Made by a program: the position numbers and the translations under genes. The notes beneath the pieces were generated by a model, which was given only the letters and a program-made list of their open reading frames with translations, had not been told where the DNA came from and searched no databases. Source: an uncultured Acidobacteriaceae bacterium (GTDB lineage Bacteria > Acidobacteriota > Terriglobia > Terriglobales > Acidobacteriaceae). Taken from it: a stretch of DNA of 64,000 nucleotides. The stretch is taken from the NCBI GenBank assembly GCA_963838415.1, contig CAWIRB010000007.1, forward strand, positions 16,621 through 80,620, written 5' to 3'. Every line of letters begins with the position of its first letter. Position 1 is the first letter of the stretch. Below, in pieces: positions 1-64,000 of the stretch.

Positions 1-2
1 AA

Positions 3-719
3 CTCCGCCACGGCAGCGGTGTTTATGTTCGCCAGCGCAAGCCCGAACTCGCTCCCTCCTCCCCGCTCCCGCTCGATCACTTGATTGCCCGGCTCTTTCA
101 GTCGGCGCGCGAACTCGGCGCTCCCCTCAGCACCGTCCGCTCTCGCCTGCGCCAATGGCTCGAACTCCAACCGCCCGACCACTTCCTCCTGATCGAGCCC
201 GACGAGGAACTGCGCCGGATTCTCGCAGATGAAATCGCACAAGCCGTGGATTTTCCAGTACGAAGCTGCAGTCTGCACGACTGCCCGCGGACTTCCGAAG
301 GAGCCATTCCAGTCGCGCTCCCCAATCGCATCGCCGCCGTTCGGCAAGCCCTTCCCGAAGATGTCGAAGCGATTACCTTGCAGGTGCGCTCCGTGCCCAC
401 CTCGCTCGCCGGTTGGCTGCCCGCTCCATCAGGCAAGCTCGTCGGAGTGGCCTCAAGCTGGCCGGATTTCCTGAAATTAGCGCGCACCATCCTGCACGCC
501 GCCGGATTCCACCCCGACGCGCTCCTGTTCCGCGACGCCCGAAAACCAAACTGGCAGCGCGGCCTGCAGCAGACCGCCGCCGTCGTCTGCGATTCGGTCA
601 CGGCAACCCGGCTTCCCCCAGGCTGCCGCGCCATTCCCTTCCCCTTCCTCTCCGAAGTTTCGATTGCCGAACTCCGGCGCTTCGTTGCCTTCATCACTCA
701 TCCCATCGAGTCATTGTGA
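3..719 (+). CDS. 5'-partial hypothetical protein, possibly the C-terminal part of a GntR-like regulator
   Basis: The frame of ORF 81-719 stays open back to the window edge. Upstream residues (..GSGVYVRQ) resemble the end of a GntR-type wHTH. No other motif was recognised. Confidence 0.35.
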   Translation, partial: LRHGSGVYVRQRKPELAPSSPLPLDHLIARLFQSARELGAPLSTVRSRLRQWLELQPPDHFLLIEPDEELRRILADEIAQAVDFPVRSCSLHDCPRTSEGAIPVALPNRIAAVRQALPEDVEAITLQVRSVPTSLAGWLPAPSGKLVGVASSWPDFLKLARTILHAAGFHPDALLFRDARKPNWQRGLQQTAAVVCDSVTATRLPPGCRAIPFPFLSEVSIAELRRFVAFITHPIESL

Positions 720-780
720 CACCTCAAGAAGTGTCTGAAGCCCACACTTTGCAACGCTCCGCCGCGGCTACCATCCGCTC

Positions 781-1368
781 ATGCCATACCCAACCGCCCT
801 CTCGCCCCTGTTCACGTTTTTTCTAGCGACCTCGATGGCCATCGCCCAGACGGGAGACTGGCAGGCAGTCCAGCATCTCCCCAGCGGAACCCGGCTCAAA
901 ATCAAACTGCAACGCGGCCGCACCTTTGGCCATTGCGCTTTCATGGGAGCAACCGACGATGTGCTCGACTGCGACTATCCGGGTCTGACTTACATCCAGG
1001 GTCATTACCGCCGCGACAACGTCAAAGCCGTCTATTTGACCCACAATGCCCGAGCCATCGGGCTCGGAATCGGCGCTGGAGCTGGCGCCATCCTCGGCGT
1101 AACCACCATCCACGCCCCCGCCGCCAACCGCGGATTCCTTACCCTGATCGACGTTGGCATCCTTGGCGGCACAGGCTATTTCTTCGGCATGATATTAGAT
1201 CCATTTCTGCACGGTCGGGCAGTTTATCTCAGCCCCAATCCAACCCCCAATGTCGCCCCGTCTCCCATGGCGAAACCACGCAACCCCAATCCCCCGGCCA
1301 ATAACCTGCCCTGTCTTCGCGACGGCGTGACGCGGCAGTGCATCGATCGATCATCAACCGATGAATAA
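781..1368 (+). CDS. hypothetical secreted/membrane protein
   Basis: Signal-like N-terminus (LFTFFLATSMAIAQ) and a Gly-rich hydrophobic segment (GLGIGAGAGAILGV). Confidence 0.4.
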   Translation: MPYPTALSPLFTFFLATSMAIAQTGDWQAVQHLPSGTRLKIKLQRGRTFGHCAFMGATDDVLDCDYPGLTYIQGHYRRDNVKAVYLTHNARAIGLGIGAGAGAILGVTTIHAPAANRGFLTLIDVGILGGTGYFFGMILDPFLHGRAVYLSPNPTPNVAPSPMAKPRNPNPPANNLPCLRDGVTRQCIDRSSTDE

Positions 1369-1489
1369 AAGATACGTTGCCGATGGAAAAATCGCTTAGT
1401 CGAACTTCGCGCCGCTTTCTTTCCGACGTTCTGATCCTTGAAAACCGAAGCTGACGGCCCCTCCCCGCCTCTGCTACTCTTCCCTCACC

Positions 1490-2176
1490 GTGCCTCCCAA
1501 TCTCGCCGAAATATTTCACCAAGCCTATCGCGAACTCCGTCCGCGCACCCCTGCGCCAGCGATGCATACTCGCTTTTATCCCTTTGTCTCCATCAACAAC
1601 ACCATCCGCCTCCGCCAGGGAGAGCTCTACATTCGCCTCTCCGACCTGCTCGAAGGCGCGCCCGATTCCGTGCTGCACTCGATCGCCCACATCCTGCTCG
1701 CCAAGCTCTATCGCAAGCCCGTCGAGCGCGCTCATAGCACTCGCTATCGCCGCTATATTGCCGGCCACGATCTTGCCGCTAAAGCGCGTCTCGTCCGCCA
1801 GGTGCGCGGCCGCAAGCTGATCCGCTCCGCTCGCGGCCACCACTACCATCTCGAGGAAATCTTCGACGACCTCAACCGCCGCTTTTTTCACGGACTCCTC
1901 GGTCGCCCCCAACTCACCTGGAGCCACACCCACGCCCGCAGCAGCCTCGGCCACTACGATCCCGCCCACAACGCCATCGTCATCAGCCGCGTCTTCGACC
2001 ACCCTCGCGTCCCCCGCTACGCCGTCGAATACATCGTGTATCACGAGATGCTGCACTTGAAGCATCCCGTCAAACTTCGAGGCAGCCGGAGATGCGTGCA
2101 TTCCAGGGAATTTGTGGCGGAGGAGAATCTCTTCCCTGAACTAGCCCAGGCAAAGAAGTTCCTGCGGATACTCTGA
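1490..2176 (+). CDS. putative zinc metallopeptidase-like protein (HExxH; DUF45/SprT-like layout)
   Basis: C-terminal YHEMLHLKHP...HSREF...P motif arrangement. The antisense ORF 1229-2101 is a shadow. Confidence 0.5.
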   Translation: MPPNLAEIFHQAYRELRPRTPAPAMHTRFYPFVSINNTIRLRQGELYIRLSDLLEGAPDSVLHSIAHILLAKLYRKPVERAHSTRYRRYIAGHDLAAKARLVRQVRGRKLIRSARGHHYHLEEIFDDLNRRFFHGLLGRPQLTWSHTHARSSLGHYDPAHNAIVISRVFDHPRVPRYAVEYIVYHEMLHLKHPVKLRGSRRCVHSREFVAEENLFPELAQAKKFLRIL

Positions 2177-2445
2177 GTGCAATGCGATCATGCGCCGATA
2201 CTTGGGGAACAGGGTAGCCAACCAGAACTCATTAGCTGTCCACTTACAAGAAATATGGGGTTCCAACAGGCCCACGTGCTCCCGCTACCATGGCCCTTAC
2301 GATTCGAAAGCAGGGACGGTCGTGACAATGGGTTTGATGTGTTGCCCTGCGGAAATACCATTCAATGCTCCCTTTCCCCGTGTGATGTAAATCACAGCAA
2401 TCCGTGATTCACTGCGTTGACCGCCCCCCACTCCAAACCGTATCC

Positions 2446-2479
2446 TATTGATATTGAAATTGAATTTCATTTTCAATTA
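2446..2479. promoter_or_regulatory. Fur-family-like operator (hexamer array containing a perfect 7-1-7 dyad TGAAATTgAATTTCA at 2455-2469)
   Basis: AT-rich island ATTGATATTGAAATTGAATTTCATTTTCAATTAG lies 21-54 nt upstream of the Ftr1 start codon. It matches 5/7 per half-site to the Fur 7-1-7 consensus TGATAATnATTATCA. Confidence 0.45.
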
Positions 2480-2499
2480 GAAAGCGGTGCCTTTTCCCA

Positions 2500-3750
2500 A
2501 TGCTCCAGGCATTCATCATTACCCTTCGCGAAGGCGTCGAAGCGGCTCTCATCGTCGGTATTACCCTCGCCTATCTCGCCAAAATCGGCCGCAACGATCT
2601 CCGCAAATCGGTCTACGCCGCGCTGGCCGCCGCTTTTGCCGGATCGATTGGCGTCGCCGTCATCGTCTCCCGCTTTAAGCTCAATGAAGACATCTTCGAA
2701 GGCTGGGTCATGCTCATCGCCGCCGTCTTCGTCATCACCATGATCGTCTTCATGATGAAGACCGGCCGCAAGCTCAAGGGCCAGATCGAAAGCAAGGTCG
2801 GTTTGTTTGCCCGCGGCGACGCCTGGATCGGCCTCTTCCTCTTTATCTTCCTCATGGTCATGCGCGAAGGCGTCGAGACGGTTCTCATCCTCTCCGCTGT
2901 GACCTTGAACTCCAGCGAACTGATGAGCTTTATCGGCACCCTCTCCGGCGTGGTCGTCGCCGTCCTCTTCGGCGTCATGTTCGTTAAGGGCAGCGTCAAG
3001 ATCAATCTCCAGAAATTCTTCAAAGTCACCACCGCGATTCTCTTCCTCGTTGCCGGACAGCTCATCATCTCCGGCCTGCACGAACTCTCCGAGAATGGCG
3101 TGCTTCCCTCTTCTCGTCAGGAGATGGCCATCATCGGTCCTATCGTGCGCAACGATTTCTTTTTCTTCGTCACCATCCTCGTTCTGGCCGCGCTCATGGT
3201 GCTGTTTGAAATGAAGAGCCGGCAACCGGTCGAACTTCCTCCCGCCGGCGCTGCCCGACGGAAAGCCCTCTGGACCGCCCGCCGCGAGCGTCTCTGGATG
3301 GCCTCGGTTTACGTCTGCTCGTTCATCTTTATCGTGATGGTCACCGCCGGCTTCATTTACGAGAAGAGCGCCAGCGCGCTTTCGCCCGCTACTGAAGTGA
3401 CTTTCGTTGACGGTAAGATTTCCATTCCCCTGAAGCAGGTTTACGATGGCGAACTCCATCGCTTCGAGGCCAAGGAAGGCGGTGTCGAAGTCCGCTTCTG
3501 GCTCTATCAAAAGCCCGACGGAAAAATCGCCACCCTCTTTGACGCCTGCGAAATCTGCGGCGCGGTCGGATTTTATAAAGGAGCGCAGGGAGTGATCTGT
3601 AAGAATTGCGCCGCTCCCATCAATCCGCAGTCGGTCGGCATGCCCGGCGGCTGCAATCCGATCCCGCTGAAAGCCCAGGTCACCGACGATGCGGTCATTG
3701 TCTCGGAAACCGACGTTGCGGCTGGGCGGCGCTATTTCGAGCAGAAATAA
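2500..3750 (+). CDS. Ftr1/EfeU-family iron permease fused to a C-terminal Cys-rich DUF2318-like module
   Basis: Two REGxE motifs (REGVEAAL, REGVETVL) and multiple TM segments. The C-terminus reads DACEICG..CKNCAAPINP..GGCNPIPL. Confidence 0.8.
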   Translation: MLQAFIITLREGVEAALIVGITLAYLAKIGRNDLRKSVYAALAAAFAGSIGVAVIVSRFKLNEDIFEGWVMLIAAVFVITMIVFMMKTGRKLKGQIESKVGLFARGDAWIGLFLFIFLMVMREGVETVLILSAVTLNSSELMSFIGTLSGVVVAVLFGVMFVKGSVKINLQKFFKVTTAILFLVAGQLIISGLHELSENGVLPSSRQEMAIIGPIVRNDFFFFVTILVLAALMVLFEMKSRQPVELPPAGAARRKALWTARRERLWMASVYVCSFIFIVMVTAGFIYEKSASALSPATEVTFVDGKISIPLKQVYDGELHRFEAKEGGVEVRFWLYQKPDGKIATLFDACEICGAVGFYKGAQGVICKNCAAPINPQSVGMPGGCNPIPLKAQVTDDAVIVSETDVAAGRRYFEQK

Positions 3751-3754
3751 ATAA

Positions 3755-5074
3755 ATGTTTCCTCGCATCGTCTACGAATCGTTCCGCCGCCAGGCCCGCC
3801 GCAAGTTGCTCGCGGGCATCGCCATTACGCTCGGCGTAGCCGTTGCCACCGCCATGATCGCCGTCGCCACCGACATCGGCGACAAGATCAATCGCGAACT
3901 GCGCAGCTACGGCGCTAATCTGGTCGTCACTCCGCAGGAAGACACACTCGACGTGGAAGTCGGCGGCCTCAACTTGAAACCTCCCAGCGACGGCGCATTC
4001 CTCAACGAAGCCGACCTGCCGAAAATCCGTGGCACCTTCTGGCACCACAACATCGTCGGCTTCTCCCCCATGCTGCCCGTTACCGTAAAACTCGGCGCCG
4101 GCAGCGATGCCAAGGACGTCACGCTCCTCGGCACCTACTTCGATAAAGCCCTCCGCTTCGGAAAAGAAGACTTCACCACCGGCGTACGAATCACCCACCC
4201 CTGGTGGAAAGTCTCGTGTTCGGACGGGCGTCTCGCCCCTCCAAGCCGAGTCGAAGACCCGGCAGCCGCATGCAGTTGGCCAAATGATGACTCGCAAAAT
4301 GTCTTGATCGGCGAGCGTCTGGCCGCCAAGCTGTCCAAGCACTCAGGCGACAACCTCGAAATCAACGGCCGCCAACTCACCATCTCCGGCATTCTCTCCA
4401 CCGGCGGCGTCGAAGACGACCAGATCGTCGCGCCGCTCGCCCTGGCCCAGCAGGTTCTCGGCAAACCCGGAGCCGTCCGCCGCGTCTATGTCAGCGCTCT
4501 CACCAAGCCCCCGGATGCCCTCTCCGTCCGCGATCCCAAGTCCATGACTCCCGAGGTTTACGACCGCTGGTACTGTTCGCCCTACGTCGAGTCGATTGCC
4601 TACCAGTTGCAGGAGGCCATTCCACATTCGCACGCCGAACAGATCCGCCAGGTCGCGCAAAACGAAGGCACCGTGCTCTCGCGCATCAAAGGACTCATGC
4701 TGCTGATCACGTTCGCCGCGCTCCTGGCTTCCGCATTGGCCGTTTCCGCCGCCATGGCTACGGCTATCTATGAACGCCGCGTCGAAGTCGGCCTGATGAA
4801 AGCTCTCGGCGCCGGCGACCTCGTCGTCTCGGCGATTTTCTTTGCCGAAGCGCTGCTGCTCGCCCTGGTCGGTGGCCTCGCCGGATTTTCTGCTGGAGCT
4901 CTCCTCGCCCGCCAGATCGGCCGTTCCATTTTCAACTCGCGGATTTCCATCGAGCCCGTGCTCTTTCCCATCATCCTCGGCATCGCCGTCTTCGTGACCT
5001 TCGCCGGAAGCGCCGCCGCCATTCGCCGCGCCGTGAAGTTCGATCCCGTCTTTGCCCTGCGGGGAGAAGGATAA
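3755..5074 (+). CDS. ABC transporter permease, FtsX/MacB type
   Basis: N-terminal TM, a large periplasmic domain, and a C-terminal FtsX 3-TM block (MKALGAG...). Starts 4 nt after the upstream stop. Confidence 0.8.
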   Translation: MFPRIVYESFRRQARRKLLAGIAITLGVAVATAMIAVATDIGDKINRELRSYGANLVVTPQEDTLDVEVGGLNLKPPSDGAFLNEADLPKIRGTFWHHNIVGFSPMLPVTVKLGAGSDAKDVTLLGTYFDKALRFGKEDFTTGVRITHPWWKVSCSDGRLAPPSRVEDPAAACSWPNDDSQNVLIGERLAAKLSKHSGDNLEINGRQLTISGILSTGGVEDDQIVAPLALAQQVLGKPGAVRRVYVSALTKPPDALSVRDPKSMTPEVYDRWYCSPYVESIAYQLQEAIPHSHAEQIRQVAQNEGTVLSRIKGLMLLITFAALLASALAVSAAMATAIYERRVEVGLMKALGAGDLVVSAIFFAEALLLALVGGLAGFSAGALLARQIGRSIFNSRISIEPVLFPIILGIAVFVTFAGSAAAIRRAVKFDPVFALRGEG

Positions 5075-5097
5075 GGATTTAAGGATAACGATTAAAG

Positions 5098-6279
5098 ATG
5101 ACGACGAGCACCACTCCCGGCACGCTCCTCACTCCGCTGCAGGTCGCCAATCGCCGTGCCCATGCGCCCCATACTTCCATGTTCATGCGCATGCTTCTTC
5201 GTGCGGCCGTGCTTCGTCGCAGGCGCGCCGCCTCTGCCCTGCTCGCCATGATCGTTGCCGCCGCCGTCGCCACCGCCATGATGAATCTCTACGTCGACGT
5301 GCAAGCCAAGCTCCGCACCGAGTTCCGAAATTATGGCGCCAACCTGGTCGTCGTCGCCAAAGAAGGACAGGCCTTGCCCGCCGACGCGCTGTCCACAGTC
5401 GAATCCGTTCTCGGCGCGAAAACCCTGGCCGTTCCTTTTTCCTACGCCGTCGCTCGCACGAATGACGGACAATCGGTGGTCGTCGTCGGCACGGACTTCG
5501 CTCGCGCCCACCAGTTGAACCACTGGTGGAAGGTCAGCCGTTGGCCCGATGCCCCCAACCAGGCGTTGATCGGCATGCGCGCCGCCGCCGTGGTTGGCCC
5601 CGGAGCAAGCCCCAGTCGCCAGCCTTTTGCACTCACATTCCAGGGCAAGGCGATTCAACTCGTCCCCGCCGGCATGCTCCAGACTGGCGCCGGCGAAGAT
5701 AGCCGTATCTATCTCGATCAATCTGAATTCCAGAACTGGACCGGCGTCGCGCCCTCCACCATAGAAGTCGCTGCCAACGGAACCGCCGCCGATGTCGACG
5801 CATCAATCCGTAAACTCACCCAACTCCTGCCCAATGCCGATATTCGCCCCGTCCGCCAGATCATGGAAGGCGAAGCCAACGTGCTCAATAAAACGCGCGC
5901 CACGCTTTACGCCTCCGCCACCCTCGTCGTGCTCACCTCCGCGCTCTGCGTGCTCGCCACGCTCATCGGATGGGTCTTCGACCGCCGTCGCGACTTCGCC
6001 ATCATGAAAGCGCTGGGCGCGTCCGAACATCTGGTCAACGGATTCTTCGCCGCCGAGGCCGCGGCTTTGGGCGTAGTCGGCGCGATCCTCGGCTTCTTCA
6101 TTGGCATCGCCGTCGCCGTCTGGATTGGACGCGTTAACTTTCACGCGCCTGTCGTGCCGCGTTTCAGCGTCTTTCCCTACATTCTCGCGGGCAGTGTTGC
6201 CGTGGCCCTGCTCTCGGCTGTCCTGCCGATTGTCCTCCTCCGCCGCGTGCAACCGGCTATCATTCTGAGGGGAGAATAG
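5098..6279 (+). CDS. ABC transporter permease, FtsX/MacB type (paralogue)
   Basis: Same architecture (..FRNYGANLVVV.., ..IMKALGAS..). The start could be an internal Met a few codons downstream. Confidence 0.75.
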   Translation: MTTSTTPGTLLTPLQVANRRAHAPHTSMFMRMLLRAAVLRRRRAASALLAMIVAAAVATAMMNLYVDVQAKLRTEFRNYGANLVVVAKEGQALPADALSTVESVLGAKTLAVPFSYAVARTNDGQSVVVVGTDFARAHQLNHWWKVSRWPDAPNQALIGMRAAAVVGPGASPSRQPFALTFQGKAIQLVPAGMLQTGAGEDSRIYLDQSEFQNWTGVAPSTIEVAANGTAADVDASIRKLTQLLPNADIRPVRQIMEGEANVLNKTRATLYASATLVVLTSALCVLATLIGWVFDRRRDFAIMKALGASEHLVNGFFAAEAAALGVVGAILGFFIGIAVAVWIGRVNFHAPVVPRFSVFPYILAGSVAVALLSAVLPIVLLRRVQPAIILRGE

Positions 6280-6287
6280 CGCGTGTC

Positions 6288-6697
6288 TCAACCCTATCGC
6301 TTCGGCTCAGTCCTATCGCTCCGGCTCCGGCTCAGTCCTATCACTCCGGCTCAGTCATATCGCTCCGGCTCGGCCCTATCGCTCCGGCTCAGCCCTATCG
6401 CTCCGGCTCAGTCCTATCGCTCCGGCTCAGCCCTATCGCTCCGGCTCAGCCCCATCACTCCGGCTCAGCCCTATCGCTCCGGCTCAGCCCTATCGCTCCG
6501 GCTCGGCCCTATCGCTCCGGCTCAGCCCTATCGCTCCGGCTCAGCCCTATCGCTCCGGCTCAGTCCTATCACTCCGGCTCAGCCCCATCGCTCCGGCTCA
6601 GTCCTATCACTCCGGCTCAGCCCCATCGCTCCGGCTCAGTCATATCGCTCCGGCTCGGCCCTATCGCTCCGGCTCCGGCTCAGTCCTATCGCTTCGT
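6288..6697 (+). repeat. tandem array, about 21 copies of a 19-bp unit (consensus CTCAGCCCTATCGCTCCGG)
   Basis: Read directly. Units differ by point variants, and two extra CTCCGG hexamers sit near each end. The array fills the gap between the second permease and the ATPase. Confidence 0.95.
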
Positions 6698-6788
6698 ATC
6701 AGGGTATCGCTTTAGCGATACCGAAACTCGTCGAAGCCAGACGCGCCTTTAGGCGCTGCCCGGCAACACTACAAGAGGTAACATCGGT

Positions 6789-8021
6789 ATGATCCAACTC
6801 AAGAACGTCACCAAGAGTTATCCCGCCAGAGCTGAAGAAAACAATGGCGGACACTCTCTCATCAACGCCCTCGACGACATCTCTCTCTCCATCGCTTCCG
6901 GCGAGTGGGTCGCCATGATGGGCCCCTCCGGCTCCGGCAAGAGCACCATGGTCAATCTCATCGGATGCCTCGACCGCCCCACCACCGGCGAGATCTGGCT
7001 TGACGGACAGAACGTAGCCAGCCTCAGCGCCTCCGACCTCAACCACGTCCGCGCCGAAACTATCGGCTTCGTCTTTCAGCAGTTCCACATGATCCCGTAT
7101 CTCACCGCCGTCGAAAACGTCATGCTTGCGCAATACTTCCACAGCATGACCGACGAAAAGGAAGCCCTGGAAGCTCTCGACCGCGTCGGCCTCAAAGACC
7201 GCGCCGGCCACCTGCCCTCGCAGCTTTCCGGTGGCGAGCAACAGCGTGTTTGCATCGCCCGAGCCCTCATTAACGATCCGAAAATCGTCCTCGCCGACGA
7301 ACCCACCGGCAACCTCGACGCCGTCAATGAAGAAATCGTTCTGCGCCTCCTCCGCGAACTTCACCAGCAGGGCCGCACCATCGTCATGGTGACCCACGAT
7401 CCCGTGGTCGCGCGTCTGGCCGACCGCCGCATCGAACTCCACCATGGAAAAATCGCCGCCCAGGAAGTCTTCGCCATGGCCGACGATGAGCAGTTCGACG
7501 AAGTGCTGGAAGAACTGTTTGCCTTGGAAGAGCACGGCCAAATCGCTGAGATCGGACGCATGGAAGTGCACGGCGCTCTGCCCGTTTCCATCGCCGTCGA
7601 AAAAATGGCGGCTATGGGATTGGTAACCACCCGCCCCCACCCCCCCGAAGGCCACGATCACAAGCCCTTCGTGAATCCCTGCCACGACGCACTGAAGCCG
7701 GCCGGCTTTTCGACGGGTGACGGCTCTGCCATCGTCGAACTCACCGCGCGTGGACACCAGCGCGCCGCCGACATCATCCGCCGCCACCGCCTCGCCGAAC
7801 GTCTCTTCACCGATTCGCTCGCCATGGACAGCGAAACCGAAATCGAGCAGCAGGCCTGCAAGTTCGAGCACATCCTCTCACCCGAAGCCACCGACAAAAT
7901 CTGCACCTTCCTCAACCACCCGCGCACCTGCCCTCACGGCGCCCCGATTCCGCCCGGCCCCTGCTGCGGACGTGGCGCCGAACCGAGGCAGACCGCTGGT
8001 GCCTTGTCCCGTCAACATTAG
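6789..8021 (+). CDS. ABC ATPase (MacB/LolD-like) fused to a C-terminal DtxR/MntR-like metalloregulator module
   Basis: Walker [10 protein letters not shown], signature LSGGEQQR and Walker B ILADEPT in aa 1-225. aa ~230-410 contain [10 protein letters not shown]...ACKFEH...CPHGAPIP, typical of iron-dependent repressors. Confidence 0.85.
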
Positions 8022-8159
8022 TTTTGCATTGTTATCAGTTTTGAATTCTCATCCTGAGCGAAGCGAAGGACCTGTGCTCTTGTCCGAACCGCGTACCGCA
8101 GCCTTCAGGCGGGAAATAGCCCCGCTTCCACACGGCATTAACCACCAAGATTCTGTTTG

Positions 8160-8759
8160 CTACTTCTTCCCAAAGAACTTCCCCAACCCCAAGCGAACCT
8201 GCACCGTATTCAGTCCCGGATTCGGCACCGTCAACCCGGCATTCGAGATGTGCATATACCGGACATCCACCGACCACGTATGTTCACGGAAGAAATACAT
8301 TCCAAAAGCCGCGCCCGTCGTAAAGTTAATCGTCGACGTTCCCGCCGGAACTTCATGCGTTGTAAACAGCGTACCGCCATTTAATTCGAGATACGGAGCA
8401 ACATGTCCGTGCGTGGCGAAAATCCATTTGAAGCCTACCGGATTTACTCCCCCGCCGTAAGCCGTATTGGAGCGCTGGAACACCACAAATGCCGGCACCG
8501 CATCGACCGCAAGCTCGAAACGTCCGCTAAGAAAGCCCGGCAAGTGCGGCTGCGTCAAAATCCATCCATAGCGCACTCCCGCGTTCCAGACGCTGGTATC
8601 CTTGGTTCCACCGGGAACGGAATAGCCGCCCCCCGTCCAAACCTCGACTTCGTGGCCGCCCTCCTCCGGGCGGTCCTGGGCCAGCGTCAACCGCGTTGTG
8701 AGGAGCAACGTAAGAAGCAAGAAAACAACGGAGGCCAGACCTCGAAGGGATCGCGTCAT
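8160..8759 (-). CDS. outer-membrane acyloxyacyl hydrolase / PagL-like lipid A deacylase family protein
   Basis: Signal peptide, beta-barrel-like alternating pattern, C-terminal ..DVRYMHISNAG.. motif. Start chosen at the internal Met (MTRSLRGLAS). Confidence 0.55.
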   Translation of the reverse strand: MTRSLRGLASVVFLLLTLLLTTRLTLAQDRPEEGGHEVEVWTGGGYSVPGGTKDTSVWNAGVRYGWILTQPHLPGFLSGRFELAVDAVPAFVVFQRSNTAYGGGVNPVGFKWIFATHGHVAPYLELNGGTLFTTHEVPAGTSTINFTTGAAFGMYFFREHTWSVDVRYMHISNAGLTVPNPGLNTVQVRLGLGKFFGKK

Positions 8760-8878
8760 AAGTATGATCAGGGTCGAAACAGAACGATACCCGAACCCAA
8801 ACCAGGAAACAAATCCTTCGGTCCGCGGCACAACTCCTTGGCTCACCTCAGCACGGTGCTTGCCCCGCAACCCGCGTT

Positions 8879-9622
8879 TTACAGGCCCAGTCCCCCATCC
8901 ACCGCCAGCACCTGCCCGGTAATAAACTTCGGAGCCGTCGCAAAGAACATCACCGCCGCGGCAATCTCCGTTGCCGTTCCGTTGCGCTCCATCGGCGTCC
9001 GCTTCGCCGTCTTTTTCATGAACGCCGCCGCCGATTTTTCGCCCAGATCAATCACACCCGGAGCCACCGCATTCACCGCAATCTCCGGCGCCAGTGCTTT
9101 CGCCATGCCTTTTGTCAGCATATGCACCGCCGCCTTCGACGAGCAATAGTGCACATGGGTCGCCCACGGGCGCAGTCCGCCCAGCGACCCCATATTAATG
9201 ATGCGCCCTCTGCGCTTTCTCAAATACGGCAGCGCCTCACGCGACACCAGAAAAGGTCCGCGCGCATTCGAAGCGAAAATCGCATCCCACTCCGCGACCG
9301 TAATCCTCTCAAACTCCACGTCCTCATAATTCGCGGCGTTATTCACCAGTACGTCAATGCCGCCCAGTTCCTTCGCCACTTCTTTCACCATCTCGCGGAC
9401 ACTTCTCTCCTCGGTAATATCGCAGCGTACCGCCAGCGCTTCCACGCCATGTTGCGCCAACTCTCCCACCACCGCCCGCGCCTCGCGCGCCGACTCGCGA
9501 TAGGTAATCGCCACGTCGGCGCCGTTTTCCGCCGCCGCCAAAGCAATCGCCCGCCCCAGGCGCTTTGCCCCGCCCGTTACCACCATCGTCTTTCCAGAAA
9601 GCGCTCCGCCGTTGGTCGTCAT
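8879..9622 (-). CDS. SDR-family oxidoreductase
   Basis: TGGAKRLGRAIA Rossmann motif, NNAA, and YxxxK region (YCSSKAAV). Confidence 0.85.
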   Translation of the reverse strand: MTTNGGALSGKTMVVTGGAKRLGRAIALAAAENGADVAITYRESAREARAVVGELAQHGVEALAVRCDITEERSVREMVKEVAKELGGIDVLVNNAANYEDVEFERITVAEWDAIFASNARGPFLVSREALPYLRKRRGRIINMGSLGGLRPWATHVHYCSSKAAVHMLTKGMAKALAPEIAVNAVAPGVIDLGEKSAAAFMKKTAKRTPMERNGTATEIAAAVMFFATAPKFITGQVLAVDGGLGL

Positions 9623-9726
9623 CGTGATGATTCTATATCCAGAGTTGCTGCGCCCTTCAACGCCCTCAGCCCACCAGTCCTCAGCCACCCTTGGAAAGCC
9701 CTCTTCCAACTGATAAACTGCCACCC

Positions 9727-9972
9727 ATGACGCCGCCTCGGGAAGTCGTCGTTTATTCCCGCAAAGGATGCCATCTCTGCGAAATCGTCAAGGAGAGCAT
9801 CGTCAAACTTCACAAGCATGGCGGCTTCACCTGGCGTGAAATCGACGTTGACTCCGACACCGAGGCCCGGCGCCTCTACAGCGACGAAGTCCCCGTAGTC
9901 TTCATCAACGGCCGCAAAGCGTTCAAATACCGTATGGACGAGCAGGAATTCCTCCGCAAACTCAGCGCTTGA
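9727..9972 (+). CDS. glutaredoxin-like small thiol protein
   Basis: VVVYSRKGCHLCE CxxC motif in an ~80-aa protein. Confidence 0.6.
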   Translation: MTPPREVVVYSRKGCHLCEIVKESIVKLHKHGGFTWREIDVDSDTEARRLYSDEVPVVFINGRKAFKYRMDEQEFLRKLSA

Positions 9973-10046
9973 TCTTCTAAAGCAATGTGCCGCCTGCCCG
10001 TCCCCTTGACTTTTAACTTCCGCCCTCTGGCACTACAATCTCCTCG

Positions 10047-11624
10047 ATGGCCCGTACCCAGTTGTACGCCGATCCCGCTGACCGCTTTGTTCACGACATC
10101 GTTCTCCACAGCTGCAAACGGAACGCCGGCAAGACAGCTCTGATCGACAGTTCATCCGGACGTCGTCTCACTTTCGCCGAATATGGCGACCTCGTCGAGT
10201 CCCTCGCCCGCGGCCTCATCTCCGCCGGACTCGCTCCCGGAGAAGTCGTTGCTATCTTCCTCCCCAACTCCTGGGAATTTGCCATCACCTACCATGCAGC
10301 CACGCTCGCCGGAGGCATTCCCACGCTTCTCAATCCCTCCTACCGCGAGCGCGAAATCCGCTACCAACTGGAAAGTTCTGGTGCCGTTTTCCTGATCACC
10401 GATGCCCCGCTTCTCGAGAACGTAAACCTCGCCGGCCTGCCCGCATTGCGCCGCGTCTTCACCACCCGAACCCACACTGGCAATGCCGGTTCTGAGGACT
10501 TTGCCCATCTCCTCCGACCCGCCTCCGCCACCTTTCCCGCGCCCGCCCAGAACTCCCAACAGACCATCGCCGCCCTTCCCTATTCCAGCGGCACCACCGG
10601 ATTGCCCAAAGGTGTCATGCTCTCGCATTACAACCTGGTCGCCAACGTCTATCAGATCCTCGGCCCCAATGCCGCCATTCTCACGCCCCATGACGTCATG
10701 CTTTGCTTCCTGCCCCTCTACCACATCTACGGACTCACCGTGGCCCTCACTCTTTCTCTCAGCCTCGGGTCCACCCTCGTCCTCATGCCCCGCTTCGATC
10801 TGCAAAAACTCTTCGCCCTTTTAGTTCAGGAGGGCGTCACCATGATGCCCATGGTCCCTCCCGCCATCAATGCGCTCTGCCAGGCCGCCGCTGCCGGCAT
10901 CTTCCCCAGGAACCACAAAGTCCGCTGGATCAAGTCCGGCGCCGCCCCACTCGCTCCTGAACTTGCCCGCCGCCTGTCCGACCTCACCGGCATTATCGTC
11001 ACGCAGGGTTACGGCATGACCGAAGCTTCCCCCGTGACCCACGTCGGTTACATCGCCCCTCCTGAATTGCACCGGCCAGCCTCCATCGGACACCCCTTGG
11101 CCCTCACCGAATGCCGCATCCTCGATCGCAACGGCAACCAGGTCGCGCCCGGTGAAGCCGGCGAACTGGCCATGCGCGGCCCGCAATTCATGCTCGGATA
11201 CTGGAAAGACCCTCAAGCCACCGCCGCCGTTCTGCGCGATGGCTGGTACTTCTCCGGCGACATCGTGCGCGCCGATGCCGACGGCTTTTACTACGTCCTC
11301 GACCGCAGCAAAGAAATGATCAAGTACAAAGGATTCCCCGTTGCCCCCGCCGAAGTCGAGTCCCTCCTGCTCGAACATGCCGCCGTCCGCGATTGTGGCG
11401 TAGTCGCGAAACCCGATCTCGCCGCCGGAGAAATTCCATGCGCCTTTGTCGTGCTTCGCGAAGGCTTCACTCCCTCCGACGCGCTCGACCAGGAACTCCG
11501 CGCCTTCGTCGCCGACCGCCTCGCCCATCACAAGCAGCCCCGCGAAATTCACTTCGTGGATGCCGTCCCGCGCACCCCCTCCGGCAAAATTCTCCGTCGC
11601 GAACTGCGGAAAACGTTTTCTTGA
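10047..11624 (+). CDS. AMP-dependent acyl-CoA synthetase/ligase
   Basis: AMP-binding motif YSSGTTGLPKGV, plus GYGMTE and ..PSGKILRRELR at the C-terminus. Confidence 0.85.
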   Translation: MARTQLYADPADRFVHDIVLHSCKRNAGKTALIDSSSGRRLTFAEYGDLVESLARGLISAGLAPGEVVAIFLPNSWEFAITYHAATLAGGIPTLLNPSYREREIRYQLESSGAVFLITDAPLLENVNLAGLPALRRVFTTRTHTGNAGSEDFAHLLRPASATFPAPAQNSQQTIAALPYSSGTTGLPKGVMLSHYNLVANVYQILGPNAAILTPHDVMLCFLPLYHIYGLTVALTLSLSLGSTLVLMPRFDLQKLFALLVQEGVTMMPMVPPAINALCQAAAAGIFPRNHKVRWIKSGAAPLAPELARRLSDLTGIIVTQGYGMTEASPVTHVGYIAPPELHRPASIGHPLALTECRILDRNGNQVAPGEAGELAMRGPQFMLGYWKDPQATAAVLRDGWYFSGDIVRADADGFYYVLDRSKEMIKYKGFPVAPAEVESLLLEHAAVRDCGVVAKPDLAAGEIPCAFVVLREGFTPSDALDQELRAFVADRLAHHKQPREIHFVDAVPRTPSGKILRRELRKTFS

Positions 11625-11709
11625 CTTTCACCGATGGCACTTCGTCCCACAAACCGGCAACGCCCGCCCCGCATACCGTACATCACGCCGTGTAAAATGT
11701 CCTTGTGCC

Positions 11710-12855
11710 ATGACCCTCTCCACCTTTGTCGCCAAATCCGCTTTTCGCAACAGGAAACGCAGCCTGCTGACCGTCGCCAGCATCGCTTTTTCACTGCTCC
11801 TGCTCTGCATCATGCTGTGTGTCTGGCGCAGCTTTTATATCGACAAGGGAGCGCCTGATTCCGCGCTCCGCATCATGACCCGCCACAAGGTGTCCCTCGC
11901 CAACTTTCTTCCTATCTATTACCGCGACAAAATTCGCACCGTGCCTGGCGTCGTGCATGTCGTTCCCATGACCTGGTTCGGGGGCACTTATAAAGACAAC
12001 AAACCGGAAAATTACTTCGCCCAGTTCGCCACCGATCCCGACGAATACTTCGACGTTGCTGCCGACAAAATCATGCCCGCCGACCAACTCGCCGCCTGGA
12101 AGCGCGATCGCGCCGGCTGTGTCGTCGATGTCGTGCTGGCCGAGAAACATCACTGGAAGATCGGCGACCACATCATCCTGCAAGGCACCATCTTTCCCGC
12201 CAATCTTGACCTCACCGTCCGCGGCATGTACACCATCGATCCCCCTACCAGCGGCCTTTTCTTCCATACCAAGTACCTGGAGGAATCCGTCGACTGGTTC
12301 AAAGACACCGCCGGCTTTTTCTTCACTCGCGTCGACACCCCGGAAAACATGCCCCGAGCCGCCCGGGCCATCGACGAAATGTTCCACGCCACTCCCGTTC
12401 CCACCAAGAGCGAGAGCGAACAAGCCTTCAAGCTCGATTTCATCGCGACTCTCGGCAGCGTCAAGGCCTTCATCCTCAGCATCTGCGGAGCCGTACTCTT
12501 CACCACCCTCCTGGTTTGCGCCAACACCATGGCCATGTCCATCCGCGAACGCACCCGCGAAGTCGCCGTCCTCCGCACTCTCGGCTTCACCCGTGGTCGC
12601 ATCCTCAAATTGCTCTTGAGCGAATCGATCGCGATTTCTGTCATCGGAGGCTTGATCGGCGTCGCCCTCGCCACCGGAGCAATCGTATTTATGGCCCGCC
12701 CTGGCATCGGGTTGCCAGTCTCCATGCACATGACCGCGGGCACCGCCCTCGTCGCCCTCGCGGCTGCGCTTCTCGTTGGATTCGTCAGCGGCCTGATCCC
12801 CTCATACCGTGCCTCGCATCTCGGCATCGTCGACGCCCTGCGCTACATCGGCTGA
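11710..12855 (+). CDS. FtsX-family ABC transporter permease (no adjacent ATPase)
   Basis: N-terminal TM (LLTVASIAFSLLLLC), extracytoplasmic domain, C-terminal FtsX block (RTREVAVLRTLGF). Start taken at ATG 11710 to avoid overlap with the ligase. Confidence 0.7.
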   Translation: MTLSTFVAKSAFRNRKRSLLTVASIAFSLLLLCIMLCVWRSFYIDKGAPDSALRIMTRHKVSLANFLPIYYRDKIRTVPGVVHVVPMTWFGGTYKDNKPENYFAQFATDPDEYFDVAADKIMPADQLAAWKRDRAGCVVDVVLAEKHHWKIGDHIILQGTIFPANLDLTVRGMYTIDPPTSGLFFHTKYLEESVDWFKDTAGFFFTRVDTPENMPRAARAIDEMFHATPVPTKSESEQAFKLDFIATLGSVKAFILSICGAVLFTTLLVCANTMAMSIRERTREVAVLRTLGFTRGRILKLLLSESIAISVIGGLIGVALATGAIVFMARPGIGLPVSMHMTAGTALVALAAALLVGFVSGLIPSYRASHLGIVDALRYIG

Positions 12856-12905
12856 CGTAAGGCCTGCATCATTGCGCGATTGAATCCTCGATCAATGAGG
12901 AAACG

Positions 12906-13253
12906 ATGCATGACTCAATGGTTTCGGTGCTAAACTCCCTTCGCATGAGGACCGACATCCTACCCCTTTGCGACCAGCACTACCGCGCCATGGAACCCGC
13001 TCTCGCTCCTTACAACGCGGACTTCTCGATCGAATTCTTCCGCTGCACCGATAAACTCTGCCACCGCTGCTTCGGCGAACGCATCGGCTACACCACGCCC
13101 AAGCGCGGAGAATCTCCAGTTCTTGCACCCAACCAGCCCACCTGCGAGCGTCACGGCCGGCCCATGTTCATCATCAGCCTCGACCGCCAGCGTAATCACG
13201 TAACCTTCGCCTGCGCCCAACCCGACTGTAGCGAGCGAATCATCAGAACCTGA
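12906..13253 (+). CDS. hypothetical Cys/His-rich small protein
   Basis: ORF only. It has several CxxC-like pairs and no recognised family. Confidence 0.3.
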   Translation: MHDSMVSVLNSLRMRTDILPLCDQHYRAMEPALAPYNADFSIEFFRCTDKLCHRCFGERIGYTTPKRGESPVLAPNQPTCERHGRPMFIISLDRQRNHVTFACAQPDCSERIIRT

Positions 13254-13301
13254 CCCGTGGCGCGGACACTCCTGTCCGCGAACGCCGGCGCCGCCATCCC
13301 T

Positions 13302-13682
13302 TCAATCTCCCGCCAGCCACCCATACTGCGCCGCCGTCAGCGGCACCACGCTCAATCTTCCCTGCCGCACCAGCGGCGACTCCGCAAACAGCTTGTGCGC
13401 TTTGATCTCCGCCAGCGTTTTTACTTTCGCGATCGCCTTCCCTGCCTTGATCTTCACCTGCGGCGTCTTGGGATCGCTCCCATCCACAGCCACCACCAAC
13501 GCCGTTCCCACCGCACTCTTTTCCTCGCCCGTGTGGTAGATCACCAGTCGCTCCCCGGGCTTCATCTCACGCAAATGCTTCACCGCTGCCGGATTCGTCA
13601 CCCCATCCCAGATTGTCGTCTTCTCCCGCTCCAGATCCGCGAACGAGTACACCGTCGGTTCAGTTTTCAGAAGATAGTCCAT
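13302..13682 (-). CDS. EVE (PUA-like) domain protein
   Basis: MDYLLKTEP..W.GV.N..A...LR.MK.GD..  pattern typical of EVE/DUF55. Confidence 0.7.
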   Translation of the reverse strand: MDYLLKTEPTVYSFADLEREKTTIWDGVTNPAAVKHLREMKPGERLVIYHTGEEKSAVGTALVVAVDGSDPKTPQVKIKAGKAIAKVKTLAEIKAHKLFAESPLVRQGRLSVVPLTAAQYGWLAGD

Positions 13683-13844
13683 GGCCAGTCATTGTAACCA
13701 GAAAAAGAATTGCACAAGAAAGAAATCGGGAGCAATGCCGAACCAGCTCGTTCCCCGCCGGGCAGACGGCAAACGAACTAAACATCGGTCGCTCCGTCGG
13801 ATGACTTGTCCGGCGCCGATGGCCCTCCTGGCGATCATCCGCAG

Positions 13845-14882
13845 CTACTTTACCGCTTTCGTATATACCGCGCCGCCCGGCAATGTCGAATGAATCGTCC
13901 CCGATTCCACCGAGAGCGTATAGGCGACGCCCTCCCGGCCCGACCATTGCCGCACGTCAAATTGCTCGCCCGCACGCAAGCTCCGCACCGCTATTCCACG
14001 AAATGTCAGGGGAGTATTGGCCTTGCACGTTTCCGCATTCTGCGTCGCCTCCAGAAAATAGGCGGAGCCCGCTCCCACCACCGTCCCCGTTCCTCCCGGA
14101 TCCAGAAGAACCGCCGTCCGCTCATCAACCGCGATATCTCGAATGCGATGAGCTTTACCCTCCTGCAGAATTCTAGCCATGAACACCAGCGTCCGCCCCA
14201 ATCGGTCGCGCGCGGAAAAATGCGTGTCCGTGATCACCTCATGCAACAACGGAATATCCACGAACCCATGCACAATCGTCACCCGGCGATGGAAAGGATT
14301 CGACAGCGTCTCGGCCGAGGAAAGCGGTGCGTCATCCGGAGCATCGCCCTGCGATGAGTACACAAATTCGCCCAGCACCGCCAGCCCGGCGCTGGTTCCG
14401 CCAATCGGAATGTTCCGCGCGATGGCTTCGTTCAAAGCCGCTTGCACCGGAGTGCCCGTCCAGAAATTAACGTAGTTCGCCTGGTCCCCGCCGGCAATAA
14501 ACACTGCTTCCGCATGGCGTATGGCCGCGGCCGCAAACGGATCCTCCGCGGCCGCGCGATCCGGCATAATCAACGTCGCAACCGAATTGACTTGGCACAG
14601 ACCCTGAATATATGGGTTATAGTCCTCGTCCCCGCTGGCGCGAATTACAAGAAAATCGCCTCCCCCGGATCGCTCGCACATCCACTGGAAGGCGCGATCC
14701 AGATCCTTGCCCCCGCCGATCAGCGCAAAGCCACCTTGAGTCTTCGTCTGAACATCGGTGGCGCTCCCCGCGCGAAAGTATTTGTAGGGCGCTGTGCCGG
14801 CAAACGAAAGAGTCACTGAAACCGCTGCCAGAATACACAGGCCTGAGGACAGTCGCGCAACTCGATAAGTTGGTTTTGACAA
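13845..14882 (-). CDS. cyanophycinase-like peptidase S51 family protein (secreted)
   Basis: Signal peptide, then IGGG...IAGGDQ...GGTSAG motif series. Confidence 0.65.
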   Translation of the reverse strand: MSKPTYRVARLSSGLCILAAVSVTLSFAGTAPYKYFRAGSATDVQTKTQGGFALIGGGKDLDRAFQWMCERSGGGDFLVIRASGDEDYNPYIQGLCQVNSVATLIMPDRAAAEDPFAAAAIRHAEAVFIAGGDQANYVNFWTGTPVQAALNEAIARNIPIGGTSAGLAVLGEFVYSSQGDAPDDAPLSSAETLSNPFHRRVTIVHGFVDIPLLHEVITDTHFSARDRLGRTLVFMARILQEGKAHRIRDIAVDERTAVLLDPGGTGTVVGAGSAYFLEATQNAETCKANTPLTFRGIAVRSLRAGEQFDVRQWSGREGVAYTLSVESGTIHSTLPGGAVYTKAVK

Positions 14883-14894
14883 AGCCCGATCCCC

Positions 14895-17800
14895 TTACCA
14901 GATGATCTTTGCGCCCAACTGAATATGCCGCGAACCGCCGGAACCGATGACCGGATTCGATGCCGCTACATCGGGCGTGAAGATAACCAGGCCCACCGAG
15001 GACGGACTCGACAAATCCGTATTCATGCTGAAAACATCGAAGTTCGCGTGATTCAGAATGTTGAACACTTCGCCGCGGAACTGCAACTTCACCCGTTCCT
15101 TGAACTTCCAGATCTTTGACAACGAAAAATCCCAGTTCTTGAACGTCGGCCCGCGGAAAATGTTCCGGCCCATGTTGCCCTGAACGGTTGGTGCCGGAGG
15201 TGTGATCACGGTACTACCCGACACGTAGCATCCCCCGCTCGTATTTGTAAAACCGTACGTGTTCGCGAACCCCGGATTCCCAATCAACTGGTCCGCCGCC
15301 GCCTGACCTCCCGTGGCAAACGCCTGATTTACGCATAGCTGCGCTGCCGGGTTCGCGCCACTGGCAGTGTGTTGAATGCCCTGGCCGTCCGTGGTCGTGT
15401 TGAACTGGCTGGGATCGATATAGGGAATCGTATTGACCGGAGACCAGTGAATATTGCTTGCTGGGCCACTCATATTCCAGCGGTCGTTATACTCGCCCGT
15501 CAGGGTCAGATCATCCGAGTAGTCCCCTAGCGTATAAGGCTCACCGCCTTGCAGGTTCACGATGCTCGTGGCTTGCCAGCCTTCCAGCATCTGCCACTTG
15601 CTCTTCATCGAGGGCAAATCGTACGTAACTGAAAGCGTAAAGCGATGGCGGATATCGTAGTCCCCGTTGCCGCGTTCCCCCTGGTAATTCAAACTGCTCG
15701 GTGGCACCCCGGCTAGATTGCTGGTTGCCGTATCGATAGCGTGTGCCCAGGTGTAGCCGGCAAGCAGATAAAGGCCGTGCGAGTAACGTTTGGTCAGAGT
15801 CACCTGCAGCGAATTGTAACTGGAGTCCGACCGGTTACTAAGATAGTCCACAAATCCAAAGTAAGGAAAGCACGGACCACCAGTTCCCTGCCCGCCAATT
15901 GCCGTCACCGGACAGTTGCTGACCAGCGGCCGTCCATATTCCTCGCAGAAATCACAAAAGTTCGGGTTGTTTGGATCGCTCTCCAACGGTGAATTTGGAT
16001 TGACCTGGTTGATATCGGTGATGCTGTACAGCTTGACCCCGTGGTTCGCAACGTAGCCGATCTGGAGCAGCGTCGATCTCGTCAACTCTTGCTGCACGTT
16101 GAAATTCCAATTCATCACGTACGGAGTCTTCAGATGCTGGTCCACGGCGAACAGAGAACACTGACTGTTTACGCTGCATTGGTTTCCCGCAGCGCTTGGG
16201 AAAATTGGGCCTGCCGAGTTCCAGTTGATTTGGCTTCCGTCGCTCGACTCTTGCAGAAACGACGTAATCGTTCCCGTTGGATTTTGCAGGTTGCCATTCT
16301 GATCCACATACGGAACTCCACTCGGGTTCAGGTTCAGACCGCCCCCGTTGAACATAAACGTACGGATTGACGGTTGCTCGAAGATGATGCCGAACCCCGA
16401 ACGAAACACCGTCTTCCCTTTGCCGAAAATATCCCACGCGATACCCACCCGCGGAGACAGATTGTTGTAATTCGTTGGATAGGGAGAACTGATGCCCTGT
16501 CCTACCTGCACGAGGCCCGACGGCGATGTCGGATCATAGTTAGCCAACAGATTGCGCGAGTCCTTGATCGGGTCGGTAACGTCGTAGCGCACGCCCAGGT
16601 TCAGAGTCACGTTCGAGCGCACCCGGAAATCGTCCTGCGCAAAGAAACCAAAAGACTTCTGGCTTACCCTGCGCCCCGGATCGCCGTACAAGAAACGCCA
16701 GCGGCGCACATTGCCGTCCATGAAATCAGTGAGGTCGCTGAAATCGACCCGGCCGCGTCCATAGCCGGCGCGGTAATAATCCACATCACCGTAACGGAAA
16801 GATCCGCCAAAACGGATGGAATGCTTGCCGTGCGTATAGGAAGCGGTGTCCGAAAAACTGTCCGTTCCACTGGGCGTCGTCTCCAGCGGCCAGCTCGAAT
16901 TGCCGCCCATGTAGTTAAACTGATCCCCAGGGCTGATGCGCGGGAATCCGAACAGTCGCGGATCGGTGACGCCCGTGTTGAGGCCGTAGCTCGTCGGATT
17001 TACGTTATGGTCAACCGGAAAAATCGCTTCGTTAAACCGGTTATAGCTGAAACGAAGATCGTTCGCCCATGCCGAGCCAAACGTGGACGCCAGACTCACT
17101 CCGAACACCTGCGTCGTCGGACTGGTGGTCGAAAGCCACTCCGGACGCAAGGGCACCGTGTCTTCTTCGGTTTGATCCGTGTTCGCGTAGATGAAGCGGG
17201 CGCTCAGCACTTCATGCGCCGACAGAACGTAGTCGGTCTTGGCCACCAGGTTTTCACCCCGGTTCTTGTTATTGAAGTCAAAATTGATTCCCGCCGGGTC
17301 GGATTGCGTTAACGTGAATCCCGGATTCGGCAGAAATAAGTTTGCCAGCTGTACGCTAAGCGGGTTCACCGCGCAGGTCCCATAAGTATTCGCCAGACAA
17401 TAGGCAACGTTGTTAGGGTCGCTGTAATAAGCGATGGCGTCCGGCACGCTGTACAAGGCTGAATTGGGACTCCCGTCGGGGTTCGCGATCCCTCCCAACT
17501 GACTGGCAAGCGATGCCGTAACCGGACTGTCGGTTAGCCCGGGATTCCCAACCTTGTCGCGGATCCCTTCGTAATTAACAAAGTAGAACCACCTATCCTT
17601 CTTAATCGGGCCGCCCAGCGATACGCCAAACTCATGCATCAGTAGCGAAGACAACGGACTCGGGGCCGGATCGAAATAATTGCGCGCGTCAAACGCGGCG
17701 TTGCGGTGAAAATAATACGCCGTCCCGTGGAGATCGTTGGTGCCGGACTTGATGCCGATGTTCATCACCACGCCGGGCTTGACGCCGTAATCCGCCGTAG

Positions 17801-18485
17801 GACTTTCCTGGGTATTGAATTCCTGGATGGCATCGAGCGGCAAAAAACTCGCCGGAGTGCCCGAAATGCCCGCGTCATTCACCACGGTTTCACCGTAATA
17901 CGCGTCATTGTCGTCCGCCCCGTCAATAAAAAAGTTGTTGTCATCCGGACGATTGCCATTGGACGTCACGGAGTGGAAACCGCCGCCGGGCGTCCGTTGC
18001 ACTCCAGGATGAAGTTCGAGCAGATTCTGAAAGTCGCGGCCCTGTACCGGCAATTCTGAAATTGCCTTATTCGAAAGCACGCCGTTGAGCGTCGAGTTTG
18101 TCGTATCCGCGAGTTGCCCTTCCGCCGTGACCACCATCGTCTCCATCACCGCTCCCGGCGTAAGTTGCAGATCCACCCGTATGTCTCTCGACACCTCCAG
18201 AAGCACCGGAGTACTTACGCTCTTCTTGAAGCCGGCGTACTCCGCCGACACTCGGTACGAACCCGGCTCCAGGTCCAATGCGAAATACTCCCCCGCCGAA
18301 TTCGTTTCGAGCAGCCGTTTCACGCCGGTAGCGGCATTCTCCACCGTGACTTGGGCTTTTCGCAGCACCGCGCCACTCTGGTCGGTGACCCGGCCCGAGA
18401 TCCGGCCCTCCTGGCTCTGGCCCCAAATCCCGACTGTCAGAAAAATCACACCAGCGATCACCACCGCCGCGCGAACCAGTTTCAT
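14895..18485 (-). CDS. TonB-dependent receptor with N-terminal carboxypeptidase-regulatory-like domain
   Basis: 1196 aa. Signal peptide, GRVTDQSGAVL..V.V CarboxypepD_reg pattern, plug region, and terminal aromatic residue (..KIIW). Confidence 0.85.
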   Translation of the reverse strand: MKLVRAAVVIAGVIFLTVGIWGQSQEGRISGRVTDQSGAVLRKAQVTVENAATGVKRLLETNSAGEYFALDLEPGSYRVSAEYAGFKKSVSTPVLLEVSRDIRVDLQLTPGAVMETMVVTAEGQLADTTNSTLNGVLSNKAISELPVQGRDFQNLLELHPGVQRTPGGGFHSVTSNGNRPDDNNFFIDGADDNDAYYGETVVNDAGISGTPASFLPLDAIQEFNTQESPTADYGVKPGVVMNIGIKSGTNDLHGTAYYFHRNAAFDARNYFDPAPSPLSSLLMHEFGVSLGGPIKKDRWFYFVNYEGIRDKVGNPGLTDSPVTASLASQLGGIANPDGSPNSALYSVPDAIAYYSDPNNVAYCLANTYGTCAVNPLSVQLANLFLPNPGFTLTQSDPAGINFDFNNKNRGENLVAKTDYVLSAHEVLSARFIYANTDQTEEDTVPLRPEWLSTTSPTTQVFGVSLASTFGSAWANDLRFSYNRFNEAIFPVDHNVNPTSYGLNTGVTDPRLFGFPRISPGDQFNYMGGNSSWPLETTPSGTDSFSDTASYTHGKHSIRFGGSFRYGDVDYYRAGYGRGRVDFSDLTDFMDGNVRRWRFLYGDPGRRVSQKSFGFFAQDDFRVRSNVTLNLGVRYDVTDPIKDSRNLLANYDPTSPSGLVQVGQGISSPYPTNYNNLSPRVGIAWDIFGKGKTVFRSGFGIIFEQPSIRTFMFNGGGLNLNPSGVPYVDQNGNLQNPTGTITSFLQESSDGSQINWNSAGPIFPSAAGNQCSVNSQCSLFAVDQHLKTPYVMNWNFNVQQELTRSTLLQIGYVANHGVKLYSITDINQVNPNSPLESDPNNPNFCDFCEEYGRPLVSNCPVTAIGGQGTGGPCFPYFGFVDYLSNRSDSSYNSLQVTLTKRYSHGLYLLAGYTWAHAIDTATSNLAGVPPSSLNYQGERGNGDYDIRHRFTLSVTYDLPSMKSKWQMLEGWQATSIVNLQGGEPYTLGDYSDDLTLTGEYNDRWNMSGPASNIHWSPVNTIPYIDPSQFNTTTDGQGIQHTASGANPAAQLCVNQAFATGGQAAADQLIGNPGFANTYGFTNTSGGCYVSGSTVITPPAPTVQGNMGRNIFRGPTFKNWDFSLSKIWKFKERVKLQFRGEVFNILNHANFDVFSMNTDLSSPSSVGLVIFTPDVAASNPVIGSGGSRHIQLGAKIIW

Positions 18486-18789
18486 AAGTCATCCCCCGCC
18501 CCAAGGCGCCTGCTCTCGATCCTGATGCCGCATCCAACGCTGCGCTTTATCGCAGGAAGCGTGCCATTTTTCTTCTCGTCGATATCGAGCAACGCACCAT
18601 TCTAGTGACGCGCCCCTTGCTGTCAAGCACCATCGGCAATCTGCCTGCTTCTCAACTCTATGTCGCGCCCCCCAATACCCCGGCTCAGCTTTCATTTTTG
18701 TTACCGCCGACACTTCCCTTCTGCGCCAGTTTCGCCAAGAATAGAAGCTGGTTGTGACCGAGACTTACATCAGCCCCGGCGGCATCACT

Positions 18790-20979
18790 ATGGCGAAGGC
18801 CATCGAGCGCTACTTTAATGGCGCGCTCTATCTCCTCGTTCTCACGGGCTTCGCCACTCTGGCTTCCACCGGAGGTCTCGATCTGCCAGCTGTCCTGCTC
18901 GTCGCACTGGCCCTCGCCTTTCGCGGCTACCAACTTCTCACCCGGCGCGAGTTTGTGATCTCGGAACGCTGGACCACTCTCCTTACCCTGATCTACGTAT
19001 TCGTCTATCTCGCCGATTATTTATTTCTTTCCCGCGGCTTTCTGGCCGCCAGCGTTCACCTCGTGCTCTTCACCATGGTGGTGCGCCTGTTCTCCTTGCA
19101 GCGCGCCCGCGATCACTATATGCTCGCGGTACTCTCGTTTCTCATGGTGCTCGCCGCCGCCGTGCTCACCGTCGGCAGCGTGTTCCTGTTTTCTTTTGCC
19201 TGCTTCCTGCTCGTTGCCGTCGTCACTTTTGTGCTCATGGAGATGCGCCACTCAGTCGCCACCGAACTGACCCGCGCCCACGATCCCAGCGTCGTCTCTC
19301 CCAGTCAGCGCATGGCCTGCGCGCTGCTCGCCATCGCGCCCGCGCTCATGCTCATGATCCTGGGTGGTAGTTTCCTCATCTTTTTCCTGCTGCCCCGCAT
19401 TTCCTCCCACTACCTCAGCGCTTACTCCCCCAGCAGCGATGTCTCTACCGGATTTACCGACCGGGTGCAACTCGGCCGTATCGGCCAGATTCAGCAGTCC
19501 AGCACCGTCGTGATGCATATCGAAATCGACAACGATGTCCAGGGCGGTTACGACTTGAAGTGGCGCGGGGTCGCGTTAAGCAATTTTGACGGCAGCCTCT
19601 GGTCCAATTCCTATGACCAAAACCAGTTGCGGCCCGCCGCCGACGGAAGCTATCGCCTCGCTCCCATCTTGGCCCCGGGTGGCGCAACCGCTATCGCTGG
19701 ACGATCCATTCACTATCGCGTGATGATGGAGCCTCTCGGAACCAACGTCTTCTTTCTGGCCGAGAGACCTCTCAGTCTCTTGGGAAATTTCCGCCAGGTC
19801 AGTGTCGACTCGGGCGGCGCAGTCTACGACCTCGATATGGAGCGCCCCATCAATCGCTACGAAGCCGTCTCGCAACTGGCCGACTCCGACAGCGACGAAC
19901 TTCGCCTCGCCGCCAATACCGCCCCCGCCGACATGGACGCCTATCTAAAGCTCCCTCCCCTCGATAGTCGCATTTCAAAATTGGCGGAGGAAATCACCGC
20001 ACCTCAGCCCAGCAACTATGACAAAGCAGTCGCGTTGGAGCGTTATCTATCCACCCACTTCGGATACACCCTCGAATTGCCCCGCGCTACACCCCGAGAT
20101 CCGCTCGCAAATTTCCTCTTCGACAGAAAAAAGGGTCACTGCGAGTATTTCGCCAGCTCCATGGCCGTCATGCTGCGCTCTTTACGCATTCCGTCCCGCA
20201 TCGTTACCGGCTTCCGCGGAGGCGAGTTCAACGACCTCACCGGCCAGTATGTAATTCGAGCCAGCGACGCTCATTCCTGGGTGGAAGCCTACTTTCCCGG
20301 ATCCGGTTGGATCAGCTTTGATCCCACCCCGGCGGGCAGCCTTCCGACCCGCACCGGTTGGTCGCGGATGCAGCTCTATATCGATGCGGCTGCTTCTTTT
20401 TGGCGCGAATGGATTATCAACTACGACGTCAGCCACCAACGCAAGTTGGGCAAGGATGCCGCGAACAACAGCCGCCATCTCTTCGACGAGGCTCGCCATT
20501 GGATCGGGCGCCAGCATCGATCCCTGCTGCGCTCGGCACGGCGCGCGCACCGCCACTTCGCCAGCTTTCCCGCGCGGTGGTTCGGCGGCCTCGTCGCATT
20601 CGCGGTCATCATCCTCACCCTGTTGAATCTCGGCCGATTCATACGCGCCCTGCGGAATCGCAGTCTCCGGTCGCATCCCGAGCGCGCCCCGCGCCAATCC
20701 GCCGCGCTCTGGTATGACCGCATGGTGGCCCGCATGGCCCGCATGGGCTGGCGCAAGTCGCCGTCGCAAACTCCGCTGGATTTCGTGGCCGCCATTCAGG
20801 AGGCGGCCCTGCAAAGGAAAGTCGCCCGCTTTACCCGCGCTTATGAGTCTGCTCGCTTCGGCAAGTCGTTGGACGACGCCCAAAGCTTGCCCGGACTATT
20901 CGAAGACATTACGTCGGGTCCGAAGTCGGATCCGAGCCATCTGCGGGATTCGGGCAGCCATCCCTTGAACAAGGCTTGA
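18790..20979 (+). CDS. transglutaminase-domain membrane protein (TgpA-like)
   Basis: N-terminal multi-TM region and Cys-His-Asp core (KKGHCEYFAS ... DAHSWVEAYF ... SFDPTP). An alternative GTG start is at 18754. Confidence 0.8.
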   Translation: MAKAIERYFNGALYLLVLTGFATLASTGGLDLPAVLLVALALAFRGYQLLTRREFVISERWTTLLTLIYVFVYLADYLFLSRGFLAASVHLVLFTMVVRLFSLQRARDHYMLAVLSFLMVLAAAVLTVGSVFLFSFACFLLVAVVTFVLMEMRHSVATELTRAHDPSVVSPSQRMACALLAIAPALMLMILGGSFLIFFLLPRISSHYLSAYSPSSDVSTGFTDRVQLGRIGQIQQSSTVVMHIEIDNDVQGGYDLKWRGVALSNFDGSLWSNSYDQNQLRPAADGSYRLAPILAPGGATAIAGRSIHYRVMMEPLGTNVFFLAERPLSLLGNFRQVSVDSGGAVYDLDMERPINRYEAVSQLADSDSDELRLAANTAPADMDAYLKLPPLDSRISKLAEEITAPQPSNYDKAVALERYLSTHFGYTLELPRATPRDPLANFLFDRKKGHCEYFASSMAVMLRSLRIPSRIVTGFRGGEFNDLTGQYVIRASDAHSWVEAYFPGSGWISFDPTPAGSLPTRTGWSRMQLYIDAAASFWREWIINYDVSHQRKLGKDAANNSRHLFDEARHWIGRQHRSLLRSARRAHRHFASFPARWFGGLVAFAVIILTLLNLGRFIRALRNRSLRSHPERAPRQSAALWYDRMVARMARMGWRKSPSQTPLDFVAAIQEAALQRKVARFTRAYESARFGKSLDDAQSLPGLFEDITSGPKSDPSHLRDSGSHPLNKA

Positions 20980-20987
20980 GCCCGCAA

Positions 20988-21620
20988 CTAGAAACGGTGC
21001 ATGATGCCAGCGCCTACGTAGTAGTTGTTCTGCCGGCTTTTCCCGGTATCCACCGTATAGTCGGGAAGCCCGGAGTTGAAATCGCGCGCCTCGAAGCGCG
21101 CGCCCCAGCGATGCCAGAACCACACATCCAATCCCGCTCCAAACTGGATCACTCCTGTGTTCGTGCCGGTCGGTCCGGGGTTCGGTCCGTAAAAATTGCG
21201 CACCGGCGCCTCCCGGAATCGCCCATAACCCGCGCCCGCGCTCACCCACGGGCTCACCGAGTCCCCGGAAAAAACGTTCAGCCGCACCGATGGAGTTACA
21301 AAAAGCGCCCCAATGTCCTTGGGGATCTGGTTCTGGTCCGTGTGCAAATCCATCCGAAAATAGATCGCCGCCGGCACTTCCGCAGACAGCGCGAAAATCT
21401 TGCGCGTCTTAAACAACCGGCCGTAATTGAATGCAACCATCTCCTCGTTGCCGAAATGAATATGAGGGTCGAAGTCGTTCACATACGCATCATTCACGAT
21501 CGTCTGGGTACTCACGAAAGCTCGCCCCCCGGTGAAGGAGAGCTCGTTGACTTGGGCATAGGCGCCGGAAACAAGTACTAAGAATGGAACGACTATTACT
21601 GCGAGACGTTGGTACCACAT
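20988..21620 (-). CDS. outer-membrane beta-barrel protein
   Basis: Signal peptide ending AYAQ, alternating beta pattern, C-terminal F. GGAGGA lies upstream of ATG 21620. Confidence 0.55.
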   Translation of the reverse strand: MWYQRLAVIVVPFLVLVSGAYAQVNELSFTGGRAFVSTQTIVNDAYVNDFDPHIHFGNEEMVAFNYGRLFKTRKIFALSAEVPAAIYFRMDLHTDQNQIPKDIGALFVTPSVRLNVFSGDSVSPWVSAGAGYGRFREAPVRNFYGPNPGPTGTNTGVIQFGAGLDVWFWHRWGARFEARDFNSGLPDYTVDTGKSRQNNYYVGAGIMHRF

Positions 21621-21816
21621 CTCTCCTCCGGAGTATTGAGGGATGTATTTTTGTTTCCATAAGATTAGCACGGTCCGCCCCTGTCAGCCGAAAACATGCG
21701 GTACGTTCCGGTTACTCCATTTCTGCGGGCGCGAATCGGGCGCTGCCGGATGCTAGAATTAACCAGATCGGTTTCCTGCTCATTGCGTCATCGCCCCAGT
21801 GTCCATAAAGAAAAAC

Positions 21817-23310
21817 ATGTCCGCGACTTCGGAGGCGCCTGCCCCCGCCAAGGTAGGTTTTGTAAGCCTGGGCTGCCCCAAGAACCTCGTCGACAGTGAA
21901 GTTATGATGGGCCTGCTGGCGCGGGCGGGCGCGGAACTGACTCCCGACGCCGAGGATGCCGACGTCATCGTGGTCAACACCTGCTCCTTCATTGGCAGCG
22001 CGCAACAAGAGTCCATCGACACCATCCTCGAAATGGCCCGCCTCAAAACCGCCGGCAAAGCCAAAAGACTGGTGGTCGCCGGTTGCTTGGTCGAACGCTT
22101 TCACAACGAGATTCAAAAAAACATTCCTGAAGTGGACGCCGTCGTCGGCACCGGCGAACTGGAGAAAATCCTCGCCGCAGCGGGCGTCGAGCCATCGCCC
22201 CCCAACCCGAGTCCGTTCAACATTCTGACTTCACACCCGCTCGGTTCGAACGCCTCAACGGCAACCGTCGTCCCTTCGCGCCCCGAGGGCGATCATCGCC
22301 GCCGGCAGGGGCGCTTCGCGCGCGATTCATGGGATGGCGCCGTCGCCGACCTGCCCAACTATCTTTACGACGACCACACCCCCCGCGTCCTCGCCACGCC
22401 GGGATATTCCGCCTACATAAAAATCGCCGAAGGCTGCGACCATCCCTGCAGCTTCTGTATTATTCCCCAGCTTCGGGGACAGTTTCGCTCGCGCCGTTTC
22501 GAATCCGTGATTGCCGAAGCCGAGCGCCTCGCCCAATCCGGCGTGCGCGAAATCACTCTCATCGGACAGGACACGACTTGCTTCGGCGAGGATCTTGGAC
22601 TCCAAGATGGCCTCGCCCTGCTCCTCGAAAAACTCGCCGGCGTCGAAGGCCTGCGCTGGATTCGATTCCTCTACGCCTATCCCAACAAAATCACCGGGCG
22701 ATTGCTCGCCACCATCGCCGCCCACGACAATATCTGCTCTTACATCAACGTCCCGCTGCAACATGCCTCGGCGACCGTTCTGAAGCGCATGAAGCGCGGA
22801 GGCGGCGCCGATTTATTCTTGCGTTCAATCGAGAAAATGCGCCGCGTAATTCCCGGCGTTACCTTGCGCACGTCGTTCATTGTCGGCTTCCCGGGGGAAA
22901 CCGAAAAAGAATTCGAGGAACTTTGCGACTTCGTGAAAGAGGCCGGGTTCGACTGGCTGGGCGCCTTCGGCTACTCCGATCAGGAAGGCGCCGGCGCCTT
23001 CCAGCAAGGCCTGAAACTTTCCCCGCGCGACATCGAGAGCCGCCGCAAGTCGCTCATGTCGATCCAAAAGAAAATCAGTCGCGCCCGGAAAAAGAAACTC
23101 ATCGGGCGCGAATTCGATCTGCTGCTGGAGGGAACATCGACCGAGTCCGACCTCCTGCTCGAAGGCCGCACCGCGATGCACGCACCCGAGATTGACGGCA
23201 AAGTCTTCGTCAACGATTATCCCGAAGGACAAGAGCCGGCAAAAGGAAACTTCTACCGCTGCCGCATTACCGCGGCGCACGATTATGACCTGGTCGCGGA
23301 AATCGTTTAA
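21817..23310 (+). CDS. rimO: ribosomal protein S12 methylthiotransferase
   Basis: UPF0004 N-domain (VGFVSLGCPKN), radical-SAM CxxxCxxC (CDHPCSFC), and a C-terminal TRAM-like region. Confidence 0.85.
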   Translation: MSATSEAPAPAKVGFVSLGCPKNLVDSEVMMGLLARAGAELTPDAEDADVIVVNTCSFIGSAQQESIDTILEMARLKTAGKAKRLVVAGCLVERFHNEIQKNIPEVDAVVGTGELEKILAAAGVEPSPPNPSPFNILTSHPLGSNASTATVVPSRPEGDHRRRQGRFARDSWDGAVADLPNYLYDDHTPRVLATPGYSAYIKIAEGCDHPCSFCIIPQLRGQFRSRRFESVIAEAERLAQSGVREITLIGQDTTCFGEDLGLQDGLALLLEKLAGVEGLRWIRFLYAYPNKITGRLLATIAAHDNICSYINVPLQHASATVLKRMKRGGGADLFLRSIEKMRRVIPGVTLRTSFIVGFPGETEKEFEELCDFVKEAGFDWLGAFGYSDQEGAGAFQQGLKLSPRDIESRRKSLMSIQKKISRARKKKLIGREFDLLLEGTSTESDLLLEGRTAMHAPEIDGKVFVNDYPEGQEPAKGNFYRCRITAAHDYDLVAEIV

Positions 23311-23395
23311 GGTCGGATGTCAGAGGTGATTGCCGAGGTCAAAAATACGTACACAGAAGTGTTTTCCTCTCGCGATCTGTCGCCACATTTCCACT

Positions 23396-23605
23396 ATGCC
23401 ACGTAAGCGCTCTATCAAACTCCGTTGCCCCATCTGTAAGAAGCTGGTGCAGTCCGCCGACGCTGACTTCCCTTTTTGCAGCGACCGCTGCCGCCTCATC
23501 GATCTCGGCAAGTGGGCCAGCGGCGCCTACGTAATCTCGTCGCCGGTCGACGACGCCGAACAAGCAATCCGGCAGGACATTCCCGACGAGGATGACTCGC
23601 AGTGA
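23396..23605 (+). CDS. yacG: DNA gyrase inhibitor YacG-like zinc-finger protein
   Basis: CPICKK...FPFCSDRCRLIDLGKW motif. Confidence 0.75.
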   Translation: MPRKRSIKLRCPICKKLVQSADADFPFCSDRCRLIDLGKWASGAYVISSPVDDAEQAIRQDIPDEDDSQ

Positions 23606-24162
23606 CGCCCTCGCCAGATCCTCCTTCGCCGGATCCCAACGACCGTAGCACCATCGTCCCGCCGGCCGTCGCGGGGGTGTCTCGCCCGCACGCTCCATTG
23701 TGGGCCACCCTGGTCGCGACTTTCTTCGGAGCCGGGCGCCTTCAGCCCGGTCCCGGCACCTGGGGATCACTAGCCACGGTGGTGGTTTGGGCGTTGGCAA
23801 GTTCCCAGATCCCCTCCCCGAACCGCACCTCGGCGACCATCCTCGCAGCCTTTGCCGCCACCATCATTGGAATTCCCGCCGCCACCCTCGTCGCCCGATC
23901 CTCTGCACTCCAAGACCCGCAATTCGTCGTCATCGATGAAGTGGCGGGGCAACTGGTCGCGCTCATCGCCGTCCCCCTGGCTTGGAAAACTTTTCTCATG
24001 GGCCTTATACTCTTTCGTGTCTTCGATATTTGGAAGCCGTTCCCCATCCGGCGACTGGAGCGGCTGCCCGAAGGCACCGGCATTGTGGTCGACGACTTGG
24101 GTGCGGGACTTTATGCCTTCGCCATCATGCATCTTCTGTTGCACTTTGGACTTCTAACGTAA
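23602..24162 (+). CDS. pgpA: phosphatidylglycerophosphatase A
   Basis: GPGTWGSL...IDEVAGQ...FRVFDIWKP...DD motifs. GTGA overlap with yacG. Confidence 0.8.
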   Translation: MTPSPDPPSPDPNDRSTIVPPAVAGVSRPHAPLWATLVATFFGAGRLQPGPGTWGSLATVVVWALASSQIPSPNRTSATILAAFAATIIGIPAATLVARSSALQDPQFVVIDEVAGQLVALIAVPLAWKTFLMGLILFRVFDIWKPFPIRRLERLPEGTGIVVDDLGAGLYAFAIMHLLLHFGLLT

Positions 24163-24204
24163 TAGCGGTTCATCCATCGAGCCAGATTCTGCCGGGACAA
24201 ACTC

Positions 24205-25263
24205 ATGAGCATCTCCGAACGCCTGCTGGGAAAAAAAAACGTCAACGGAAAGCCGCACATCGATGCGGTCGCGCCCTCTTTCGCTCTCCCGGGAGGCGAG
24301 GTTCGTATCGTGGGCAAGAGCTTGCGTCCCCACGAATTCCGCCGCCCCAGCGTGCATTTTGGCGAACTCGAAGGCTCGGTGTTAATCAGTTCCGACGATT
24401 TTCTCGTGGCCCGGGTTCCCGACGGCGCGGCCTCCGGTGCGGTGGTCGTCGGCGCCAACGGTCAACTCAGCAACCCGCAATCCATCAGGATCGCCGTCCC
24501 GGTTGCCGACAATCTTCATCCCGTCACCAATCCCGCCCTCGATCGCGATGGCAATATTTATGTCACCTTCTCCGGTTCGCGTGGTCAAAAAGTTCCAGTC
24601 TCTATCTTCAAGATCGACGCCAACTACAACGTGAAACCGTTTCTTAGCGACCTCATGAACGCCACTGCCATTGCCTTCGATCGCGCTGGCGAAATGTACG
24701 TCTCTTCGCGCCATGACGAAGCCGTTTACAAGGTTGCCCCCAACGGCACCATGTCCACCTACGCCGAAGGTATGGGAATCGCCACTGGAATTGCCTTCGA
24801 TACGGCCGGAAATCTCTACGTCGGCGACCGCAGCGGTACCATCTTCAAGATCGCCCCCGACCGCCAGATTTTTGTGTTTGCTACCCTCGAACCCAGCGTT
24901 TCCGCCTATCACATCGCTTTTGGTCCCGGCGGCGATATGTTCGTCACCGGCCCCAGCACTTCCAGTTTCGACTGCGTCTACAAAGTCGATCCCCACGGTG
25001 GTGTGTCCGTGTTCTATCGCGGCCTCGGTCGTCCCCAAGGTCTGGCCCTCGATGTCGACGGCAACATCTATGTCGCCGCCTCGCTCTCCGGAAAACGCGG
25101 CATTGTGAAAATCACTCCTCAAGGCAAGGCCGATCTCGAGGTTTCCGGCCACGGCATCGTCGGACTGGCTTTCGCTCCCGACAAGTCCGCCATTGTCGCA
25201 ACCAACAGCGCCGTCCACCACATTTCCTGGAATGTTCAGGGTATGCCCCTGCCCGCGGAGTAA
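24205..25263 (+). CDS. IPT/TIG plus NHL/SMP-30-like beta-propeller repeat protein
   Basis: N-terminal Ig-like segment, then repeated ..G.iAfD..GN(l/i)YV.. blades. Confidence 0.6.
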   Translation: MSISERLLGKKNVNGKPHIDAVAPSFALPGGEVRIVGKSLRPHEFRRPSVHFGELEGSVLISSDDFLVARVPDGAASGAVVVGANGQLSNPQSIRIAVPVADNLHPVTNPALDRDGNIYVTFSGSRGQKVPVSIFKIDANYNVKPFLSDLMNATAIAFDRAGEMYVSSRHDEAVYKVAPNGTMSTYAEGMGIATGIAFDTAGNLYVGDRSGTIFKIAPDRQIFVFATLEPSVSAYHIAFGPGGDMFVTGPSTSSFDCVYKVDPHGGVSVFYRGLGRPQGLALDVDGNIYVAASLSGKRGIVKITPQGKADLEVSGHGIVGLAFAPDKSAIVATNSAVHHISWNVQGMPLPAE

Positions 25264-25268
25264 TGACT

Positions 25269-25673
25269 TCAGCCCCTACCCACCGGCGCATACGGAAACG
25301 GGAACATTTTCTCTTCCTCCTTGCCCAGTTCCTCGATCCAATCCTGTATTCCGTTCTCAGCCATCGAAGTCAAAGGGAAAAACTCAAACCCCGACCGCGC
25401 CCGCGCGCTATGTCGAACCGTTGCCAGCATCTCGACCGGAACCCCTCGTAACGCCAGCTCCAGCGCAACCGTCTCGCCCACCCGCGGCGCGCCGCACACC
25501 AGCGCCGACATGCCTCGCATACTGATATCCAGCGTGATCCCGCGAGTCAGCAACGGCCCAAAACGCAGAAAACGCTGCAATCCCACTGGCATGCTGGCCA
25601 AATAGCGCGGCTCCCGCCGCCGCACGTCATACTCCCGCGGACGGGCTAACACTCCCATTGCATTCAAATACAT
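25269..25673 (-). CDS. PilZ domain protein (c-di-GMP receptor type)
   Basis: RRREPR (RRxxxR) and DISMRG (DxSxxG) motifs at canonical spacing. The longer ORF 25269-26015 overlaps the REC gene, so it was trimmed to Met at 25673. Confidence 0.7.
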   Translation of the reverse strand: MYLNAMGVLARPREYDVRRREPRYLASMPVGLQRFLRFGPLLTRGITLDISMRGMSALVCGAPRVGETVALELALRGVPVEMLATVRHSARARSGFEFFPLTSMAENGIQDWIEELGKEEEKMFPFPYAPVGRG

Positions 25674-25711
25674 GTCGCTCTCCTCGCATGAAGCGCGCCG
25701 GCACCGAAGCG

Positions 25712-26113
25712 TTACGATGGCGCGCTTCCCCGCCATCCCCACCCCGCCTGCAGGCTGGCGCGAATCACTCCCAGCAATTCCTCGTTGTCCGCCGGCTTCT
25801 GAAAAAAAGCCACCGCTCCCGACTCTAACGTGCGTTTTTCGTTGGATTCCGCGTCCCGAGCCGTCAGCACGATCACCGGAATGTCCGATAGTGCCGGATA
25901 CTGCTGCAGATTTTTCAGCACCGCAAACCCGTCTCCCGCCGGCAACCCGAGATCCAGAATGATCAGATGCGGATGTTCCTTCTGGGCCATCGCGATCGCG
26001 GAATATCCGTCGCACACATTCACTGTATCGAAGTTGTTCGCCCGCAGACGCAAGCTCAGCGCCTGTCTAAGATCGGGATCGTCATCCACCACCATAATCT
26101 TGGCGCGATTCAT
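25712..26113 (-). CDS. single-domain response regulator (REC)
   Basis: IMVVDDD...LIILDLGLP...VLTA..K pattern. An alternative start is at 26146. Confidence 0.85.
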   Translation of the reverse strand: MNRAKIMVVDDDPDLRQALSLRLRANNFDTVNVCDGYSAIAMAQKEHPHLIILDLGLPAGDGFAVLKNLQQYPALSDIPVIVLTARDAESNEKRTLESGAVAFFQKPADNEELLGVIRASLQAGWGWRGSAPS

Positions 26114-26150
26114 CGGTATCCCCTGCCCGTAGCTGTCGCTCCACATCTTG

Positions 26151-27725
26151 TCAGTTCTCCTTTTCGATGAAGTTTTGTTTGTTCCAAAGATCCCGCTGAA
26201 TGATTTCCATGACCGAGTCCGCAATCCCCCACACTTGTTGTTCCAGAGTCCTTGGATCGCCCAACGGCACTCCCGGAATCGCCTCCGCCGTCACCCGCAA
26301 GCTACCGCTTGCCTTCAATTCCGCCATGCCGCCGATTTGCCCGCGAATCCGGTCCATCATGATCCCGGCCCGCTCCATATCCGTAGACGCCACCACGAAA
26401 AATGTCTCTGCCGCGCCGCTCGTTCCCATGGCCGGAAGCACCAGGTCCTTATCCACGAAAACGCACTGCCGCAACCGTGCCTGACAGTGCTCGCAGGTCT
26501 CCTTCCAGCTTCCGCGCAGTGCCTTCGAGAGCGGAGTCAACTCCACTCGCACCAGCACCAGAGACTCTCGTAACCTTCCTTGGTTCGTGATTGCGGGCAG
26601 CAGCAGCCTGGCCAGCGAATAAAGCGGCAACGTGAATGAAAATGCGCTGCCGCTTCCAGGTTCGCTCGCCACCCACATCCGCCCGCCCTGAAGTGTGACA
26701 ATCTCTTTCGCAATGTAGAGCCCCAACCCCAGTCCGCTCCGGTTGCCATCCACCGCATCAGGGTCCTGATAAAGACGGTCGAACACCTGCCCCAGCGACT
26801 CCGCCGGAATGCCCCGCCCGCTATCGCTTACCGAAAGATATACCGCGCTCGGGTCGGTCTCCACCTTCGACGCCTTGACAATCACCGATCCGTCCGCCGG
26901 CGTGAACTTGATCCCGTTGTCGATCAGATTGATGAAAACTTCCAGCGTGCGGTCGGGATCCGCATATACAAGCGGGATCGTCGGATCCAACCCGATCTCC
27001 AGACCCACATGTTTTTCGGCCGCCGTGGGACGCATCATCGCCACCGCCTGCCGTATCAGTTCCCCAATATCGATGCACCGCGGTTCAACCCGCAGCTTCC
27101 CACTCTCCGCCCGCGTCGCCTCCAGCAAATCCCGAATCATGGCATGTAACTGATTCACACTCTTCAGAACCGTCTTCAGATGGTCCGTCTGGTTCGGAGT
27201 CATGGGACCGTCCAACCCGTCCAACAGCAGCGTGACGTACTGGTGAATACATGTCAGCGGCGTCCGTAATTCATGCGAAACATGGGAGAGAAACTGGTTC
27301 TTGAATTCAATTTGCCGCTGGCGGGTGATTTCCAGCGAGTGCAGCAGCCCTTGCCGCTCTACCGCATAGCGCAGCGCCCGCTCCAGATGCTTGCTCGTGA
27401 TATCGCCTTTGATCAGGTAGTCCTGCACCCCCATTTGCACGGCCTTCATCGCCAGCGCCTCATCGTCCTGGCCCGAAAGAATCACCACCGGCACGTTCGG
27501 AGCTTTCTGCATCACCCGCCGAAAGGTTTCCGCCCCGTGGCTGTCCGGAAGGTTCAGGTCGAGCAGCACCAGCAATGGCACTTCCGCCTCCAGGCATGCC
27601 AGCCCATCGGACAGCCGCGGCACGCAGTTCACGTGAACATCGGATTTACTCTCCACAAAACGCAGACGCACCAGGTCCGCGTCTCCAGGGTTGTCTTCGA
27701 TCAGCAAAACATTCGCAGGTGTCAT
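26151..27725 (-). CDS. hybrid sensor histidine kinase: REC-HisKA-HATPase plus an unassigned ~170-aa C-terminal domain
   Basis: N-terminal REC (LLIEDNPGD..LLDLNLPD), H-box HVSHELRTPL, and N/G boxes (DNGIKFT, GLGLGLYIAK). Confidence 0.85.
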   Translation of the reverse strand: MTPANVLLIEDNPGDADLVRLRFVESKSDVHVNCVPRLSDGLACLEAEVPLLVLLDLNLPDSHGAETFRRVMQKAPNVPVVILSGQDDEALAMKAVQMGVQDYLIKGDITSKHLERALRYAVERQGLLHSLEITRQRQIEFKNQFLSHVSHELRTPLTCIHQYVTLLLDGLDGPMTPNQTDHLKTVLKSVNQLHAMIRDLLEATRAESGKLRVEPRCIDIGELIRQAVAMMRPTAAEKHVGLEIGLDPTIPLVYADPDRTLEVFINLIDNGIKFTPADGSVIVKASKVETDPSAVYLSVSDSGRGIPAESLGQVFDRLYQDPDAVDGNRSGLGLGLYIAKEIVTLQGGRMWVASEPGSGSAFSFTLPLYSLARLLLPAITNQGRLRESLVLVRVELTPLSKALRGSWKETCEHCQARLRQCVFVDKDLVLPAMGTSGAAETFFVVASTDMERAGIMMDRIRGQIGGMAELKASGSLRVTAEAIPGVPLGDPRTLEQQVWGIADSVMEIIQRDLWNKQNFIEKEN

Positions 27726-28159
27726 TTTTCCTCTCGCGGCAGCCTGGCGGAGCCAAACCAGAATTCTTCAATCGCTTGCACCGCCAGCAAGTAACCTTTC
27801 AAATTTCCCGGCTTGCTGACGTAACAGTTCGCACCCAGTTCGTAACTGCGCCTGATGTCCAACATCGAGCTGGATGTACTGAACACGACGATGGGGATGC
27901 TGCGCAGTTCCTTATCGGTTTTCGCCTCCGCCAAAACCGCTCTACCATCTTTCTTCGGCAGATTTAAATCTAAGATCACTAGGTCGGGACGCATCGCATT
28001 CCGGTACCGGCCCGTCCGGTGCAGATAGGCCATGGCCTCCTCGCCATCCGCCACCGGACTGATCTGGCTCTGATGCCTGCCCCCGGCCAACGCCTCCTGC
28101 GCCAGACCGATGTCGGCCGGGTTGTCATCCACGAGAAGGACCTGAGGCATTGTTTTCAT
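27722..28159 (-). CDS. single-domain response regulator (REC)
   Basis: VLLVDDNPAD...LVILDLNLPKKDG...SKP. ATGA overlap with the kinase start. Confidence 0.85.
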   Translation of the reverse strand: MKTMPQVLLVDDNPADIGLAQEALAGGRHQSQISPVADGEEAMAYLHRTGRYRNAMRPDLVILDLNLPKKDGRAVLAEAKTDKELRSIPIVVFSTSSSMLDIRRSYELGANCYVSKPGNLKGYLLAVQAIEEFWFGSARLPREEK

Positions 28160-28568
28160 TGCTCAAGCTCCCCCCTTCTCATCATGACGGGCAAGCAAAT
28201 CGATCCCAACCCCGTGCCGCTCCCGTCCTCGAACTCCACCATTACCCTGTCTCCGAATCTTGTGTGAACCCCGCTTACTCTTCAGGAAAAACGCATTGCC
28301 ATCTACCTATCCCCACATGAGCTTAGCTATCGGCTCCGCACCAATGGGCTTGAGAACCTAAAGTCCACCCTTTCTTGGAAACAGAACCGATGCGCCCTTC
28401 GATCCGGACCTTGGCCAAACGGACGTATTTGCGCTAGCCCGGCGGCAATGCTGAGAGAAGGCTTAGGGAGGTCTCTAGGAAGTGGTGAACCAGCGCTTCA
28501 CACAAAACTGGAGTCTCGGTCGTACTCAGCCTGAGCACGCCCGCAAAACACTGCTGGCGAAAAACCTG

Positions 28569-29030
28569 CTACTTCCTGTACACGGTCGGCTGCGGCCCCT
28601 TCTCCAGCGCCTCGCGATCCCAGATCATGCCTTCGCGGGTATAGTTCGCGAGTTCGAAATCCTGGGTCAGTTCGAGCGCATCGGTGGGGCAAGCATCTTC
28701 GCACAGACCGCAAAACATGCAGCGGCTCAGGTCGTAGGTAAAGTTGGTCAGCTCTTTGCGGCGGGTCTTTTCATTGCGCTCGCTGGTCACCACAATCAGG
28801 TTTTCCGGACACGCCAGCGCGCACAGATCGCAGGAAATGCAGAGCGTCTCGTCCGTATCCGGATTTACGTTCAACCGCGGCGCGCCGCGGTAGCGCTCCG
28901 CCACCTGCGGCCGCTCCAGCGGATACTGCTCGGTATAAATTTCCTTCGGATCCTGATACCGGAACGTCACCCCCAGTCCCTCGATCAGGTCCACCAAAAA
29001 AACCTTCCGCAGAATCTCGGCCACTCCCAT
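28569..29030 (-). CDS. nuoI: NADH-quinone oxidoreductase subunit I-like 2x[4Fe-4S] ferredoxin
   Basis: CISCDLCALACP and CMFCGLCEDACP clusters. The N-terminal ..EQYP.E.. pattern is typical of NuoI. Confidence 0.75.
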   Translation of the reverse strand: MGVAEILRKVFLVDLIEGLGVTFRYQDPKEIYTEQYPLERPQVAERYRGAPRLNVNPDTDETLCISCDLCALACPENLIVVTSERNEKTRRKELTNFTYDLSRCMFCGLCEDACPTDALELTQDFELANYTREGMIWDREALEKGPQPTVYRK

Positions 29031-29135
29031 AACCCGCCTAGCATACCACCGACCGGGACCCGGTTGGTGTGAGATCGGTCACAGAAGATTCGAATGTCGA
29101 ATCCGCGCTTGCCACACTTCCCGGTCACCTCGAAA

Positions 29136-29168
29136 ACAAAAAAAGAGACGCGGCCAACCGCGTCTCTT
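29136..29168 (-). terminator. rho-independent terminator downstream of the HAF-repeat gene
   Basis: Perfect 10-bp stem AGAGACGCGG/CCGCGTCTCT with a 4-nt loop. On the minus strand it is followed by a run of 8-9 T. Confidence 0.65.
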
Positions 29169-29188
29169 TCCCAGAAGCTTGCCCTTTT

Positions 29189-30496
29189 CTACTTGTTAAC
29201 CACTTGCCCAAGCGCGTTGTATTTGGTCGGCAGATAATTCCCGTCGCCGCTGTATTCCGCCACTACCGCGTGCGTTCCCACCGGAATCGCCGAGGTCGTG
29301 AACTCCGCCACCCCGCCCTTTAACTGCGCCGATCCCAGAACCTGCCCGCTCACCACAAACTCCACCGTCTCCCCGTCCGGCGGCGGTCCCGCAATCGAGG
29401 TCAACTTCGCCGTAAACGTCACCGCCTGCCCCAATACCGAAGGGTTGGCCGACGAACTGAACGTAGCCGTCATCTTCGGAACTAAAACCAGGTCGCCCCT
29501 GCTGGTCGAGATGGCCACCACTCCGGCGTCATTCACTTCCACCGAGTATGCTTGCTGCTTGGCCGCCAATCCTGCCAGCGCAGTTAGATCCTGCATGCCT
29601 CCGGTCGGAGTCCACAGGAATCCGTGCTGCACGCCGTTCCCCGTCGTCAGCGACGTTCCCGCAATCCATCCCTTGCTGTTTATGCTCAGAGCCGTACTTT
29701 CGTCGCCACCCAAAGTCCCCAGATCCTTCATTCCCCCCGCCTGCGTCCACGAGAATGCGTGCCGGTAAGTCGCCACCGGCGATTGCCCCACCACCGTCCC
29801 CGAACTGTTGATCGCCAATGCCAGCGTCCCCGCCGGACCCAGATTCTGCAAACCTCCAGCTTGCGTCCAGAGAAAACCAACCGTGTTGAGGCTGCCGTTG
29901 GGAAAGTAATACCCCACCACCTGGTTCGAGGCATTGATGGCCACCGCCGTCGCCCCTCCGATGCTGCTGCTGCTGAGGCCCGGGGTCAGATCCTGCATCC
30001 CCCCAGCCGCTGTCCACAGAAACGCATGCTGCGTGTTCGCCGCAGTGTACGAGAGCCCTACCACCGCTCCAGAATCGTTGATCCCACTGGCCGCGCTCAA
30101 ATTGCCCCCCAGCGAACCCAGCCACTGCACCCCGCTCGTCGGCCGCCAGACGAAAGCCTGCAAGTTGCCGGAATGGTCCGGATCCCCCGCCCCCACCACA
30201 TCGCCCGAGCTGTTGATCCCAGCACCCCCACTGTTCGTACCCGTCAGCCCAATATTCTCCGCACCGTTTAGCCGGCCCCACGTCGAAACCTGATACGAAC
30301 TGCTGTTGCCCGTGTTCACCAGTACCTGACCGCCGCTGTTGATCGCTGTCACTGAATTGGGACTCGATCCCGGCACCTTTACCACGCTGAACACACCCTG
30401 CGAATATGCGCAGGCCGACAACCACAGAGCAACCACCGCAACTCGGTTTACATTTTTCACTGTGACCCATCCTCCTTTGAGGAGCGCTGAAATCAA
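29189..30496 (-). CDS. secreted HAF-repeat protein with C-terminal Ig-like domain
   Basis: Repeated ..HAF(L/S)WT..GGMQDLG.. units, then Big-like ..VTFTA...GTV.F..G..LG...L..G.A.. . Confidence 0.7.
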   Translation of the reverse strand: MISALLKGGWVTVKNVNRVAVVALWLSACAYSQGVFSVVKVPGSSPNSVTAINSGGQVLVNTGNSSSYQVSTWGRLNGAENIGLTGTNSGGAGINSSGDVVGAGDPDHSGNLQAFVWRPTSGVQWLGSLGGNLSAASGINDSGAVVGLSYTAANTQHAFLWTAAGGMQDLTPGLSSSSIGGATAVAINASNQVVGYYFPNGSLNTVGFLWTQAGGLQNLGPAGTLALAINSSGTVVGQSPVATYRHAFSWTQAGGMKDLGTLGGDESTALSINSKGWIAGTSLTTGNGVQHGFLWTPTGGMQDLTALAGLAAKQQAYSVEVNDAGVVAISTSRGDLVLVPKMTATFSSSANPSVLGQAVTFTAKLTSIAGPPPDGETVEFVVSGQVLGSAQLKGGVAEFTTSAIPVGTHAVVAEYSGDGNYLPTKYNALGQVVNK

Positions 30497-30768
30497 CTGA
30501 CTCCGGCGAACTCGCGACTACTACGCCCCACAAAGTGCAAGCATCGTGCCATCTTAAACCTCCAGTGTCAATTCAAGATCAGCCGTTAAATCTATGAAAA
30601 TATGTTATTTACATTCGCATGCACAAAGACTGAACTCTTCTTGTCCGTCTGTGCAGCAAGTTGCAGACACCCCATGGGAATGGAACTTCCCACACCAAAC
30701 GTAACCAGTTACCCGCTACAATGGTCGGTTCAGTCTCCCACCCCAGTCCGTCATCCAAGAACTCGTAT

Positions 30769-30840
30769 CTGAGAACCGGGAACTGAGAACTGATCTCCCG
30801 GCAACTGGGAACCGGGAACTGGGAACTGATCTCCCGGCAA
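30769..30840 (+). repeat. 2 x 36-bp tandem repeat built from CYGRGAA heptamers, each unit with a CCGGGA..TCCCGG hairpin
   Basis: Read directly. Units 30769-30804 and 30805-30840 differ at 2 positions. Confidence 0.9.
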
Positions 30841-30914
30841 CCGCCACGGGTGACCGACAACTGCGCGCCTCTGACCAACCTCTCCCCGACCAGCCTTCCC
30901 CAGACGAACTGTGG

Positions 30915-31343
30915 ATGGAAGAAGCCCTCCGCTGTGCCCAGCGCGCCTTGGAGGCGGACGAAGTGCCCGTGGGCGCGGTCGTGATCTGCGCCGGTCGCAT
31001 CGTGGGACGCGGATGGAATCGCAACCTCACCGACTGCGATCCCACCGCTCACGCGGAAATCGTGGCCCTCCGCGACGCCGCGCGAAACATTGGTAACCAC
31101 CGCCTGGTCGATTGCGAACTGTTTGCTACAATTGAACCGTGCGCCATGTGCGCGGGAGCGGCCGTTCATGCTCGCCTCCGCCGCCTGGTGTTCGGTGCCG
31201 ACGACCCCAAGGCGGGCGCCATCCATTCGATTTTGCAGGTGGCAAATCACCCCAGCCTGAATCATCAGATGGATATACGTGGCGGCGTTTTGGCGGGACG
31301 TTCAGCAGAATTGTTGCAGCAGTTTTTTCGGATGCGTCGTTAA
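30915..31343 (+). CDS. tadA: tRNA adenosine(34) deaminase
   Basis: HAE...PCAMCAGA zinc-binding deaminase motifs in a ~142-aa protein. Confidence 0.9.
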   Translation: MEEALRCAQRALEADEVPVGAVVICAGRIVGRGWNRNLTDCDPTAHAEIVALRDAARNIGNHRLVDCELFATIEPCAMCAGAAVHARLRRLVFGADDPKAGAIHSILQVANHPSLNHQMDIRGGVLAGRSAELLQQFFRMRR

Positions 31344-31396
31344 TGGTTGGCAGTCGCTAAAAACGCGGCTTCAGTCTGCTGATCAACTCGTTTTCC

Positions 31397-31486
31397 GGAG
31401 AGGTGCGTGAGCGGTTGAAACGATCCGCCTCGAAAGCGGACATACCTTAACGGGTATCGTGGGTTCAAATCCCACCCTCTCCGCCA
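31397..31486 (+). tRNA. tRNA-Ser (anticodon CGA), encoded CCA
   Basis: Acceptor GGAGAGG/CCTCTCC, anticodon stem TCCGC/GCGGA with loop CTCGAAA, long variable arm, T-arm GTGGG TTCAAAT CCCAC. Confidence 0.9.
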
Positions 31487-31510
31487 TTTTTCCCTATTGC
31501 TGAGGAGCCT

Positions 31511-31810
31511 TTGAACTCTCCCCTTCAAACTCCCTTTGACAGCGTCGAGAATGCCCAGCAATACGTGCGCCTCCTGATCGAGGCCATCACCGAAGCCAAA
31601 AATGATATTGCTACCGACCTCGGCGCCGCCACCGCCGCCAAGTCCGAACGCCGGGTGCAGGCTCTCCAAATCGTCCAGTTTAAGTTGGACCGACTGGAAC
31701 AACATCTCAATACCAGCAGCCGGCTCCTCAATGATCTACGCACCCTGAGACGGCTTCTGCTCGATGAACGTTCCGAACCCACGCCCACCGGACACGGTTC
31801 CGCCGCCTGA
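31511..31810 (+). CDS. hypothetical small helical protein (TTG start)
   Basis: ORF only, with coiled-coil-like composition. Confidence 0.3.
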   Translation: MNSPLQTPFDSVENAQQYVRLLIEAITEAKNDIATDLGAATAAKSERRVQALQIVQFKLDRLEQHLNTSSRLLNDLRTLRRLLLDERSEPTPTGHGSAA

Positions 31811-31848
31811 ACCCGGCCACGATTCAAGCCAATTTCACGTGCGCTCGT

Positions 31849-32388
31849 TCACGCTCTCAATTTCTCGGCAAACTTCTTCTCCAGCTTGGCCAGCTTCGGC
31901 GAGATCACAAACATGCAATAAGGCTGCCGCGAGTTCTCGTTGTAGTAGTTCTGATGATAGTTTTCGGCCGCGTGAAATTCTTCGGCGGGCTCGACCGCGG
32001 TCACAATCGGCTCCGGGAACGCCTTGGCCGCCGTCAACTCCGCAATCGTATTCTCCGCCATCCGCTGCTGTTCCTCGTCGTTGTAAAAAATCACCGACCG
32101 GTATTGCTCGCCGGCATCGTTTCCCTGCCGGTTCATCGTGGTCGGATCATGCACCGCGAAAAATACTTCCAGCAATTCACGATAGTTGATGAGGTCGGGA
32201 TCGAACGTTACCCGCACCACTTCCACATGCCCCGTGTCGCCGTTGCACACCTGGCGATACGTCGCCTGGTCGGCGCGTCCGCCCATGTAGCCCGACTCGA
32301 CATGGGTCACGCCAGTCAACCGCTGGAACACCGCCTCAATGCACCAGAAACATCCGCCCCCAAAAACCGCTGTTTGCTCTTTGGCCAT
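31849..32388 (-). CDS. msrA: peptide-methionine (S)-S-oxide reductase
   Basis: GGGCFWC active-site motif near the N-terminus, in a ~179-aa protein. Confidence 0.9.
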   Translation of the reverse strand: MAKEQTAVFGGGCFWCIEAVFQRLTGVTHVESGYMGGRADQATYRQVCNGDTGHVEVVRVTFDPDLINYRELLEVFFAVHDPTTMNRQGNDAGEQYRSVIFYNDEEQQRMAENTIAELTAAKAFPEPIVTAVEPAEEFHAAENYHQNYYNENSRQPYCMFVISPKLAKLEKKFAEKLRA

Positions 32389-32492
32389 GAGGATTGGATG
32401 CAGATGCGTGGAGGAAAGTACCCAGTATCCAGTCGTGCCATGAGGATTGGATGCAGATGCGTGGGGGAAAAGTACCCAGTATCCAGTCGTTG
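32386..32492 (-). repeat. 53/54-bp tandem duplication that includes the msrA start codon and leader
   Basis: Units 32386-32438 and 32439-32492 are near identical (CATGAGGATTGGATGCAGATGCGTGG.GGAAAGTACCCAGTATCCAGTCGT.G). Confidence 0.9.
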
Positions 32493-32532
32493 CATTTCTG
32501 GGTACTGGATACTGGGTACTGGGTACTTTTTT
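32467..32532. terminator. 16-bp-stem hairpin flanked by A-run/T-run between the mqn gene and msrA (potentially bidirectional)
   Basis: AGTACCCAGTATCCAG (32471-86) pairs with CTGGATACTGGGTACT (32505-20). T6 follows on plus and T4 on minus. The right arm lies in a CTGGRTA heptamer array. Confidence 0.5.
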
Positions 32533-32533
32533 G

Positions 32534-33665
32534 CTACACCGACACCGTAAAGGAAGTTTCCGTCCGCGTAACCGCCCGGTAAAGCGTATCGCGCTCGATC
32601 GGTTCCCGCCCCGCCTCCGTGATCAGCCGCACTAGATCGTGCCGCCGCAGCCCCTGGGGAGTGGTCGCGCCGGCATCGTGATAAATCTTTTCCTCGACCA
32701 CGGTCCCATCAATATCGTCGGCTCCAAAGCGCAACGAAATCTGCGCAATCTTCGGCGTCATCATCTGCCAGTAAGACTTGATGTGCGCGAAAGTTATCGA
32801 GCACCAGCCGGCTCACCGCAATCTGCTTGATGTCGGTCATTCCCGTGGTCGTAAAAAGATGTTGCAGCGGCGTGTTCGCCGGATGAAACGCCAACGGAAT
32901 AAACGTCTGGAACCCGCCCGTCTCATCCTGCAAGGCCCGCAGCTTAAGCAGGTGGTCAACCCGGTCCTCATCGTTTTCGATGTGGCCATAAAGCATCGTC
33001 GCATTCGACTTCAGCCCGATCTGATGGGCCAGGCGCGCGGTATCCAGCCATTGATCGCCGTCAATCTTGTGGTCGCAGATAATGTGCCGCACCCGGTCGG
33101 CAAAAATCTCCGCCCCGCCGCCCGGCAAGGAATCGACCCCCGCCTCTTTCATCTTTTCCAGCGTCTCGCGGATCGTCAACTTCGATCGCTTCGCCAGATA
33201 AGCCACTTCCACCATGGTGAAAGCCTTCATGTGCACCTGCGGAAACCGCTCCTTCAATCCCGAAACCAGATCCAGAAAATATTGGAATGGCAAATCAGGA
33301 TGCAGCCCCCCCACAATATGAAACTCCGTGACCGCCTCGCTGTAGCCCGAAGCCGCCGTCTGGAAGGCTTCTTCGAGCGCCATCGTGTAAGCGCCCGGAG
33401 TATCTTTCTTTCGTCCGAACGCGCACAACCGGCAAGCCGCCACGCAAACATTCGTCGGATTGATATGCCGGTTGACGTTGAAGTACGCCTTGTCCCCATG
33501 CATCCGCTCGCGAACCCAGTTCGCCAGCCAACCCACCGCGAGAACGTCGCCCGTCCCATAAAGAGCTAGCGCATCCGCCTCGTTCAGGCGTTCGCCCGCA
33601 AGAACTTTATCTTTGATTGGGACCAGGCGAGGGTCGTCAGTCTGAAATGCGTGCGCGTTCGGCAT
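32534..33665 (-). pseudogene. radical-SAM menaquinone (futalosine pathway) enzyme, MqnE/MqnC (CofH family), interrupted by a +1 frameshift near 32790
   Basis: ORF 32709-33665 carries CxxxCxxC (CVAACRLCAF) and the family body. ORF 32534-32764 carries the expected C-terminus (..KIAQISLRFGADDIDGTVVEEKI..). Removing one T/A from the AAA run at 32790-32792 would join them as ..LDNFAHIKSYWQMM.. . Confidence 0.7.
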
Positions 33666-33687
33666 CTATTTAATAATAACCCAGCCC

Positions 33688-33730
33688 GGTGCCCCAGGTT
33701 CGCGCCCGCCCTTTGGGCGCTAACCTGGGA
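33688..33730 (+). repeat. REP-like hairpin element, isolated copy
   Basis: GGTGCCCCAGGTTCGCGCCCGCCCTTTGGGCGCTAACCTGGGA. Nested stems are CCCAGGTT/AACCTGGG and GCGCCC/GGGCGC. Confidence 0.85.
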
Positions 33731-33870
33731 TGTGCGCCGCCCGGTAGGCGCCGTTCGACTCCGCCTTACGACCCGCGACCGGGCAGCTATACAATTAGAA
33801 AAATATTTCTTTGTCCTTCACGCCGTCATGAAAACATATAGTTATCAGACAATCATCAGCGAGTACTTCC

Positions 33871-34146
33871 ATGCTCGATACCCATGCAAGCCACTCCTTG
33901 ACCGATTCCCTGCGCAACCATAAGACACATCTCAAGCGCCTCAAAAAGACGCAAGCCCCGCAAGTGCTGACCGTGAACGGCAAGGCCAAAGTCGTTGCCC
34001 AGGACGCGGCCAGCTACCAGCAAATGCAAAACCGCTTGCGCTACATGGAGACCCTCGCGGCCATTCAGCAAGGAATGGCGACCGCGGAACGCGGCGAACT
34101 GAAGCCCGCCGCTCAGGTGTTGGACGAGATGCGCACCAATGTATGG
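33871..34146 (+). pseudogene. Phd/YefM-type antitoxin gene lacking the expected stop codon
   Basis: N-terminal ..SLTDSLRNHKTHLKRL..QAPQVLTVNGKAKVV..DAASYQ pattern. The frame runs on antisense through ubiA to 35205. Confidence 0.4.
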
Positions 34147-34316
34147 CCTACCGCGTTAGTCTCGCCGCACCTGCTGTGGCGGACGACCATGCGGCCTTTG
34201 AACGCATACGCGCCGCAGCTCCAAGGCACTCTCGGAAGTGGCCTATACGATTATTCCAGGCCATTTTCAGCTTGGAAAAACTTCCCGCCCGCTGCCCCGT
34301 CATCCCCGAAACGTAG
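34143..34316 (+). pseudogene. truncated ParE/RelE-family toxin (57 codons)
   Basis: [57 protein letters not shown] matches the N-terminal half of ParE-type toxins. The C-terminal half is missing. Confidence 0.5.
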
Positions 34317-35184
34317 GCGATCCCCGCACCAGCAAATCTCCCGCGACAAACAAAAAGAACACCACCGAAATGACTCCATTCATCGTGAAAAACGCCGCAT
34401 TCAGTTTGCTAAGATCGTCGTGCCGCACCAGCGTGTGTTCATAGAGCAAAAGCACAGCCACTGCAATCACTCCCACGACAGCCAACTTGCCCAACCCAAA
34501 AGTGACCACCAGCGCGACCAGCAACCCAAGCATCATGATGTGAAACAAACGCGCGATGACCAGCGCGTTCCTGATTCCGAGATAACGCGGAACAGAGTGC
34601 AGGTCATGACTCCGGTCGAAGTCGTAATCCTGGCAAGCATAGATCACATCAAATCCACCGACCCAGAACGTCACCGCCGCGGTCAGCAGCAATATCCGCG
34701 GATCGAGCGACCCGCGAACCGCGATCCACGCAGCTGCCGGCGCGATCCCAAGCGCAAATCCAAGCACCAGATGCGACCAGCGCGTAAATCGTTTGGTGTA
34801 GGAATACAGCAGAATCACCGCCAGCGCCACCGGCGAAAGCATCAGCGTCAAGCGATTCAACTCCGCAGCGGCCAGCACAAATATTCCGCACGAAACCAGC
34901 ACAAACGCCGTCACAAACGTAGCCGTCAACTGTCCCACCGGCAGCGCGCGAGTTGCTGTCCGAGGATTGGCCGCGTCAATCGAGGCGTCCGCCAGCCGGT
35001 TGAACGCCATCGCGGCCGACCGCGCCGAGACCATCGCAACGACGATCCACGCCACTTGCCGCCAGCCCGGCAAGCCTCCCGCCGCCAGCATCGCTCCGCA
35101 GAGCGCAAACGGGAGCGCGAAAATCGAATGCTCCCACTTGATCATCTCCAGCGTGATCTTGAGATTTCGAAGGAGGGACACCAC
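34300..35184 (-). CDS. UbiA-family aromatic prenyltransferase (possibly the futalosine-pathway MqnP type)
   Basis: Multi-TM protein with [15 protein letters not shown] (NxxxDxxxD-like) motif. It neighbours the mqn gene. Confidence 0.75.
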
Positions 35185-35236
35185 AGTATTGTAAAGCAGG
35201 CGTAAGTGGAGAATAACTCAACCCGCGATCAACGTA

Positions 35237-35899
35237 CTAGCCACTGTTCTCAGGTCCCTCCACCAGCGGCACAAACCTGCAACCCTCGAGAATCCTCACC
35301 TCGGGCCGCCCGTTGATTCTGCGAATCAACTGCAGTTCCTGGTCGGACGAAGGTCCCACCGGCACCATCATCCGTCCGCCCTCCCGCATCTGGCCGAACA
35401 GCGCTGGCGGCATCTCACGTGTTGCCGCCGAAACGAGAATGGCATCGAACGGCGCGTACTCCAGCCACCCAAGACGTCCATCGCCAACTCTGATTCTAAA
35501 ATTGCGATACTCCAATCGATTAAGCGCAGTTTCAGCAAATGCCGCCAGTTGCATATGGCGCTCCACCGAATACACCTCGGCACAAATCAGAGCCAGCAGC
35601 GCCGTTACGTATCCCGAACCAGTTCCGATTTCAAGCACGCGATCGGTGCTTTGCAACGCGAGCCGCTCCAGCATCGCCGCCACGATATAAGGCTGTGAGA
35701 TCGTCTGGCCTTCGCCAATCGGCAGCGGACGATCTTCATAAGCATCCCGCCTCAGAGACTCCGGCACAAATTCGTGCCGCGGCACTCGCACCATGGCCTC
35801 GAGCACGCGCCGATCCCAGATTCCCCGCGCCGCAAGCTGCGAACTCACCATGGCTTCGCGCTGCTCCCGGAAACGGTCGTGCTGAGAAGTAAAGTCCAT
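35237..35899 (-). CDS. pcm: protein-L-isoaspartate O-methyltransferase
   Basis: ..VPRHEFVP...QTISQPYIVA...VLEIGTGSGY.. motifs. Confidence 0.85.
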   Translation of the reverse strand: MDFTSQHDRFREQREAMVSSQLAARGIWDRRVLEAMVRVPRHEFVPESLRRDAYEDRPLPIGEGQTISQPYIVAAMLERLALQSTDRVLEIGTGSGYVTALLALICAEVYSVERHMQLAAFAETALNRLEYRNFRIRVGDGRLGWLEYAPFDAILVSAATREMPPALFGQMREGGRMMVPVGPSSDQELQLIRRINGRPEVRILEGCRFVPLVEGPENSG

Positions 35900-35977
35900 T
35901 GGCAGGCAGTCCAGAGCCTTTGCCGCACATGCCTTCCCCCGTGTTGCCCGCGGCGTTTCAGAGCCGCAGATCACCCC

Positions 35978-37177
35978 CTAATACGGCCCGATGATTCCAC
36001 CAATACTGCGCGCTGCGAGCGGCCGCGCCTTCTTCTCCTGCGCTTCCATCAGGTCAAGATACTTATAGGCCGTCCCCGTATTGAAGAGCACGACCTTGTC
36101 ATCGGCGCGGAAGAAGCCACTGGCCCGCAGCTTCTGATATGCCACCAGCGACGCGGCTCCTTCCGGCGCGGCGAACACGCCTTCCACGCTGGCCCAGTGC
36201 CGCAAGGCCAGAAGGATTTCCTCGTCGGTAGCCGCAACCGCAGTACCATTGCTTTTCTTCAAGATGTCCAGAATCAGGTAATCGCCATACGCTTTCGGCA
36301 CGCGCAGGCCGGAGGCAAACGTCGCGGCGCCGGCCCACATTTCCGATGCGCTCTTCCCTTCTTCCCAAGCCTTCACAATCGGCGCGCAACCAGCCGCCTG
36401 CACCGTAATCATCTTCGGCCGCTCCGAACCGATCCAGCCCAACTCCTCCATCTCATCAAAGGCCTTCCACATGCCGATCATCCCCACACCACCGCCCGTC
36501 GGATAAATGATCCCTTGCGGCAGTTTCCACCCGAACTGTTCCGCAACCTCGTATCCCATCGTCTTCTTGCCCTCGACCCGGAACGGCTCCTTAAGCGTCG
36601 AGACATCAAACCATTCTTCTTCGTCCTTGCGTTCTGCCACCATGCGCCCGCAGTCGCTGATCAACCCGTCAACCAGCGTGACATGCGCGCCGTAGTAGTC
36701 GCACTCCATGCGGTTCGCCAGTGGCACATCTTTCGGCATAAAAATGTAGGCCTCGATGCCCGCCGCCGCCGCGTAAGCCGCCAGCGCGCCCCCGGCATTC
36801 CCAGCGGAAGGAGCGGCCAGCTTCTTCAATCCATAATGTCGAGCCATTGTCACAGCCGCCGACATGCCGCGCGCCTTGAACGATCCAGTCGGATTCAGCC
36901 CTTCATCCTTAATGAAAACGCCCGCCTGCTCGCGGCTGGCAAGCAAAGGCGTGAATCCCTCGCCGAGCGTGACCGGCAGAGCGTCGGGTAGAACCTCCGC
37001 GTAACGCCACATGCTGGCCACGCGCCCCGACAGAATTTCCGGACGCAACTTCCCTTTCAGGCCCCCCAGTTCGTAGCGCACGTAAAGCACGCCGCCATCT
37101 TTAGGACAGACATTCTGCGGACGGTCAGCCGAGAGATGCTCTCCGCAACGAGTGCATTCAAGGTAAGAAATTCGCAT
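35978..37177 (-). CDS. thrC: threonine synthase
   Basis: N-terminal Zn-ribbon-like C..C..CP.DGG, PLP lysine motif SFKARG, and a GGGxG loop. Confidence 0.85.
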   Translation of the reverse strand: MRISYLECTRCGEHLSADRPQNVCPKDGGVLYVRYELGGLKGKLRPEILSGRVASMWRYAEVLPDALPVTLGEGFTPLLASREQAGVFIKDEGLNPTGSFKARGMSAAVTMARHYGLKKLAAPSAGNAGGALAAYAAAAGIEAYIFMPKDVPLANRMECDYYGAHVTLVDGLISDCGRMVAERKDEEEWFDVSTLKEPFRVEGKKTMGYEVAEQFGWKLPQGIIYPTGGGVGMIGMWKAFDEMEELGWIGSERPKMITVQAAGCAPIVKAWEEGKSASEMWAGAATFASGLRVPKAYGDYLILDILKKSNGTAVAATDEEILLALRHWASVEGVFAAPEGAASLVAYQKLRASGFFRADDKVVLFNTGTAYKYLDLMEAQEKKARPLAARSIGGIIGPY

Positions 37178-37294
37178 CGAGGGAAGGATAGCACTTTGGC
37201 GGTTGGCACCGACGTGGGTACCAGCCTTAGCCCGTGAGTTTGAGCTCATCGCCCGCATCAACTAAGCTAGAAATGCACGAGCTTCATTGGGCAG

Positions 37295-38086
37295 ATGAAT
37301 ACCCTATCAGACAATGCGGAGATCGTTGGTTGCTTCGCCGTAGTCGCGAACCGATTTTGTTCGATGGTAGATTCTGCATCGAGCATGGAGAGATCTGACC
37401 TACTCCTGCAGATTTACCAGATACTCCCGAAACTGATCGACAAAGCTATCAGCCTACCCGATGTCAAACTAAGCAACAGCGACGATCCGATCGAAGAAAG
37501 TGGCCAGCCCGCAGTCCGGGCAAACGTCAGACAGAGCGTGCAAGAATGGGGTCAACTCTACAACTTGCTGAAAGAGAAACTAGGGGACTGGGATCGCTAT
37601 TGGCAGGTGTTCGATCCAACTGAGGACGACGAAGCAATCTTCGGAACTCTAGCCGACGATATTGCCGATGTCTACCGTGACTTGAAAGAAGGACTCGTCC
37701 TGATCGAAGAGCATGAAGCCCCTCCAGAAAAGATCATTTGGAATTGGCGACTTTTGTTCTACTCGCATTGGGGCAAGCACGCGATGGATGCGTTGCTAGC
37801 AATTCACTTTCGACTGCAGAGCACACTCTCCTTGCCGGTTCTGCCGGAATTCGCGGATAGTCTTTTAAGCATCTCCTTTGCTCGCCGGAACCGCGACTCC
37901 GAGTTCAGGCACGTCGCTCCCACCGCTGTGGATCGCGGCTTCCGTGAAAACACGCGATCACTACCAGGGCGCCAATTTCGACGCGGAAGAAAAGTCCGTA
38001 AGGAAATTTACGCAGGCGCGCGCGATGAACATCTCGAAAAACTATCGGGAACTGGTGGGGATTTTCCTGCAAACGGAGGACGGTAG
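37295..38086 (+). CDS. DUF5063-like hypothetical protein
   Basis: ..LADDIADVYRDLKEGL...WNWRLLFYSHWGKHAMDAL.. pattern. The last ~60 codons overlap the convergent toxin gene. Confidence 0.45.
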   Translation: MNTLSDNAEIVGCFAVVANRFCSMVDSASSMERSDLLLQIYQILPKLIDKAISLPDVKLSNSDDPIEESGQPAVRANVRQSVQEWGQLYNLLKEKLGDWDRYWQVFDPTEDDEAIFGTLADDIADVYRDLKEGLVLIEEHEAPPEKIIWNWRLLFYSHWGKHAMDALLAIHFRLQSTLSLPVLPEFADSLLSISFARRNRDSEFRHVAPTAVDRGFRENTRSLPGRQFRRGRKVRKEIYAGARDEHLEKLSGTGGDFPANGGR

Positions 38087-38195
38087 CTTCAACTTCTTCG
38101 CGAAAACGCATTCCAAGGCCGGGATGCCTGGCTTCGTACCAATCCTGAGCGTCCAAGAGTTCAGCACGCGCAGGTGGTGTAATGATCACTTGCAT
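37905..38195 (-). CDS. ParE/RelE-family type II toxin
   Basis: 96 aa: ..A..EL.DA.DWY...P.LG..F...V......L.ENP..FP........R..L.KFPY.LFF... pattern. Confidence 0.7.
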   Translation of the reverse strand: MQVIITPPARAELLDAQDWYEARHPGLGMRFREEVEATVLRLQENPHQFPIVFRDVHRARLRKFPYGLFFRVEIGALVVIACFHGSRDPQRWERRA

Positions 38196-38197
38196 CG

Positions 38198-38416
38198 CTA
38201 CGGACGGCGGCGATCCAGCTCAGCGCGCATCTGTTCCCACGGGATGGCTTGGGCTCGATCTTGATCGAGACTTGACAGCCGTCGGGCCAGTTCGGATTGT
38301 TGTGCTTCCGGCAGCGGAACATCGGTATCGCGCAAACTGTCCCAAAGCTGGCCAATTAGCACAAGCCGTTCTTCGGGGCTAAGCCGCGCGAGTTCGTCAG
38401 AACTAAGACTTCCCAT
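38198..38416 (-). CDS. putative addiction-module antitoxin
   Basis: ..LSPEERLVLIGQLWDSL... motif. The stop lies 2 nt before the toxin start. Confidence 0.65.
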   Translation of the reverse strand: MGSLSSDELARLSPEERLVLIGQLWDSLRDTDVPLPEAQQSELARRLSSLDQDRAQAIPWEQMRAELDRRRP

Positions 38417-38455
38417 GCCCTTTAAAGTACCTCTTTCCGATGCGTCAAACAACCA

Positions 38456-39193
38456 CTAAGCCGACACCCGCTTCAGCATCTCATTCGCCCGCCGAAACCA
38501 TGGCCGCTCGCGCCGCCGCAAGTAACCCGGCATGGTCGGCTTCTTATCCAGCACCTTCTGCGCCCACTCGCGAGCTTCGGCGTTGCGTCCCTCGGACGCC
38601 AGCAACTCCGCGAAATTCAAGTAAGTCTCCGACAACGTCGACGTGATCGTCACCTGCCGGAAGAGCGCCTCCGCCTTCTCCTTTTGTCCCGTCTGCGCAT
38701 ACCCGTGGGCGAGCAATCCGGCGCCGCGCTGGAAATCGTATTCCGGCTCTTTCCCAACCACCCGCTCCAGATCGGGCAATGCGGCCGCGGCATCGCCTGA
38801 AAGGATGGCGCAAACCCCGCGCCGGTAAAAGGGGTCCAGCGTATCGGCGCGCGCGGCAATCGCTTTGTCGAACGCGGCTCGCGCCAAATCAAACTTGCCG
38901 TCGTCCATGTAAAGGTCGCCAAGCTCTTCATAGTTCCCCGCCGACGGATTATCGCGAATCGCTGCTTCCAGTTCGCCAATGCGCTTGCGCCGCGGAAACA
39001 CCTTGAAAGACTGGCCCACCAGTCCAATGTCGGGAAGCGCCTCCACGAAAAGATACACAATCGCACCCAGCGGCCCAAGAAACAGGATGACAAAAATCCA
39101 ATACGTATCCGGCCGCCGCCGGATAAAGTGGACAATCGCCAGTCCCTGCAGGATGATGCCCCAGGGATATAGAACGTAGCTCAGGAATCCCAT
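38456..39193 (-). CDS. membrane-anchored TPR-repeat protein (PLDc_N-like N-terminal helices)
   Basis: N-terminal ..WIFVILFLGPLGAIVYLF.., then TPR-like helical repeats. Confidence 0.6.
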   Translation of the reverse strand: MGFLSYVLYPWGIILQGLAIVHFIRRRPDTYWIFVILFLGPLGAIVYLFVEALPDIGLVGQSFKVFPRRKRIGELEAAIRDNPSAGNYEELGDLYMDDGKFDLARAAFDKAIAARADTLDPFYRRGVCAILSGDAAAALPDLERVVGKEPEYDFQRGAGLLAHGYAQTGQKEKAEALFRQVTITSTLSETYLNFAELLASEGRNAEAREWAQKVLDKKPTMPGYLRRRERPWFRRANEMLKRVSA

Positions 39194-39310
39194 GCCCGTC
39201 TTTTCTCGAGTTTCAGCCCGAACTTGGCCTAGCGTGAGATTACACATTTGTGCAAGATGGAGAAAGTGGCCCGCGAGTAGCGGCGTGACTCAAAAGCGTC
39301 AGAAGGCATC

Positions 39311-39721
39311 ATGACGGAGAACATCATGACAAACGATGGCAGCAATCGCGACGACGAAGGGCAGATCCTGGCTCTGCACGAGGCTGGAGACAAAGCCCTG
39401 ATGAACGCGGATCTCAATGTGCTCGCGCGCATCTTCGCCGACGACTACGTGCAATACAACGAATCCGGCCAGGCCTTCACGAAACAGGACGTGCTGCGCA
39501 ATTTCCAGACGGGAGCGATTCGTTATCCCTCAATTGTTTCCACCGGACGCAAGATTCGCCTCTTCGGCGATACTGCGGTCGTCCACGGCTCGGAATCCGA
39601 CGAAGTAGAAGCCGACGGAAAGCGCTTCAGCGTGCGCTATGTTTATCTCGATGTGCTAATGAAGCGCGCTGGGGAGTGGAAGCTGGTCGCGTCCCAGTTG
39701 GCCCGTCCGATGGAAACTTGA
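39311..39721 (+). CDS. NTF2-like (DUF4440/SnoaL-like) protein
   Basis: Size and ..L..IFADDYV......G....K.......G......... pattern. Confidence 0.6.
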   Translation: MTENIMTNDGSNRDDEGQILALHEAGDKALMNADLNVLARIFADDYVQYNESGQAFTKQDVLRNFQTGAIRYPSIVSTGRKIRLFGDTAVVHGSESDEVEADGKRFSVRYVYLDVLMKRAGEWKLVASQLARPMET

Positions 39722-39758
39722 AATCGACGTTCCGATTTTCCCTGTGGCCCTCTCTGTC

Positions 39759-40388
39759 CTAGTTCTCGTCGACCCGCAACCGGTTCTGCCAGTGTGACCA
39801 TAGAAACCACCCCGCCCCGGCCACCAGCAAAACCCCGATGATCGCATCAAACTGGTGGAAGTATTTTCCCAACGAGCGCCAGTTCTCGCCAAGCTTCATG
39901 CCGAAATAAGCCAGCCCGAAACACCAGGGCCACGATCCCAGAAACGTGTAGATGTGGAATTTGCCGCGCGGCATCCGCGCGATCCCGGCCGGCAACGCGA
40001 TGAATGTACGGATCACCGGCAGCAACCGCGCAATAAACACGGCCATGTCTCCCCAGCGCACAAAGAAACGGTCGGCCCAATCCAGTTCGCGTCGTCCCAT
40101 CAAAATCCAGCGCCCGTAGCGCTCCACCAGCGGACGCCCGCCGTAGCACCCGATTTCATAGGCGACCAGTGAACCCAGATTGCATCCGATCGCGCCCGCC
40201 GTCGCTGCCCATACCAACTTCATCGCCCCGGTCGAGACGAGGTATCCCGCAAACGGCATGATCAATTCGGACGGCAGCGGAATGCACGCCGATTCGATCG
40301 CCATGAGCAAAGTGATCCCCGCGTACCCGGTCGCGGCCACCAGGGAATTGATGAATACAAAAAGTATGGTGAGAATTTTTTCGGTCAT
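39759..40388 (-). CDS. DedA-family membrane protein
   Basis: ..ESACIPLPSE(L/I)..PFAGYL.. signature, ~4-5 TM. Confidence 0.8.
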   Translation of the reverse strand: MTEKILTILFVFINSLVAATGYAGITLLMAIESACIPLPSELIMPFAGYLVSTGAMKLVWAATAGAIGCNLGSLVAYEIGCYGGRPLVERYGRWILMGRRELDWADRFFVRWGDMAVFIARLLPVIRTFIALPAGIARMPRGKFHIYTFLGSWPWCFGLAYFGMKLGENWRSLGKYFHQFDAIIGVLLVAGAGWFLWSHWQNRLRVDEN

Positions 40389-40425
40389 TCGAAAATCAGG
40401 CTATCATCGGATCATCCGACCCTCT

Positions 40426-40698
40426 CTAGAACGCCCCTTCCTGCGTGAAGCTGAAGCCGGGCAAGCTCACCCCCTCTGCCGACTTCGCGACCTTCACCTT
40501 CACGGAAGGCACGTTGGGAGCGTTGACTTCGGCCGGCCGCAGCACCGCATATTGGGTGAACACTTCGCTGTATACCTTGGTGACAAGATGATCCTTGCCG
40601 GTTGCATCCTGGCGCCACACCTGCCCGAGTTTAATGCTCTTCACCGCCACAAATTTTCCTTTAGTTCTCAGAGTACTAACCGACCGCCAACCCGTCAA
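40426..40698 (-). CDS. hypothetical small protein
   Basis: ORF only. Confidence 0.3.
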   Translation of the reverse strand: MTGWRSVSTLRTKGKFVAVKSIKLGQVWRQDATGKDHLVTKVYSEVFTQYAVLRPAEVNAPNVPSVKVKVAKSAEGVSLPGFSFTQEGAF

Positions 40699-40783
40699 TC
40701 GCAGCCGCGTTACTTTTCGGGATGCTCGCTCTGACGCGCGCCAGCAGCTTTGTTACCATGAATCCCTGCTCCGGAGGAGACCG

Positions 40784-41746
40784 ATGCCCCGCGGAAATAC
40801 GCCGCGTCAACCCAGTCGCAGCGGACGGCACGAAGGCGCGCGCCCAATGAATCGTGCGCTACTGCAGACTGGATCGACCAGGCGCACACCAGCCAGGAAT
40901 GCCGGCGCATATTCCGCCCCCGCCAAGTCGAAGGCCAAGCTTGCAGGAGCCCAGCTTTCAGGAGCAAAGATTGCAGGAGCCCAGCCTGCAGGAGCCAAGA
41001 TTGCAGGAGCCCAGTCTCCATCTCGCCCGGCCAACGCCGCCAGCCGCTCCTCGAAGCGCGTCTCGAAGTATGATCCTTTGGCCCCAGAGCGCGTTCGCCA
41101 GATCATCGCCGGTCTCGACCAGCTCTATCCCGACGCGACCTGTGCGCTCACTCACCACAGCGCCTGGGAACTCCTGGTCGCGACGATCCTCTCCGCCCAA
41201 TGCACCGACGTCCGCGTCAACATGGTCACGCCCCTGCTCTTTGAAAAGTATCCCACCGTGCAGGATTTCGCGGCCCTCGAGCCTGCGGATCTGGAACCAG
41301 ACATTCGCTCCACCGGCTTCTTTCGCAACAAGTCGAAGTCCGTGGTGGGCGCGGCCCGCAAGGTGGTTGCGGATTTTGACGGCCACGTTCCTCAAACCAT
41401 GCAGCAATTACTGACCCTCCCCGGCGTCGCGCGCAAAACCGCCAACGTCGTGCTCGGCACCTGGTTCAAAAAGAACGAAGGCGTAGTCGTGGATACCCAC
41501 GTGACCCGCATTTCACGGCGTCTGGAACTGACGAAACAGGAAGACCCGCGAAAAATCGAAGAAGATCTGATGCGGATTATTCCCCGCGAGCGCTGGACCG
41601 ATTTTTCTCACGAAGTGATCTGGCACGGCCGAAAGCTCTGCGTGGCCCGCAATCCAAAGTGTGCCGATTGCCCGCTCGAATCGCTATGTCACGCAGCGGA
41701 TAAGACTTGGTCCACGGTCGAGATCCACAAGCACGCGCAACCTTAG
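40784..41746 (+). CDS. nth: endonuclease III with ~110-aa low-complexity N-terminal extension
   Basis: HhH-GPD core (..LVATILSAQCTD..LPGVARKTANVVL..VDTHV..) and C-terminal 4Fe-4S CX6CX2CX5C. Alternative starts exist (40847). Confidence 0.85.
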   Translation: MPRGNTPRQPSRSGRHEGARPMNRALLQTGSTRRTPARNAGAYSAPAKSKAKLAGAQLSGAKIAGAQPAGAKIAGAQSPSRPANAASRSSKRVSKYDPLAPERVRQIIAGLDQLYPDATCALTHHSAWELLVATILSAQCTDVRVNMVTPLLFEKYPTVQDFAALEPADLEPDIRSTGFFRNKSKSVVGAARKVVADFDGHVPQTMQQLLTLPGVARKTANVVLGTWFKKNEGVVVDTHVTRISRRLELTKQEDPRKIEEDLMRIIPRERWTDFSHEVIWHGRKLCVARNPKCADCPLESLCHAADKTWSTVEIHKHAQP

Positions 41747-41818
41747 GTTTCGTTCGTAGGGAGGTTTGGTTGGTTTAGGAAGGTTTGGTTGGTTTAGGAA
41801 GGTCTGGTTCGTGCAGGA
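41746..41818 (+). repeat. ~19-bp tandem repeat (GGTTTGGTTGGTTTAGGAA), ~3.5 degenerate copies
   Basis: Read directly, immediately after the nth stop. Confidence 0.7.
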
Positions 41819-41861
41819 ACCGGCTCCTCGCCCGTCCAAGCCGAGGTCGGCTCGCCTTCCC

Positions 41862-43508
41862 TTAGCTGCCCGTGTACGCCAGTTCGACCACCGTGCAATC
41901 GTCGTTCAGCGGAGTGCCTCCGCAGAAATCGGCCACCGCCGTGAAAACATCCTCCATCGAAGCGCTCTTCCCGGCGACCAACTCGAGGCGTTCGCTATCG
42001 AACATGTCGCCGCGGGCGTTCTCCGCTTCCGTGACCCCATCGGTCACCAGAATCAACCGATCCCCCGGCCTCATCTGGCAACGGTCGCTCGAATAGGTCG
42101 CGTCCGCCAGCAAGCCAACCGGCAGGTTCCCATGGGCCGGCCGCAGTACTTCTTTACCGCAGATCCACACCGGCGGAACATGCCCGCAATTGACGTATTC
42201 CAGATCGCCGTCGCTGCGCAATCGCGTGATGATCATGGTCGCGTATTTTTCGCCAATATGTTTGTAGGTGAAGAACCGGTTCACCGCCGCCACAATCTCC
42301 ACCAGCGGCATCCCCGAAATCAGTTGCGAATAAACCATGCCTTGAAGAATCGAAGCCAGCAGCGCCGCCGAGACTCCCTTGCCGCTGACGTCGGCCAGAA
42401 CCACGGCCAGCCCATCCGGCGTATTCACCGCCTCGAAGAAATCGCCGCCGATTTCTTTACACGACATATTCCGGCCATTCACGCGCGCAAACGGAACCTC
42501 GGGCAGCGTCACCGCCAGCAGGCGCTGTTGAATCGAAGCCGCGATCCCCAGTTCCTGCTGGTAACGCCGCCCCGCTTCTTCGGCCTGCACCAGGCGCGCG
42601 TTCTCCACCAGTTGCGCCGCTTCTGTCGCGATCGCCCGCAGAATGTCGTGGCTCACACTGGTGATATCGCGCGACGCAAAGCGCGAATCGACATAGAGCG
42701 CCCCCATCACTTCTCCACCCGCCGGTTGATCGCCGCGGGTCGTTTGCACGATCGGCTTGCGCAACGGCATGCAGATCACCGTGCGCAGATCGAAGGCCAC
42801 GATGCTTTGCCGCTCCTTCACATCCAGCATCTGGCTGGTGTCGGTCACCAGGTATTCGGAGTTCGAAGTCAACGCGCCGTCCAGCACCGACCGCGAAATT
42901 GTCGTGTCGTCAAGCAGCGGTTCGCCTTTTGAGTTACGCCCCGCCGCCAGCGTCAAAGTCCCATCGCTGTCGCGCAGAAAAATATATCCGCGTTCGGCCC
43001 GGGTCAGCTTGAGCGTCGCATCCAGCAGCGTCACCAGAATCTCGTCCAGCACCCCGATCGTGTTCAGCTTGCGCGCCGCTTCCATGAACAGCGTCAGTTT
43101 TTCCAGATCGCTGGCCTCCGGCGCAATCTGAATGCCCGAAATCTGGCTCAGAAATTCGCGCGCCGTGTTCGAGGTCGTATGCAGCGGGTGGAAAATCAGA
43201 TAAGCCACATCGCGCGCGCCAAATTCCAGCCGGTCGTTGCGTTGCAGCTTGTGCCGGTCTACCTTCTCGCCATTGACGAACGTGCCATGCTTGCTGCCCA
43301 GATCGACCACAAAAAATTCGCCGTTCTCTGAAACAATCGATGCGTGCTCGCGCGACACCCGCGGATCGGCGATCACCAGGTCGCGATCCACTTTCCGCCC
43401 CACCGTATACGGCGTGTGGTTCAGCGACAGCGTCTGTTGATCGTTCCCCTGCACAAAGATCGCGATGGGAAAGATGCTGGATATACCCGAATGCGACGAA
43501 GCCGACAT
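41862..43508 (-). CDS. FHA-GAF-PP2C (SpoIIE-type) protein phosphatase
   Basis: FHA (YTVGR...VSREHA...DLGSKHGTFVNG), a middle GAF-like region, and a C-terminal PP2C (GDFF...DVSGKG...TDG..E). Confidence 0.8.
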   Translation of the reverse strand: MSASSHSGISSIFPIAIFVQGNDQQTLSLNHTPYTVGRKVDRDLVIADPRVSREHASIVSENGEFFVVDLGSKHGTFVNGEKVDRHKLQRNDRLEFGARDVAYLIFHPLHTTSNTAREFLSQISGIQIAPEASDLEKLTLFMEAARKLNTIGVLDEILVTLLDATLKLTRAERGYIFLRDSDGTLTLAAGRNSKGEPLLDDTTISRSVLDGALTSNSEYLVTDTSQMLDVKERQSIVAFDLRTVICMPLRKPIVQTTRGDQPAGGEVMGALYVDSRFASRDITSVSHDILRAIATEAAQLVENARLVQAEEAGRRYQQELGIAASIQQRLLAVTLPEVPFARVNGRNMSCKEIGGDFFEAVNTPDGLAVVLADVSGKGVSAALLASILQGMVYSQLISGMPLVEIVAAVNRFFTYKHIGEKYATMIITRLRSDGDLEYVNCGHVPPVWICGKEVLRPAHGNLPVGLLADATYSSDRCQMRPGDRLILVTDGVTEAENARGDMFDSERLELVAGKSASMEDVFTAVADFCGGTPLNDDCTVVELAYTGS

Positions 43509-43569
43509 TTACGCTGCGCTCTCCTGCGGCCCTTCATGCCAGCCACCCGGCGCGGGCCCCCTCAGCATT

Positions 43570-44901
43570 CTACGACGAGCCCGCCATTGCTGGCGCTGTA
43601 AAAGTCCTCCGGTAATTATGAATCAGCATCAGGGCAGCCACTCCCACTGGAATCTGTGGGACCGTCCATAGAGGTAATGCCCAGTATCGTTCGACCGTTT
43701 CCTGCCGCAAAATGAAAGAAAAACCTGCCAGCACCACGCTCGCAAACCACGGCCACACCAGTAACAACGTGACCACCATCAGCAGGCTGCGGCTGATGAA
43801 ATTCCGCGCCCACATCGTCCGCCAATCCCGCGCAATCAACAGAACTGCTGGCAGCAGCAGCACTTGATTGTAGAGAGCAAACTTAGGTACCGTGAGTACG
43901 CTTAGCGACAGTACAAGACAAGTCAGCCCTTGGAATACTGCCGCATCTTCCGCCGCCTTCAACTGCTTAAAGCAAATGAACCCGACCATCACCGCGAACC
44001 CCACCTCCACCACTCTGCCCCAGGGGTCCGGGAGCATGGCCTCCAGCATCGGGATCGCTTGCGCGTATTGCCGGTAAGCCACCGCCGCGTGCCAAAAGCG
44101 CTCCATCCAGTGCCGCAGAAGCCACTCCGAAGCGCCACCGAGAACAGCCGTGGTGACTGCGAATGCAGCACCCCAGCGGTAGCGCCGCTTCAGATCGCCC
44201 AGGCTCCACCAGACAAGCCACAACAGCAGCGGAAGCACGAGTTGAGGCTTGATCGTCGCCAGCGAAAGCAGAATACCGCCTGCAATCGGACGGCCTCCCA
44301 CCAGCAACGCCAGCGCCGCCGCGCCCAGCGCCGCCACCACCAAAGTCAGTTGCTGGAGTTTCAAAGCCTGTAGCACCGGCAAACTGCCCAGCGTCAAGAC
44401 CACCACGGCGAACTGAACCGGAACCGCCGCCGTCCAGCCCAGGAAGCGAAGCCAGAGAAAAATGCTGGCCGCCGTGATGCCTGCCAGAATCCAGAAAAAT
44501 GCAGCTTGCACCATGCCAAAACTAAGATGCACCGTAGGCGCCAGATAAAAAACGACGTACAGTGGATAAGCGAATGCTTGCTGGTCGATCGGATCCCCCG
44601 CCCGCGAAGCATCCAGCGCGCGCCCATAATATCCGGCTTGAATTTCCCGCGTTACTCCGGCGCTATACGGATCCCGCCCACGCAGCAGCAGTTCCCGCGC
44701 CCCCAGCCAGCGCGGATAGAGATCGGAAAGATTTCCGCGCGGAGTGCCGCGCACCCCTGCATCGGAAATCTGGTGCGGAATCAACACACGATGGGCATAG
44801 GTCCAGGTGCCAACCGCGCATACAATTGCCAGCCCCGGCAAAATCAACGTCACTCGCAGGATTCGAAACTGGAGCCAGGGCGCAGCCCGCGCGGTCTTCA
44901 T
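43570..44901 (-). CDS. polytopic membrane glycosyltransferase-like protein (GT87/DUF2029-like)
   Basis: >10 predicted TM segments and a ..FAYPLYVVF.. loop motif. ATGA overlap with the upstream paralogue. Confidence 0.55.
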   Translation of the reverse strand: MKTARAAPWLQFRILRVTLILPGLAIVCAVGTWTYAHRVLIPHQISDAGVRGTPRGNLSDLYPRWLGARELLLRGRDPYSAGVTREIQAGYYGRALDASRAGDPIDQQAFAYPLYVVFYLAPTVHLSFGMVQAAFFWILAGITAASIFLWLRFLGWTAAVPVQFAVVVLTLGSLPVLQALKLQQLTLVVAALGAAALALLVGGRPIAGGILLSLATIKPQLVLPLLLWLVWWSLGDLKRRYRWGAAFAVTTAVLGGASEWLLRHWMERFWHAAVAYRQYAQAIPMLEAMLPDPWGRVVEVGFAVMVGFICFKQLKAAEDAAVFQGLTCLVLSLSVLTVPKFALYNQVLLLPAVLLIARDWRTMWARNFISRSLLMVVTLLLVWPWFASVVLAGFSFILRQETVERYWALPLWTVPQIPVGVAALMLIHNYRRTFTAPAMAGSS

Positions 44902-46157
44902 CGTCGCCCGGGTCCTCTCATCGCCGGCCTGCTTCTCTCCCCCCCTGCCTCTGCCCCGGCTTGGCGCAACCGGCGTGCTATGGCGATACCAACCGCCAAC
45001 ACCGGCACCGTCATCAGGCACTCCGCCTTGAGTTGAATTCGAGCAAACCAGTACAAAGGAGTGAGCAGCAACAACAGGAATCCCACTGTCTCGAGAAGCC
45101 GATCCGTCCGATCTGCGTCCGGAGTCTCCGCACTGCTGCGTATCGCAAGCAACGGAACCAGAAGCGAGAGCAGATCATATTCATAAGCGTAATAACTGGT
45201 GACAATAGCCGCCATCAGCCCCAGCCCAAAACCCTCCGCCAGAAAGCGATCTCCCGCTTTTCGCCACAAAACTCCCGCATACCCGATGGCTGCGAGCGCC
45301 ACTGGCGCCAGCGCCCAATGGATGCGTCCAGGATAAGGAATGCGTCCCACCACAAAGATGAGCAGCCCCCGCAGATTCATCTGATTTTCCGGCGTGATCA
45401 ATCCCACGCCCGTTGCCTGGTTCAAAGCCAGCAAATCGCGGGGATACTCCAACAATCCCCTCCACCCCACGATCCCAGCCGAAACCAGCACCACCGCGAT
45501 CGCGGACATCGCGAAACCAGGCAACACCCTCCGGCGCCCTGCAATCCACAGCACCATCGCGAAAGGGATCACCAACTGGAACTTGAACAACGCCAGCCCT
45601 AGAGTCAAACCCGCGCCCACATCCCGGTCGGTGGCCAGTTGCCAGTAACAAATCGCGAACAGAAAGGCCAGCAGCGGTGCGTCCTGCCCCAGAAGCAGAT
45701 CCATAAATTCGGGAAATGTCCCTAGAGTAAGCAGACCCACTGCCCACAGTGGAATGGTTTCTTTCCATGATCCGCTCCGCACCACCACGAACGGAATCGC
45801 CATCAGAAGCGCTAGCTTGAAGACAGTCCAGACCAACAGTGCCTTAACGTACGGCCACCGCGCGAACTCGGTAAAGAGCATGGCTTCGAAAGGAGGCCGT
45901 ATGTATGGCAGCGGGCCTTGGCGAATTTCCACTTCCGAGGCGAATTCCTGCTGTACCTTCCACTGCGCCTTGTGATCGTAGAGTTTCGGCCCCAGTCCTC
46001 TGCCAACCAGCGTCCCCGCCGTGTAGAACGACGCGAAATCGCTGTAGCCACGCCGTATCTCGCTGCGCGTGTTCCACAGAATTACGCCGTTCACAATCGC
46101 CATCCAGACAAGCGCGGTGGCCAGCAGCCAACTCCGCAGTCTGGGTGTGCCAGGCAT
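44898..46157 (-). CDS. polytopic membrane glycosyltransferase-like protein (GT87/DUF2029-like)
   Basis: Multi-TM, with ..YIRPPFEAMLF.. loop motif. Confidence 0.55.
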   Translation of the reverse strand: MPGTPRLRSWLLATALVWMAIVNGVILWNTRSEIRRGYSDFASFYTAGTLVGRGLGPKLYDHKAQWKVQQEFASEVEIRQGPLPYIRPPFEAMLFTEFARWPYVKALLVWTVFKLALLMAIPFVVVRSGSWKETIPLWAVGLLTLGTFPEFMDLLLGQDAPLLAFLFAICYWQLATDRDVGAGLTLGLALFKFQLVIPFAMVLWIAGRRRVLPGFAMSAIAVVLVSAGIVGWRGLLEYPRDLLALNQATGVGLITPENQMNLRGLLIFVVGRIPYPGRIHWALAPVALAAIGYAGVLWRKAGDRFLAEGFGLGLMAAIVTSYYAYEYDLLSLLVPLLAIRSSAETPDADRTDRLLETVGFLLLLLTPLYWFARIQLKAECLMTVPVLAVGIAIARRLRQAGAEAGGERSRPAMRGPGRR

Positions 46158-46345
46158 GATCGATTGGAATGCTTATTCTATCCACATTCGCGAGTTTTCC
46201 CAGCTCCAACAATTGCCCGCCCGACCGGCACGCGCATTCTATATTCGCCACCCACCGTCGTCACCATCAACCGGGTGCTGTACATATTAGCTGTACTTAT
46301 CAGCTGTCCAGTATTAAAAGATACACACGAGCGTCATCGCCCCAC

Positions 46346-47980
46346 ATGCAAGCAATACTCCAAGCGCTGCGCAACCCTCGGAACACGTTCGCCGCCGTCC
46401 TCTTCTTCGGCCTGCTGGCGCTCACCGCGCGCAACGCCACCGATCCCGATCTCTGGTGGCATCTGCGCACCGGGCAGTGGATCGTCGAAACCGGACACGT
46501 CCCTCACTTCGACCCGTTTTCCTTCACTCGCGCCGGACACGCCTGGGTCTCCCATGAATGGCTGTCGGAGATCGTCTTTTACCAACTCTGGAAATACGGC
46601 GGCGCCGCCGCTCTGATCGTATTCTCCGCCATGGTTACGACGGCCGGCTTCATGTTCCTCTATCTCCGCTGTACTTACGCCGGAGCAAAGCTACCTTGGG
46701 CCGCCGCCATCACCGCCTGCGGCGCTTTCGCTGCCGCTCCTTCATGGGGCGTCCGGCCCCAGATGTTCACCATCACGCTCGCCAGCCTGCTGCTATGGCT
46801 GATCGCCGTCGGCGAGCATCGCCCCAGGATCCTGTTCTGGATACCGCCTCTGTTTCTTCTCTGGCTCAACCTCCACGCCGGATTCGCCCTCGGCCCCGCG
46901 CTCCTCCTGGCCTATGGCGGCGGCCTCCTGTTGGAAACCGCCTTGGGCAATACGCCGTGGCACCAGGCTCGTCCCAACCTTCTGCGCGTGCTGCTGCTTC
47001 TCATCGTTTGTCTGGCGCTCGTACCCCTCAACCCCAGCGGCACTCAACTCTATCGTTATCCCTTCGACACCGTGCGATCGCAAGGCATGCGGTCTTTGAT
47101 CAGCGAGTGGCGCTCACCCGACTTTCACGGATGGCTCTATCGCCCTCTGTTACTGACATGGCTCCTGCTCCTAACCGCCCTCGCAACTGGATTGTCTCGA
47201 AGCGCCGCCCTACTCCCCTTCTACAGACCAAGCCCCTTCCCCCATCGCAACGATCACTCCCGGCCCATAGGCCGCGTGATCGTGCCCTTGCTCCTTACCG
47301 CTTTCGCCGCCCTCGACGCAGCTCGACACATTCCAATCTTCCTGCTCACCGCCGTACCGGTCATCGCGACCGCTCTCCCCAGCGCCTCTCCGTCCATGGC
47401 GTTCTTACCACGCCGCTCAACCTCGTCCTTTCGGCCGCTTTTCCATGCTGCCATTCTCCTCTTGATGGCTGCGTTTGCGCTCACACGGTGGGTCAGTCTC
47501 GCGCGCACCCAGGATGTCCGCGTGGCTCAGAAATTTCCCGAACCCGCCGTCGCCTTCCTGCGCGCCGGACATTATCCCCAGAGGATCTTCGTCTATTACG
47601 ACTGGGGAGGCTATGCCATCTGGAAGCTTTATCCCGCCTATAAAGTGTTTGCCGACGGTCGCGCCGACCTCTATGGGGACGAACTTCTCCGCCAGTCGAT
47701 CAAAACCGTTTTGCAGCTCCAACCCGGCTGGCAAGCCGTCCTCGACCGCTGGCAGGTCGAGTCTGTTCTCGTCCCCTCCACCTGCGCCCTCGCTCAGGCC
47801 CTCGCCCTCGACCCCAATTGGCATGTTGCATTTACCGACTCCCAGGCGATTATCCTCTTTCGAACCCATTCCCCCCGCCAAAATGCTGCCTTTTTCAGCT
47901 ATCCACCGGAAGCGCCGCAAGTCATTGCCAAGATACCCCAAAAAATGTTTCCCAGAGCCGTCCCGAATCTGCGAAACTAG
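46346..47980 (+). CDS. large polytopic membrane protein (GT-C-like, unassigned)
   Basis: ~12 TM followed by a soluble C-terminal domain. N-terminal DPDLWWHLRTG motif. Start chosen at Met 46346. Confidence 0.5.
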   Translation: MQAILQALRNPRNTFAAVLFFGLLALTARNATDPDLWWHLRTGQWIVETGHVPHFDPFSFTRAGHAWVSHEWLSEIVFYQLWKYGGAAALIVFSAMVTTAGFMFLYLRCTYAGAKLPWAAAITACGAFAAAPSWGVRPQMFTITLASLLLWLIAVGEHRPRILFWIPPLFLLWLNLHAGFALGPALLLAYGGGLLLETALGNTPWHQARPNLLRVLLLLIVCLALVPLNPSGTQLYRYPFDTVRSQGMRSLISEWRSPDFHGWLYRPLLLTWLLLLTALATGLSRSAALLPFYRPSPFPHRNDHSRPIGRVIVPLLLTAFAALDAARHIPIFLLTAVPVIATALPSASPSMAFLPRRSTSSFRPLFHAAILLLMAAFALTRWVSLARTQDVRVAQKFPEPAVAFLRAGHYPQRIFVYYDWGGYAIWKLYPAYKVFADGRADLYGDELLRQSIKTVLQLQPGWQAVLDRWQVESVLVPSTCALAQALALDPNWHVAFTDSQAIILFRTHSPRQNAAFFSYPPEAPQVIAKIPQKMFPRAVPNLRN

Positions 47981-48049
47981 GCGCATCGGGACTCGTCCCA
48001 TTGCTGGTGCCAGGCTGAGTGTCCAGCTCAAAATCTCGAAGGAGTTCGT

Positions 48050-48220
48050 ATGACTGATTTGGCTAAACTATTGTGGCGCAATGACGAAGGGCAGGATATC
48101 GCAGAATACGCCGTTATGCTGGCCGTAATACTCGTGATCGTGATCGGCACCGTCCGTCTGATCGGCTCCAACGCGAACAACGTGTTCTCGTCGGTCGCCA
48201 GCCAGATCGGTACGCAGTAG
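48050..48220 (+). CDS. flp: Flp-family type IVb pilin (56 aa; below the ORF-track cutoff)
   Basis: MTDLAKLLWRNDEG/QDIAEYAVMLAVILVIVIG matches the G/xxxxEY processing motif. GGAG lies 6 nt upstream of the ATG. Confidence 0.8.
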   Translation: MTDLAKLLWRNDEGQDIAEYAVMLAVILVIVIGTVRLIGSNANNVFSSVASQIGTQ

Positions 48221-48259
48221 CCGCGGCAGAATTACCTCGTGCGTGCCTGCTTCATAATA

Positions 48260-48328
48260 GTAGACACGAGATCGTAGACACGAGATCGTAGACACGAGAT
48301 CGTAGACACGAGATCGTAGATCGCAGAT
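48260..48328 (+). repeat. 14-bp tandem repeat GTAGACACGAGATC, ~4.5 copies, each containing GATC
   Basis: Read directly between flp and cpaB. Confidence 0.9.
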
Positions 48329-48382
48329 ACAGGTTCATCGCGGCGAACAAAGCAGCGCGGAACTCACGCCGGAAGGAGCGGA

Positions 48383-49216
48383 ATGAACCGAAGCCGTTTG
48401 TTGATGATCGGAGGCTTGGCCCTGGCCGTCGGCCTGCTCGTCAGCTTTACCGTCTATAACTACCTGCGGAACTCGGCAGGATCCAGGGGCAATGAGCCCG
48501 GAGTGCCCGTCGTCGTTGCTGCCGACGATATTCAGGTCGGAACCAAGTTGGATACTCACGACGTCCGCGTCGTCACTCTGCCCCAGTCCGCTGTACCCCC
48601 AGGAGCCTATTCGGCGCCCTCCAAGGTGCTCGGCCGCGGAGCTGTCATGCCCATGAGCGCTGGCGAGTTTATTCTGCCCTCGAAACTCGCCGCGCTCAAC
48701 GCCGGCGCTGGCCTCCCCTCCATGATCCCCCAGGGTATGCGCGCCGTCTCGGTGCGGGTCAACGACGTGGTCTCGGTCGCCGGCTTTGTCCAACCCGGCA
48801 CCCGCGTGGATGTCCTGGCCACGGGCGGTCAAGGCGCCAACGACCGTCAGACCACTACCGTCCTCGAAAATGTCGCCGTCATCGCCGTGGGCAAGAGCCT
48901 CGACCGGAACGCCACCGCCGACGCCCAGACCGCCCCTGTCATCACGCTCCTCGTATCTCCGGACGATGCCCAGAAGCTCGCCCTGGTTTCCCAGGAAGGG
49001 CGAATTCAGTTGTCTTTACGGAATCCGCTGGATACAAAAAAAGGAGGCATTGGCGCCACCCGGACCAGTTCGCTCTATCTGGGTGAGACGCCCGTCGCGA
49101 CCGAGAGCAAACCCAAGCCTCACAAAGTCATAGCAAAAGCTGCGCCGCCGCCACCTGCAGCTCCTTACCAGGTTGAAATGATTCGTGGCAGCAAACGGGA
49201 TGAGACCAAGTTTTGA
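48383..49216 (+). CDS. cpaB: Flp pilus assembly protein CpaB/RcpC
   Basis: N-terminal TM, SAF-like domain, and position after flp. Confidence 0.85.
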   Translation: MNRSRLLMIGGLALAVGLLVSFTVYNYLRNSAGSRGNEPGVPVVVAADDIQVGTKLDTHDVRVVTLPQSAVPPGAYSAPSKVLGRGAVMPMSAGEFILPSKLAALNAGAGLPSMIPQGMRAVSVRVNDVVSVAGFVQPGTRVDVLATGGQGANDRQTTTVLENVAVIAVGKSLDRNATADAQTAPVITLLVSPDDAQKLALVSQEGRIQLSLRNPLDTKKGGIGATRTSSLYLGETPVATESKPKPHKVIAKAAPPPPAAPYQVEMIRGSKRDETKF

Positions 49217-49322
49217 GCCCTCGATACCGCATCCAATCGCGTCCGCGCACTTCGATGGATCTGTATTCGATGGACCTGTCTTCGATGAATTTACTCGTGC
49301 AACCTCATAGAGGTCCGAATTC

Positions 49323-50789
49323 ATGAAAGCTCTTACATGGGTCGCAGCCGCTCTGCTTCTCGGTGCGACAACGACAACGATGTTCGCCCATGCCTTGGTC
49401 CTCGACGAAAAGCCGAATCCGGCCGCTGCTTCGGCTTCTTCCCCGACCCCGACTCCCCAGACTCCTGCCAATGCGCCTGCCGACCAATCCTCGACCACAG
49501 CCACCATGTCATCCGGCCAGGGAGTTACCGCTGGGGCAGCTCCTCTGCGGGTCATGGTCGGGAAGTCCCTCCTCATTAACACTACCGAGAGACTGAAACG
49601 CGTTTCCGTCACCGACCCCACCGTTGCCGATGCCTTGGTCGTCACCCCGACCCAGGTCCTGGTCAATGGCCTCGCCCCGGGCGAAGTTTCTCTCCTCATC
49701 TGGGATGAACTCGAGCGCTCTCGCAGCTTCGATCTCCGCGTCGACGTCGATATCACCGCCGCTTCCGAAGAGATGCATCGCCTCTTTCCCGACGAGCAGA
49801 TCAGCGTCACTCCGTCGCGCAACGCCATCGTCATCTCCGGTCACGTAACCACCGAAGACGTCTCCAAGCATGCCGGCTTGCTCGCCTCGGCTTATTCCAA
49901 AAACGTCGTGAACGTGCTCACCTTCGGCCCCGTTGGCACCGACGAAGTGCTTCTGGAAGTCAAGTTTGCCGAAGTCGATCGCACCGCCCTCACCCAGCTC
50001 GGCATCAATGCCTTTTCCACCGGCTCCGGAAACACCATTGCCAGCACCACCACCGGCCAGTTCGGCGGAATCACCACCGGCGGCATCACCAATTCAACCA
50101 ACAGTAACGGCACCGGAACCGCCTCCACCACCACCACCATCTCCAACTTACTCAACATGTTTTTCTTTAACCCCCAGGTTCACCTCGGGGCGGTGATCCA
50201 GGCTCTGCAGTCGCGAAACTTGTTGCAGATCCTCGCCGAACCCAACCTCGTCGCCCTCAATGGCAAGGAAGCCAGTTTCCTGGCCGGCGGCGAGTTTCCT
50301 TTCCCCGTGGCCCAGCAAAACGCCAGCGGCATCGCCACCGTCACCATTCAGTTTCGCGAGTTCGGCGTGCATCTGAAGTTCACCCCCGTAATCCAGCCCA
50401 ACGGCAACATCCACCTGCACGTGGCTCCCGAAGTCAGTACCCTCGACTTCGCCAACGCCGTCACCGTCGCCGGAACCACCATTCCCGCCATCAGCACCCG
50501 CAAAGCCGATACGGAATTCGAACTGCAGGATGGCCAGAGCTTTGTCATCGCCGGCCTCATCGATAACCGGGTTACCGACATCGCGAACAAAATTCCCGGG
50601 CTGGGCGATATCCCCATCCTGGGCAATTTCTTTAAGAGCAAGAGCGCACAAAAAACAAACTCGGAATTAATGGTTCTGTGCACCGTGCGCCGGGTTTCCC
50701 CCAGTACTCAAGCACCCAAAGGTCCTCAGAACCCGGAACCCTATCTCGATCAGGGCAAGTTCGACAAGAAGCCCGGAATTATTAAGTGA
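49323..50789 (+). CDS. cpaC: Flp pilus secretin CpaC/RcpA
   Basis: Signal peptide, pilus N-terminal/BON-like region, and secretin C-domain (..GGEFPFP...IPGLGDIPILGNFF..). Confidence 0.85.
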   Translation: MKALTWVAAALLLGATTTTMFAHALVLDEKPNPAAASASSPTPTPQTPANAPADQSSTTATMSSGQGVTAGAAPLRVMVGKSLLINTTERLKRVSVTDPTVADALVVTPTQVLVNGLAPGEVSLLIWDELERSRSFDLRVDVDITAASEEMHRLFPDEQISVTPSRNAIVISGHVTTEDVSKHAGLLASAYSKNVVNVLTFGPVGTDEVLLEVKFAEVDRTALTQLGINAFSTGSGNTIASTTTGQFGGITTGGITNSTNSNGTGTASTTTTISNLLNMFFFNPQVHLGAVIQALQSRNLLQILAEPNLVALNGKEASFLAGGEFPFPVAQQNASGIATVTIQFREFGVHLKFTPVIQPNGNIHLHVAPEVSTLDFANAVTVAGTTIPAISTRKADTEFELQDGQSFVIAGLIDNRVTDIANKIPGLGDIPILGNFFKSKSAQKTNSELMVLCTVRRVSPSTQAPKGPQNPEPYLDQGKFDKKPGIIK

Positions 50790-50863
50790 TCATCGTGCTC
50801 CAGACCGGATCGAAAGTTGAAGGCTCCCGTTGGAGCCTCTAGAAAGGGGGTTGAGAAAACGTC

Positions 50864-52036
50864 ATGCCGGAATTATCAGTAGCCGTATTCGCCACCGATC
50901 AGGACCAGCGCGCCGTGCTTCAGGTTCTCGTGGACGGCACCAGCGTGGCCCAAACCGTTTGCAGCAGCCCCACCATGCCCCTCGCCGCCACCGATCCGGT
51001 CATCCGCCGAACCCGAGGCTTTGCCCCCGACGTTATTCTGATCGATATCGCCTCCGATGGCGTCACTGCGGCCCTGCGCGCCGTCGAGTTGCTTCACCAG
51101 GAACTTCCCGATGCCGCCCTCTTCGCCATTGGCCCCATGACTCAGCCTCAGTTGATCGTCAGCGCCATGCGCGCCGGTGTGCGCGAATACATCGAACGCC
51201 CCACCACCACGACCGATCTCCTCGAAGCCTTTGTTCGACTCACCGCCACCCGCCGCAAGCCCGGGCGCGAGAGTTCCCGCGGAAAAGTGTTCACCATCGT
51301 GAACGCCAAGGGCGGCAGCGGCGCCACCACCGTCGCCGTCAATCTTGCCCTCGCCTTGCAGTCCATCCACCACGCCACCGCGCTGGTCGACTTGGCTCCC
51401 CTCGGACACTGCGCCTTGCATCTCAATCTCAAGCCCGCTTTCACCATCTCCGATGCCCTCACCAACCTGCACCGCCTCGATTCTTCCCTGCTTGACAGCT
51501 TCATGGCCCACCACGATCGTGGCTTGCAGGTCCTCGCGGGACCGTCGATTCCCACCGCCATCGAGCCTTCCGCTTCCGACTTTGCCCGGCTCTTTGACAC
51601 CATGGTGGGCCACTTTCATTACATCGTCGTCGACGCCTCATCCCGGCTCGACAGCGCCACTCGCCTGGTCAGCAATCTGTCCGAGAAAATTCTCCTCATC
51701 GCTCACGCCGATGTCGCTTCCCTCTGGAGCGCCGGACGAGTCGCCCAATATCTCGGGGACAGCGGCTCGCGCGACCGTTTCGCCCTGGTCTTGAACCGTT
51801 ATCGCAAAGTGGCCGGCTTCAACGAAGCCGAGACCGAAGCCGCCATCGGAGCCCCCGTCCTCTGGCGAATTCCCAATCAGTATTTCGCCGTCTCGGCCGC
51901 CATTGATCGCGGCGTTCCCGTCATGCAGCAGGGGGCTTCCGATATTTCCCGCTCCATCTCCGGGCTCGCCGAATACTTGACCAAGGACGACCTGGAAGTG
52001 AAACGCACCGCCTGGTCATTGTTTAAGACCGTGTAG
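50864..52036 (+). CDS. cpaE: CpaE/TadZ-like pilus assembly ATPase-like protein (REC-like N-domain plus MinD/ParA fold)
   Basis: Deviant Walker A NAKGGSGATT. Confidence 0.8.
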   Translation: MPELSVAVFATDQDQRAVLQVLVDGTSVAQTVCSSPTMPLAATDPVIRRTRGFAPDVILIDIASDGVTAALRAVELLHQELPDAALFAIGPMTQPQLIVSAMRAGVREYIERPTTTTDLLEAFVRLTATRRKPGRESSRGKVFTIVNAKGGSGATTVAVNLALALQSIHHATALVDLAPLGHCALHLNLKPAFTISDALTNLHRLDSSLLDSFMAHHDRGLQVLAGPSIPTAIEPSASDFARLFDTMVGHFHYIVVDASSRLDSATRLVSNLSEKILLIAHADVASLWSAGRVAQYLGDSGSRDRFALVLNRYRKVAGFNEAETEAAIGAPVLWRIPNQYFAVSAAIDRGVPVMQQGASDISRSISGLAEYLTKDDLEVKRTAWSLFKTV

Positions 52037-52156
52037 AACGGATGAGCGTTAATTCGCAGCTCTTGGAGATTTGTTAATTGTGCAATTTGGTAGGTTGATT
52101 ACAAAATTATCAGATTACAAAATCCTTCGAGTCGAAACTAAGAACACCCTGGAATT

Positions 52157-53452
52157 ATGGCCAATCTGCAAGCTTTCGAACGCGGCGACTACCAGCAGGT
52201 CAAGGCTGACCTCCATCGCAAGATCCTCGATCGCCTCGATTTGGAAAAACTCGGCCGCTCGACCGGAAACTCCGCCCGCGAGGAAGTCCTCATCCTCATC
52301 CGCAGTTCCGTCAACAGCGAGGCTGTGCCCCTCAGTTTCGCCGAACGCGAGCAGTTGTCCCGCGAAATCCTCGACGAGATTTTCGGCTTGGGTCCGCTCG
52401 AACCCCTGCTCAAGGATCCCACCATTTCCGATATTCTCGTCAACCGGTTCGATCGAGTCTATGTCGAGCGCGCCGGCAAACTGGAAATCACCGGCTTGTC
52501 GTTCAAAGACAACCAGCACCTGATGCAGATCATCGACCGCATCGTTTCCCGTATCGGACGCCGCGTCGATGAATCGTCCCCCATGGTCGACGCCCGCCTC
52601 CAGGACGGCTCCCGCGTCAACGCCATCATTCCCCCGCTGGCGCTCGACGGCGCTTGCCTCTCGATTCGCCGTTTTGGCCGCGATCCGCTCACGGCGCGCA
52701 ACATGATCGACAACATGACCTTGACCGAGCCTATGCTCGAACTCCTCTCCGCCATGGTCAAGGGCCGCCTCAACCTCATCATTTCCGGCGGAACCGGCGC
52801 CGGCAAAACCACCGTCCTCAACGTCCTTTCCGGCTACATCCCGAACTCCGAACGCATCGTAACCATCGAAGACGCCGCCGAATTGCAACTCAAGCAGGAA
52901 CACGTCGTCCGCCTCGAAACCCGTCCTCCCAACATCGAGGGCAAAGGCTCCGTCCGCATGCGTCAACTCGTCATCAACAGCCTCCGTATGCGCCCCGACC
53001 GCATCGTCGTCGGCGAGGTGCGCGGCGAGGAAGCCTTTGACATGCTGCAGGCCATGAATACCGGCCACGAAGGTTCGCTTACCACCGTCCACGCCAACTC
53101 CCCGCGCGACGCCCTCTCCCGCATCGAAAATATGGTGTCCATGGCCAACCTCAATATTCCCGAGCGCGCCATTCGCCATCAGATCGCCAACGCCGTTCAC
53201 GCCGTCGTCCAGGTCGCCCGCCTCTCCGACGGCTCGCGCAAAATCATCACCATCTCCGAGGTCACCGGAATGGACGGCGAAATGATCACCTTGCAGGACG
53301 TCTTCATGTTTGACCGCAGCGGCATTGACGAGAGCGGTAAGGTCCGCGGCGTCTTCCATTCCACCGGACACCCGCCCCATTTCGCCGAACGCCTCGCCAC
53401 CGCCGGCTGCCGCCTCAGTCCTGCCATCTTCGAGTCCCGGATGGAGGTCTAG
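52157..53452 (+). CDS. cpaF: CpaF/TadA secretion ATPase
   Basis: Walker [10 protein letters not shown], Asp/His boxes, ..VGEVRG.E... Confidence 0.9.
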
Positions 53453-53455
53453 CGC

Positions 53456-54421
53456 ATGACGTTCTTGATCGCCTTGCTCGTATTTATCGTGGTCACGCTG
53501 GCCGTCTTTGCCGGAGTCTCCCTGTACGACCAGCGCAAGGCCCAGGCCCGCGTCCTTCGCGACCGCCTCTCCGCTACTCAGAAACCAGCCGAACAAGCCA
53601 CCCCCGACCTGGCTCTTCTGCGCGACGAAGTCCTCAGCCGCATTCCAGCTTTCGACACCATTCTCCGCCGCTCCGACCGCGTCTCCCAACTGCAAAAAAT
53701 TCTGGCTCAGGGCAGCGTCGATGTGCGCGCTGGAAACTTCCTCATCCTTTGCGGCCTCTCCGCTCTGGCCTTGGCCGCCATCGCGTTCTTCGCCGGGGGC
53801 AACCTCCTCTTTGGATGGGCCGGCGCTCTGCTTGGGTTTTTCCTCCCCTACGCCTATGCCTCCCATATGCGCACCAAGCGCTTTGCCAGATTTGAGGAGA
53901 AGTTTCCCGAAGCCATCGACACCCTCGCTCGCGCCGTTCGCGCCGGACATGCTTTCACCACCGCCCTCGAAATGATCGCCAACGAAGTCGCCGAACCCGT
54001 CGCCGGAGAATTTCGCCAGCTCTACGAAGAACAGAAATTCGGCCTGCCCGTTCGCGACGCCCTGCTCAACCTCGCCGACCGCGTCCCCCTCGTCAACGTC
54101 AAGTTCTTCGTGACCGCCGTCATGTTGCAGCGCGAAACCGGCGGTAATCTCGCCGAAATTCTCGACAACCTCTCTTACGTCATTCGCGAACGCTTTAAAA
54201 TCCTGCGCCAGGTCCGCGTCCACACCGCTCAGGGACGCCTCACCATGGTCCTCCTCATGGCCTTGCCCCCCACCATTGTCGTCCTCATGCTTTTCCTGAA
54301 TCCAGGCTTCATTCGTCCGCTGTTTACCGACCCCATCGGCCACGCCCTGATCGTCGGAGGCATCACGCTGCAAACCATGGGCTACTTCGTGATTCGCAGA
54401 ATTATCAGAATTCAGGTGTAG
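53456..54421 (+). CDS. tadB: TadB (T2SS-F family) inner-membrane platform protein
   Basis: T2SSF-type helical domain, and position. Confidence 0.85.
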   Translation: MTFLIALLVFIVVTLAVFAGVSLYDQRKAQARVLRDRLSATQKPAEQATPDLALLRDEVLSRIPAFDTILRRSDRVSQLQKILAQGSVDVRAGNFLILCGLSALALAAIAFFAGGNLLFGWAGALLGFFLPYAYASHMRTKRFARFEEKFPEAIDTLARAVRAGHAFTTALEMIANEVAEPVAGEFRQLYEEQKFGLPVRDALLNLADRVPLVNVKFFVTAVMLQRETGGNLAEILDNLSYVIRERFKILRQVRVHTAQGRLTMVLLMALPPTIVVLMLFLNPGFIRPLFTDPIGHALIVGGITLQTMGYFVIRRIIRIQV

Positions 54422-54439
54422 AAGATTGAGGTGTACAAA

Positions 54440-54478
54440 CTGAGAACCGCGAACCGAGAACTGAGAACCGAGAACTGA
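54440..54478 (+). repeat. heptamer array CTGAGAA CCGCGAA CCGAGAA CTGAGAA CCGAGAA CTGA
   Basis: Read directly. It fills the tadB-tadC gap and ends 3 nt before the tadC ATG. Same heptamer family as 30769-30840. Confidence 0.85.
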
Positions 54479-54481
54479 TTC

Positions 54482-55387
54482 ATGACGCTGGCCCTTGCAC
54501 TCTCCATCTTCGTTTTTCTCACCATCGTGGTGATCGTCTTCGCCTTCGGAGCCGCCACCTTCGCGCCCTCCTCCGTCCTCGGATCCCGCCTGCGCGAAAT
54601 CGGCTGGCAGCGCCCCAAGTCCGAGGCCAAACCCGCCATCCGCGAACGCATGCAGCAGGCGCTCGATCCCCTCAGCCGCGCCTTGCCCCTTTCCTCCGCC
54701 AACGTCTCCCAGACCCGTCTCTGGCTCATTCAGGCCGGCTATCGCAGCCCGCAACACGTCACCATCTATCGCGGTTTGCGCGTCCTCTTCGCCGCCCTCG
54801 GCTTCGTCTCCGTCTTTGCCTTCACCGGATTCAGTTCTCCCCTGCTCCTCCTGGGCGTAACCGCCTTCGGCTTTTTCATTCCCCGCTTCCTGCTAAAAAA
54901 GAAGCTGCAGGAAAGGCAGCGCCGCATTCGCCTCGGCCTTCCCGATGGCCTCGATTTAACCGTGATCTGCGTCGAAGCCGGCCTGTCTCTCGATCAGGCC
55001 ATGATGCGCGTCGGCGAAGACCTGCAAACCGCCCATCCCGAACTGAGCGCTGAATTCCATCTCTTCGACCTCGAAACTCGCGCCGGAAAGCCCCGCGTCG
55101 AGGCTCTCCGCAACCTCGCCGAACGCACCGGCGTCGACGACATTCGCTCCCTCGTCGGAACCCTCATTCAAACCGACCGCTTCGGAACCAGCGTCGCCCA
55201 GGCCCTCCGCGTCCATTCCGACTCGCTGCGCACCGAACGCCGCCAGCGCGCCGAAGAACAGGCCGCCAAGACCACCGTTAAAATGATCATCCCCCTCGTC
55301 CTGTTCGTCATGCCCTCCCTCATTTTCGTCACCGTCGGCCCCGCCGTAATTCAGTTGCTCCATATATTCATGCCGGCCAAACGCTGA
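54482..55387 (+). CDS. tadC: TadC (T2SS-F family) inner-membrane platform protein
   Basis: T2SSF-type domain. Paralogue of tadB. Confidence 0.85.
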   Translation: MTLALALSIFVFLTIVVIVFAFGAATFAPSSVLGSRLREIGWQRPKSEAKPAIRERMQQALDPLSRALPLSSANVSQTRLWLIQAGYRSPQHVTIYRGLRVLFAALGFVSVFAFTGFSSPLLLLGVTAFGFFIPRFLLKKKLQERQRRIRLGLPDGLDLTVICVEAGLSLDQAMMRVGEDLQTAHPELSAEFHLFDLETRAGKPRVEALRNLAERTGVDDIRSLVGTLIQTDRFGTSVAQALRVHSDSLRTERRQRAEEQAAKTTVKMIIPLVLFVMPSLIFVTVGPAVIQLLHIFMPAKR

Positions 55388-55429
55388 GCAGATCTGTTAT
55401 GGGTGATTTGTAATTTGTAATTCTATTTA

Positions 55430-55448
55430 AGAGCGGCACCGCCGCTCT
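55430..55448 (+). terminator. hairpin AGAGCGGC-ACC-GCCGCTCT downstream of tadC
   Basis: 8-bp GC-rich stem with only a short T tract after it. It is embedded between inverted heptamer arrays. Confidence 0.45.
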
Positions 55449-55502
55449 CCCGGCTTTCAAATTGCAAATCACAAATCGCCAATTACAAATTGAGGCTCGT
55501 CC

Positions 55503-55904
55503 ATGCCACCGCGCCAGCCCAAGGGATACGCTTTCAACCGTACTCGCACCACCTATCTCGCGACCAATCTCATCGTCGCCCGTACCCACTGGTCCCGTTT
55601 CCGCGGCCTCATGGCCACCGATGCCTCCCAGTTCTCCCCCGGCCAGGGCCTCTGGATCAGCCCTTCCCGGGGAATCCACACCTTCGCCATGCGTTTTCCC
55701 ATCGACGCCGTTTACCTTGACCGCGAACGTATCGTGATTCATATTGAAGAGGACCTCAAACCCTGGCGTCTGGCCGCCATTCGCGTCCACGCCGCTTCCG
55801 TGCTTGAGATTCCAGCCGGCACCGTCCGTGAATCCCTGACCGCTCTCGGCGACCAGGTCGACATCTCTTTCGAAGAACGCCCAATCCACACCGAAGCCGC
55901 CTGA
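55503..55904 (+). CDS. DUF192-like protein
   Basis: ..RGLM.......G(L/M)...P..GIHTF.MRFPID.V(Y/F)LD.. pattern. Confidence 0.6.
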   Translation: MPPRQPKGYAFNRTRTTYLATNLIVARTHWSRFRGLMATDASQFSPGQGLWISPSRGIHTFAMRFPIDAVYLDRERIVIHIEEDLKPWRLAAIRVHAASVLEIPAGTVRESLTALGDQVDISFEERPIHTEAA

Positions 55905-55964
55905 AGCAAGTGAAGAAGTGACAAGAGATTGAAAGGCCGCAAAAGTGGAAGGCGAAACGTTGAA

Positions 55965-56010
55965 GGTGCCCCAGGTTCGCGCCCGTCCTTTGGGCGCTAA
56001 CCTGGGAGCC
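55965..56010 (+). repeat. REP-like hairpin element
   Basis: GGTGCCCCAGGTTCGCGCCCGTCCTTTGGGCGCTAACCTGGGAGCC. Confidence 0.9.
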
Positions 56011-56040
56011 GGAGCCAAGGCGCGCTCACCGTGGACGAAG

Positions 56041-56718
56041 TTACTTGGGCCGCAAAAACACCCTCTCACCTCCGCCGTACGCCTTTCGTTCCCGATCTCC
56101 AGCTGTCCACTCCGATTCGATCTCCACCGCCCCAATCTCGCGCAGCGCATAATGCCGGAAGCTGCTCCACTTCCACTCCTCAGGCCTTAGAACCAGCCCC
56201 CGCTTCACCGGATTGCGGTGAACGTATCGCAGCTTAACCGTAAACTCCTCGTAGTCGCGTACATTTCGATCATAGTAGCGTTTCTCCCAAAAGGATCCCG
56301 ATGTTGGGTGCCCCAGGTTCGCGCCCGTCCTTTGGGCGCTAACCTGGGAGCCCGAGGATCGAAAGCGTCGAACCCGTTTAGCGAAAGACAATTTCAGATA
56401 GTGCATTGCCTCGGCCAACGTAGCCGAGTCGGAAAGGTGCCCCAGGTTCGCGCCCGTCCTCTGCGCGCTAACCTGGGAGCCCCGGGAGGAGCAATCGCGG
56501 GCGAAGGCGGCAGGCTCACTCAACAGCAGATGAACATGCTCCGGCATGACAACGTACCCATAAACGCTGACATCGAAACGGAGGCGCATATCCTCCAGGC
56601 ATCGAACGAACAGATCGAACACCTCGACGGTTGCGAAATAGGGACAACGGCGGTAACAACTAAAAGTTACAAAATGGCATTGCCCGGATTCGTGAAAGCG
56701 CCGGAGACCGCTGGGCAT
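56041..56718 (-). CDS. REP-associated tyrosine transposase (RAYT; IS200/IS605 Y1 HUH family) with two REP-encoded in-frame inserts
   Basis: HUH motif VMPEHVHLLL, FWEKRYYDRNVRD, and catalytic-Tyr motif RYVHRNPVKRGL. The peptide GSQVSAQRTGANLGH occurs twice and is encoded by REP copies. Confidence 0.8.
   Translation of the reverse strand: MPSGLRRFHESGQCHFVTFSCYRRCPYFATVEVFDLFVRCLEDMRLRFDVSVYGYVVMPEHVHLLLSEPAAFARDCSSRGSQVSAQRTGANLGHLSDSATLAEAMHYLKLSFAKRVRRFRSSGSQVSAQRTGANLGHPTSGSFWEKRYYDRNVRDYEEFTVKLRYVHRNPVKRGLVLRPEEWKWSSFRHYALREIGAVEIESEWTAGDRERKAYGGGERVFLRPK
56307..56351 (+). repeat. REP-like hairpin element inside the RAYT CDS
   Basis: Identical core to the flanking copies. Confidence 0.9.
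56436..56481 (+). repeat. REP-like hairpin element inside the RAYT CDS (inner stem altered)
   Basis: Core reads ..GTCCTCTGCGCGCT.. instead of ..GTCCTTTGGGCGCT.. . Confidence 0.9.
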
Positions 56719-56803
56719 GAGCCAAACTTACGCTGCGCAGTAACTCTGGGAAAGTACACGATCGTGGGTATGACTGAACCGGCGGGTGGGCACGACGCAC
56801 GGT

Positions 56804-56869
56804 GCACGGTGCCCCAGGTTCGCGCCCGTCCTTTGGGCGCTAACCTGGGCGCTGTCGGGCACACTACCT
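56804..56869 (+). repeat. 66-bp REP-containing direct repeat, left copy
   Basis: GCACGGTGCCCCAGG...CTGGGCGCTGTCGGGCACACTACCT is identical to 58473-58538 and 58655-58720. Confidence 0.9.
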
Positions 56870-56932
56870 GCGTGTGAGCAAGACATCGACTATTATCCTT
56901 ACGGCGGCGTTGAGTAGGACTACTGTCCGGTC

Positions 56933-57781
56933 GTGTCTCAAAACTACAGATTCACCGGCAAAGAGCACGACGCGGAGAGCGGACTGGAGAATTTCGAAGC
57001 CCGCTATGATGCCTCGAGCATCGGCAGGTTCATGACGCCGGACGATGGGTCGCATCAAACGGTGGGCGATCCGCAGAGCTGGAATCTCTACGCCTACGTG
57101 CGCAACCAACCGCTCCGCTATGTAGACCCCACCGGACACGGGCCTCAAGGGGCCACAGCGGCGGCATCAAGTTGCGCCCAGGATCAGGGCGGAGGAGGAC
57201 ATACTACATGTAATGTCGACACCTCGGGCACAACAACGGCGCAAAATACGTTCCCGTTCCATGTGCCGTACGGGCAGCAAGGATTGTATGGGGCACCTTG
57301 TCCAGTTGACGCGTGCGTGACGGCCACGGCCCCTAAGTCGATCTGGGGGAAAATCGGCAGTTGGTTCGGTGGTGTGGCATTCGGAATCGTGCGATGGGGC
57401 AAGCTCGGTGGCCCTTTGCACAGGGCGGGTGTTGAAAGAGTTTCCAGATCCTTGGAGGAGAGCGGCTTCAAGGTCCAAAGGGAGGTAAGAGTTCCGACCC
57501 CCAATGGCGCCAAGTCCTCGCGCTGGGTAGATGTCGTTGGAACGAAGAACGGCGAGACGAGAATGTATCAGATCGGAAGGCAAAATATGGATGGAACTCC
57601 GGTCGCTCGCGAAGTTCAAGCTCTCGATGACATTGAAGGGGCTACAGGCATCCGGCCTAATTTTCTTCCGTACAATATCGGAGAGCCGAATTTTGGTGTG
57701 CCTGGAGCTACCGACATCGCGCCGGGTGTCACGCCGGGAGAAGGTGAAGTCCCGGTCGAGCCAGAAATCATTCCCGAGTAG
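56933..57781 (+). CDS. orphan Rhs/YD-repeat C-terminal tip with variable toxin domain (N-terminally truncated)
   Basis: YRFTGKEHDAESGL..F.ARYD...GRFMTPD...NLYAYVRNQPLRYVDPTG core-end motif. Homology extends upstream in frame (DYYPYGGVE*) across a TAG at 56914-56916. Confidence 0.75.
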   Translation: MSQNYRFTGKEHDAESGLENFEARYDASSIGRFMTPDDGSHQTVGDPQSWNLYAYVRNQPLRYVDPTGHGPQGATAAASSCAQDQGGGGHTTCNVDTSGTTTAQNTFPFHVPYGQQGLYGAPCPVDACVTATAPKSIWGKIGSWFGGVAFGIVRWGKLGGPLHRAGVERVSRSLEESGFKVQREVRVPTPNGAKSSRWVDVVGTKNGETRMYQIGRQNMDGTPVAREVQALDDIEGATGIRPNFLPYNIGEPNFGVPGATDIAPGVTPGEGEVPVEPEIIPE

Positions 57782-57788
57782 GAACCCT

Positions 57789-58352
57789 ATGAGCAAGCAA
57801 TTCTATGTGTATTTGCTGCCTGCGGATGTGGAGGCTCTGGTTTACACACTGAAGTCGCGGCTGGACGTTTCGCTCATTCAACCGTCATCGTCAGGACCGT
57901 TTCCGGTAAAGCTGGAATCACCAGTTTGCAACGATGCGCTGATGCTGAAGGAGGCGGCAGTCCGAGTTGATTGCTTTATCACTCGCAAAGACGCAGACAT
58001 CAAGATGCGGTTTGTTCCAGCCCTTTCTCGCTGGAGTGTTCAAGGCGAGTCTGAGGTGATCGAGTTCCAAGGCTGTGAGTTCGACGGCAGTGTGCTTCTG
58101 CGTGGACGTTTCTATTTTCAAAATGACTTCCTCATGGAAGACATGATCGCTCCTAAACGGACGGAGTTCCTCGCCTGGGCAGACAAGGTGTTTCGGCTGG
58201 CCAAGAAGTCACTGTGCAGATCAGAAACTCTCGATGCGTATGTGGGTGAACATGCCGAGAAGTGGAAACAAGAGGGCGGACGGTTTGCTTGGATGGTCAC
58301 TCCAGAGCGCGGCCCGATTTTCGAGGGTGAAGCCGGATCTCTTGCCAGATAG
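57789..58352 (+). CDS. putative cognate immunity protein
   Basis: Starts 8 nt after the toxin stop, is 187 aa, and has lower GC than its surroundings. No recognised family. Confidence 0.5.
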   Translation: MSKQFYVYLLPADVEALVYTLKSRLDVSLIQPSSSGPFPVKLESPVCNDALMLKEAAVRVDCFITRKDADIKMRFVPALSRWSVQGESEVIEFQGCEFDGSVLLRGRFYFQNDFLMEDMIAPKRTEFLAWADKVFRLAKKSLCRSETLDAYVGEHAEKWKQEGGRFAWMVTPERGPIFEGEAGSLAR

Positions 58353-58474
58353 AAAACAACGGGTGATCTGACCAGCAAGCGGAATACCTACCGTTGGCGT
58401 TCTAAGGCGGCCAGGGCTTGCGATCCGGCGCGCGTGGAGAGGCGGGTGGGCCCCATCTCCTTCACTCATGTAGC

Positions 58475-58838
58475 ACGGTGCCCCAGGTTCGCGCCCGTCC
58501 TTTGGGCGCTAACCTGGGCGCTGTCGGGCACACTACCTTTCGCACCTTTCGAAGGGCGCCGGATAAGTCCCGCGGTTTTCGAGACCACCGCAAACCGCCC
58601 TTGACTCGCCTGCTAGAGTAGATTCATAGCAAACAAGCACTTGCCCCAGCACTCGCACGGTGCCCCAGGTTCGCGCCCGTCCTTTGGGCGCTAACCTGGG
58701 CGCTGTCGGGCACACTACCTTTCGCACCTTTCGAAGGGCGCCGGATAAGTCCCGCGGTTTTCGAGACCACCGCAAACCGCCCTTGACTCGCCTGCTAGAG
58801 TAGATTCATAGCAAACAAGCACTTGCCCCAGCACTCGC
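58475..58838 (+). repeat. perfect 2 x 182-bp tandem duplication, each unit beginning with a REP hairpin
   Basis: Units 58475-58656 and 58657-58838 read identically. Confidence 0.95.
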
Positions 58839-59357
58839 TGCTCCTTGACAACAAGACCGAGCTGTAGTCGGCCGTTGTTTCAGTGGCCCACCTCTGCAAC
58901 CCGTTTATCGGGCGTCGTGCGAATAACTCTATTTCTTTCAATACTTTGATAGCGAACAGGCTACGCAAGCAAAAAGACCCAGCTAAGTGATTGATTTCCC
59001 GTGGCGGGCACCGGTCAATACGCACCAAGTTTACCCGGAGCCAGCGTTAACTCTCTATTCCTCAATACTTTGTATATAAGTCGTGATTATTCAATACTTT
59101 GGAGGGAGTTTCTCTCTAACTTCATGATTCCAATATACCCGTAGACGGGGGAGGGGGTACCCCCTGCGAAACACCTCGCCTCGACGTTCGAAACATCGAC
59201 AAACTTCCGAAGCGACCCAGAAACTCCGTCCCCGTTGTCCGTGAGAAGTCCGAGAGAAAAAAGACACAAAAACACTGAAGTTACCGCGATAATCAGAGCA
59301 TCCTTCTGGCACACTATACTGGTACGACTCCCCCCAGAAAATAGCGCAGTCAAAATA

Positions 59358-61517
59358 ATGTCCGAAGTCGTCGCCATTCCCGATGTCGCCACGCAATGGC
59401 CTGAGCCCCCGCGTCTGCTGGTGGAATGGTCGTCGCCCTGGGAAGAATTCAAATCCGCCCTGCGCCCCGCGCTCCGCCGTCCGCCGAAAGCCCTTGCCGG
59501 AGAAGCGCCCATCGGCATCTTCCCTTACCGCGGCATGCTCCTCTGCTGGCTGCTCGAGTGCCTGCTGCTGATTGCGATCATCGTAATCCCCGAGCATTTT
59601 ATAAGTCTTGAGATCCCGCTTGGTCCCAATCATCCCCAAGAGGACGTCATCTACTACTCCGGCGACGAACTGCCGCAGACCCAGGACCGCGGCGGCGCCG
59701 AGTCGGGCAAGTCCGGACGCGCCGGAGGCCAGCAAGCTCACCATCGCTCCCAGGTCATTCGCGTAGCCCGCGGCGATAGGCCCGCCGAAAAGGTTGTGGA
59801 CGCGCCCAAGGTGAATCTGCCTCATTCCGATTCCGCCGTCGCCAACCTGCTCGCCTTCAAAGCGAATCCTGGACCGCCGCCTGCCGAAGGCTTACGCTCT
59901 GCTCTCATCGCGCCATTACTCCCCGCGATGAGCGCGGTGCCCCCAGCGCCGGATGTGGATTCGTCCTCCAGCCGTGCCTCAAGCAGCCTCTCCACCAACA
60001 TCGTCCCTCCCGCTCCCGATGTTTCGAACGCCAACACGCGCAATTCGCCCAACCTGAACGCCGCGGTTGTCCCGCCCGCTCCCAATCTCGCGCAAGACAA
60101 GATGCGAACCGCCAATCCCATCGCACCCACCATCATCGCTCCCGCTCCTCGCGATGCGCAGCGCGACCTCGCCAGTTCCCGCGTCCCCTTGAGTCAAACC
60201 GTCGACGTGGTTGCCCCGCCCGTTTCCGCTCCGCCGCGCGACATGTCGTCCACGCCCAAGCTGAGGTTGCCTGCTCCCGCCGTAGTAGCGCCTCCACCCT
60301 CGCAGGTCAGCCGCGATCTCAATAGCTGGGGAGGCTCCGCCACTGGCGATTTGCGCACCAGGCCCGTGCCTCCTCCGCCCAGCGCCTCCGCCGGAGGATC
60401 GCTCTCTCGATCTGGCGGCACTGGCCTCGCCCAGCAAGTCGTACCCCCTCCCGCCAGCATCGACGGCCACGGTTCTCAGACCGGAAACAGTGCTTCAGGA
60501 AATAGCGCTCACCCCGGTCAATCCGCAGCTTCGCTCCTCGGTTCCGCCGATGTGGTGCCGCCTCCACCCGGTCTCGGTGGCGGCAAAGCCCTCTCTGGCA
60601 ACGGACGCGGCAACAAGGGAACTGGTTCTGGCAGCCCACTCGATCTCGGTACATCGGTAGCTCCCCCGAGTAACGCCGGAGGCAACGCTGCTGGCTCCGG
60701 TGTCGTCCTGTCCAGCCAGCCCGGAACCCAGGCCGGACTGCCCAACTCCACCGGCGGTGGCGCCCTCGCCATGTCGCCCAACGGCACCGGCAAGAGTGGC
60801 CTCGGCGGCAGCGGCGGCGGATCCGGCATCGGCAATGGCAATGGCCCCGGTAGCGGATTGCAAGGAGAAGGTAGTGGCGCAGGCCGGGCAGGCTCAGGCC
60901 GCGGCTCCGATCCCAACGCGCGCGGCGGAATTTCGCAGTATCCCGGCTCGGGCGGTGCCGGCAACGGCACCAGCGGCACGCCCGCCCTCCCCGGCGTCTC
61001 CGTCGAAGGCGGCACCACCACCGTCACCCTGCCCAGTTTCGGCGCCCCCGGCGGCGACGCCCCTTCGTCGGGCCCCGGCCACTCCTCCACCAACGCTCAC
61101 AAAGGATCCGGAATTACCATCGAAGCCACTCCGCGCTCGGGTGGCGTCTTCGCCTACTACGACGTTCTGAAAGGCGACCGCAATTATTCGATTTACATTG
61201 AAACCACTCTGGGCACGGCCGTGATGCAGTACGCCGACCCTTCATCGGCATCCCATCCCTCCCGCGAAATTCTCAACGCGCCCGAACCCATGCGCAAAGA
61301 TCTACCCGGCAACCTTCGCCCGACGCGCGTGGTCATTGCCTGTGTCCTCGATCGTTCCGGTGACCTCAAGGATCTGAAAGTCCTCGAACCCGGCGCCGCC
61401 GAAACCACTTCCAGGATCCTGGTCGCTCTACACAGTTGGAAATTCCGTCCCGCATTCCGGGGAACGGAACCGGTCGAAGTGAACGCTATCTTGGGTTTTG
61501 GTGTGGATACACGGTAG
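59358..61517 (+). CDS. TonB-family protein with a very long Pro/Gly/Ser-rich linker
   Basis: Single N-terminal TM (LLCWLLECLLLIAIIVI), ~500 aa of low complexity, and a C-terminal TonB-like fold (..VLD..G.....V.......T....V.AL..WKFRPA...G.PV..). Confidence 0.6.
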   Translation: MSEVVAIPDVATQWPEPPRLLVEWSSPWEEFKSALRPALRRPPKALAGEAPIGIFPYRGMLLCWLLECLLLIAIIVIPEHFISLEIPLGPNHPQEDVIYYSGDELPQTQDRGGAESGKSGRAGGQQAHHRSQVIRVARGDRPAEKVVDAPKVNLPHSDSAVANLLAFKANPGPPPAEGLRSALIAPLLPAMSAVPPAPDVDSSSSRASSSLSTNIVPPAPDVSNANTRNSPNLNAAVVPPAPNLAQDKMRTANPIAPTIIAPAPRDAQRDLASSRVPLSQTVDVVAPPVSAPPRDMSSTPKLRLPAPAVVAPPPSQVSRDLNSWGGSATGDLRTRPVPPPPSASAGGSLSRSGGTGLAQQVVPPPASIDGHGSQTGNSASGNSAHPGQSAASLLGSADVVPPPPGLGGGKALSGNGRGNKGTGSGSPLDLGTSVAPPSNAGGNAAGSGVVLSSQPGTQAGLPNSTGGGALAMSPNGTGKSGLGGSGGGSGIGNGNGPGSGLQGEGSGAGRAGSGRGSDPNARGGISQYPGSGGAGNGTSGTPALPGVSVEGGTTTVTLPSFGAPGGDAPSSGPGHSSTNAHKGSGITIEATPRSGGVFAYYDVLKGDRNYSIYIETTLGTAVMQYADPSSASHPSREILNAPEPMRKDLPGNLRPTRVVIACVLDRSGDLKDLKVLEPGAAETTSRILVALHSWKFRPAFRGTEPVEVNAILGFGVDTR

Positions 61518-61583
61518 AGAAAAATCCCTGACCACAGGGCTCGCCGTGAACCCGACTTGGCTCTCTGAATCGCCGCGTTCTTT

Positions 61584-63206
61584 CTAGCCGCGCTTCAAAC
61601 GCAGATCCGAGCCCGTCATCTCTTTCGGCTCCGTGATGCCGAGAATTCCGAGCATCGTCGGCGAAATGTCCCGCAGCGAGCCATTGGGCTTCAGCGTGTA
61701 CTGCTTCGCGTCCTCCGCCATCACAATAAACGGCACCGGATTCGTAGTATGCGCCGTATGCGGGCCTCCGCTCACCGGATCGATCATCATCTCCGCATTG
61801 CCGTGGTCGGCTGTAATCAGCATCGCTCCACCCTTGGCGCGCACCGCTTTCTCAATCTCGCCGAGGCAGGCGTCGACGGTCTCCACCGCCTTGATGGTTG
61901 GTTCGATTTTGCCCGAATGACCCACCATGTCGGCATTCGCAAAGTTGGCGATGATCACGTCAAACGTGCCTTCGTTCGTGGCCTTGACAACCGCCGCCGC
62001 TACGCCCGCCGCGCTCATTTCCGGCTTCAGGTCGTAAGTTGCCACCTTCGGCGATTGGATCATCACCCGTTCCTCGCCCGGAAAGGGCTGCTCCACCCCA
62101 CCATTAAAAAAGTAAGTCACATGCGCATATTTCTCCGTCTCCGCGACCCGCAGGTTGCGCATGTTCAGCCCGCCCATGACATTGGCCAGAATGTTCGCCA
62201 TCGATTCCGGTGGAATCACTACCGGCAGGTCAAAGTTTTTGTCATACTGCGTCATACAAACGTACCTGAGGTTCTTAGGCACACGATCGCGAGCGATCGT
62301 CGCATCCAGTTCAGCCGCACCCGGCAGGTCGCTGCCGCCCTTCTCGTTCAGACGGCTGTTGCGGCACAATGCCCGCGTGATCTCGCGCACACGATCGGCG
62401 CGAAAATTAAAGCAAATGCAGGAATCGTCGTCCCCGATTTTAGCCAGGCCAGTCTTACCTGACGATTCCCCGCGCCCATCCGTGCAAACAAACGGCAGAA
62501 CAAACTCGTCCGTCACCCCTTTGTTGTAAGACTCCTTCATCCCCTGCACCGCGTCGACTTGCGTTCCACCTTCCGCTTTCCCCTCGACCATTGCGCTGTA
62601 AGCCTTCGCCACCCGCTCCCAGCGCCGGTCGCGGTCCATGGCGTAATAGCGCCCATTCACGGTCGCGATCTTGCCGGAGTTATATTCCCGCATCTTCTGC
62701 TGCAGCTGTTCGAGATAACCCGCCCCATTCGTCGGCAGTGTGTCCCGCCCGTCCATGAAGGCGTGCACAAATACGCGATCGACACCCTGCTGCTTCGCCA
62801 TCTTCAAAAGCGCATACAAATGCTCCTGCCTCGAATGCACGCCACCATCCGACAACAGGCCAAACAGATGCAACTTGCGTCCACTCACGCATGCGTTCTT
62901 CATTGCCTCCAGCAGCGCCGGATGCGAAAAGAATTCGCCGTTCTGAATCATCAAGTCGATGCGCGTAATGTCCATGTGCACAATGCGCCCGGCGCCGATA
63001 TTCAAGTGCCCGACTTCGCTGTTGCCCATCTGCCCTTCCGGCAGTCCCACAAACGGCCCGCTGGTGTGAATCAAAGTATTCGGATACTCGCGCATCAGAC
63101 TGTCGTAGTTCGGCTTCCGCGCCAGCGCGATCGCATTGGCTTTCGTTTCCGCTCGATATCCCCAGCCGTCAAGAATGATCAGAACGAGAGGTTTAGGACG
63201 AGACAT
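61584..63206 (-). CDS. gpmI: 2,3-bisphosphoglycerate-independent phosphoglycerate mutase
   Basis: LIILDGWG, ..SDGGVHS.., ..TADHGNAE.. motifs. Start trimmed to MSRPKP. Confidence 0.9.
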
Positions 63207-63407
63207 AAATTCGCTATTAACTCCTGGCTTTTGGCGTTTGGCTTTTCGCTTCCGGGATATTTCACCACGGAGGCATCGGGACACGGAGAAAAAAGGGCAA
63301 CCAGTGAATCTACATAATCGTATACCGCTTTTCACATCAGGCGAAGCTAAACTCGACGTTCATTTCCATCGGCTTTATACTATCTCCTTCTATCTCTGAG
63401 GATAACA

Positions 63408-63911
63408 ATGCCCTTCAACGAACTTCTCTTGACCGAATTCGATGAGGAAATCAAAAAGACCCGCACCATGCTGCAACGCGTTCCGGAAGACAAGAAAGAC
63501 TTCGCGCCGCATCCCAAATCCATGCCGCTGAACAAGCTCGCCCCGCACCTGGCGCAACTGGCTGGCTTTGGTCTCTCGATCCTTACGACTCCCGAGCTCG
63601 ATTTCTCGAAAAGCAGTTACAAGCCTCTACCCTTCGAGTCTGCCGCGCAGTTGGTCGGCGCACTTGATGAAGGCGCTGCCAAGGTGCGTGCTGCCCTCAA
63701 GAACACCCCCGACGAAGCCTGGACCCAAAACTGGAAGCTCAGCTTCCAGGGCAAGCCCATCTTCGAAGGGTCGCGTTTCCTCGCCTACCGCGAAATGTTC
63801 CTGAACCACCTGGTCCATCACCGCGCGCAACTGGGCGTGTATCTGCGATTGAACGAAAGGCCGGTGCCCGCGACCTACGGTCCTTCGGCGGACGACACGA
63901 TGGGGTTTTAG
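63408..63911 (+). CDS. DinB-family protein
   Basis: ..HL.....H.VHHRAQLGVYLRL.. four-helix His triad pattern. Confidence 0.75.
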   Translation: MPFNELLLTEFDEEIKKTRTMLQRVPEDKKDFAPHPKSMPLNKLAPHLAQLAGFGLSILTTPELDFSKSSYKPLPFESAAQLVGALDEGAAKVRAALKNTPDEAWTQNWKLSFQGKPIFEGSRFLAYREMFLNHLVHHRAQLGVYLRLNERPVPATYGPSADDTMGF

Positions 63912-63926
63912 CGCTCGGCTCTCAAA

Positions 63927-64000
63927 CTACCAGATCACATCCACCGGATACCGTTCGAACCACGGATCAGCCGTGACGATCGGCCATCCTTCTTCGATAC
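63927..64000 (-). CDS. 3' end of a PIN-domain (VapC-like) gene, partial at window edge
   Basis: The reverse strand reads ..IEEGWPIVTADPWFERYPVDVIW*. Only 24 codons are visible. Confidence 0.3.
   Translation of the reverse strand, partial: IEEGWPIVTADPWFERYPVDVIW

Follow-up and report, generated by a model that had tools for sequence, protein, structure and literature searches.

A fusion of a DtxR-like, iron-responsive regulator with a component of an ABC transporter is known from Chlamydia trachomatis, in which YtgC-YtgR (CT069) joins a permease to a repressor; the fusion is cleaved, and YtgR binds its own promoter with Fe2+ (PMC5599777). In MetNI and ModBC, C-terminal domains of the ATPase bind the cytoplasmic substrate and trans-inhibit transport, and FbpC likewise carries a regulatory domain (PMC10710835; PMC2896483). 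FtsX-type ABC systems linked to FTR1 and P19 have also been described, although what their ABC component contributes to iron uptake has yet to be established (PMC6083913). An earlier note on the DNA studied here, on a gene encoding an ATPase fused to a DtxR-like module, knew of no description of either mechanism that it proposed, metal-dependent trans-inhibition or autorepression, for Ftr1-associated ABC systems. In view of the systems named above, this claim of novelty has to be qualified. Our literature search, with most subscription-journal papers outside its scope, found no publication on an ATPase-DtxR fusion. To our knowledge, the regulatory domains of nucleotide-binding domains (NBDs) known so far adopt TOBE or ACT-like folds and never a DtxR fold, and we know of no documented case of trans-inhibition in type VII ABC systems.

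The gene lies in a 64,000-nt stretch (hereafter the window, to which all coordinates refer) of contig CAWIRB010000007.1 (GCA_963838415.1) from an uncultured Acidobacteriaceae bacterium. It is the last of four genes in an operon that begins with an FTR1/FtrD-like gene, followed by two genes for FtsX permeases:

2381-2396, + strand: perfect CRP-like palindrome TGTGATGTAAATCACA, an accessory element 5' of the -35, kept in most of about 50 related loci
2417-2446, + strand: operon promoter, -35 TTGACC, 18-nt spacer, -10 TATCCT (promoter scan)
2449-2475, + strand: Fur-box-like operator, two overlapping 21-bp palindromes with a 6-bp offset, TGATATTGAAATTGAATTTCATTTTCA, abutting the -10 on its 3' side
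2500-3750, + strand: gene 1, 416 aa, FTR1 iron permease joined to an FtrD-like/DUF2318 domain (Pfam FTR1 5.7e-37, FtrD-like 1.1e-28)
3755-5074, + strand: gene 2, MacB-type permease (MacB_PCD + FtsX), 439 aa (Pfam)
5098-6279, + strand: gene 3, second MacB-type permease (MacB_PCD + FtsX), 393 aa (Pfam)
6287-6697, + strand: intergenic tandem repeat, 19 bp in about 20-21 copies, CTCAGCCCTATCGCTCCGG (TRF; 21 copies, 0 expected by chance)
6789-7451, + strand: fusion gene, ATPase part (aa 1-221), MacB/LolD/FtsE-type NBD with intact motifs (Pfam, NCBIfam, Foldseek)
7452-7778, + strand: fusion gene, helix 1 and predicted winged helix-turn-helix (wHTH; aa 222-330; AF2 model, Foldseek, IdeR alignment)
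7779-7967, + strand: fusion gene, DtxR metal-binding and dimerisation domain (aa 331-393; Pfam PF02742 1.9e-25, invariant columns)
7968-8021, + strand: fusion gene, variable C-terminal tail (aa 394-410) and stop codon, operon end

The same four-gene operon was found in Terriglobales and in Ca. Acidoferrum. Its FTR1, DUF2318/FtrD-like domain, pair of FtsX permeases and ATPase, all encoded together behind a Fur-box-like operator, give it the make-up of an FTR1/P19-linked ABC system, and it shares these components, their order and the Fur box with Cj1658-1665 (cFtr1-P19) of Campylobacter jejuni (PMC6083913). By contrast with the Campylobacter locus, which includes P19 and thioredoxins, FTR1 and FtrD are here fused, the ATPase carries a DtxR module, and no P19 or thioredoxin/FMN-binding genes were found between 2500 and 8021 or among the flanking genes. 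An SprT-like gene precedes the operon, and PagL (8160-8870) and SDR (8879-9724) genes follow it on the opposite strand. A 169-aa open reading frame at 6283-6792, which might have added a fifth gene, such as one for a thioredoxin, to the operon, was rejected as the translation of the 19-bp repeat; the repeat array occurs in none of the related loci, in which the corresponding gap measures 1-231 nt. The earlier note had assigned the fusion gene to an FTR1-linked ABC system, and the gene indeed closes an FTR1-FtsX-FtsX-ATPase operon. The note described the ATPase as the motor of a putative iron importer; its ABC system, however, belongs to the MacB-like mechanotransducers (type VII) and not to the classical importers, so that 'trans-inhibition of import' is better termed gating of the ATP-driven step.

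The open reading frame at 6789-8021 (plus strand, ATG start, 410 aa), which agrees fully with its first description, is a single gene encoding both the ATPase and the DtxR/IdeR-like module, with a Shine-Dalgarno-like AGAGG about 11 nt 5' of the ATG. A stop or frameshift at about 7470, which would have split it into two genes, had been raised as a concern. Of 80 related genome loci, 79 encode Walker A and the motif RHRLAERLF without a break in the reading frame, the remaining locus being cut by a contig end, and PF00005 and PF02742 are both present in all 240 protein clusters listed, which span two clades; the intact frame rules out a frameshift or sequencing artefact as the source of the fusion. 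Relatives of the fusion protein form hundreds of protein clusters and come from at least 483 species-level genomes; divergent short variants (P0139, P0215, P0137 and P0143) come from metagenome reads. The proteins of Terriglobales and Ca. Acidoferrum are 53-56% identical, and a Ca. Solibacter protein of 409 aa, that is, of the same fused length, clusters with a fused fragment. The ATPase-DtxR fusion is real and ancient.

Residues 1-221 constitute a MacB/LolD-type ABC ATPase and residues 222-393 a two-domain DtxR/IdeR-like module. In the former, Pfam places ABC_tran at aa 28-173 (E 1e-35), and the NBD motifs can be read directly in the sequence (Walker A GPSGSGKS, signature LSGGEQQR, Walker B IVLADE and H-loop VTHD). 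The best NCBIfam matches of aa 1-227 are MacB (4.9e-68), LolD (4.1e-63) and FtsE (3.8e-60), all under the equivalog cut-offs, and the NBD is thus an orthologue of none of these three. The top Foldseek matches of the full-length model (MJ0796, MacB, LolD and FtsE) reflect the NBD only, and this AF2 model, with a pLDDT of 56.6, is too poor to place the NBD relative to the sensor. Pfam, NCBIfam and Foldseek bear out the MacB/LolD-like NBD that the first reading of the sequence had placed in the first ~225 aa, and the motifs, together with the two FtsX/MacB_PCD genes directly upstream, mark the protein as a type VII (MacB/LolD/FtsE-like) ATPase.

The C-terminal module had been described as DtxR-like with a wHTH, and this description is sustained by its C-terminal domain and its fold, but not by the Pfam family of the N-terminal DtxR HTH. 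Fe_dep_repr_C (PF02742), the dimerisation domain of DtxR-family proteins according to its Pfam description, matches aa 319-388 over 69 of 70 profile positions (E 1.9e-25), whereas PF01325 has no match at E<=1 in the fusion protein and appears in none of the ~360 family members listed. A phmmer comparison of the module with IdeR gave 4e-15, and a subfamily profile covers IdeR 6-229 and DtxR 6-224 in an end-to-end alignment (E 6e-31). When the AF2 model of aa 222-410 (pLDDT 84.1, pTM 0.76) was superposed on two-domain IdeR/DtxR (Foldseek), target-normalised TM scores came to 0.76-0.80, with an rmsd of ~3 Å over 157-165 columns. Despite the missing PF01325, profile, predicted structure and superposition support a two-domain DtxR fold, with a probable wHTH, in aa 222-393. 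No FeoA or SH3-like third domain was matched in Pfam, the protein stopping 17 residues past its CC motif, and in lacking an SH3 domain the module resembles MntR and two-domain IdeR. The 'full' repressor of the earlier note is therefore upheld in its two-domain fold and its ligands, but not in a third domain or in the positions that contact DNA, which are not conserved.

In the model, the connecting helix after the NBD runs unbroken into DtxR helix 1, which bears E238 and E241. The wHTH that follows is degenerate, and its wing is interrupted by a 30-aa His/Cys-rich insertion (aa 283-312, nt 7635-7724) of low model confidence, the residues of which include H284, H289, H291, C298 and H299. The two lineages differ in their His/Cys-rich loop, which is an insert in the wing in Terriglobales and a linker, HGPSHPLNCPLVNTGDCC, in Acidoferrum; loops of this kind fit a role in metal handling. 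Identity between the two clades is highest in the metal-binding and dimerisation domain (69%), followed by the NBD (62%), and is lowest, among structured parts, in HTH helices H2-H3 (24%). Within Terriglobales, helix 3 of the wHTH is nearly invariant, more so than a pure spacer would need.

Alignment with IdeR assigns the DtxR metal ligands H79, E83, H98, C102, E105 and H106 to H333, E337, E353, C357, E360 and H361 of the fusion protein, in exact agreement with the ligand equivalents, and with the replacement of H98 by Glu, that had been aligned by eye; at the helix-1 positions, M10 corresponds to E238 and R13 to E241. All positions of the primary site (DtxR M10, C102, E105 and H106) and of the ancillary site (H79, E83 and H98) are filled by competent residues. 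The Glu at the M10 position, which we liken to D8 of MntR, occurs together with a DtxR-like C102, and the fused module in this respect mixes MntR-like and DtxR-like features. Among 105 aligned fused and free members, E241, E337, C357, E360 and H361 are invariant and H333 nearly so, while E353 is Glu or His outside the Acidoferrum clade; within that clade, E238 is replaced by His and E353 varies (His, Ser, Arg or Gln). Beyond these sites, a Cys4His2 set (C372, H377, C381, H383, C392 and C393) is invariant in 105 of 105 aligned members. It is absent from IdeR and presumably from DtxR too, and we know of no counterpart in solved DtxR, IdeR or MntR structures.

Conservation of the metal site is set against replacement of the residues that read DNA. 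We take the IdeR/DtxR contacts to be R27, R29, S37, P39, T40, Q43, R47, R50 and R60, a list that rests partly on the P39G and Q43A IdeR variant entries among the structure matches. In the fusion protein R27 is replaced by I, R29 by G, P39 by L, T40 by P, Q43 by I, and both R50 and R60 by A; among the contact columns R47 has become K, and only S42 is kept. Across the wider subfamily these columns are often acidic (the R60 position is D/E in 74% and K/R in 0% of 105 members), and basic residues reach at most 50% in any column of helices 2-3 and the wing in the subfamily alignment. Net charge of the wHTH was not a discriminating test, with averages of -7 for fused members and -5 for free relatives against a value of about -3 estimated for canonical DtxR, and was therefore replaced by this analysis of individual contact columns. 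From the alignments, the DNA-reading residues appear to have been lost in the fused DtxR module, although the retained winged HTH may still contact DNA in a way unlike that of DtxR, or may bind another protein. Overall, the module differs from DtxR, IdeR and MntR in not being free-standing, in the undetected PF01325, in the replaced DNA contacts, in the additional Cys4His2 set and in the 30-aa wing insertion.

The layout of the promoter (GCGTTGAC...TATCCTA) is kept in related loci, and the Fur-box-like operator is conserved in 59 loci. Overlapping palindromes with a 6-bp offset are typical of Fur boxes. The operator palindrome is the sole such site in the 64,000-nt window (0 expected by chance), and no second copies were found inside the 16-kb related loci, an absence that is in itself uninformative. 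In metagenome contigs, the exact operator 21-mer also lies 5' of Fur-family genes (four loci, three of them Pfam-confirmed), OprB porins, other outer-membrane proteins and PepSY_TM genes, and the operator is thus a global iron box. In six loci TTGCAAC-N3-GTTGCAA replaces this type A box, the putative recognition helix being unchanged, and an Acidoferrum locus (L205) combines a similar TTGCAA-N5-TTACAA element with a completely different helix; across these sequences, operator and putative recognition helix change independently of each other.

We favour, with a probability of about 0.5, the reading that the C-terminal half is a DtxR-derived sensor of Fe(II) or another divalent metal that works as a built-in regulator of the motor instead of acting on transcription. 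Allosteric control of the ATPase by metal, one of the two mechanisms offered in the earlier note, is compatible with all findings; we infer that the module binds metal and dimerises, that the metal is Fe2+ and that its effect is inhibition and not activation. Two copies of the ATPase would sit under the pair of FtsX-type permeases, with the DtxR-like domains paired beneath the NBDs. Rising cytoplasmic Fe2+ would fill a site formed by helix 1 (E238 and E241) and by H333, C357, E360 and H361, with E337 and E353 nearby. The metal would steady the sensor dimer and clamp the connection between NBD and sensor, as expected because helix 1 extends without a break from the last NBD element. Altered opening and closing of the NBDs would then turn down the ATP-driven step of iron uptake within seconds, before Fur-mediated repression, and transcription of the operon would be controlled separately, via the Fur-box-like operator. 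The protein resembles MetN C2, the TOBE domains of ModC and MalK, and FbpC in having an additional domain C-terminal to the NBD, and would resemble them further if this domain, like theirs, pairs beneath the NBD dimer. It would differ from the MetN, ModC and MalK domains in its fold (a DtxR wHTH and helical dimerisation domain instead of ACT-like or TOBE beta folds) and in its host, a mechanotransducer of type VII, a class in which regulation of this kind has not been described, and from the MetN and ModC domains also in its predicted ligand, a transition metal held by Glu, His and Cys.

An autoregulator resembling YtgC-YtgR, in which the Fe2+-loaded module, cleaved off or tethered, represses the operon or the iron regulon, can draw on the Chlamydia precedent and on similar permease-repressor fusions reported from 11 phyla, and the parallel extends to a DtxR-like iron-responsive module at the C terminus of a metal-uptake ABC subunit whose gene lies inside the transporter operon (PMC5599777). 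The complete wHTH and dimerisation fold kept in the predicted structure, the strong conservation of helix 3 within Terriglobales and the palindromic operator abutting the -10 hexamer would also suit such a role. YtgR, however, is attached to a permease of the TroBCD type (cluster A-I) and has a recognisable DtxR-type HTH, whereas the partner of the present module is the ATPase in a MacB-type system, the HTH is without the DNA contacts, and the promoter bears a Fur-type global box. Repression of the operon by its own product through the palindrome at 2446-2479, the other mechanism of the earlier note, is disfavoured because this box is regulon-wide and also lies 5' of fur genes, because operator type switches with the same helix and helix switches without a matching change of operator, and because the IdeR/DtxR contacts are replaced, often by acidic residues across the subfamily. 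The lack of PF01325 in any of the ~360 family members listed, the divergence of H2-H3, the least conserved structured part between the clades at 24% identity, and the 30-aa insertion that breaks the wing also argue against an autorepressor, which we consider improbable and less likely than an Fe(II)-sensing allosteric domain.

More credible, if still unlikely, is an appendage without regulatory function that only holds the ATPase pair together, as the regulatory domains of MalK do for two ATPase copies, or that buffers or passes on Fe2+ leaving FTR1. The operon has one NBD gene for two different permeases, so that the NBD must homodimerise, and Fe_dep_repr_C is by description a dimerisation domain; the His/Cys-rich loops vary by lineage as metal-scavenging loops do, and the subfamily is associated with Fe2+ importers. 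Yet the full sensor-type ligand set varies little or not at all across the subfamily, and since the allosteric switch of DtxR and MntR is driven by these residues, their conservation points to sensing and not to mere storage. An aid to dimerisation is also not obviously needed, since homologous FTR1/P19-linked ABC systems of other phyla run on a plain ATPase (PMC6083913). The least probable reading that we considered has C372, C381, C392 and C393, with H377 and H383, holding an Fe-S cluster or a redox-sensitive Zn, so that transport would respond to Fe-S status or oxygen and not to free Fe2+. FeoC, a winged-helix Feo accessory protein, does bear an O2-sensitive Fe-S cluster (PMC10710835), and the six Cys/His residues, absent from IdeR, are invariant in all 105 members; but conservation is just as high at the classical DtxR/MntR ligand positions, and the spacing C-x8-C-x10-CC corresponds to no recognised cluster motif. 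A structural Zn site, similar to that of Fur, is just as possible for the Cys/His set.

The closest sequence relatives of the module are free DtxR-like/FeoA proteins of ~216-250 aa, annotated as 'metal-dependent transcriptional regulator', for which our literature search found no experimental study of function. They share with the fused module the motifs D-E-x-L-E-x-L-W, RRHRLAERL, ACxFEH and CPHGxPIPxGxCC as well as every ligand position, and like it they are without PF01325, which is never annotated in them, but they carry a C-terminal FeoA/SH3 domain and adjoin feoB instead of ABC and FTR1 genes. In both contexts checked (2/2), these Fe_dep_repr_C + FeoA proteins lie next to feoB, and the subfamily thus travels with Fe2+ importers. 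Defining the subfamily by the helix-1 motif D-E-x-L-E-x-L-W, by CPHGxPIPxGxCC and by acidic residues at the positions where DtxR touches DNA, we tentatively suggest, as a possibility that we hold less firmly than the reading of the fusion protein itself, that all its members may have ceased to act as transcription factors and may be post-translational Fe(II) sensors on machines for ferrous-iron uptake, with one FeoA/FeoB branch and one branch on the acidobacterial FTR1-ABC ATPase.

Bacterial iron uptake is held to be controlled almost wholly through transcription (Fur, DtxR/IdeR), with proteolysis (FeoC) as the other means. If the ATPase is gated by the module, cytoplasmic Fe2+ would exert fast and direct feedback on the uptake machine, the sensor of a transcription factor would have been put to new use in allosteric control, and a regulatory input would for the first time be known for a mechanotransducing ABC system of the MacB type. 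Should the reading of the subfamily be true, the present system would be the first type VII ABC transporter known to be gated by a metal, its module would be the first 'trans-inhibition' domain of an ABC motor to respond to a transition metal, and thousands of annotations as 'metal-dependent transcriptional regulator' beside feoB may be wrong in kind. The fusion protein is very common in soil Acidobacteria, and what is at stake is therefore the iron handling of a dominant soil phylum.

The open reading frame described in the earlier note is present with the same start, strand and length:

6789-8021, + strand: ATG start, 410 aa; ABC ATPase domain fused to a DtxR/IdeR-like module (aa 222-410)

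Residues 1-221 form a nucleotide-binding domain (NBD) of the MacB/LolD/FtsE type, and the MacB/LolD-like character proposed for it was borne out by Pfam (ABC_tran, E 1e-35), NCBIfam and Foldseek (matches to MJ0796, MacB, LolD and FtsE). Walker A, the signature motif, Walker B including the catalytic Glu, and the H-loop can all be read intact in the sequence. The best NCBIfam matches of the NBD are MacB, LolD and FtsE, each far under its equivalog cut-off, and the fusion protein is therefore not an orthologue of any of the three. Database annotation of such fusion proteins goes only as far as 'ATP-binding cassette domain-containing protein'.

In the C-terminal half, Fe_dep_repr_C matches aa 319-388 (Pfam; 69/70 profile positions, E 1.9e-25), and phmmer with the fusion protein retrieves IdeR (4e-15) and DtxR (7e-11). 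The N-terminal HTH family, PF01325, was not found in the fusion protein by plain sequence search against Pfam, and when 1.84 billion representative proteins were searched, alignments with ordinary DtxRs covered only the last 80 residues of the module. A profile of the module subfamily aligns end to end with IdeR (6-229) and DtxR (6-224), E 6e-31. An AlphaFold2 model of aa 222-410, based on a 105-sequence alignment (pLDDT 84.1, pTM 0.76), runs helix, short helix, helix, strand, disordered insert, strand, long helix, and superposes on two-domain IdeR/DtxR with a target-normalised TM of 0.76-0.80 (rmsd ~3 A, 157-165 columns). Taken together, profile, model and superposition indicate that the module is a two-domain DtxR, with a wHTH and a dimerisation/metal domain; like MntR, it has no SH3/FeoA domain. 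The wHTH suspected earlier is thus supported by subfamily profile and predicted fold, but not by detection of PF01325 in the sequence, and the model places an N-terminal HTH domain in the module despite that missing match. Its wing hairpin is broken by a His/Cys-rich, 30-residue insertion (aa 283-312) modelled with low confidence. The full-length model of the fusion protein is poor; in the module model, a single long helix starts at the NBD's end and continues into DtxR helix 1, the site of E238 and E241.

Alignment to IdeR reproduced the ligands that had been assigned by eye (H79, E83, C102, E105 and H106 retained, H98 replaced by E) and added the two glutamates of helix 1, the counterparts of MntR D8 and E11.

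Metal-ligand positions in IdeR/DtxR and in the fusion protein (alignment to IdeR)
M10: E238
R13: E241
H79: H333
E83: E337
H98: E353
C102: C357
E105: E360
H106: H361

Across 23 fused and 82 free subfamily members, there is no variation at E241, E337, C357, E360 and H361 and hardly any at H333; position 238 is H in the Acidoferrum clade and otherwise invariant, and at position 353 most members have E or H, with H, S, R or Q found in Acidoferrum. Equally invariant in this sample are C372, H377, C381, C392 and C393, with H383 nearly so (80/82 free members). At the aligned positions, all six of these Cys/His residues are missing from IdeR and, to our knowledge, from DtxR. C381 sits at the position of DtxR S126, which lines the anion pocket beside the ancillary metal site in DtxR structures.

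The ATPase-DtxR fusion is real, old and selected. Of 80 related genome loci, 79 have Walker A and RHRLAERLF in a single open frame and the remaining one is cut by a contig end, so that the fusion holds at the NBD-sensor junction, where a frameshift or stop had been considered. The survey proposed in the earlier note yields relatives of the fusion protein in at least 483 species-level genomes. Among the matches listed, PF00005 and PF02742 co-occur in 120/120 clusters around the window protein and in 120/120 around a clade annotated Ca. Acidoferrum (53-56% identical); a 409-aa Ca. Solibacter protein falls in the cluster of a fused fragment. Both clades checked share the four-gene operon: an FTR1-FtrD-like/DUF2318 fusion, two MacB_PCD/FtsX permeases and the ATPase-DtxR fusion. 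Between them, the metal/dimerisation domain is the best-kept part (69% identity), followed by the NBD (62%) and HTH helices H2-H3 (24%).

The gap between the second permease and ATPase genes is filled by an array (window 6287-6697) in which a 19-bp unit (CTCAGCCCTATCGCTCCGG) recurs head to tail ~20-21 times; the array imitates a 169-aa ORF (6283-6792). This unit is absent from all 80 related genome loci, where the gap measures 1-231 nt. Just past the array, ~65 nt 5' of the ATPase start codon, a perfect 9-bp inverted repeat (GGTATCGCT-TT-AGCGATACC; 6703-6722) could form an RNA hairpin that influences how the message of the last gene is processed or translated. A few kb 3' of the operon lies a further MacB_PCD/FtsX permease gene (11446-12855), with counterparts in both related clades (loci L205, 10884-13331, and L207, 16564 onward); an AMP-binding enzyme gene adjoins it here (10047-11624) and in L207.

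The operon promoter is conserved (GCGTTGAC(C), 17-18 nt, TATCCTA), and directly 3' of TATCCTA stands the palindrome TGAAATTGAAwTTCAwTTTCA in two overlapping copies, 6 bp apart, an overlap typical of Fur boxes. In six related loci from Terriglobia (L060, L064, L069, L071, L074 and L076), TTGCAAC-N3-GTTGCAA replaces this palindrome at the same place 5' of the FTR1 gene, and the putative recognition helix of the module is identical. A similar element, TTGCAA-N5-TTACAA, occupies the same promoter position in the Ca. Acidoferrum locus L205 (4060-4085), and there the putative recognition helix is completely different. As judged from sequence, the switch between TTGCAA-N5-TT(G/A)CAA and the Fur-box-like palindrome implies a swap of the presumed regulator of an otherwise identical operon. 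A perfect CRP-type palindrome (TGTGATGTAAATCACA; 2381-2396), ~20 nt 5' of the -35 hexamer and kept in most related loci, suggests a second, cNMP-receptor-type input.

A search of metagenome contigs for the exact operator 21-mer gave 64 scored downstream ORFs, 40 of them FTR1 genes. Fur-family genes follow at four loci (three confirmed by Pfam FUR, 1e-26 to 1e-37), and the remaining ORFs include OprB-type porins, a second outer-membrane barrel family (weak Phenol_MetA_deg match) and a PepSY_TM protein.

Metagenome loci with the 21-mer before Fur-family, OprB, outer-membrane barrel or PepSY_TM genes
L102, L112, L115, L159, L087, L094, L106, L118, L122, L133, L097, L138, L146, L147

Because the 21-mer also precedes fur, porin and PepSY_TM genes, the operator is part of a global iron regulon with fur itself among its members; the targets outline a candidate Fur regulon of Acidobacteria, apparently undescribed so far.

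The closest free relatives of the module are proteins of ~216-250 aa with Fe_dep_repr_C and FeoA, annotated 'metal-dependent transcriptional regulator', from Planctomycetota, Ca. Brocadia, Nitrospirae, Anaerolineae, Acidobacteriota and archaea; among the matches listed, PF01325 occurs in 0/120. Both free relatives whose gene context was looked up adjoin feoB.

Free DtxR-like/FeoA genes directly beside feoB
368-1018, locus L081
5001-5651, loci L082-L084

With free members beside feoB (two look-ups) and fused members in the FTR1 operon, the subfamily is linked to two unrelated kinds of ferrous-iron importer, and the free proteins may not be repressors but accessory sensors that serve FeoB.

Several independent lines argue that the module probably does not read DNA, at least not the operator of its own operon. 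The IdeR/DtxR DNA-contact residues are replaced (R27 to I, R29 to G, P39 to L, T40 to P, Q43 to I, R50 to A and R60 to A), the contact columns are often acidic across the subfamily (R60 column 74% D/E, 0% K/R), and the share of basic residues stays at or below 50% in every column of helices 2-3 and the wing. These replacements, the lack of covariation between operator and helix, and the global operator regulon speak against a cleaved repressor like that of YtgC-YtgR (PMC5599777), the closest precedent for the fusion. It is possible that the module serves as a constitutive dimeriser or iron acceptor, and possible too that it senses Fe-S or redox state through its Cys4His2 set. Our literature search found no publication on the ATPase-DtxR fusion. 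Precedents exist for both component ideas: ABC subunits with a DtxR domain are known, and so are NBDs with a sensor domain.

The ABC part of the system is a type VII mechanotransducer; in FTR1/P19-type iron uptake this part is required, with an undefined role (PMC6083913). One ATPase gene beside two different permease genes implies an NBD homodimer. In DtxR, metal binding orders the N-terminal region and stabilises the dimer. The latter effect is also stated in PMC5599777. These properties, together with the continuity of NBD and helix 1 in the model, lead us to propose that cytoplasmic Fe2+ would hold helix 1 clamped against the dimerisation domain and lock both sensor domains together, and that the locked pair would restrict the NBD cycle. 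Every functional statement on the fusion protein is inferred, including which metal acts, in which direction, and how the dimer is arranged. Analogous control is provided by trans-inhibition in MetNI and ModBC (PMC10710835), through a different fold. Gating of the NBD by Fe2+ would add fast feedback on top of slower Fur control. The fusion is of interest for the ABC-transporter and metal-homeostasis fields.

Follow-up and report, generated by a model that had tools for sequence, protein, structure and literature searches.

A Terriglobales RAYT transposase gene with two in-frame copies of its cognate REP hairpin

The RAYT (TnpA_REP) gene in a 64-kb stretch of DNA from an uncultured soil Acidobacteriaceae bacterium (contig CAWIRB010000007.1; the whole 64,000-nucleotide stretch is referred to below as the window) contains two in-frame copies of the REP hairpin that also flanks it, both located between the HUH and Tyr motifs of the predicted enzyme. 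The explanation preferred here, to which a probability of roughly three in four may be attached as a whole, is that the gene has been hit twice by its own REP in loops that tolerate inserts, that the enzyme acts locally, and that the copies inside the gene are homogenized with those around it. In-frame insertion of a REP into a RAYT gene is already published (Quentin, Siguier, Chandler & Fichant 2018, BMC Genomics 19:475, PMC6006769), and the window is a new example, which widens its known range by a further RAYT lineage and by the loop between helix alphaC and strand beta4.

The RAYT gene and its flanking REPs

The ORF at 56041..56718 on the minus strand, an intact frame of 225 aa with an ATG start in the ORF list, is a RAYT/TnpA_REP gene by its motifs and database matches, and its product is predicted to be a Y1 HUH single-strand DNA endonuclease. 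The Y1 HUH core is present as EHVH in VMPEHVHLLL, the W in FWEKRYYD and the Tyr in RYVHRNP (Y-x-x-x-NP), with the HVH codons read from the sequence at 56530-56538 and the codon of the catalytic Tyr (Y165) at 56224-56226. A preliminary description made from the sequence had named the gene on these motifs, and the assignment is borne out by matches to Pfam Y1_Tnp (PF01797; 1.1e-6, 29 bits against a cutoff of 23), to the NCBIfam equivalog model NF047646 REP_Tyr_transpos (1.2e-30, 106 bits against a cutoff of 80) and to E. coli TnpA_REP (4ER8; 3.9e-9), the only close solved structure. Foldseek returned exclusively Y1 transposases at E<0.01, although these matches are weak (TM ~0.3-0.5), and the top ones are Y1 transposases of the IS200/IS605 group (IS608, ISDra2), structural relatives of the RAYT. 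The match to 4ER8 is in two pieces and the NCBIfam match in two stretches, the latter being the pattern expected of a domain that is interrupted by something. There is one RAYT copy in the window. One cognate REP follows its stop codon by 34 nt and another precedes its start codon by 94 nt, the arrangement that makes a REPtron, and the same REP-flanked layout is found at orthologous loci.

REPs are by definition short, imperfect hairpins of GC-rich sequence that have a conserved tetranucleotide foot (GT[AG]G) on the 5' side and are dispersed in high copy number in intergenic space. The conserved unit of the window consists of a GGTGC foot and a 37-nt bulged hairpin, which amounts to 42 nt, or 45 nt with AGC; as DNA it folds with -18 to -20 kcal/mol and a z-score of -4.5 to -5.8. 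The foot is GGTG(C), not GTAG, and matches the acidobacterial REP foot in Table S1 of PMC6006769. The 37-mer CCCAGGTTCGCGCCCGTCCTTTGGGCGCTAACCTGGG occurs seven times in the 64 kb, always on the plus strand, where shuffled sequences predict no occurrence at all. Six of the seven copies are within 2.8 kb of the RAYT gene, and the only copy far from it (33688..33729, 37-mer at 33693, one mismatch) is intergenic between divergent ORFs. The flanking copy that follows the RAYT stop codon (55965..56009, 37-mer at 55970) has the orientation of the copies inside the gene, and the one that precedes the start codon occupies 56808..56869 (37-mer at 56813). Two further copies (58477..58538, 37-mer at 58482, and 58659..58720, 37-mer at 58664) are 1.8-1.9 kb upstream of the start codon, in the first and second units of a perfect 182-nt tandem duplication (58473-58654 and 58655-58836) with one REP per unit. 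The copies at 56813, 58482 and 58664 have in common a longer unit, GCAC-REP-CGCTGTCGGGCACACTACCT.

The remaining two copies are inside the gene, as direct repeats 129 nt (43 codons) apart on the plus strand. Copy 1 (56437..56481, 37-mer at 56441) is at site 1, the beta3-alphaC loop, and has two substitutions relative to the extragenic consensus; copy 2 (56308..56352, 37-mer at 56312) is at site 2, the alphaC-beta4 loop, and is identical to that consensus. On the minus strand both are read in the same frame as the peptide GSQVSAQRTGANLGH, which makes up residues 80-94 (copy 1) and 123-137 (copy 2). The segment between them (56353..56436, minus strand) encodes a linker LSDS, helix alphaC (ATLAEAMHYLKLSFAKRVRRFR) and a linker SS, and is kept in homologues generally. 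The two substitutions, GCC to GCG and CAA to CAG on the coding strand, are both synonymous. In all of this the preliminary description was accurate. It had also stated that both substitutions weaken the inner stem of the hairpin, and this holds for one of them, which breaks a stem pair, but not for the other, which sits in the loop; the fold of the REP strand as DNA goes from -20.0 to -16.1 kcal/mol, whereas that of the coding or mRNA-sense strand is unaffected (-19.2 versus -19.1 kcal/mol). The junction tryptic peptides predicted for the inserts are TGANLGHLSDSATLAEAMHYLK and TGANLGHPTSGSFWEK.

The length of the REP unit, 42-45 nt, is a multiple of three, and the unit is free of stop codons in four of the six frames, so that an ORF would survive two random insertions about 44% of the time. 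The open frame of the insert-bearing gene is by itself weak evidence of function. A role of the hairpin as an intrinsic terminator is rejected, as it is followed by a T-run on neither strand. A scan of 55000-59500 against Rfam (E<=1) produced a single chance match to a miRNA, and the REP corresponds to no curated RNA family.

Recurrent insertion at two loops

Loci with related RAYT genes were sampled from species-representative genomes (80 loci, all from Terriglobia/Acidobacteriota MAGs) and from metagenomes (80 loci), and the length of the HUH-to-W segment was measured in the 151 related Terriglobia genes with both motifs. The segment is 29-38 aa long in 111 of these genes, which contain no insert, and at least 44 aa long in the other 40, most of which carry REP-derived DNA. 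Insert-free homologues, which are 180-183 aa in length, are thus the majority, and they are spread over the family. When insertions were mapped by motif-anchored segments, the homologue alignment placed REP-derived peptides at exactly two positions, one just past the HUH strand (site 1) and one between the helix ..LAEAIHYLKLSFAKR.. and GSFW(E/Q)KRYYD (site 2). By homology to 4ER8, and in the nomenclature of Quentin et al., site 1 is the beta3-alphaC loop and site 2 the alphaC-beta4 loop, with helix alphaC between them.

Among the 80 genome loci, the extra DNA of nearly every expanded gene matches repeats located ~30-400 nt from the same gene, and the inserts belong to at least five unrelated REP families, represented by the peptides QVSAQRTGANLGH, CAPGSPLFWANLG, APLKPKDGLNGPP, GAPFKPTLSVAERVGLSGGE and GGPPYREAKGG. 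Distinct and unrelated peptides that occupy the same loops include QVSAQRTGANLGH, VPQVRVRSLDANLGP, GAPGSPLFWANLGS, APLKPKDGLNGPP and GGPPYREAKGG. At each of the two sites the REP family of the window occurs in either orientation (QVS[AV]Q..[GD]ANLGH versus VPQVRVR..DANLGP), and it forms tandem arrays of up to six copies in homologues; copy number, orientation and site differ among close relatives. Given an insert-free majority, matches to local extragenic repeats, and at least five families and both orientations of insertion, the loop segments are recurrent insertions of the cognate REP and not native sequence that gave rise to REPs. In-frame self-insertion of REPs is common in Terriglobia by this measure, with loop expansions in 40 of 151 genes, and it recurs at the same two loops.

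The orthologues L001 (90% identity) and L002 (76% identity) have both inserts at the same positions as the window gene. Comparison of the core of the gene with these orthologues gives dN/dS values of 0.23 (L001) and 0.11 (L002, dS ~1.07), and all invariant positions of the family, the catalytic ones included, are retained in the window. Judged by these ratios, the RAYT gene is under purifying selection while carrying its inserts. From conservation only, the enzyme of the window may be inferred to be catalytically competent and to be translated through the inserts.

These results bear on the possibility, which the preliminary description had itself raised, that the segments are native protein sequence from which the REPs were derived or that the gene is a dead pseudogene with an open frame by chance, to which an assembly artefact may be added. 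The chance of an open frame calculated above is high enough to permit such a reading, and the window comes from a metagenome-type assembly. Against these readings stand the prevalence and the wide distribution of insert-free genes, at least five unrelated REP families that are each matched to local extragenic copies, purifying selection on the core in lineages that all bear both inserts, and the retention of every invariant catalytic position. They are further contradicted by the occurrence of an identical protein (P0001, annotated as 'transposase [Terriglobales bacterium]' in a Terriglobales MAG) on six contigs from NCBI, JGI and ENA, and by insert-bearing orthologues in many independent MAGs and metagenomes. 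This group of explanations is largely refuted and may be regarded as extremely improbable.

Alignment of filled and empty sites revealed no convincing target sequence or target duplication at the insertion points; the side of the insert with the GGTGC foot is always conserved and the opposite side is variable. Of the two open frames available per orientation, a single one is used at sites 1 and 2 (20 of 20 and 6 of 6). This bias could come from common descent of the insertions, from an insertion point that is precise, or from selection against the basic or hydrophobic peptides encoded by the alternative frames; a pure model of random insertion plus tolerance fails to predict it unless one of these factors is included.

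Several other arrangements of REPs and RAYT sequences were observed in the survey. Distant Terriglobia RAYT genes (L018-L023, L038, L063, L065) contain other, unrelated repeat families (APLKPKDGLNGPP, GAPFKPTLSVAERVGLSGGE, GGPPYREAKGG) in the same two loops, and further copies of each family are found a short way outside the gene. At many homologous loci, among them L093, L099, L109, L112, L137 and L142 (gene ends near 2537-2546), the RAYT gene runs into the downstream REP, unlike in the window, and REP sequence provides its C-terminal ..PG together with its stop codon (CCA GGT TAG). Flanking REPs are read into a C-terminal extension at L014 and L136 (e.g., ..FAQVSAQNRGANLGH) and into an N-terminal extension at L118 and L120 (e.g., CPRFAS.F.TLTW); REP-derived peptides are thus found at RAYT termini too, in annotated or extended ORFs. 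Second copies, partial or full, of the RAYT inter-motif region with 92-100% identity are located 0.1-3.6 kb away at L004, L015, L017, L022, L027, L043 and L076, which indicates local duplication of RAYT genes or fragments in some genomes. The usual layout of a REPtron includes an inverted copy of the REP upstream. Such a copy is found ~75 nt upstream of the gene in L001 (9889) and L002 (9880), whereas the upstream copy of the window (56813) is direct, which suggests that a rearrangement may have occurred upstream of the window RAYT gene.

Evolution of the inserts as DNA hairpins

The window and L002 differ at 21.5% of nucleotides in the core of the gene and at 45% in the loop linkers, but at only 4.8% in the REP codons (P = 2e-5 versus the core rate). 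Copies of one 37-mer REP family with up to nine mismatches were compared, 33 of them inside RAYT genes and 128 extragenic. All 14 stem pairs are intact in 28 of the 33 in-gene copies, and the inner stem is found in the compensated variants GCGCCC/GGGCGC, GCGTCC/GGACGC and GCGCGC/GCGCGC. The compensatory change of GCC/GGC to GTC/GAC turns the encoded A..G into V..D, and the combinations observed are A-G (43 occurrences), V-D (40 occurrences) and never V-G. Such strict covariation implies that the amino acids follow the pairing of the stem. As far as these comparisons go, it is the amino acids that change to keep the hairpin and not the reverse, and the inserts evolve as DNA hairpins.

The preliminary description saw in the synonymous nature of both differences between the window copies what translation under protein-level constraint would lead one to expect, though anecdotally with two substitutions, and the corresponding explanation is that the REP peptides have been exapted and contribute to RAYT function, for example to DNA binding near the region that recognizes the REP. 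The use of a single reading frame per orientation at sites 1 and 2 agrees with exaptation, as does the location of site 2 in the alphaC-beta4 region, which is near the REP-recognition surface according to Quentin et al. (PMC6006769). Peptides that are unrelated in sequence nevertheless occupy the same loops, the amino acid changes track stem complementarity, the dN/dS of the insert region (0.38-0.52) is above that of the core (0.11-0.23), the inserts are predicted to be disordered, and most homologues have none. Protein-level constraint on the inserts is therefore unsupported by the dN/dS values and runs counter to the compensatory substitutions, and exaptation is judged very unlikely.

The in-gene copy of a locus is usually nearest in sequence to an extragenic copy of the same locus. 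Variants in the unpaired loop of the hairpin are common to the in-gene copy and its extragenic neighbor, and differ between orthologous positions across genomes. These patterns point to exchange among copies, through gene conversion or through replacement mediated by the RAYT. With their conserved hairpins and the variants that they have in common with neighboring copies, the in-gene REPs appear to behave as live members of the REP population. The conservation of the hairpin fits gene conversion, repeated insertion of a REP and selection that acts directly on the hairpin equally well.

Direct selection would make the in-gene hairpins cis-elements instead of tolerated passengers. The RAYT might bind or cleave hairpins in its own gene or mRNA for autoregulation, or the in-gene REP might be a protected 'seed' or master copy by which the REP and the enzyme are locked into co-inheritance and co-evolution. 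A cis-element would account for hairpins that are kept by amino acid-changing substitutions and whose sequence changes 4-5 times more slowly than the coding DNA around it: the divergence of the in-gene REPs is far below that of synonymous sites of the same gene (4.8% versus 21.5% of nucleotides), pairing is preserved by compensatory changes at an amino acid cost, and about a quarter of the related genes (40 of 151) are expanded in these loops. The inner stem is also intact in L003, where there is no extragenic copy within 10 kb. On the other hand, 111 of the 151 related genes do without any insert, and close relatives differ in how many copies they have, in which orientation and at which site; homogenization with extragenic neighbors explains the conservation without a function, and the common loop variants point in that direction. 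Neither a T-run nor another regulatory signature accompanies the hairpins, and Rfam finds nothing in 55000-59500. Selected cis-elements are therefore considered rather unlikely.

Structure of the insert-bearing protein

Whether the inserts fall in surface loops, a question posed by the preliminary description, received part of an answer from AlphaFold. The models are poor, with a mean pLDDT of 52 (36 sequences) or 61 (104 sequences) and a C-terminal half that is not resolved, and they served only to show low-confidence inserts and a confident alphaC. Both models have helix alphaC (residues 101-123) as a confident helix, flanked by REP-encoded residues in low-confidence coil; in the model from 104 sequences the pLDDT is ~90 in the helix and below 50 at residues 81-95 (copy 1) and 125-153 (the region of copy 2). 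The inserts are thus modeled as extensions of surface loops, mainly on the basis of homology to 4ER8 and the low confidence of the models at the inserts.

A protein of 177 aa (P0064) differs from its relative P0027 in that helix alphaC has been lost in frame, with one hybrid REP peptide left in its place. It is apparently the product of recombination between two direct in-gene REPs. To judge from this sequence, two direct copies in the gene are a liability, as recombination between them deletes alphaC in frame.

REP density and a model of local action

Across 65 loci that contain the REP family of the window, and that were chosen for containing a RAYT gene, the density of REPs (one 37-mer family with at most nine mismatches) is 0.86 per kb inside the gene; outside it, the density falls from 3.5 per kb in the nearest 200 nt to 0.16 and then 0.12 per kb up to a distance of 3 kb, and to 0.023 per kb between 3 and 10 kb. 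The steepness of this gradient and the behavior of the in-gene copies together suggest, indirectly, that RAYTs work on the DNA in the neighborhood of their own genes.

The model that is preferred for these data is a Terriglobales REPtron in which the RAYT gene has been hit twice by its cognate REP, in the two length-variable loops between HUH and Tyr, and the in-gene REPs would be translated as disordered loop extensions of 15 residues. The density gradient suggests that the enzyme works mainly in cis and locally, and local action would make its own gene a frequent target. Insertions in the loops would leave the protein intact because the REP unit is a multiple of three and stop-free in most frames; selection would spare only those insertions that are in frame, free of stop codons and situated in the two permissive loops, and would purge insertions elsewhere in the gene. 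The in-gene REPs would remain in the REP population of the genome, homogenized with their neighbors by gene conversion or RAYT-mediated replacement, and would evolve unlike ordinary coding sequence. The same enzyme occurs as insert-bearing, insert-free and alphaC-deleted alleles, which provide a natural test bed. The practical importance of the phenomenon is modest.

Comparison with known systems

Recognition of hairpin ends on single-stranded DNA by IS200/IS605 transposases is the mechanistic template for mobilization of REPs. IS608 and ISDra2 are autonomous insertion sequences with left-end and right-end hairpins and defined tetra- or pentanucleotide targets, whereas no IS-like mobility is seen for the RAYT gene of the window, where it is present in one copy. 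The TnpA_REP and REPtron of E. coli were reportedly described by Ton-Hoang in 2012 and by Messing in 2012. The fold, the motifs (HUH, W, and Tyr followed by NP) and the flanking REPs are common to the E. coli and window RAYTs, but the window gene contains two REPs and the E. coli gene none. The REPs of E. coli have a GTAG foot and are highly abundant throughout the genome, unlike those of the window, which have a GGTG(C) foot and are sparse away from the gene.

The preliminary description knew of no RAYT with its own REP in the catalytic domain, but this novelty is lost to Quentin et al. (PMC6006769), who describe in-frame insertion of a REP in tnpA_REP between HUH and Tyr. The insertion is called unique there to TnpA_Y1 subclass 2.4 (Cyanobacteria, Bacteroidetes and others), which has the signature NH[IFV]H / WQ / YIxNNP and a variable insertion between beta3 and alphaC. 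An in-frame REP between HUH and Tyr is common to subclass 2.4 and the window gene. The signature differs, being EHVH / WE (WQ in relatives) / Y[VL]HRNP in the window gene, which moreover has inserts in both loops and not in the beta3-alphaC loop only. In Table S1 of the same paper, acidobacterial REPtrons with the GGTGC-CCCA foot, the foot of the window REP, are assigned to subclass 2.2 (divergent arcs) or to subclass 2.1, and not one of them to 2.4. By these motif signatures and Table S1 only, the acidobacterial clade does not fit subclass 2.4, and in-frame self-insertion of REPs into RAYT genes would not be confined to the subclass in which it was first reported. The passages of PMC6006769 that were consulted mention neither conservation of in-gene REPs at the DNA level nor compensatory changes or exchange among copies, and a search of the literature on in-gene REPs in RAYTs, which covered later papers on RAYTs and REPINs, yielded nothing beyond Quentin et al. 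2018.

Di Nocera et al. (2013, PMC3733652) describe REPs that lie in frame within ordinary genes, and cite Ogata et al. (2000) for the palindromic elements of Rickettsia (RPE), which are likewise inserted in frame in coding genes. These too are short palindromes in genes that seem to be functional, occurring singly, doubly or in clusters and adding 20-80 residues. Their hosts are unrelated genes, such as those of DNA repair and tRNA synthetases, whereas the gene that is hit in the window encodes the presumed mobilizing enzyme, and in its clade the same two loops are hit recurrently.

Immediately after the upstream REP of the window, the ORF at 56933-57781 on the plus strand contains a C-terminal motif of the RHS core (..NLYAYVRNQPLRYVDPTGH..) and, after it, a tail of the variable kind. 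By its sequence it looks like an orphan RHS toxin tip beside the REPtron.

What the first reader, a model, noticed from the sequence alone, without database searches (positions are those of the whole stretch)
56804..58538. Orphan Rhs toxin tip plus immunity gene bracketed by identical 66-bp REP-containing direct repeats next to the RAYT
The Rhs core-end motif (YRFTGKEHDAESGL...NLYAYVRNQPLRYVDPTG) begins abruptly ~20 nt after the left repeat. Residual in-frame homology (DYYPYGGVE) is broken by TAG at 56914-56916. There is no Rhs shell upstream, so this is a displaced or orphan toxin-immunity cassette. It is flanked on both sides by the same 66-bp sequence: the REP hairpin plus GCTGTCGGGCACACTACCT (56804-56869 and 58473-58538, repeated again at 58655-58720). 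The RAYT gene lies immediately to the left. This raises the possibility that REP/RAYT activity, or recombination between REP-containing repeats, captures, excises or shuffles polymorphic-toxin cassettes. To my knowledge that route for Rhs tip exchange has not been described. The established model is homologous recombination with the main rhs gene.
Basis: partly seen in the sequence, partly recalled or inferred. Interest (0 to 1): 0.72.

Follow-up and report, generated by a model that had tools for sequence, protein, structure and literature searches.

The report
REP-bounded orphan Rhs toxin cassette array
A truncated Rhs toxin gene and its antidote gene sit beside a REP-associated transposase in a peat acidobacterium, as one unit of a strain-variable cassette array whose units all start with the same 66-base hairpin repeat, and the foot of that hairpin has been used again and again as a DNA joining point.

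Summary
The three 66-bp repeats (R66), the orphan Rhs core end, the stop codon and the neighbouring RAYT are all present.

Comparison with other contigs of the same species gives three results:
- R66 is not a genome-wide repeat. It was found only at this locus.
- One contig carries three different toxin-immunity cassettes. Each is headed by R66 fused at the same nucleotide to about 380 nt of Rhs core.
- The array ends in 1-2 copies of a 182-bp unit that also begins with R66.

At least seven independent joins read ...GC|ACGGTGCC at the 5' foot of the REP hairpin. They include the import of a foreign toxin-immunity pair by two non-homologous joins and the edge of the 182-bp tandem duplication.

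Homologous exchange is also evident. Core SNPs are mosaic, unit copy number varies, and there are REP x REP deletions.

A second allele lacks the RAYT and the left R66 and keeps a longer Rhs remnant. The R66-core fusion is therefore secondary.

No full-length rhs with this core was found.

The RAYT is ancestral in related species, while Rhs is new to this locus.

Verdict: this is a real REP-delimited orphan-rhs cassette array. REP-foot-directed joining is shown by the sequences. Catalysis by the RAYT is plausible but untested.

The parts
55965..56006 (+). REP copy (REP0) between the DUF192 gene and the 3' end of the RAYT
   Evidence: The same position in related species also holds a REP.
56041..56718 (-). 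RAYT (REP-associated Y1/HUH transposase), 225 aa. It has HVHLL and YVHRNP motifs and carries two in-frame REP copies (56307-56348, 56436-56477).
   Evidence: NF047646 at 1.2e-30 and PF01797. Alignment to E. coli TnpA_REP (4ER8) shows about 47 extra residues. Orthologues at the same site occur in 5 related species.
56804..56869 (+). Left R66: GCAC + REP hairpin (core 56813-56849) + tail CGCTGTCGGGCACACTACCT. It is the head of the cassette. A 7-nt duplication (GCACGGT) lies at its 5' foot.
   Evidence: As single-stranded DNA it folds at -21.5 kcal/mol, z -5.0.
56870..57136 (+). Remnant of the Rhs core 3' end (ACEQDIDYYPYGG ... YRFTGKEHD ... RYVDPTG). It is truncated exactly at the R66 edge and has an in-frame TAG at 56915-56917.
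   Evidence: Natural upstream Rhs sequence continues in L013 and L017.
57137..57248 (+). Conserved linker after the DPxG motif, shared by all cassette heads. Homology between alleles ends at about 57248-57294.
57401..57694 (+). Toxin domain of cassette A: predicted PD-(D/E)xK (restriction-endonuclease fold) nuclease. The ORF is 56933-57781.
   Evidence: AlphaFold model, core pLDDT about 90. Foldseek matches 1Y88 at E 1.1e-4, plus R2 endonuclease and Hjc. There was no Pfam hit.
57789..58352 (+). Candidate cognate immunity gene, 187 aa
   Evidence: The identical protein is found on 21 contigs. It is paired with toxin homologues in L019, L100, L101 and L102.
58353..58472 (+). Cassette 3' tail (segments c and X). 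By eye it resembles the sequence after the immunity gene of the L113 Rhs locus. X also survives upstream of the orphan in type 2 alleles.
   Evidence: The similarity to L113 was seen in the printed sequences and not scored.
58473..58654 (+). 182-bp unit 1 = R66 (58473-58538) + 116 nt. The last ~70 nt are the ancestral region upstream of the next gene.
58655..58836 (+). 182-bp unit 2, a perfect tandem copy. Copy number is 1 or 2 among otherwise identical contigs. The duplication's edges lie at GC|A (58474/58475 and 58656/58657) and GC|T (58838/58839).

Best explanation
**What it is.** This is one unit of a strain-variable array of orphan rhs toxin-immunity cassettes. The array lies in a hypervariable intergenic spot (DUF192 gene / TonB-like gene) of a peat Acidobacteriaceae species, next to an old, vertically inherited RAYT.
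- Each unit is R66 (66 bp, REP-derived), then about 380 nt of Rhs core end and linker, then a variable toxin domain, then its immunity gene.
- The array is closed by 1-2 units of R66 + 116 bp.

**How it turns over.** Two processes act.
1. Homologous recombination and gene conversion between the repeated heads (446 bp) or between bare REP/R66 copies. These add, remove and reshuffle units.
2. Polar, non-homologous joining at one fixed phosphodiester at the 5' foot of the REP hairpin (GC|ACGGTGCC). The hairpin-carrying right-hand DNA is pasted behind varied 3' ends. This created new cassette/R66 junctions, a deletion, the 182-bp duplication and a 7-nt stutter.

**Shown versus inferred.**
- The joins are shown by the sequences.
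- The enzyme is inferred. A nick by the adjacent RAYT (5'-phosphotyrosine intermediate) followed by strand transfer is the most plausible source, at about 0.35-0.4.
- The toxin fragment is probably not deliverable, because it has no shell, no proper start and a TAG stop. The likely retained function is orphan immunity. This is also inferred.
For: **Array structure.**
- L016 holds R66 + core heads at 1770, 3293 and 4917, with three different toxin/immunity pairs. It also holds an R66 + 54-nt stub and two 182-bp units.
- The heads are 96-98% identical, with mosaic SNPs.
- The 182-bp unit occurs once or twice in otherwise identical contigs.

**REP x REP deletions.** One lies inside the RAYT (L016, L022). 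Another fuses REP0 to R66 in L027.

**Fixed join point.** Seven joins with different left partners all read GC|ACGGTGCCCCAG. For five (J2, J3, J4, J6, J8) a parental sequence is in hand, for J7 only a paralogue, and for J9 the unduplicated allele in L016.

**Foreign import.** The c1 toxin and immunity are 98.8% identical to the tip of the L113 Rhs gene (at least 1036 aa). That gene has an unrelated core. The homology stops 2 nt into R66 and starts at a GC microhomology.

**Cross-species boundary.** In 5 related species the orthologous REP beside the RAYT ends at the same GC|A, and the DNA beyond it differs in every species.

**Published biochemistry.** TnpA_REP cuts single-stranded DNA 5' of REPs at C|T or C|A. 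It stays linked to the 5' end, joins it to any 3'-OH, and is modelled to add units and sequester flanking genes (PMC3333891, PMC8266576).

**Specificity of R66.** It was found only at this locus.
Against: - The multi-cassette array rests on one 7.7-kb metagenome contig (L016).
- The type 2 allele (L017, L104) has no RAYT and no left R66, yet it keeps an orphan cassette and a right-hand R66.
- The R66|core join itself shows no microhomology on the R66 side.
- Two parental break sites are C|C or C|G rather than the published C|T or C|A. Four of six fitting is not significant (p about 0.2).
- The RAYT carries about 47 extra REP-encoded residues and may be inactive.
- All REPs here point the same way, and the 5' tetranucleotide is GGTG, not GTAG.
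- No empty allele or circular form was seen.
- A hairpin-specific host nuclease or replication errors could also create a hot spot.
Confidence: 0.55

Rival explanations
1. The REP is passive. R66 is only portable homology and a structure-prone palindrome. All turnover comes from RecA-type recombination between repeats, plus ordinary microhomology-mediated illegitimate events. These are provoked by hairpin-stalled replication or by hairpin nucleases such as SbcCD. The RAYT plays no part.
For: - SNPs are mosaic, unit copy number varies, and there are REP x REP deletions.
- Every join has a 2-3 nt GC(A) microhomology.
- RAYT-less alleles persist.
- The intergenic site is hypervariable in 59 related species, most of them lacking REP or RAYT.
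Against: - The right partner is fixed to one phosphodiester in at least 7 independent joins. The polarity is constant: the hairpin-bearing side is constant and the 3' ends vary. This is not what stalling of a nascent strand at the hairpin would give, but it is what an HUH nick gives (inference).
- Homology alone cannot create new immunity-tail|R66 junctions.
Confidence: 0.3
2. It is a local accident plus an assembly artefact. A single decaying orphan was hit by a REP and then flanked by a simple tandem duplication, and the three-cassette contig is a misassembly. The R66 bracketing has no bearing on cassette dynamics.
For: - L016 is a single contig.
- L011 is a probable chimera between this locus and L013.
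- Short-read contigs break inside the core.
Against: - L016 crosses four 446-bp repeats, which short-read assemblers do not do. That it therefore came from long reads is my inference.
- Its flanks are collinear with the locus.
- Its H cassette is 99.3% identical to L017, yet it has a longer native 3' tail. L017's junction derives from that tail by a 100-nt deletion. A chimera would not produce this.
- The join with L113 is independent evidence.
Confidence: 0.08
3. It is not an orphan but an expressed short Rhs-like toxin, translated from GTG 56933 and used without a shell.
For: - An ORF of 282 aa is intact on many contigs.
- Many relatives are annotated as 200-490 aa proteins.
Against: - Upstream Rhs homology is in frame but cut by R66 and by a TAG stop.
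- Longer natural versions exist.
- There is no shell, no N-terminal delivery domain and no detected promoter.
Confidence: 0.05

Closest known systems
Orphan rhs-CT/rhsI modules downstream of rhs genes in Enterobacteria (for example Salmonella and E. coli; from my own knowledge of that literature)
   Same: - A 5'-truncated core fragment, a variable toxin and a cognate immunity gene.
- Arrays of several such modules.
- Core homology that allows recombination.
   Different: - There is no main rhs gene at the locus, and none with this core was found anywhere.
- Every module is truncated at the same nucleotide and headed by a REP-derived repeat.
- A new tip entered by non-homologous joins, not by crossover within the core.
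REPtron: RAYT/TnpA_REP with its REP/BIME sequences (PMC3333891, PMC8266576)
   Same: - A Y1/HUH RAYT flanked by its hairpin repeats.
- Joins lie 5' of the hairpin at a C|A dinucleotide.
- The tandem unit addition and the genes trapped between REPs match the published amplification and sequestration models.
   Different: - The REPs are all in one orientation.
- The 5' tetranucleotide is GGTG, not GTAG.
- There are REP copies inside the RAYT ORF.
- The trapped cargo is a set of polymorphic-toxin cassettes, which my one literature search did not find described.
Recombinase-associated orphan-immunity arrays (rAID-1) of Bacteroidales, and integrons (10.1101/471110)
   Same: - A recombinase gene lies beside a co-oriented array of strain-variable toxin-defence cassettes.
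- The cassettes are separated by a conserved repeat that can fold.
   Different: - The adjacent enzyme is an HUH Y1 transposase, not a tyrosine recombinase.
- The cassettes keep toxin fragments and a 380-nt core.
- It is seen at one locus of one species, and no activity has been shown.
REP sequences at the join points of tandem chromosomal duplications in Salmonella (recalled from the literature, not re-read here)
   Same: A REP lies at the boundary of a tandem duplication, and the copy number changes.
   Different: Here the boundary is the hairpin foot, with only 2 nt shared with the other end. It is not a REP x REP crossover.

Membership tests
Rhs/YD polymorphic toxin, C-terminal module | RHS repeat-associated core domain ending in the DPxG motif | tested here: met
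   TIGR03696 at 1.6e-17 and 63.7 bits, against a cut-off of 32.5. RYVDPTGH ends at 57139.
Rhs/YD polymorphic toxin, C-terminal module | YD-repeat shell upstream in the same gene | tested here: not met
   R66 replaces the upstream coding sequence at 56869|56870. None of the window's large ORFs scanned is a shell. Hence it is an orphan.
Rhs/YD polymorphic toxin, C-terminal module | Variable toxin domain followed by a cognate immunity gene | tested here: met
   The fold is a PD-(D/E)xK nuclease. The pairing is conserved in 4 other loci. Toxicity and protection were not tested.
Classical orphan rhs array | Located downstream of a full-length rhs that shares the core | tested here: not met
   The 120 best hits in 5.8 billion proteins are all 491 aa or shorter. 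Only two loci share more than 90% of the core, and both are orphans.
REPtron (RAYT + REP) | RAYT protein with HUH and catalytic Tyr motifs | tested here: met
   NF047646 at 106 bits, against a cut-off of 80. It aligns to 4ER8. HVHLL and YVHRNP are present.
REPtron (RAYT + REP) | Repeated hairpins flanking the RAYT, with a conserved 5' tetranucleotide | tested here: met
   There are 6 REPs within 3 kb around the RAYT. Hairpin z-scores are -4.3 to -5.0. The 5' GGTG is conserved, but it is not the canonical GTAG.
REPtron (RAYT + REP) | REPs in inverted pairs (BIME/REPIN) and at high copy number across the genome | tested here: inconclusive
   All 7 window copies are on the + strand. Related species have REP(+)...REP(-) around the RAYT. 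Only one copy lies elsewhere in the 64-kb window. The whole genome was not available.
REPtron (RAYT + REP) | Enzyme cleaves and joins single-stranded REP DNA | not testable with these tools
   Only indirect evidence is available: the joins at GC|A.
Integron / rAID-1-like cassette system | Tyrosine recombinase (IntI/XerD) next to the array | tested here: not met
   The neighbouring gene is an HUH Y1 transposase.
Integron / rAID-1-like cassette system | Strain-variable cassettes separated by a conserved repeat | tested here: met
   Different contigs hold 1 or 3 cassettes and 4 toxin types, all bounded by R66.
IS200/IS605-type or ISCR-type HUH transposon with cargo | The same bounded unit found at several genomic sites | tested here: not met
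   The R66 24-mer was found only at this locus. Only this locus shows a REP-headed Rhs among 120 relatives.

The most novel reading that the evidence does not exclude
The RAYT next door nicks single-stranded DNA at GC|A at the 5' foot of its REP. It then pastes the hairpin-led DNA behind other 3' ends. The RAYT/REP pair therefore works as an integron-like capture and shuffling device, run by an HUH enzyme, for polymorphic-toxin and immunity cassettes. This would be the first natural case of gene capture by a domesticated REP transposase.
Probability: 0.3. Interest if true: 0.85.

Novelty: new variant of a known kind. Interest (0 to 1): 0.62.

Why it matters
What RAYTs and REPs do for their hosts remains unsettled. 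Gene sequestration between REPs has been proposed from in vitro work but rarely seen in nature.

Here a natural population shows a REP foot used repeatedly as a polar join point, and the joins build and remodel an array of toxin-immunity cassettes. This gives a concrete, testable substrate: a 66-nt oligonucleotide, a predicted cut at GC|A, and defined products.

It also shows that Rhs tips can be acquired without core homology and without a resident full-length rhs gene. This bears on how orphan immunity repertoires grow in soil bacteria.

Tried and rejected
- **R66 tail 24-mer, genome collection.** An exact scan of 185,579 species genomes gave 0 hits. The species representative lacks it, or the repeat is strain-specific.
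- **R66 tail 24-mer, JGI metagenomes.** Only 2 hits. One of them (L011) proved to be a probable chimera of this locus with L013 and was set aside.
- **Tail as degraded Rhs coding sequence.** Rejected. Natural Rhs sequences (L013, L017, P0024) read VVENATGS/MVTSAAGV before ACEQ, with no convincing match. The tail also exists in another species without Rhs (L027).
- **X (58441-58472) as ancestral flank of the DUF192 gene.** Rejected after by-eye comparison with the sequence after the L113 immunity gene.
- **C|T or C|A rule for the left-hand break sites.** Four of six fit, which is not significant, so it was not used as evidence.
- **Protein family searches.** Pfam and NCBIfam gave nothing for the toxin domains or for most immunity genes. 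The exception is a Sel1-repeat immunity gene in L016.
- **Promoter/terminator scan.** Uninformative.
- **Rfam and tRNA scans.** Nothing in the region.
- **Literature search for RAYT + Rhs.** No paper linking the two.
- **Empty allele.** No allele of the form RAYT-R66-116 was found among 21 contigs.
Full report
**1. Observation**

- R66 consists of GCAC, a REP hairpin and the tail CGCTGTCGGGCACACTACCT. It is identical at 56804-56869, 58473-58538 and 58655-58720.
- The REP core occurs seven times in the window, all on the + strand, against none expected. Six of the seven lie within 3 kb of the RAYT.
- As single-stranded DNA, R66 folds into an 8 + 7 bp hairpin. GCACG at the 5' end pairs with CGGGC in the tail (-21.5 kcal/mol, z -5.0).
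- ORF 56933-57781 matches the Rhs-associated core domain at 1.6e-17, covering model positions 14-76.
- In-frame Rhs homology starts at 56870, the first base after R66. It is interrupted by TAG at 56915-56917, where the other copies read GAG.
- None of the window's large ORFs scanned is a YD shell.
- ORF 56041-56718 (-) is a RAYT (NF047646 at 1.2e-30).
- The two right-hand R66 copies are the first 66 bases of a perfect 182-bp tandem duplication.

**2. The cassette**

The C-terminal domain has no Pfam match. Its AlphaFold model (core pLDDT about 90, alpha-beta-beta-beta-alpha-beta) matches restriction-endonuclease-fold proteins: 1Y88 at E 1.1e-4, the R2 endonuclease and Hjc. It is therefore a predicted PD-(D/E)xK nuclease.

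The 187-aa gene downstream follows homologues of this toxin in four unrelated contigs, at 73-84% amino-acid identity. That is the pattern expected of a cognate immunity gene.

**3. Organism and locus history**

The locus belongs to a peat-soil Acidobacteriaceae species, for example MAG GCA_003134435.1.

Among 80 related species genomes, the order tadC - DUF192 - TonB-like gene - iPGM is conserved. None of the 80 has an Rhs core at this site.

Five related species have the orthologous RAYT at the same position, with REP(+) on one side and REP(-) on the other. The RAYT is therefore older than the species, and the Rhs material is a recent arrival.

The DUF192 / TonB-like gene spacer ranges from 1.5 to 8.5 kb in 59 species and holds unrelated ORFs. 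It is a general hot spot.

The last ~70 nt of the 182-bp unit are the ancestral region upstream of the TonB-like gene.

One other species (L027) has a REP with the R66 tail and the next ~20 nt directly after the DUF192 gene, with neither RAYT nor Rhs. R66 + 116 therefore pre-dates the Rhs insertion. L027 itself looks like a REP0 x R66 deletion.

**4. Alleles within the species**

- **Type 1** (the window and at least 10 contigs): RAYT - R66 - cassette A - one or two 182-bp units.
- **Type 2** (L017/L105, L104, L018, L109, L012): no RAYT and no left R66.
  - Its Rhs remnant is about 100 nt longer and reads naturally (...YYFSSYLGSRAVVENATGSACEQDIDYYP).
  - It carries a different toxin, with an HNH-like signature by eye (...AHNKALADGG...; no family match).
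  - It also has a different immunity gene, followed by R66 + 116.
- **Type 3** (L016, one 7.7-kb contig), in order:
  - RAYT
  - R66 and cassette c1
  - R66 and cassette c2, which carries the type 2 toxin
  - R66 + 54 nt
  - R66 and cassette c3, whose immunity gene is a Sel1-repeat protein
  - two 182-bp units

The four heads (R66 + 380 nt) are 96-98% identical, with mosaic SNPs.

A second orphan in the same MAG (L013) shares the core at 97.6%. It has natural upstream Rhs sequence and no REP.

Among the 120 closest proteins in 5.8 billion, none exceeds 491 aa, and only this locus shows REP-encoded residues ahead of the core. No main rhs with this core was found.

**5. Junctions**

Every R66 copy is preceded by different DNA, and every junction reads ...GC|ACGGTGCCCCAG. 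The table lists the joins, with the parental sequence where one is available.

| Join | What it is | Left-partner sequence before the join (source) |
|---|---|---|
| J2 | Cassette tail X joined to R66 | AGC\|TTCTC (L017) |
| J3 | Edge of the 182-bp duplication | CTCGC\|TGCTCC (window, cut 58838\|58839) |
| J4 | 3' end of cassette c1 | ACCGC\|CGAGC (L113) |
| J6 | Truncated 116-nt stub in L016 | ACCGC\|AAACC (window) |
| J7 | 3' end of cassette c3 | GAGC\|AGTG (by paralogy with L113) |
| J8 | 100-nt deletion that made the type 2 junction | GGTGC\|GAGCC (L016) |
| J9 | 7-nt stutter GCACGGT in the window | Absent from L016 |

The right partner is always the same base of R66. The left partners vary and share only GC(A).

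J4 is the most informative. The c1 toxin and immunity are 98.8% identical over 1036 nt to the tip of a long Rhs gene (at least 1036 aa) whose core is unrelated. The homology begins at a GC microhomology inside the linker, at the point where identity to the window stops (57294). It ends two bases into R66. A new toxin-immunity pair therefore entered by two non-homologous joins, one of them at the REP foot, and not by crossover within the core.

In the five related species, the orthologous REP(-) next to the RAYT also ends at ...GGGGCACC[G/T]TGC|, and everything beyond it differs between species.

The R66|core fusion itself (ACCT|GCGTG) shows no microhomology. Given type 2 and L013, it is a secondary truncation of a longer remnant.

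**6. Mechanism**

*Shown.*
- Homologous exchange operates: SNPs are mosaic, unit copy number varies, and there are REP x REP deletions inside the RAYT (L016, L022) and in L027.
- A polar, non-homologous join point recurs at the REP 5' foot.

*Inferred.* The polarity is a constant hairpin-bearing 5' end joined to assorted 3' ends. This is what a Y1/HUH nick gives.
- Published TnpA_REP enzymes cut single-stranded DNA 5' of REPs at C|T or C|A.
- They stay attached to the 5' phosphate and transfer it to an added 3'-OH.
- They are modelled to add units in a rolling-circle-like manner and to sequester flanking genes (PMC3333891, PMC8266576).
- The 182-bp duplication, bounded by GC|A and GC|T, fits that model.

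*Caveats.*
- Only four of six parental sites are C|T or C|A, which is not significant.
- The RAYT carries about 47 REP-encoded extra residues.
- Type 2 alleles lack the RAYT.
- The array depends on one contig.
- Host hairpin processing is an alternative source of the hot spot.

My estimates are about 0.55 for the combined picture, about 0.35-0.4 that the RAYT is the enzyme, and 0.3 for a purely passive REP.

**7. Comparison and novelty**

By its parts this is an orphan rhs module and a REPtron, both of them known kinds. Three things are new:
- identical REP-derived heads on every cassette;
- a population-level array beside the RAYT;
- a documented non-homologous tip import at the hairpin foot.

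The closest concept is the recombinase-associated orphan-immunity array rAID-1, which has integron-like intergenic repeats (10.1101/471110). The enzyme class differs, so this is not a member of that family. My one full-text search for RAYT plus Rhs found no paper linking the two.

I rate it a new variant of a known kind, with interest 0.62. If the RAYT step were proven, it would be considerably more important.

Noticed in passing
window 56307-56348 and 56436-56477 (inside RAYT ORF 56041-56718, minus strand): Two REP copies lie in frame inside the RAYT gene. Each encodes ...SQVSAQRTGANLGH..., and together they add about 47 residues relative to E. coli TnpA_REP. tblastn matches the RAYT as one continuous stretch in two other species that also have two internal REPs (L034, L043). 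L016 and L022 have a single hybrid REP, which removes the helix between the two copies and looks like a REP x REP deletion.
   Followed up: partly
window 58473-58836; L001-L005: The 182-bp unit is present once or twice in otherwise identical contigs. In L012 and L016 the two copies are only 92% alike. The unit duplicates the promoter-like TTGACT...TAGAGT stretch ahead of the TonB-like gene, so its expression may vary with copy number.
   Followed up: partly
window 55905-59234 versus L020-L099: The spacer between the DUF192 gene and the TonB-like gene is a hypervariable island site. It spans 1.5 to 8.5 kb in 59 related species and holds unrelated ORFs. Most of these species have no REP or RAYT there.
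   Followed up: partly
window 58924-59101 and 59107-59119: Three copies of a 25-nt repeat ending in CAATACTTTG lie upstream of the TonB-like gene. In type 2 alleles (L012, L017, L104) a 4.3-kb insert with an IS1595-family transposase sits at 59107-59119, flanked by a ~13-bp duplication (GTTTCTCTCTAA...).
   Followed up: no
L017 9828-9853; L013 9920-9948; also L022, L034, L035, L060, L061, L075, L082: A second palindromic repeat family (GCCACTTCTCGCG..GAGAAGTGGC) lies just upstream of the truncated Rhs fragments in L017 and L013. It recurs on both strands in several related loci.
   Followed up: no
window 58353-58472 versus L113 3678-3790: By eye, the ~110 nt after the immunity gene of cassette A resemble the sequence after the immunity gene of an unrelated long Rhs locus (L113). 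The tails of cassettes c1 and c3 share its first 20-30 nt. The similarity was not scored, and the role of this tail is unknown.
   Followed up: partly
L043 12286-12371; L020 11814-11945: In L043 a duplicate of the last ~88 nt of the DUF192 gene lies directly after the REP(-) that flanks the RAYT unit. L020, which has neither RAYT nor REP at this site, also carries a second fragment of the DUF192 3' end.
   Followed up: no
whole window: Base composition is strongly skewed on the + strand: C 34.3% against G 24.9%.
   Followed up: no
L101 752-6514: A homologue of toxin A with its immunity gene lies between a phage-integrase-type recombinase gene and a 1058-aa YD-shell gene. This is another recombinase-adjacent context for the same toxin family.
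   Followed up: no
L011 (Ga0182016_10067846): This contig joins the RAYT/R66 head of this locus to the tail of the L013 orphan across the shared 380-nt core. It is probably an assembly chimera, though a real recombinant cannot be excluded.
   Followed up: partly
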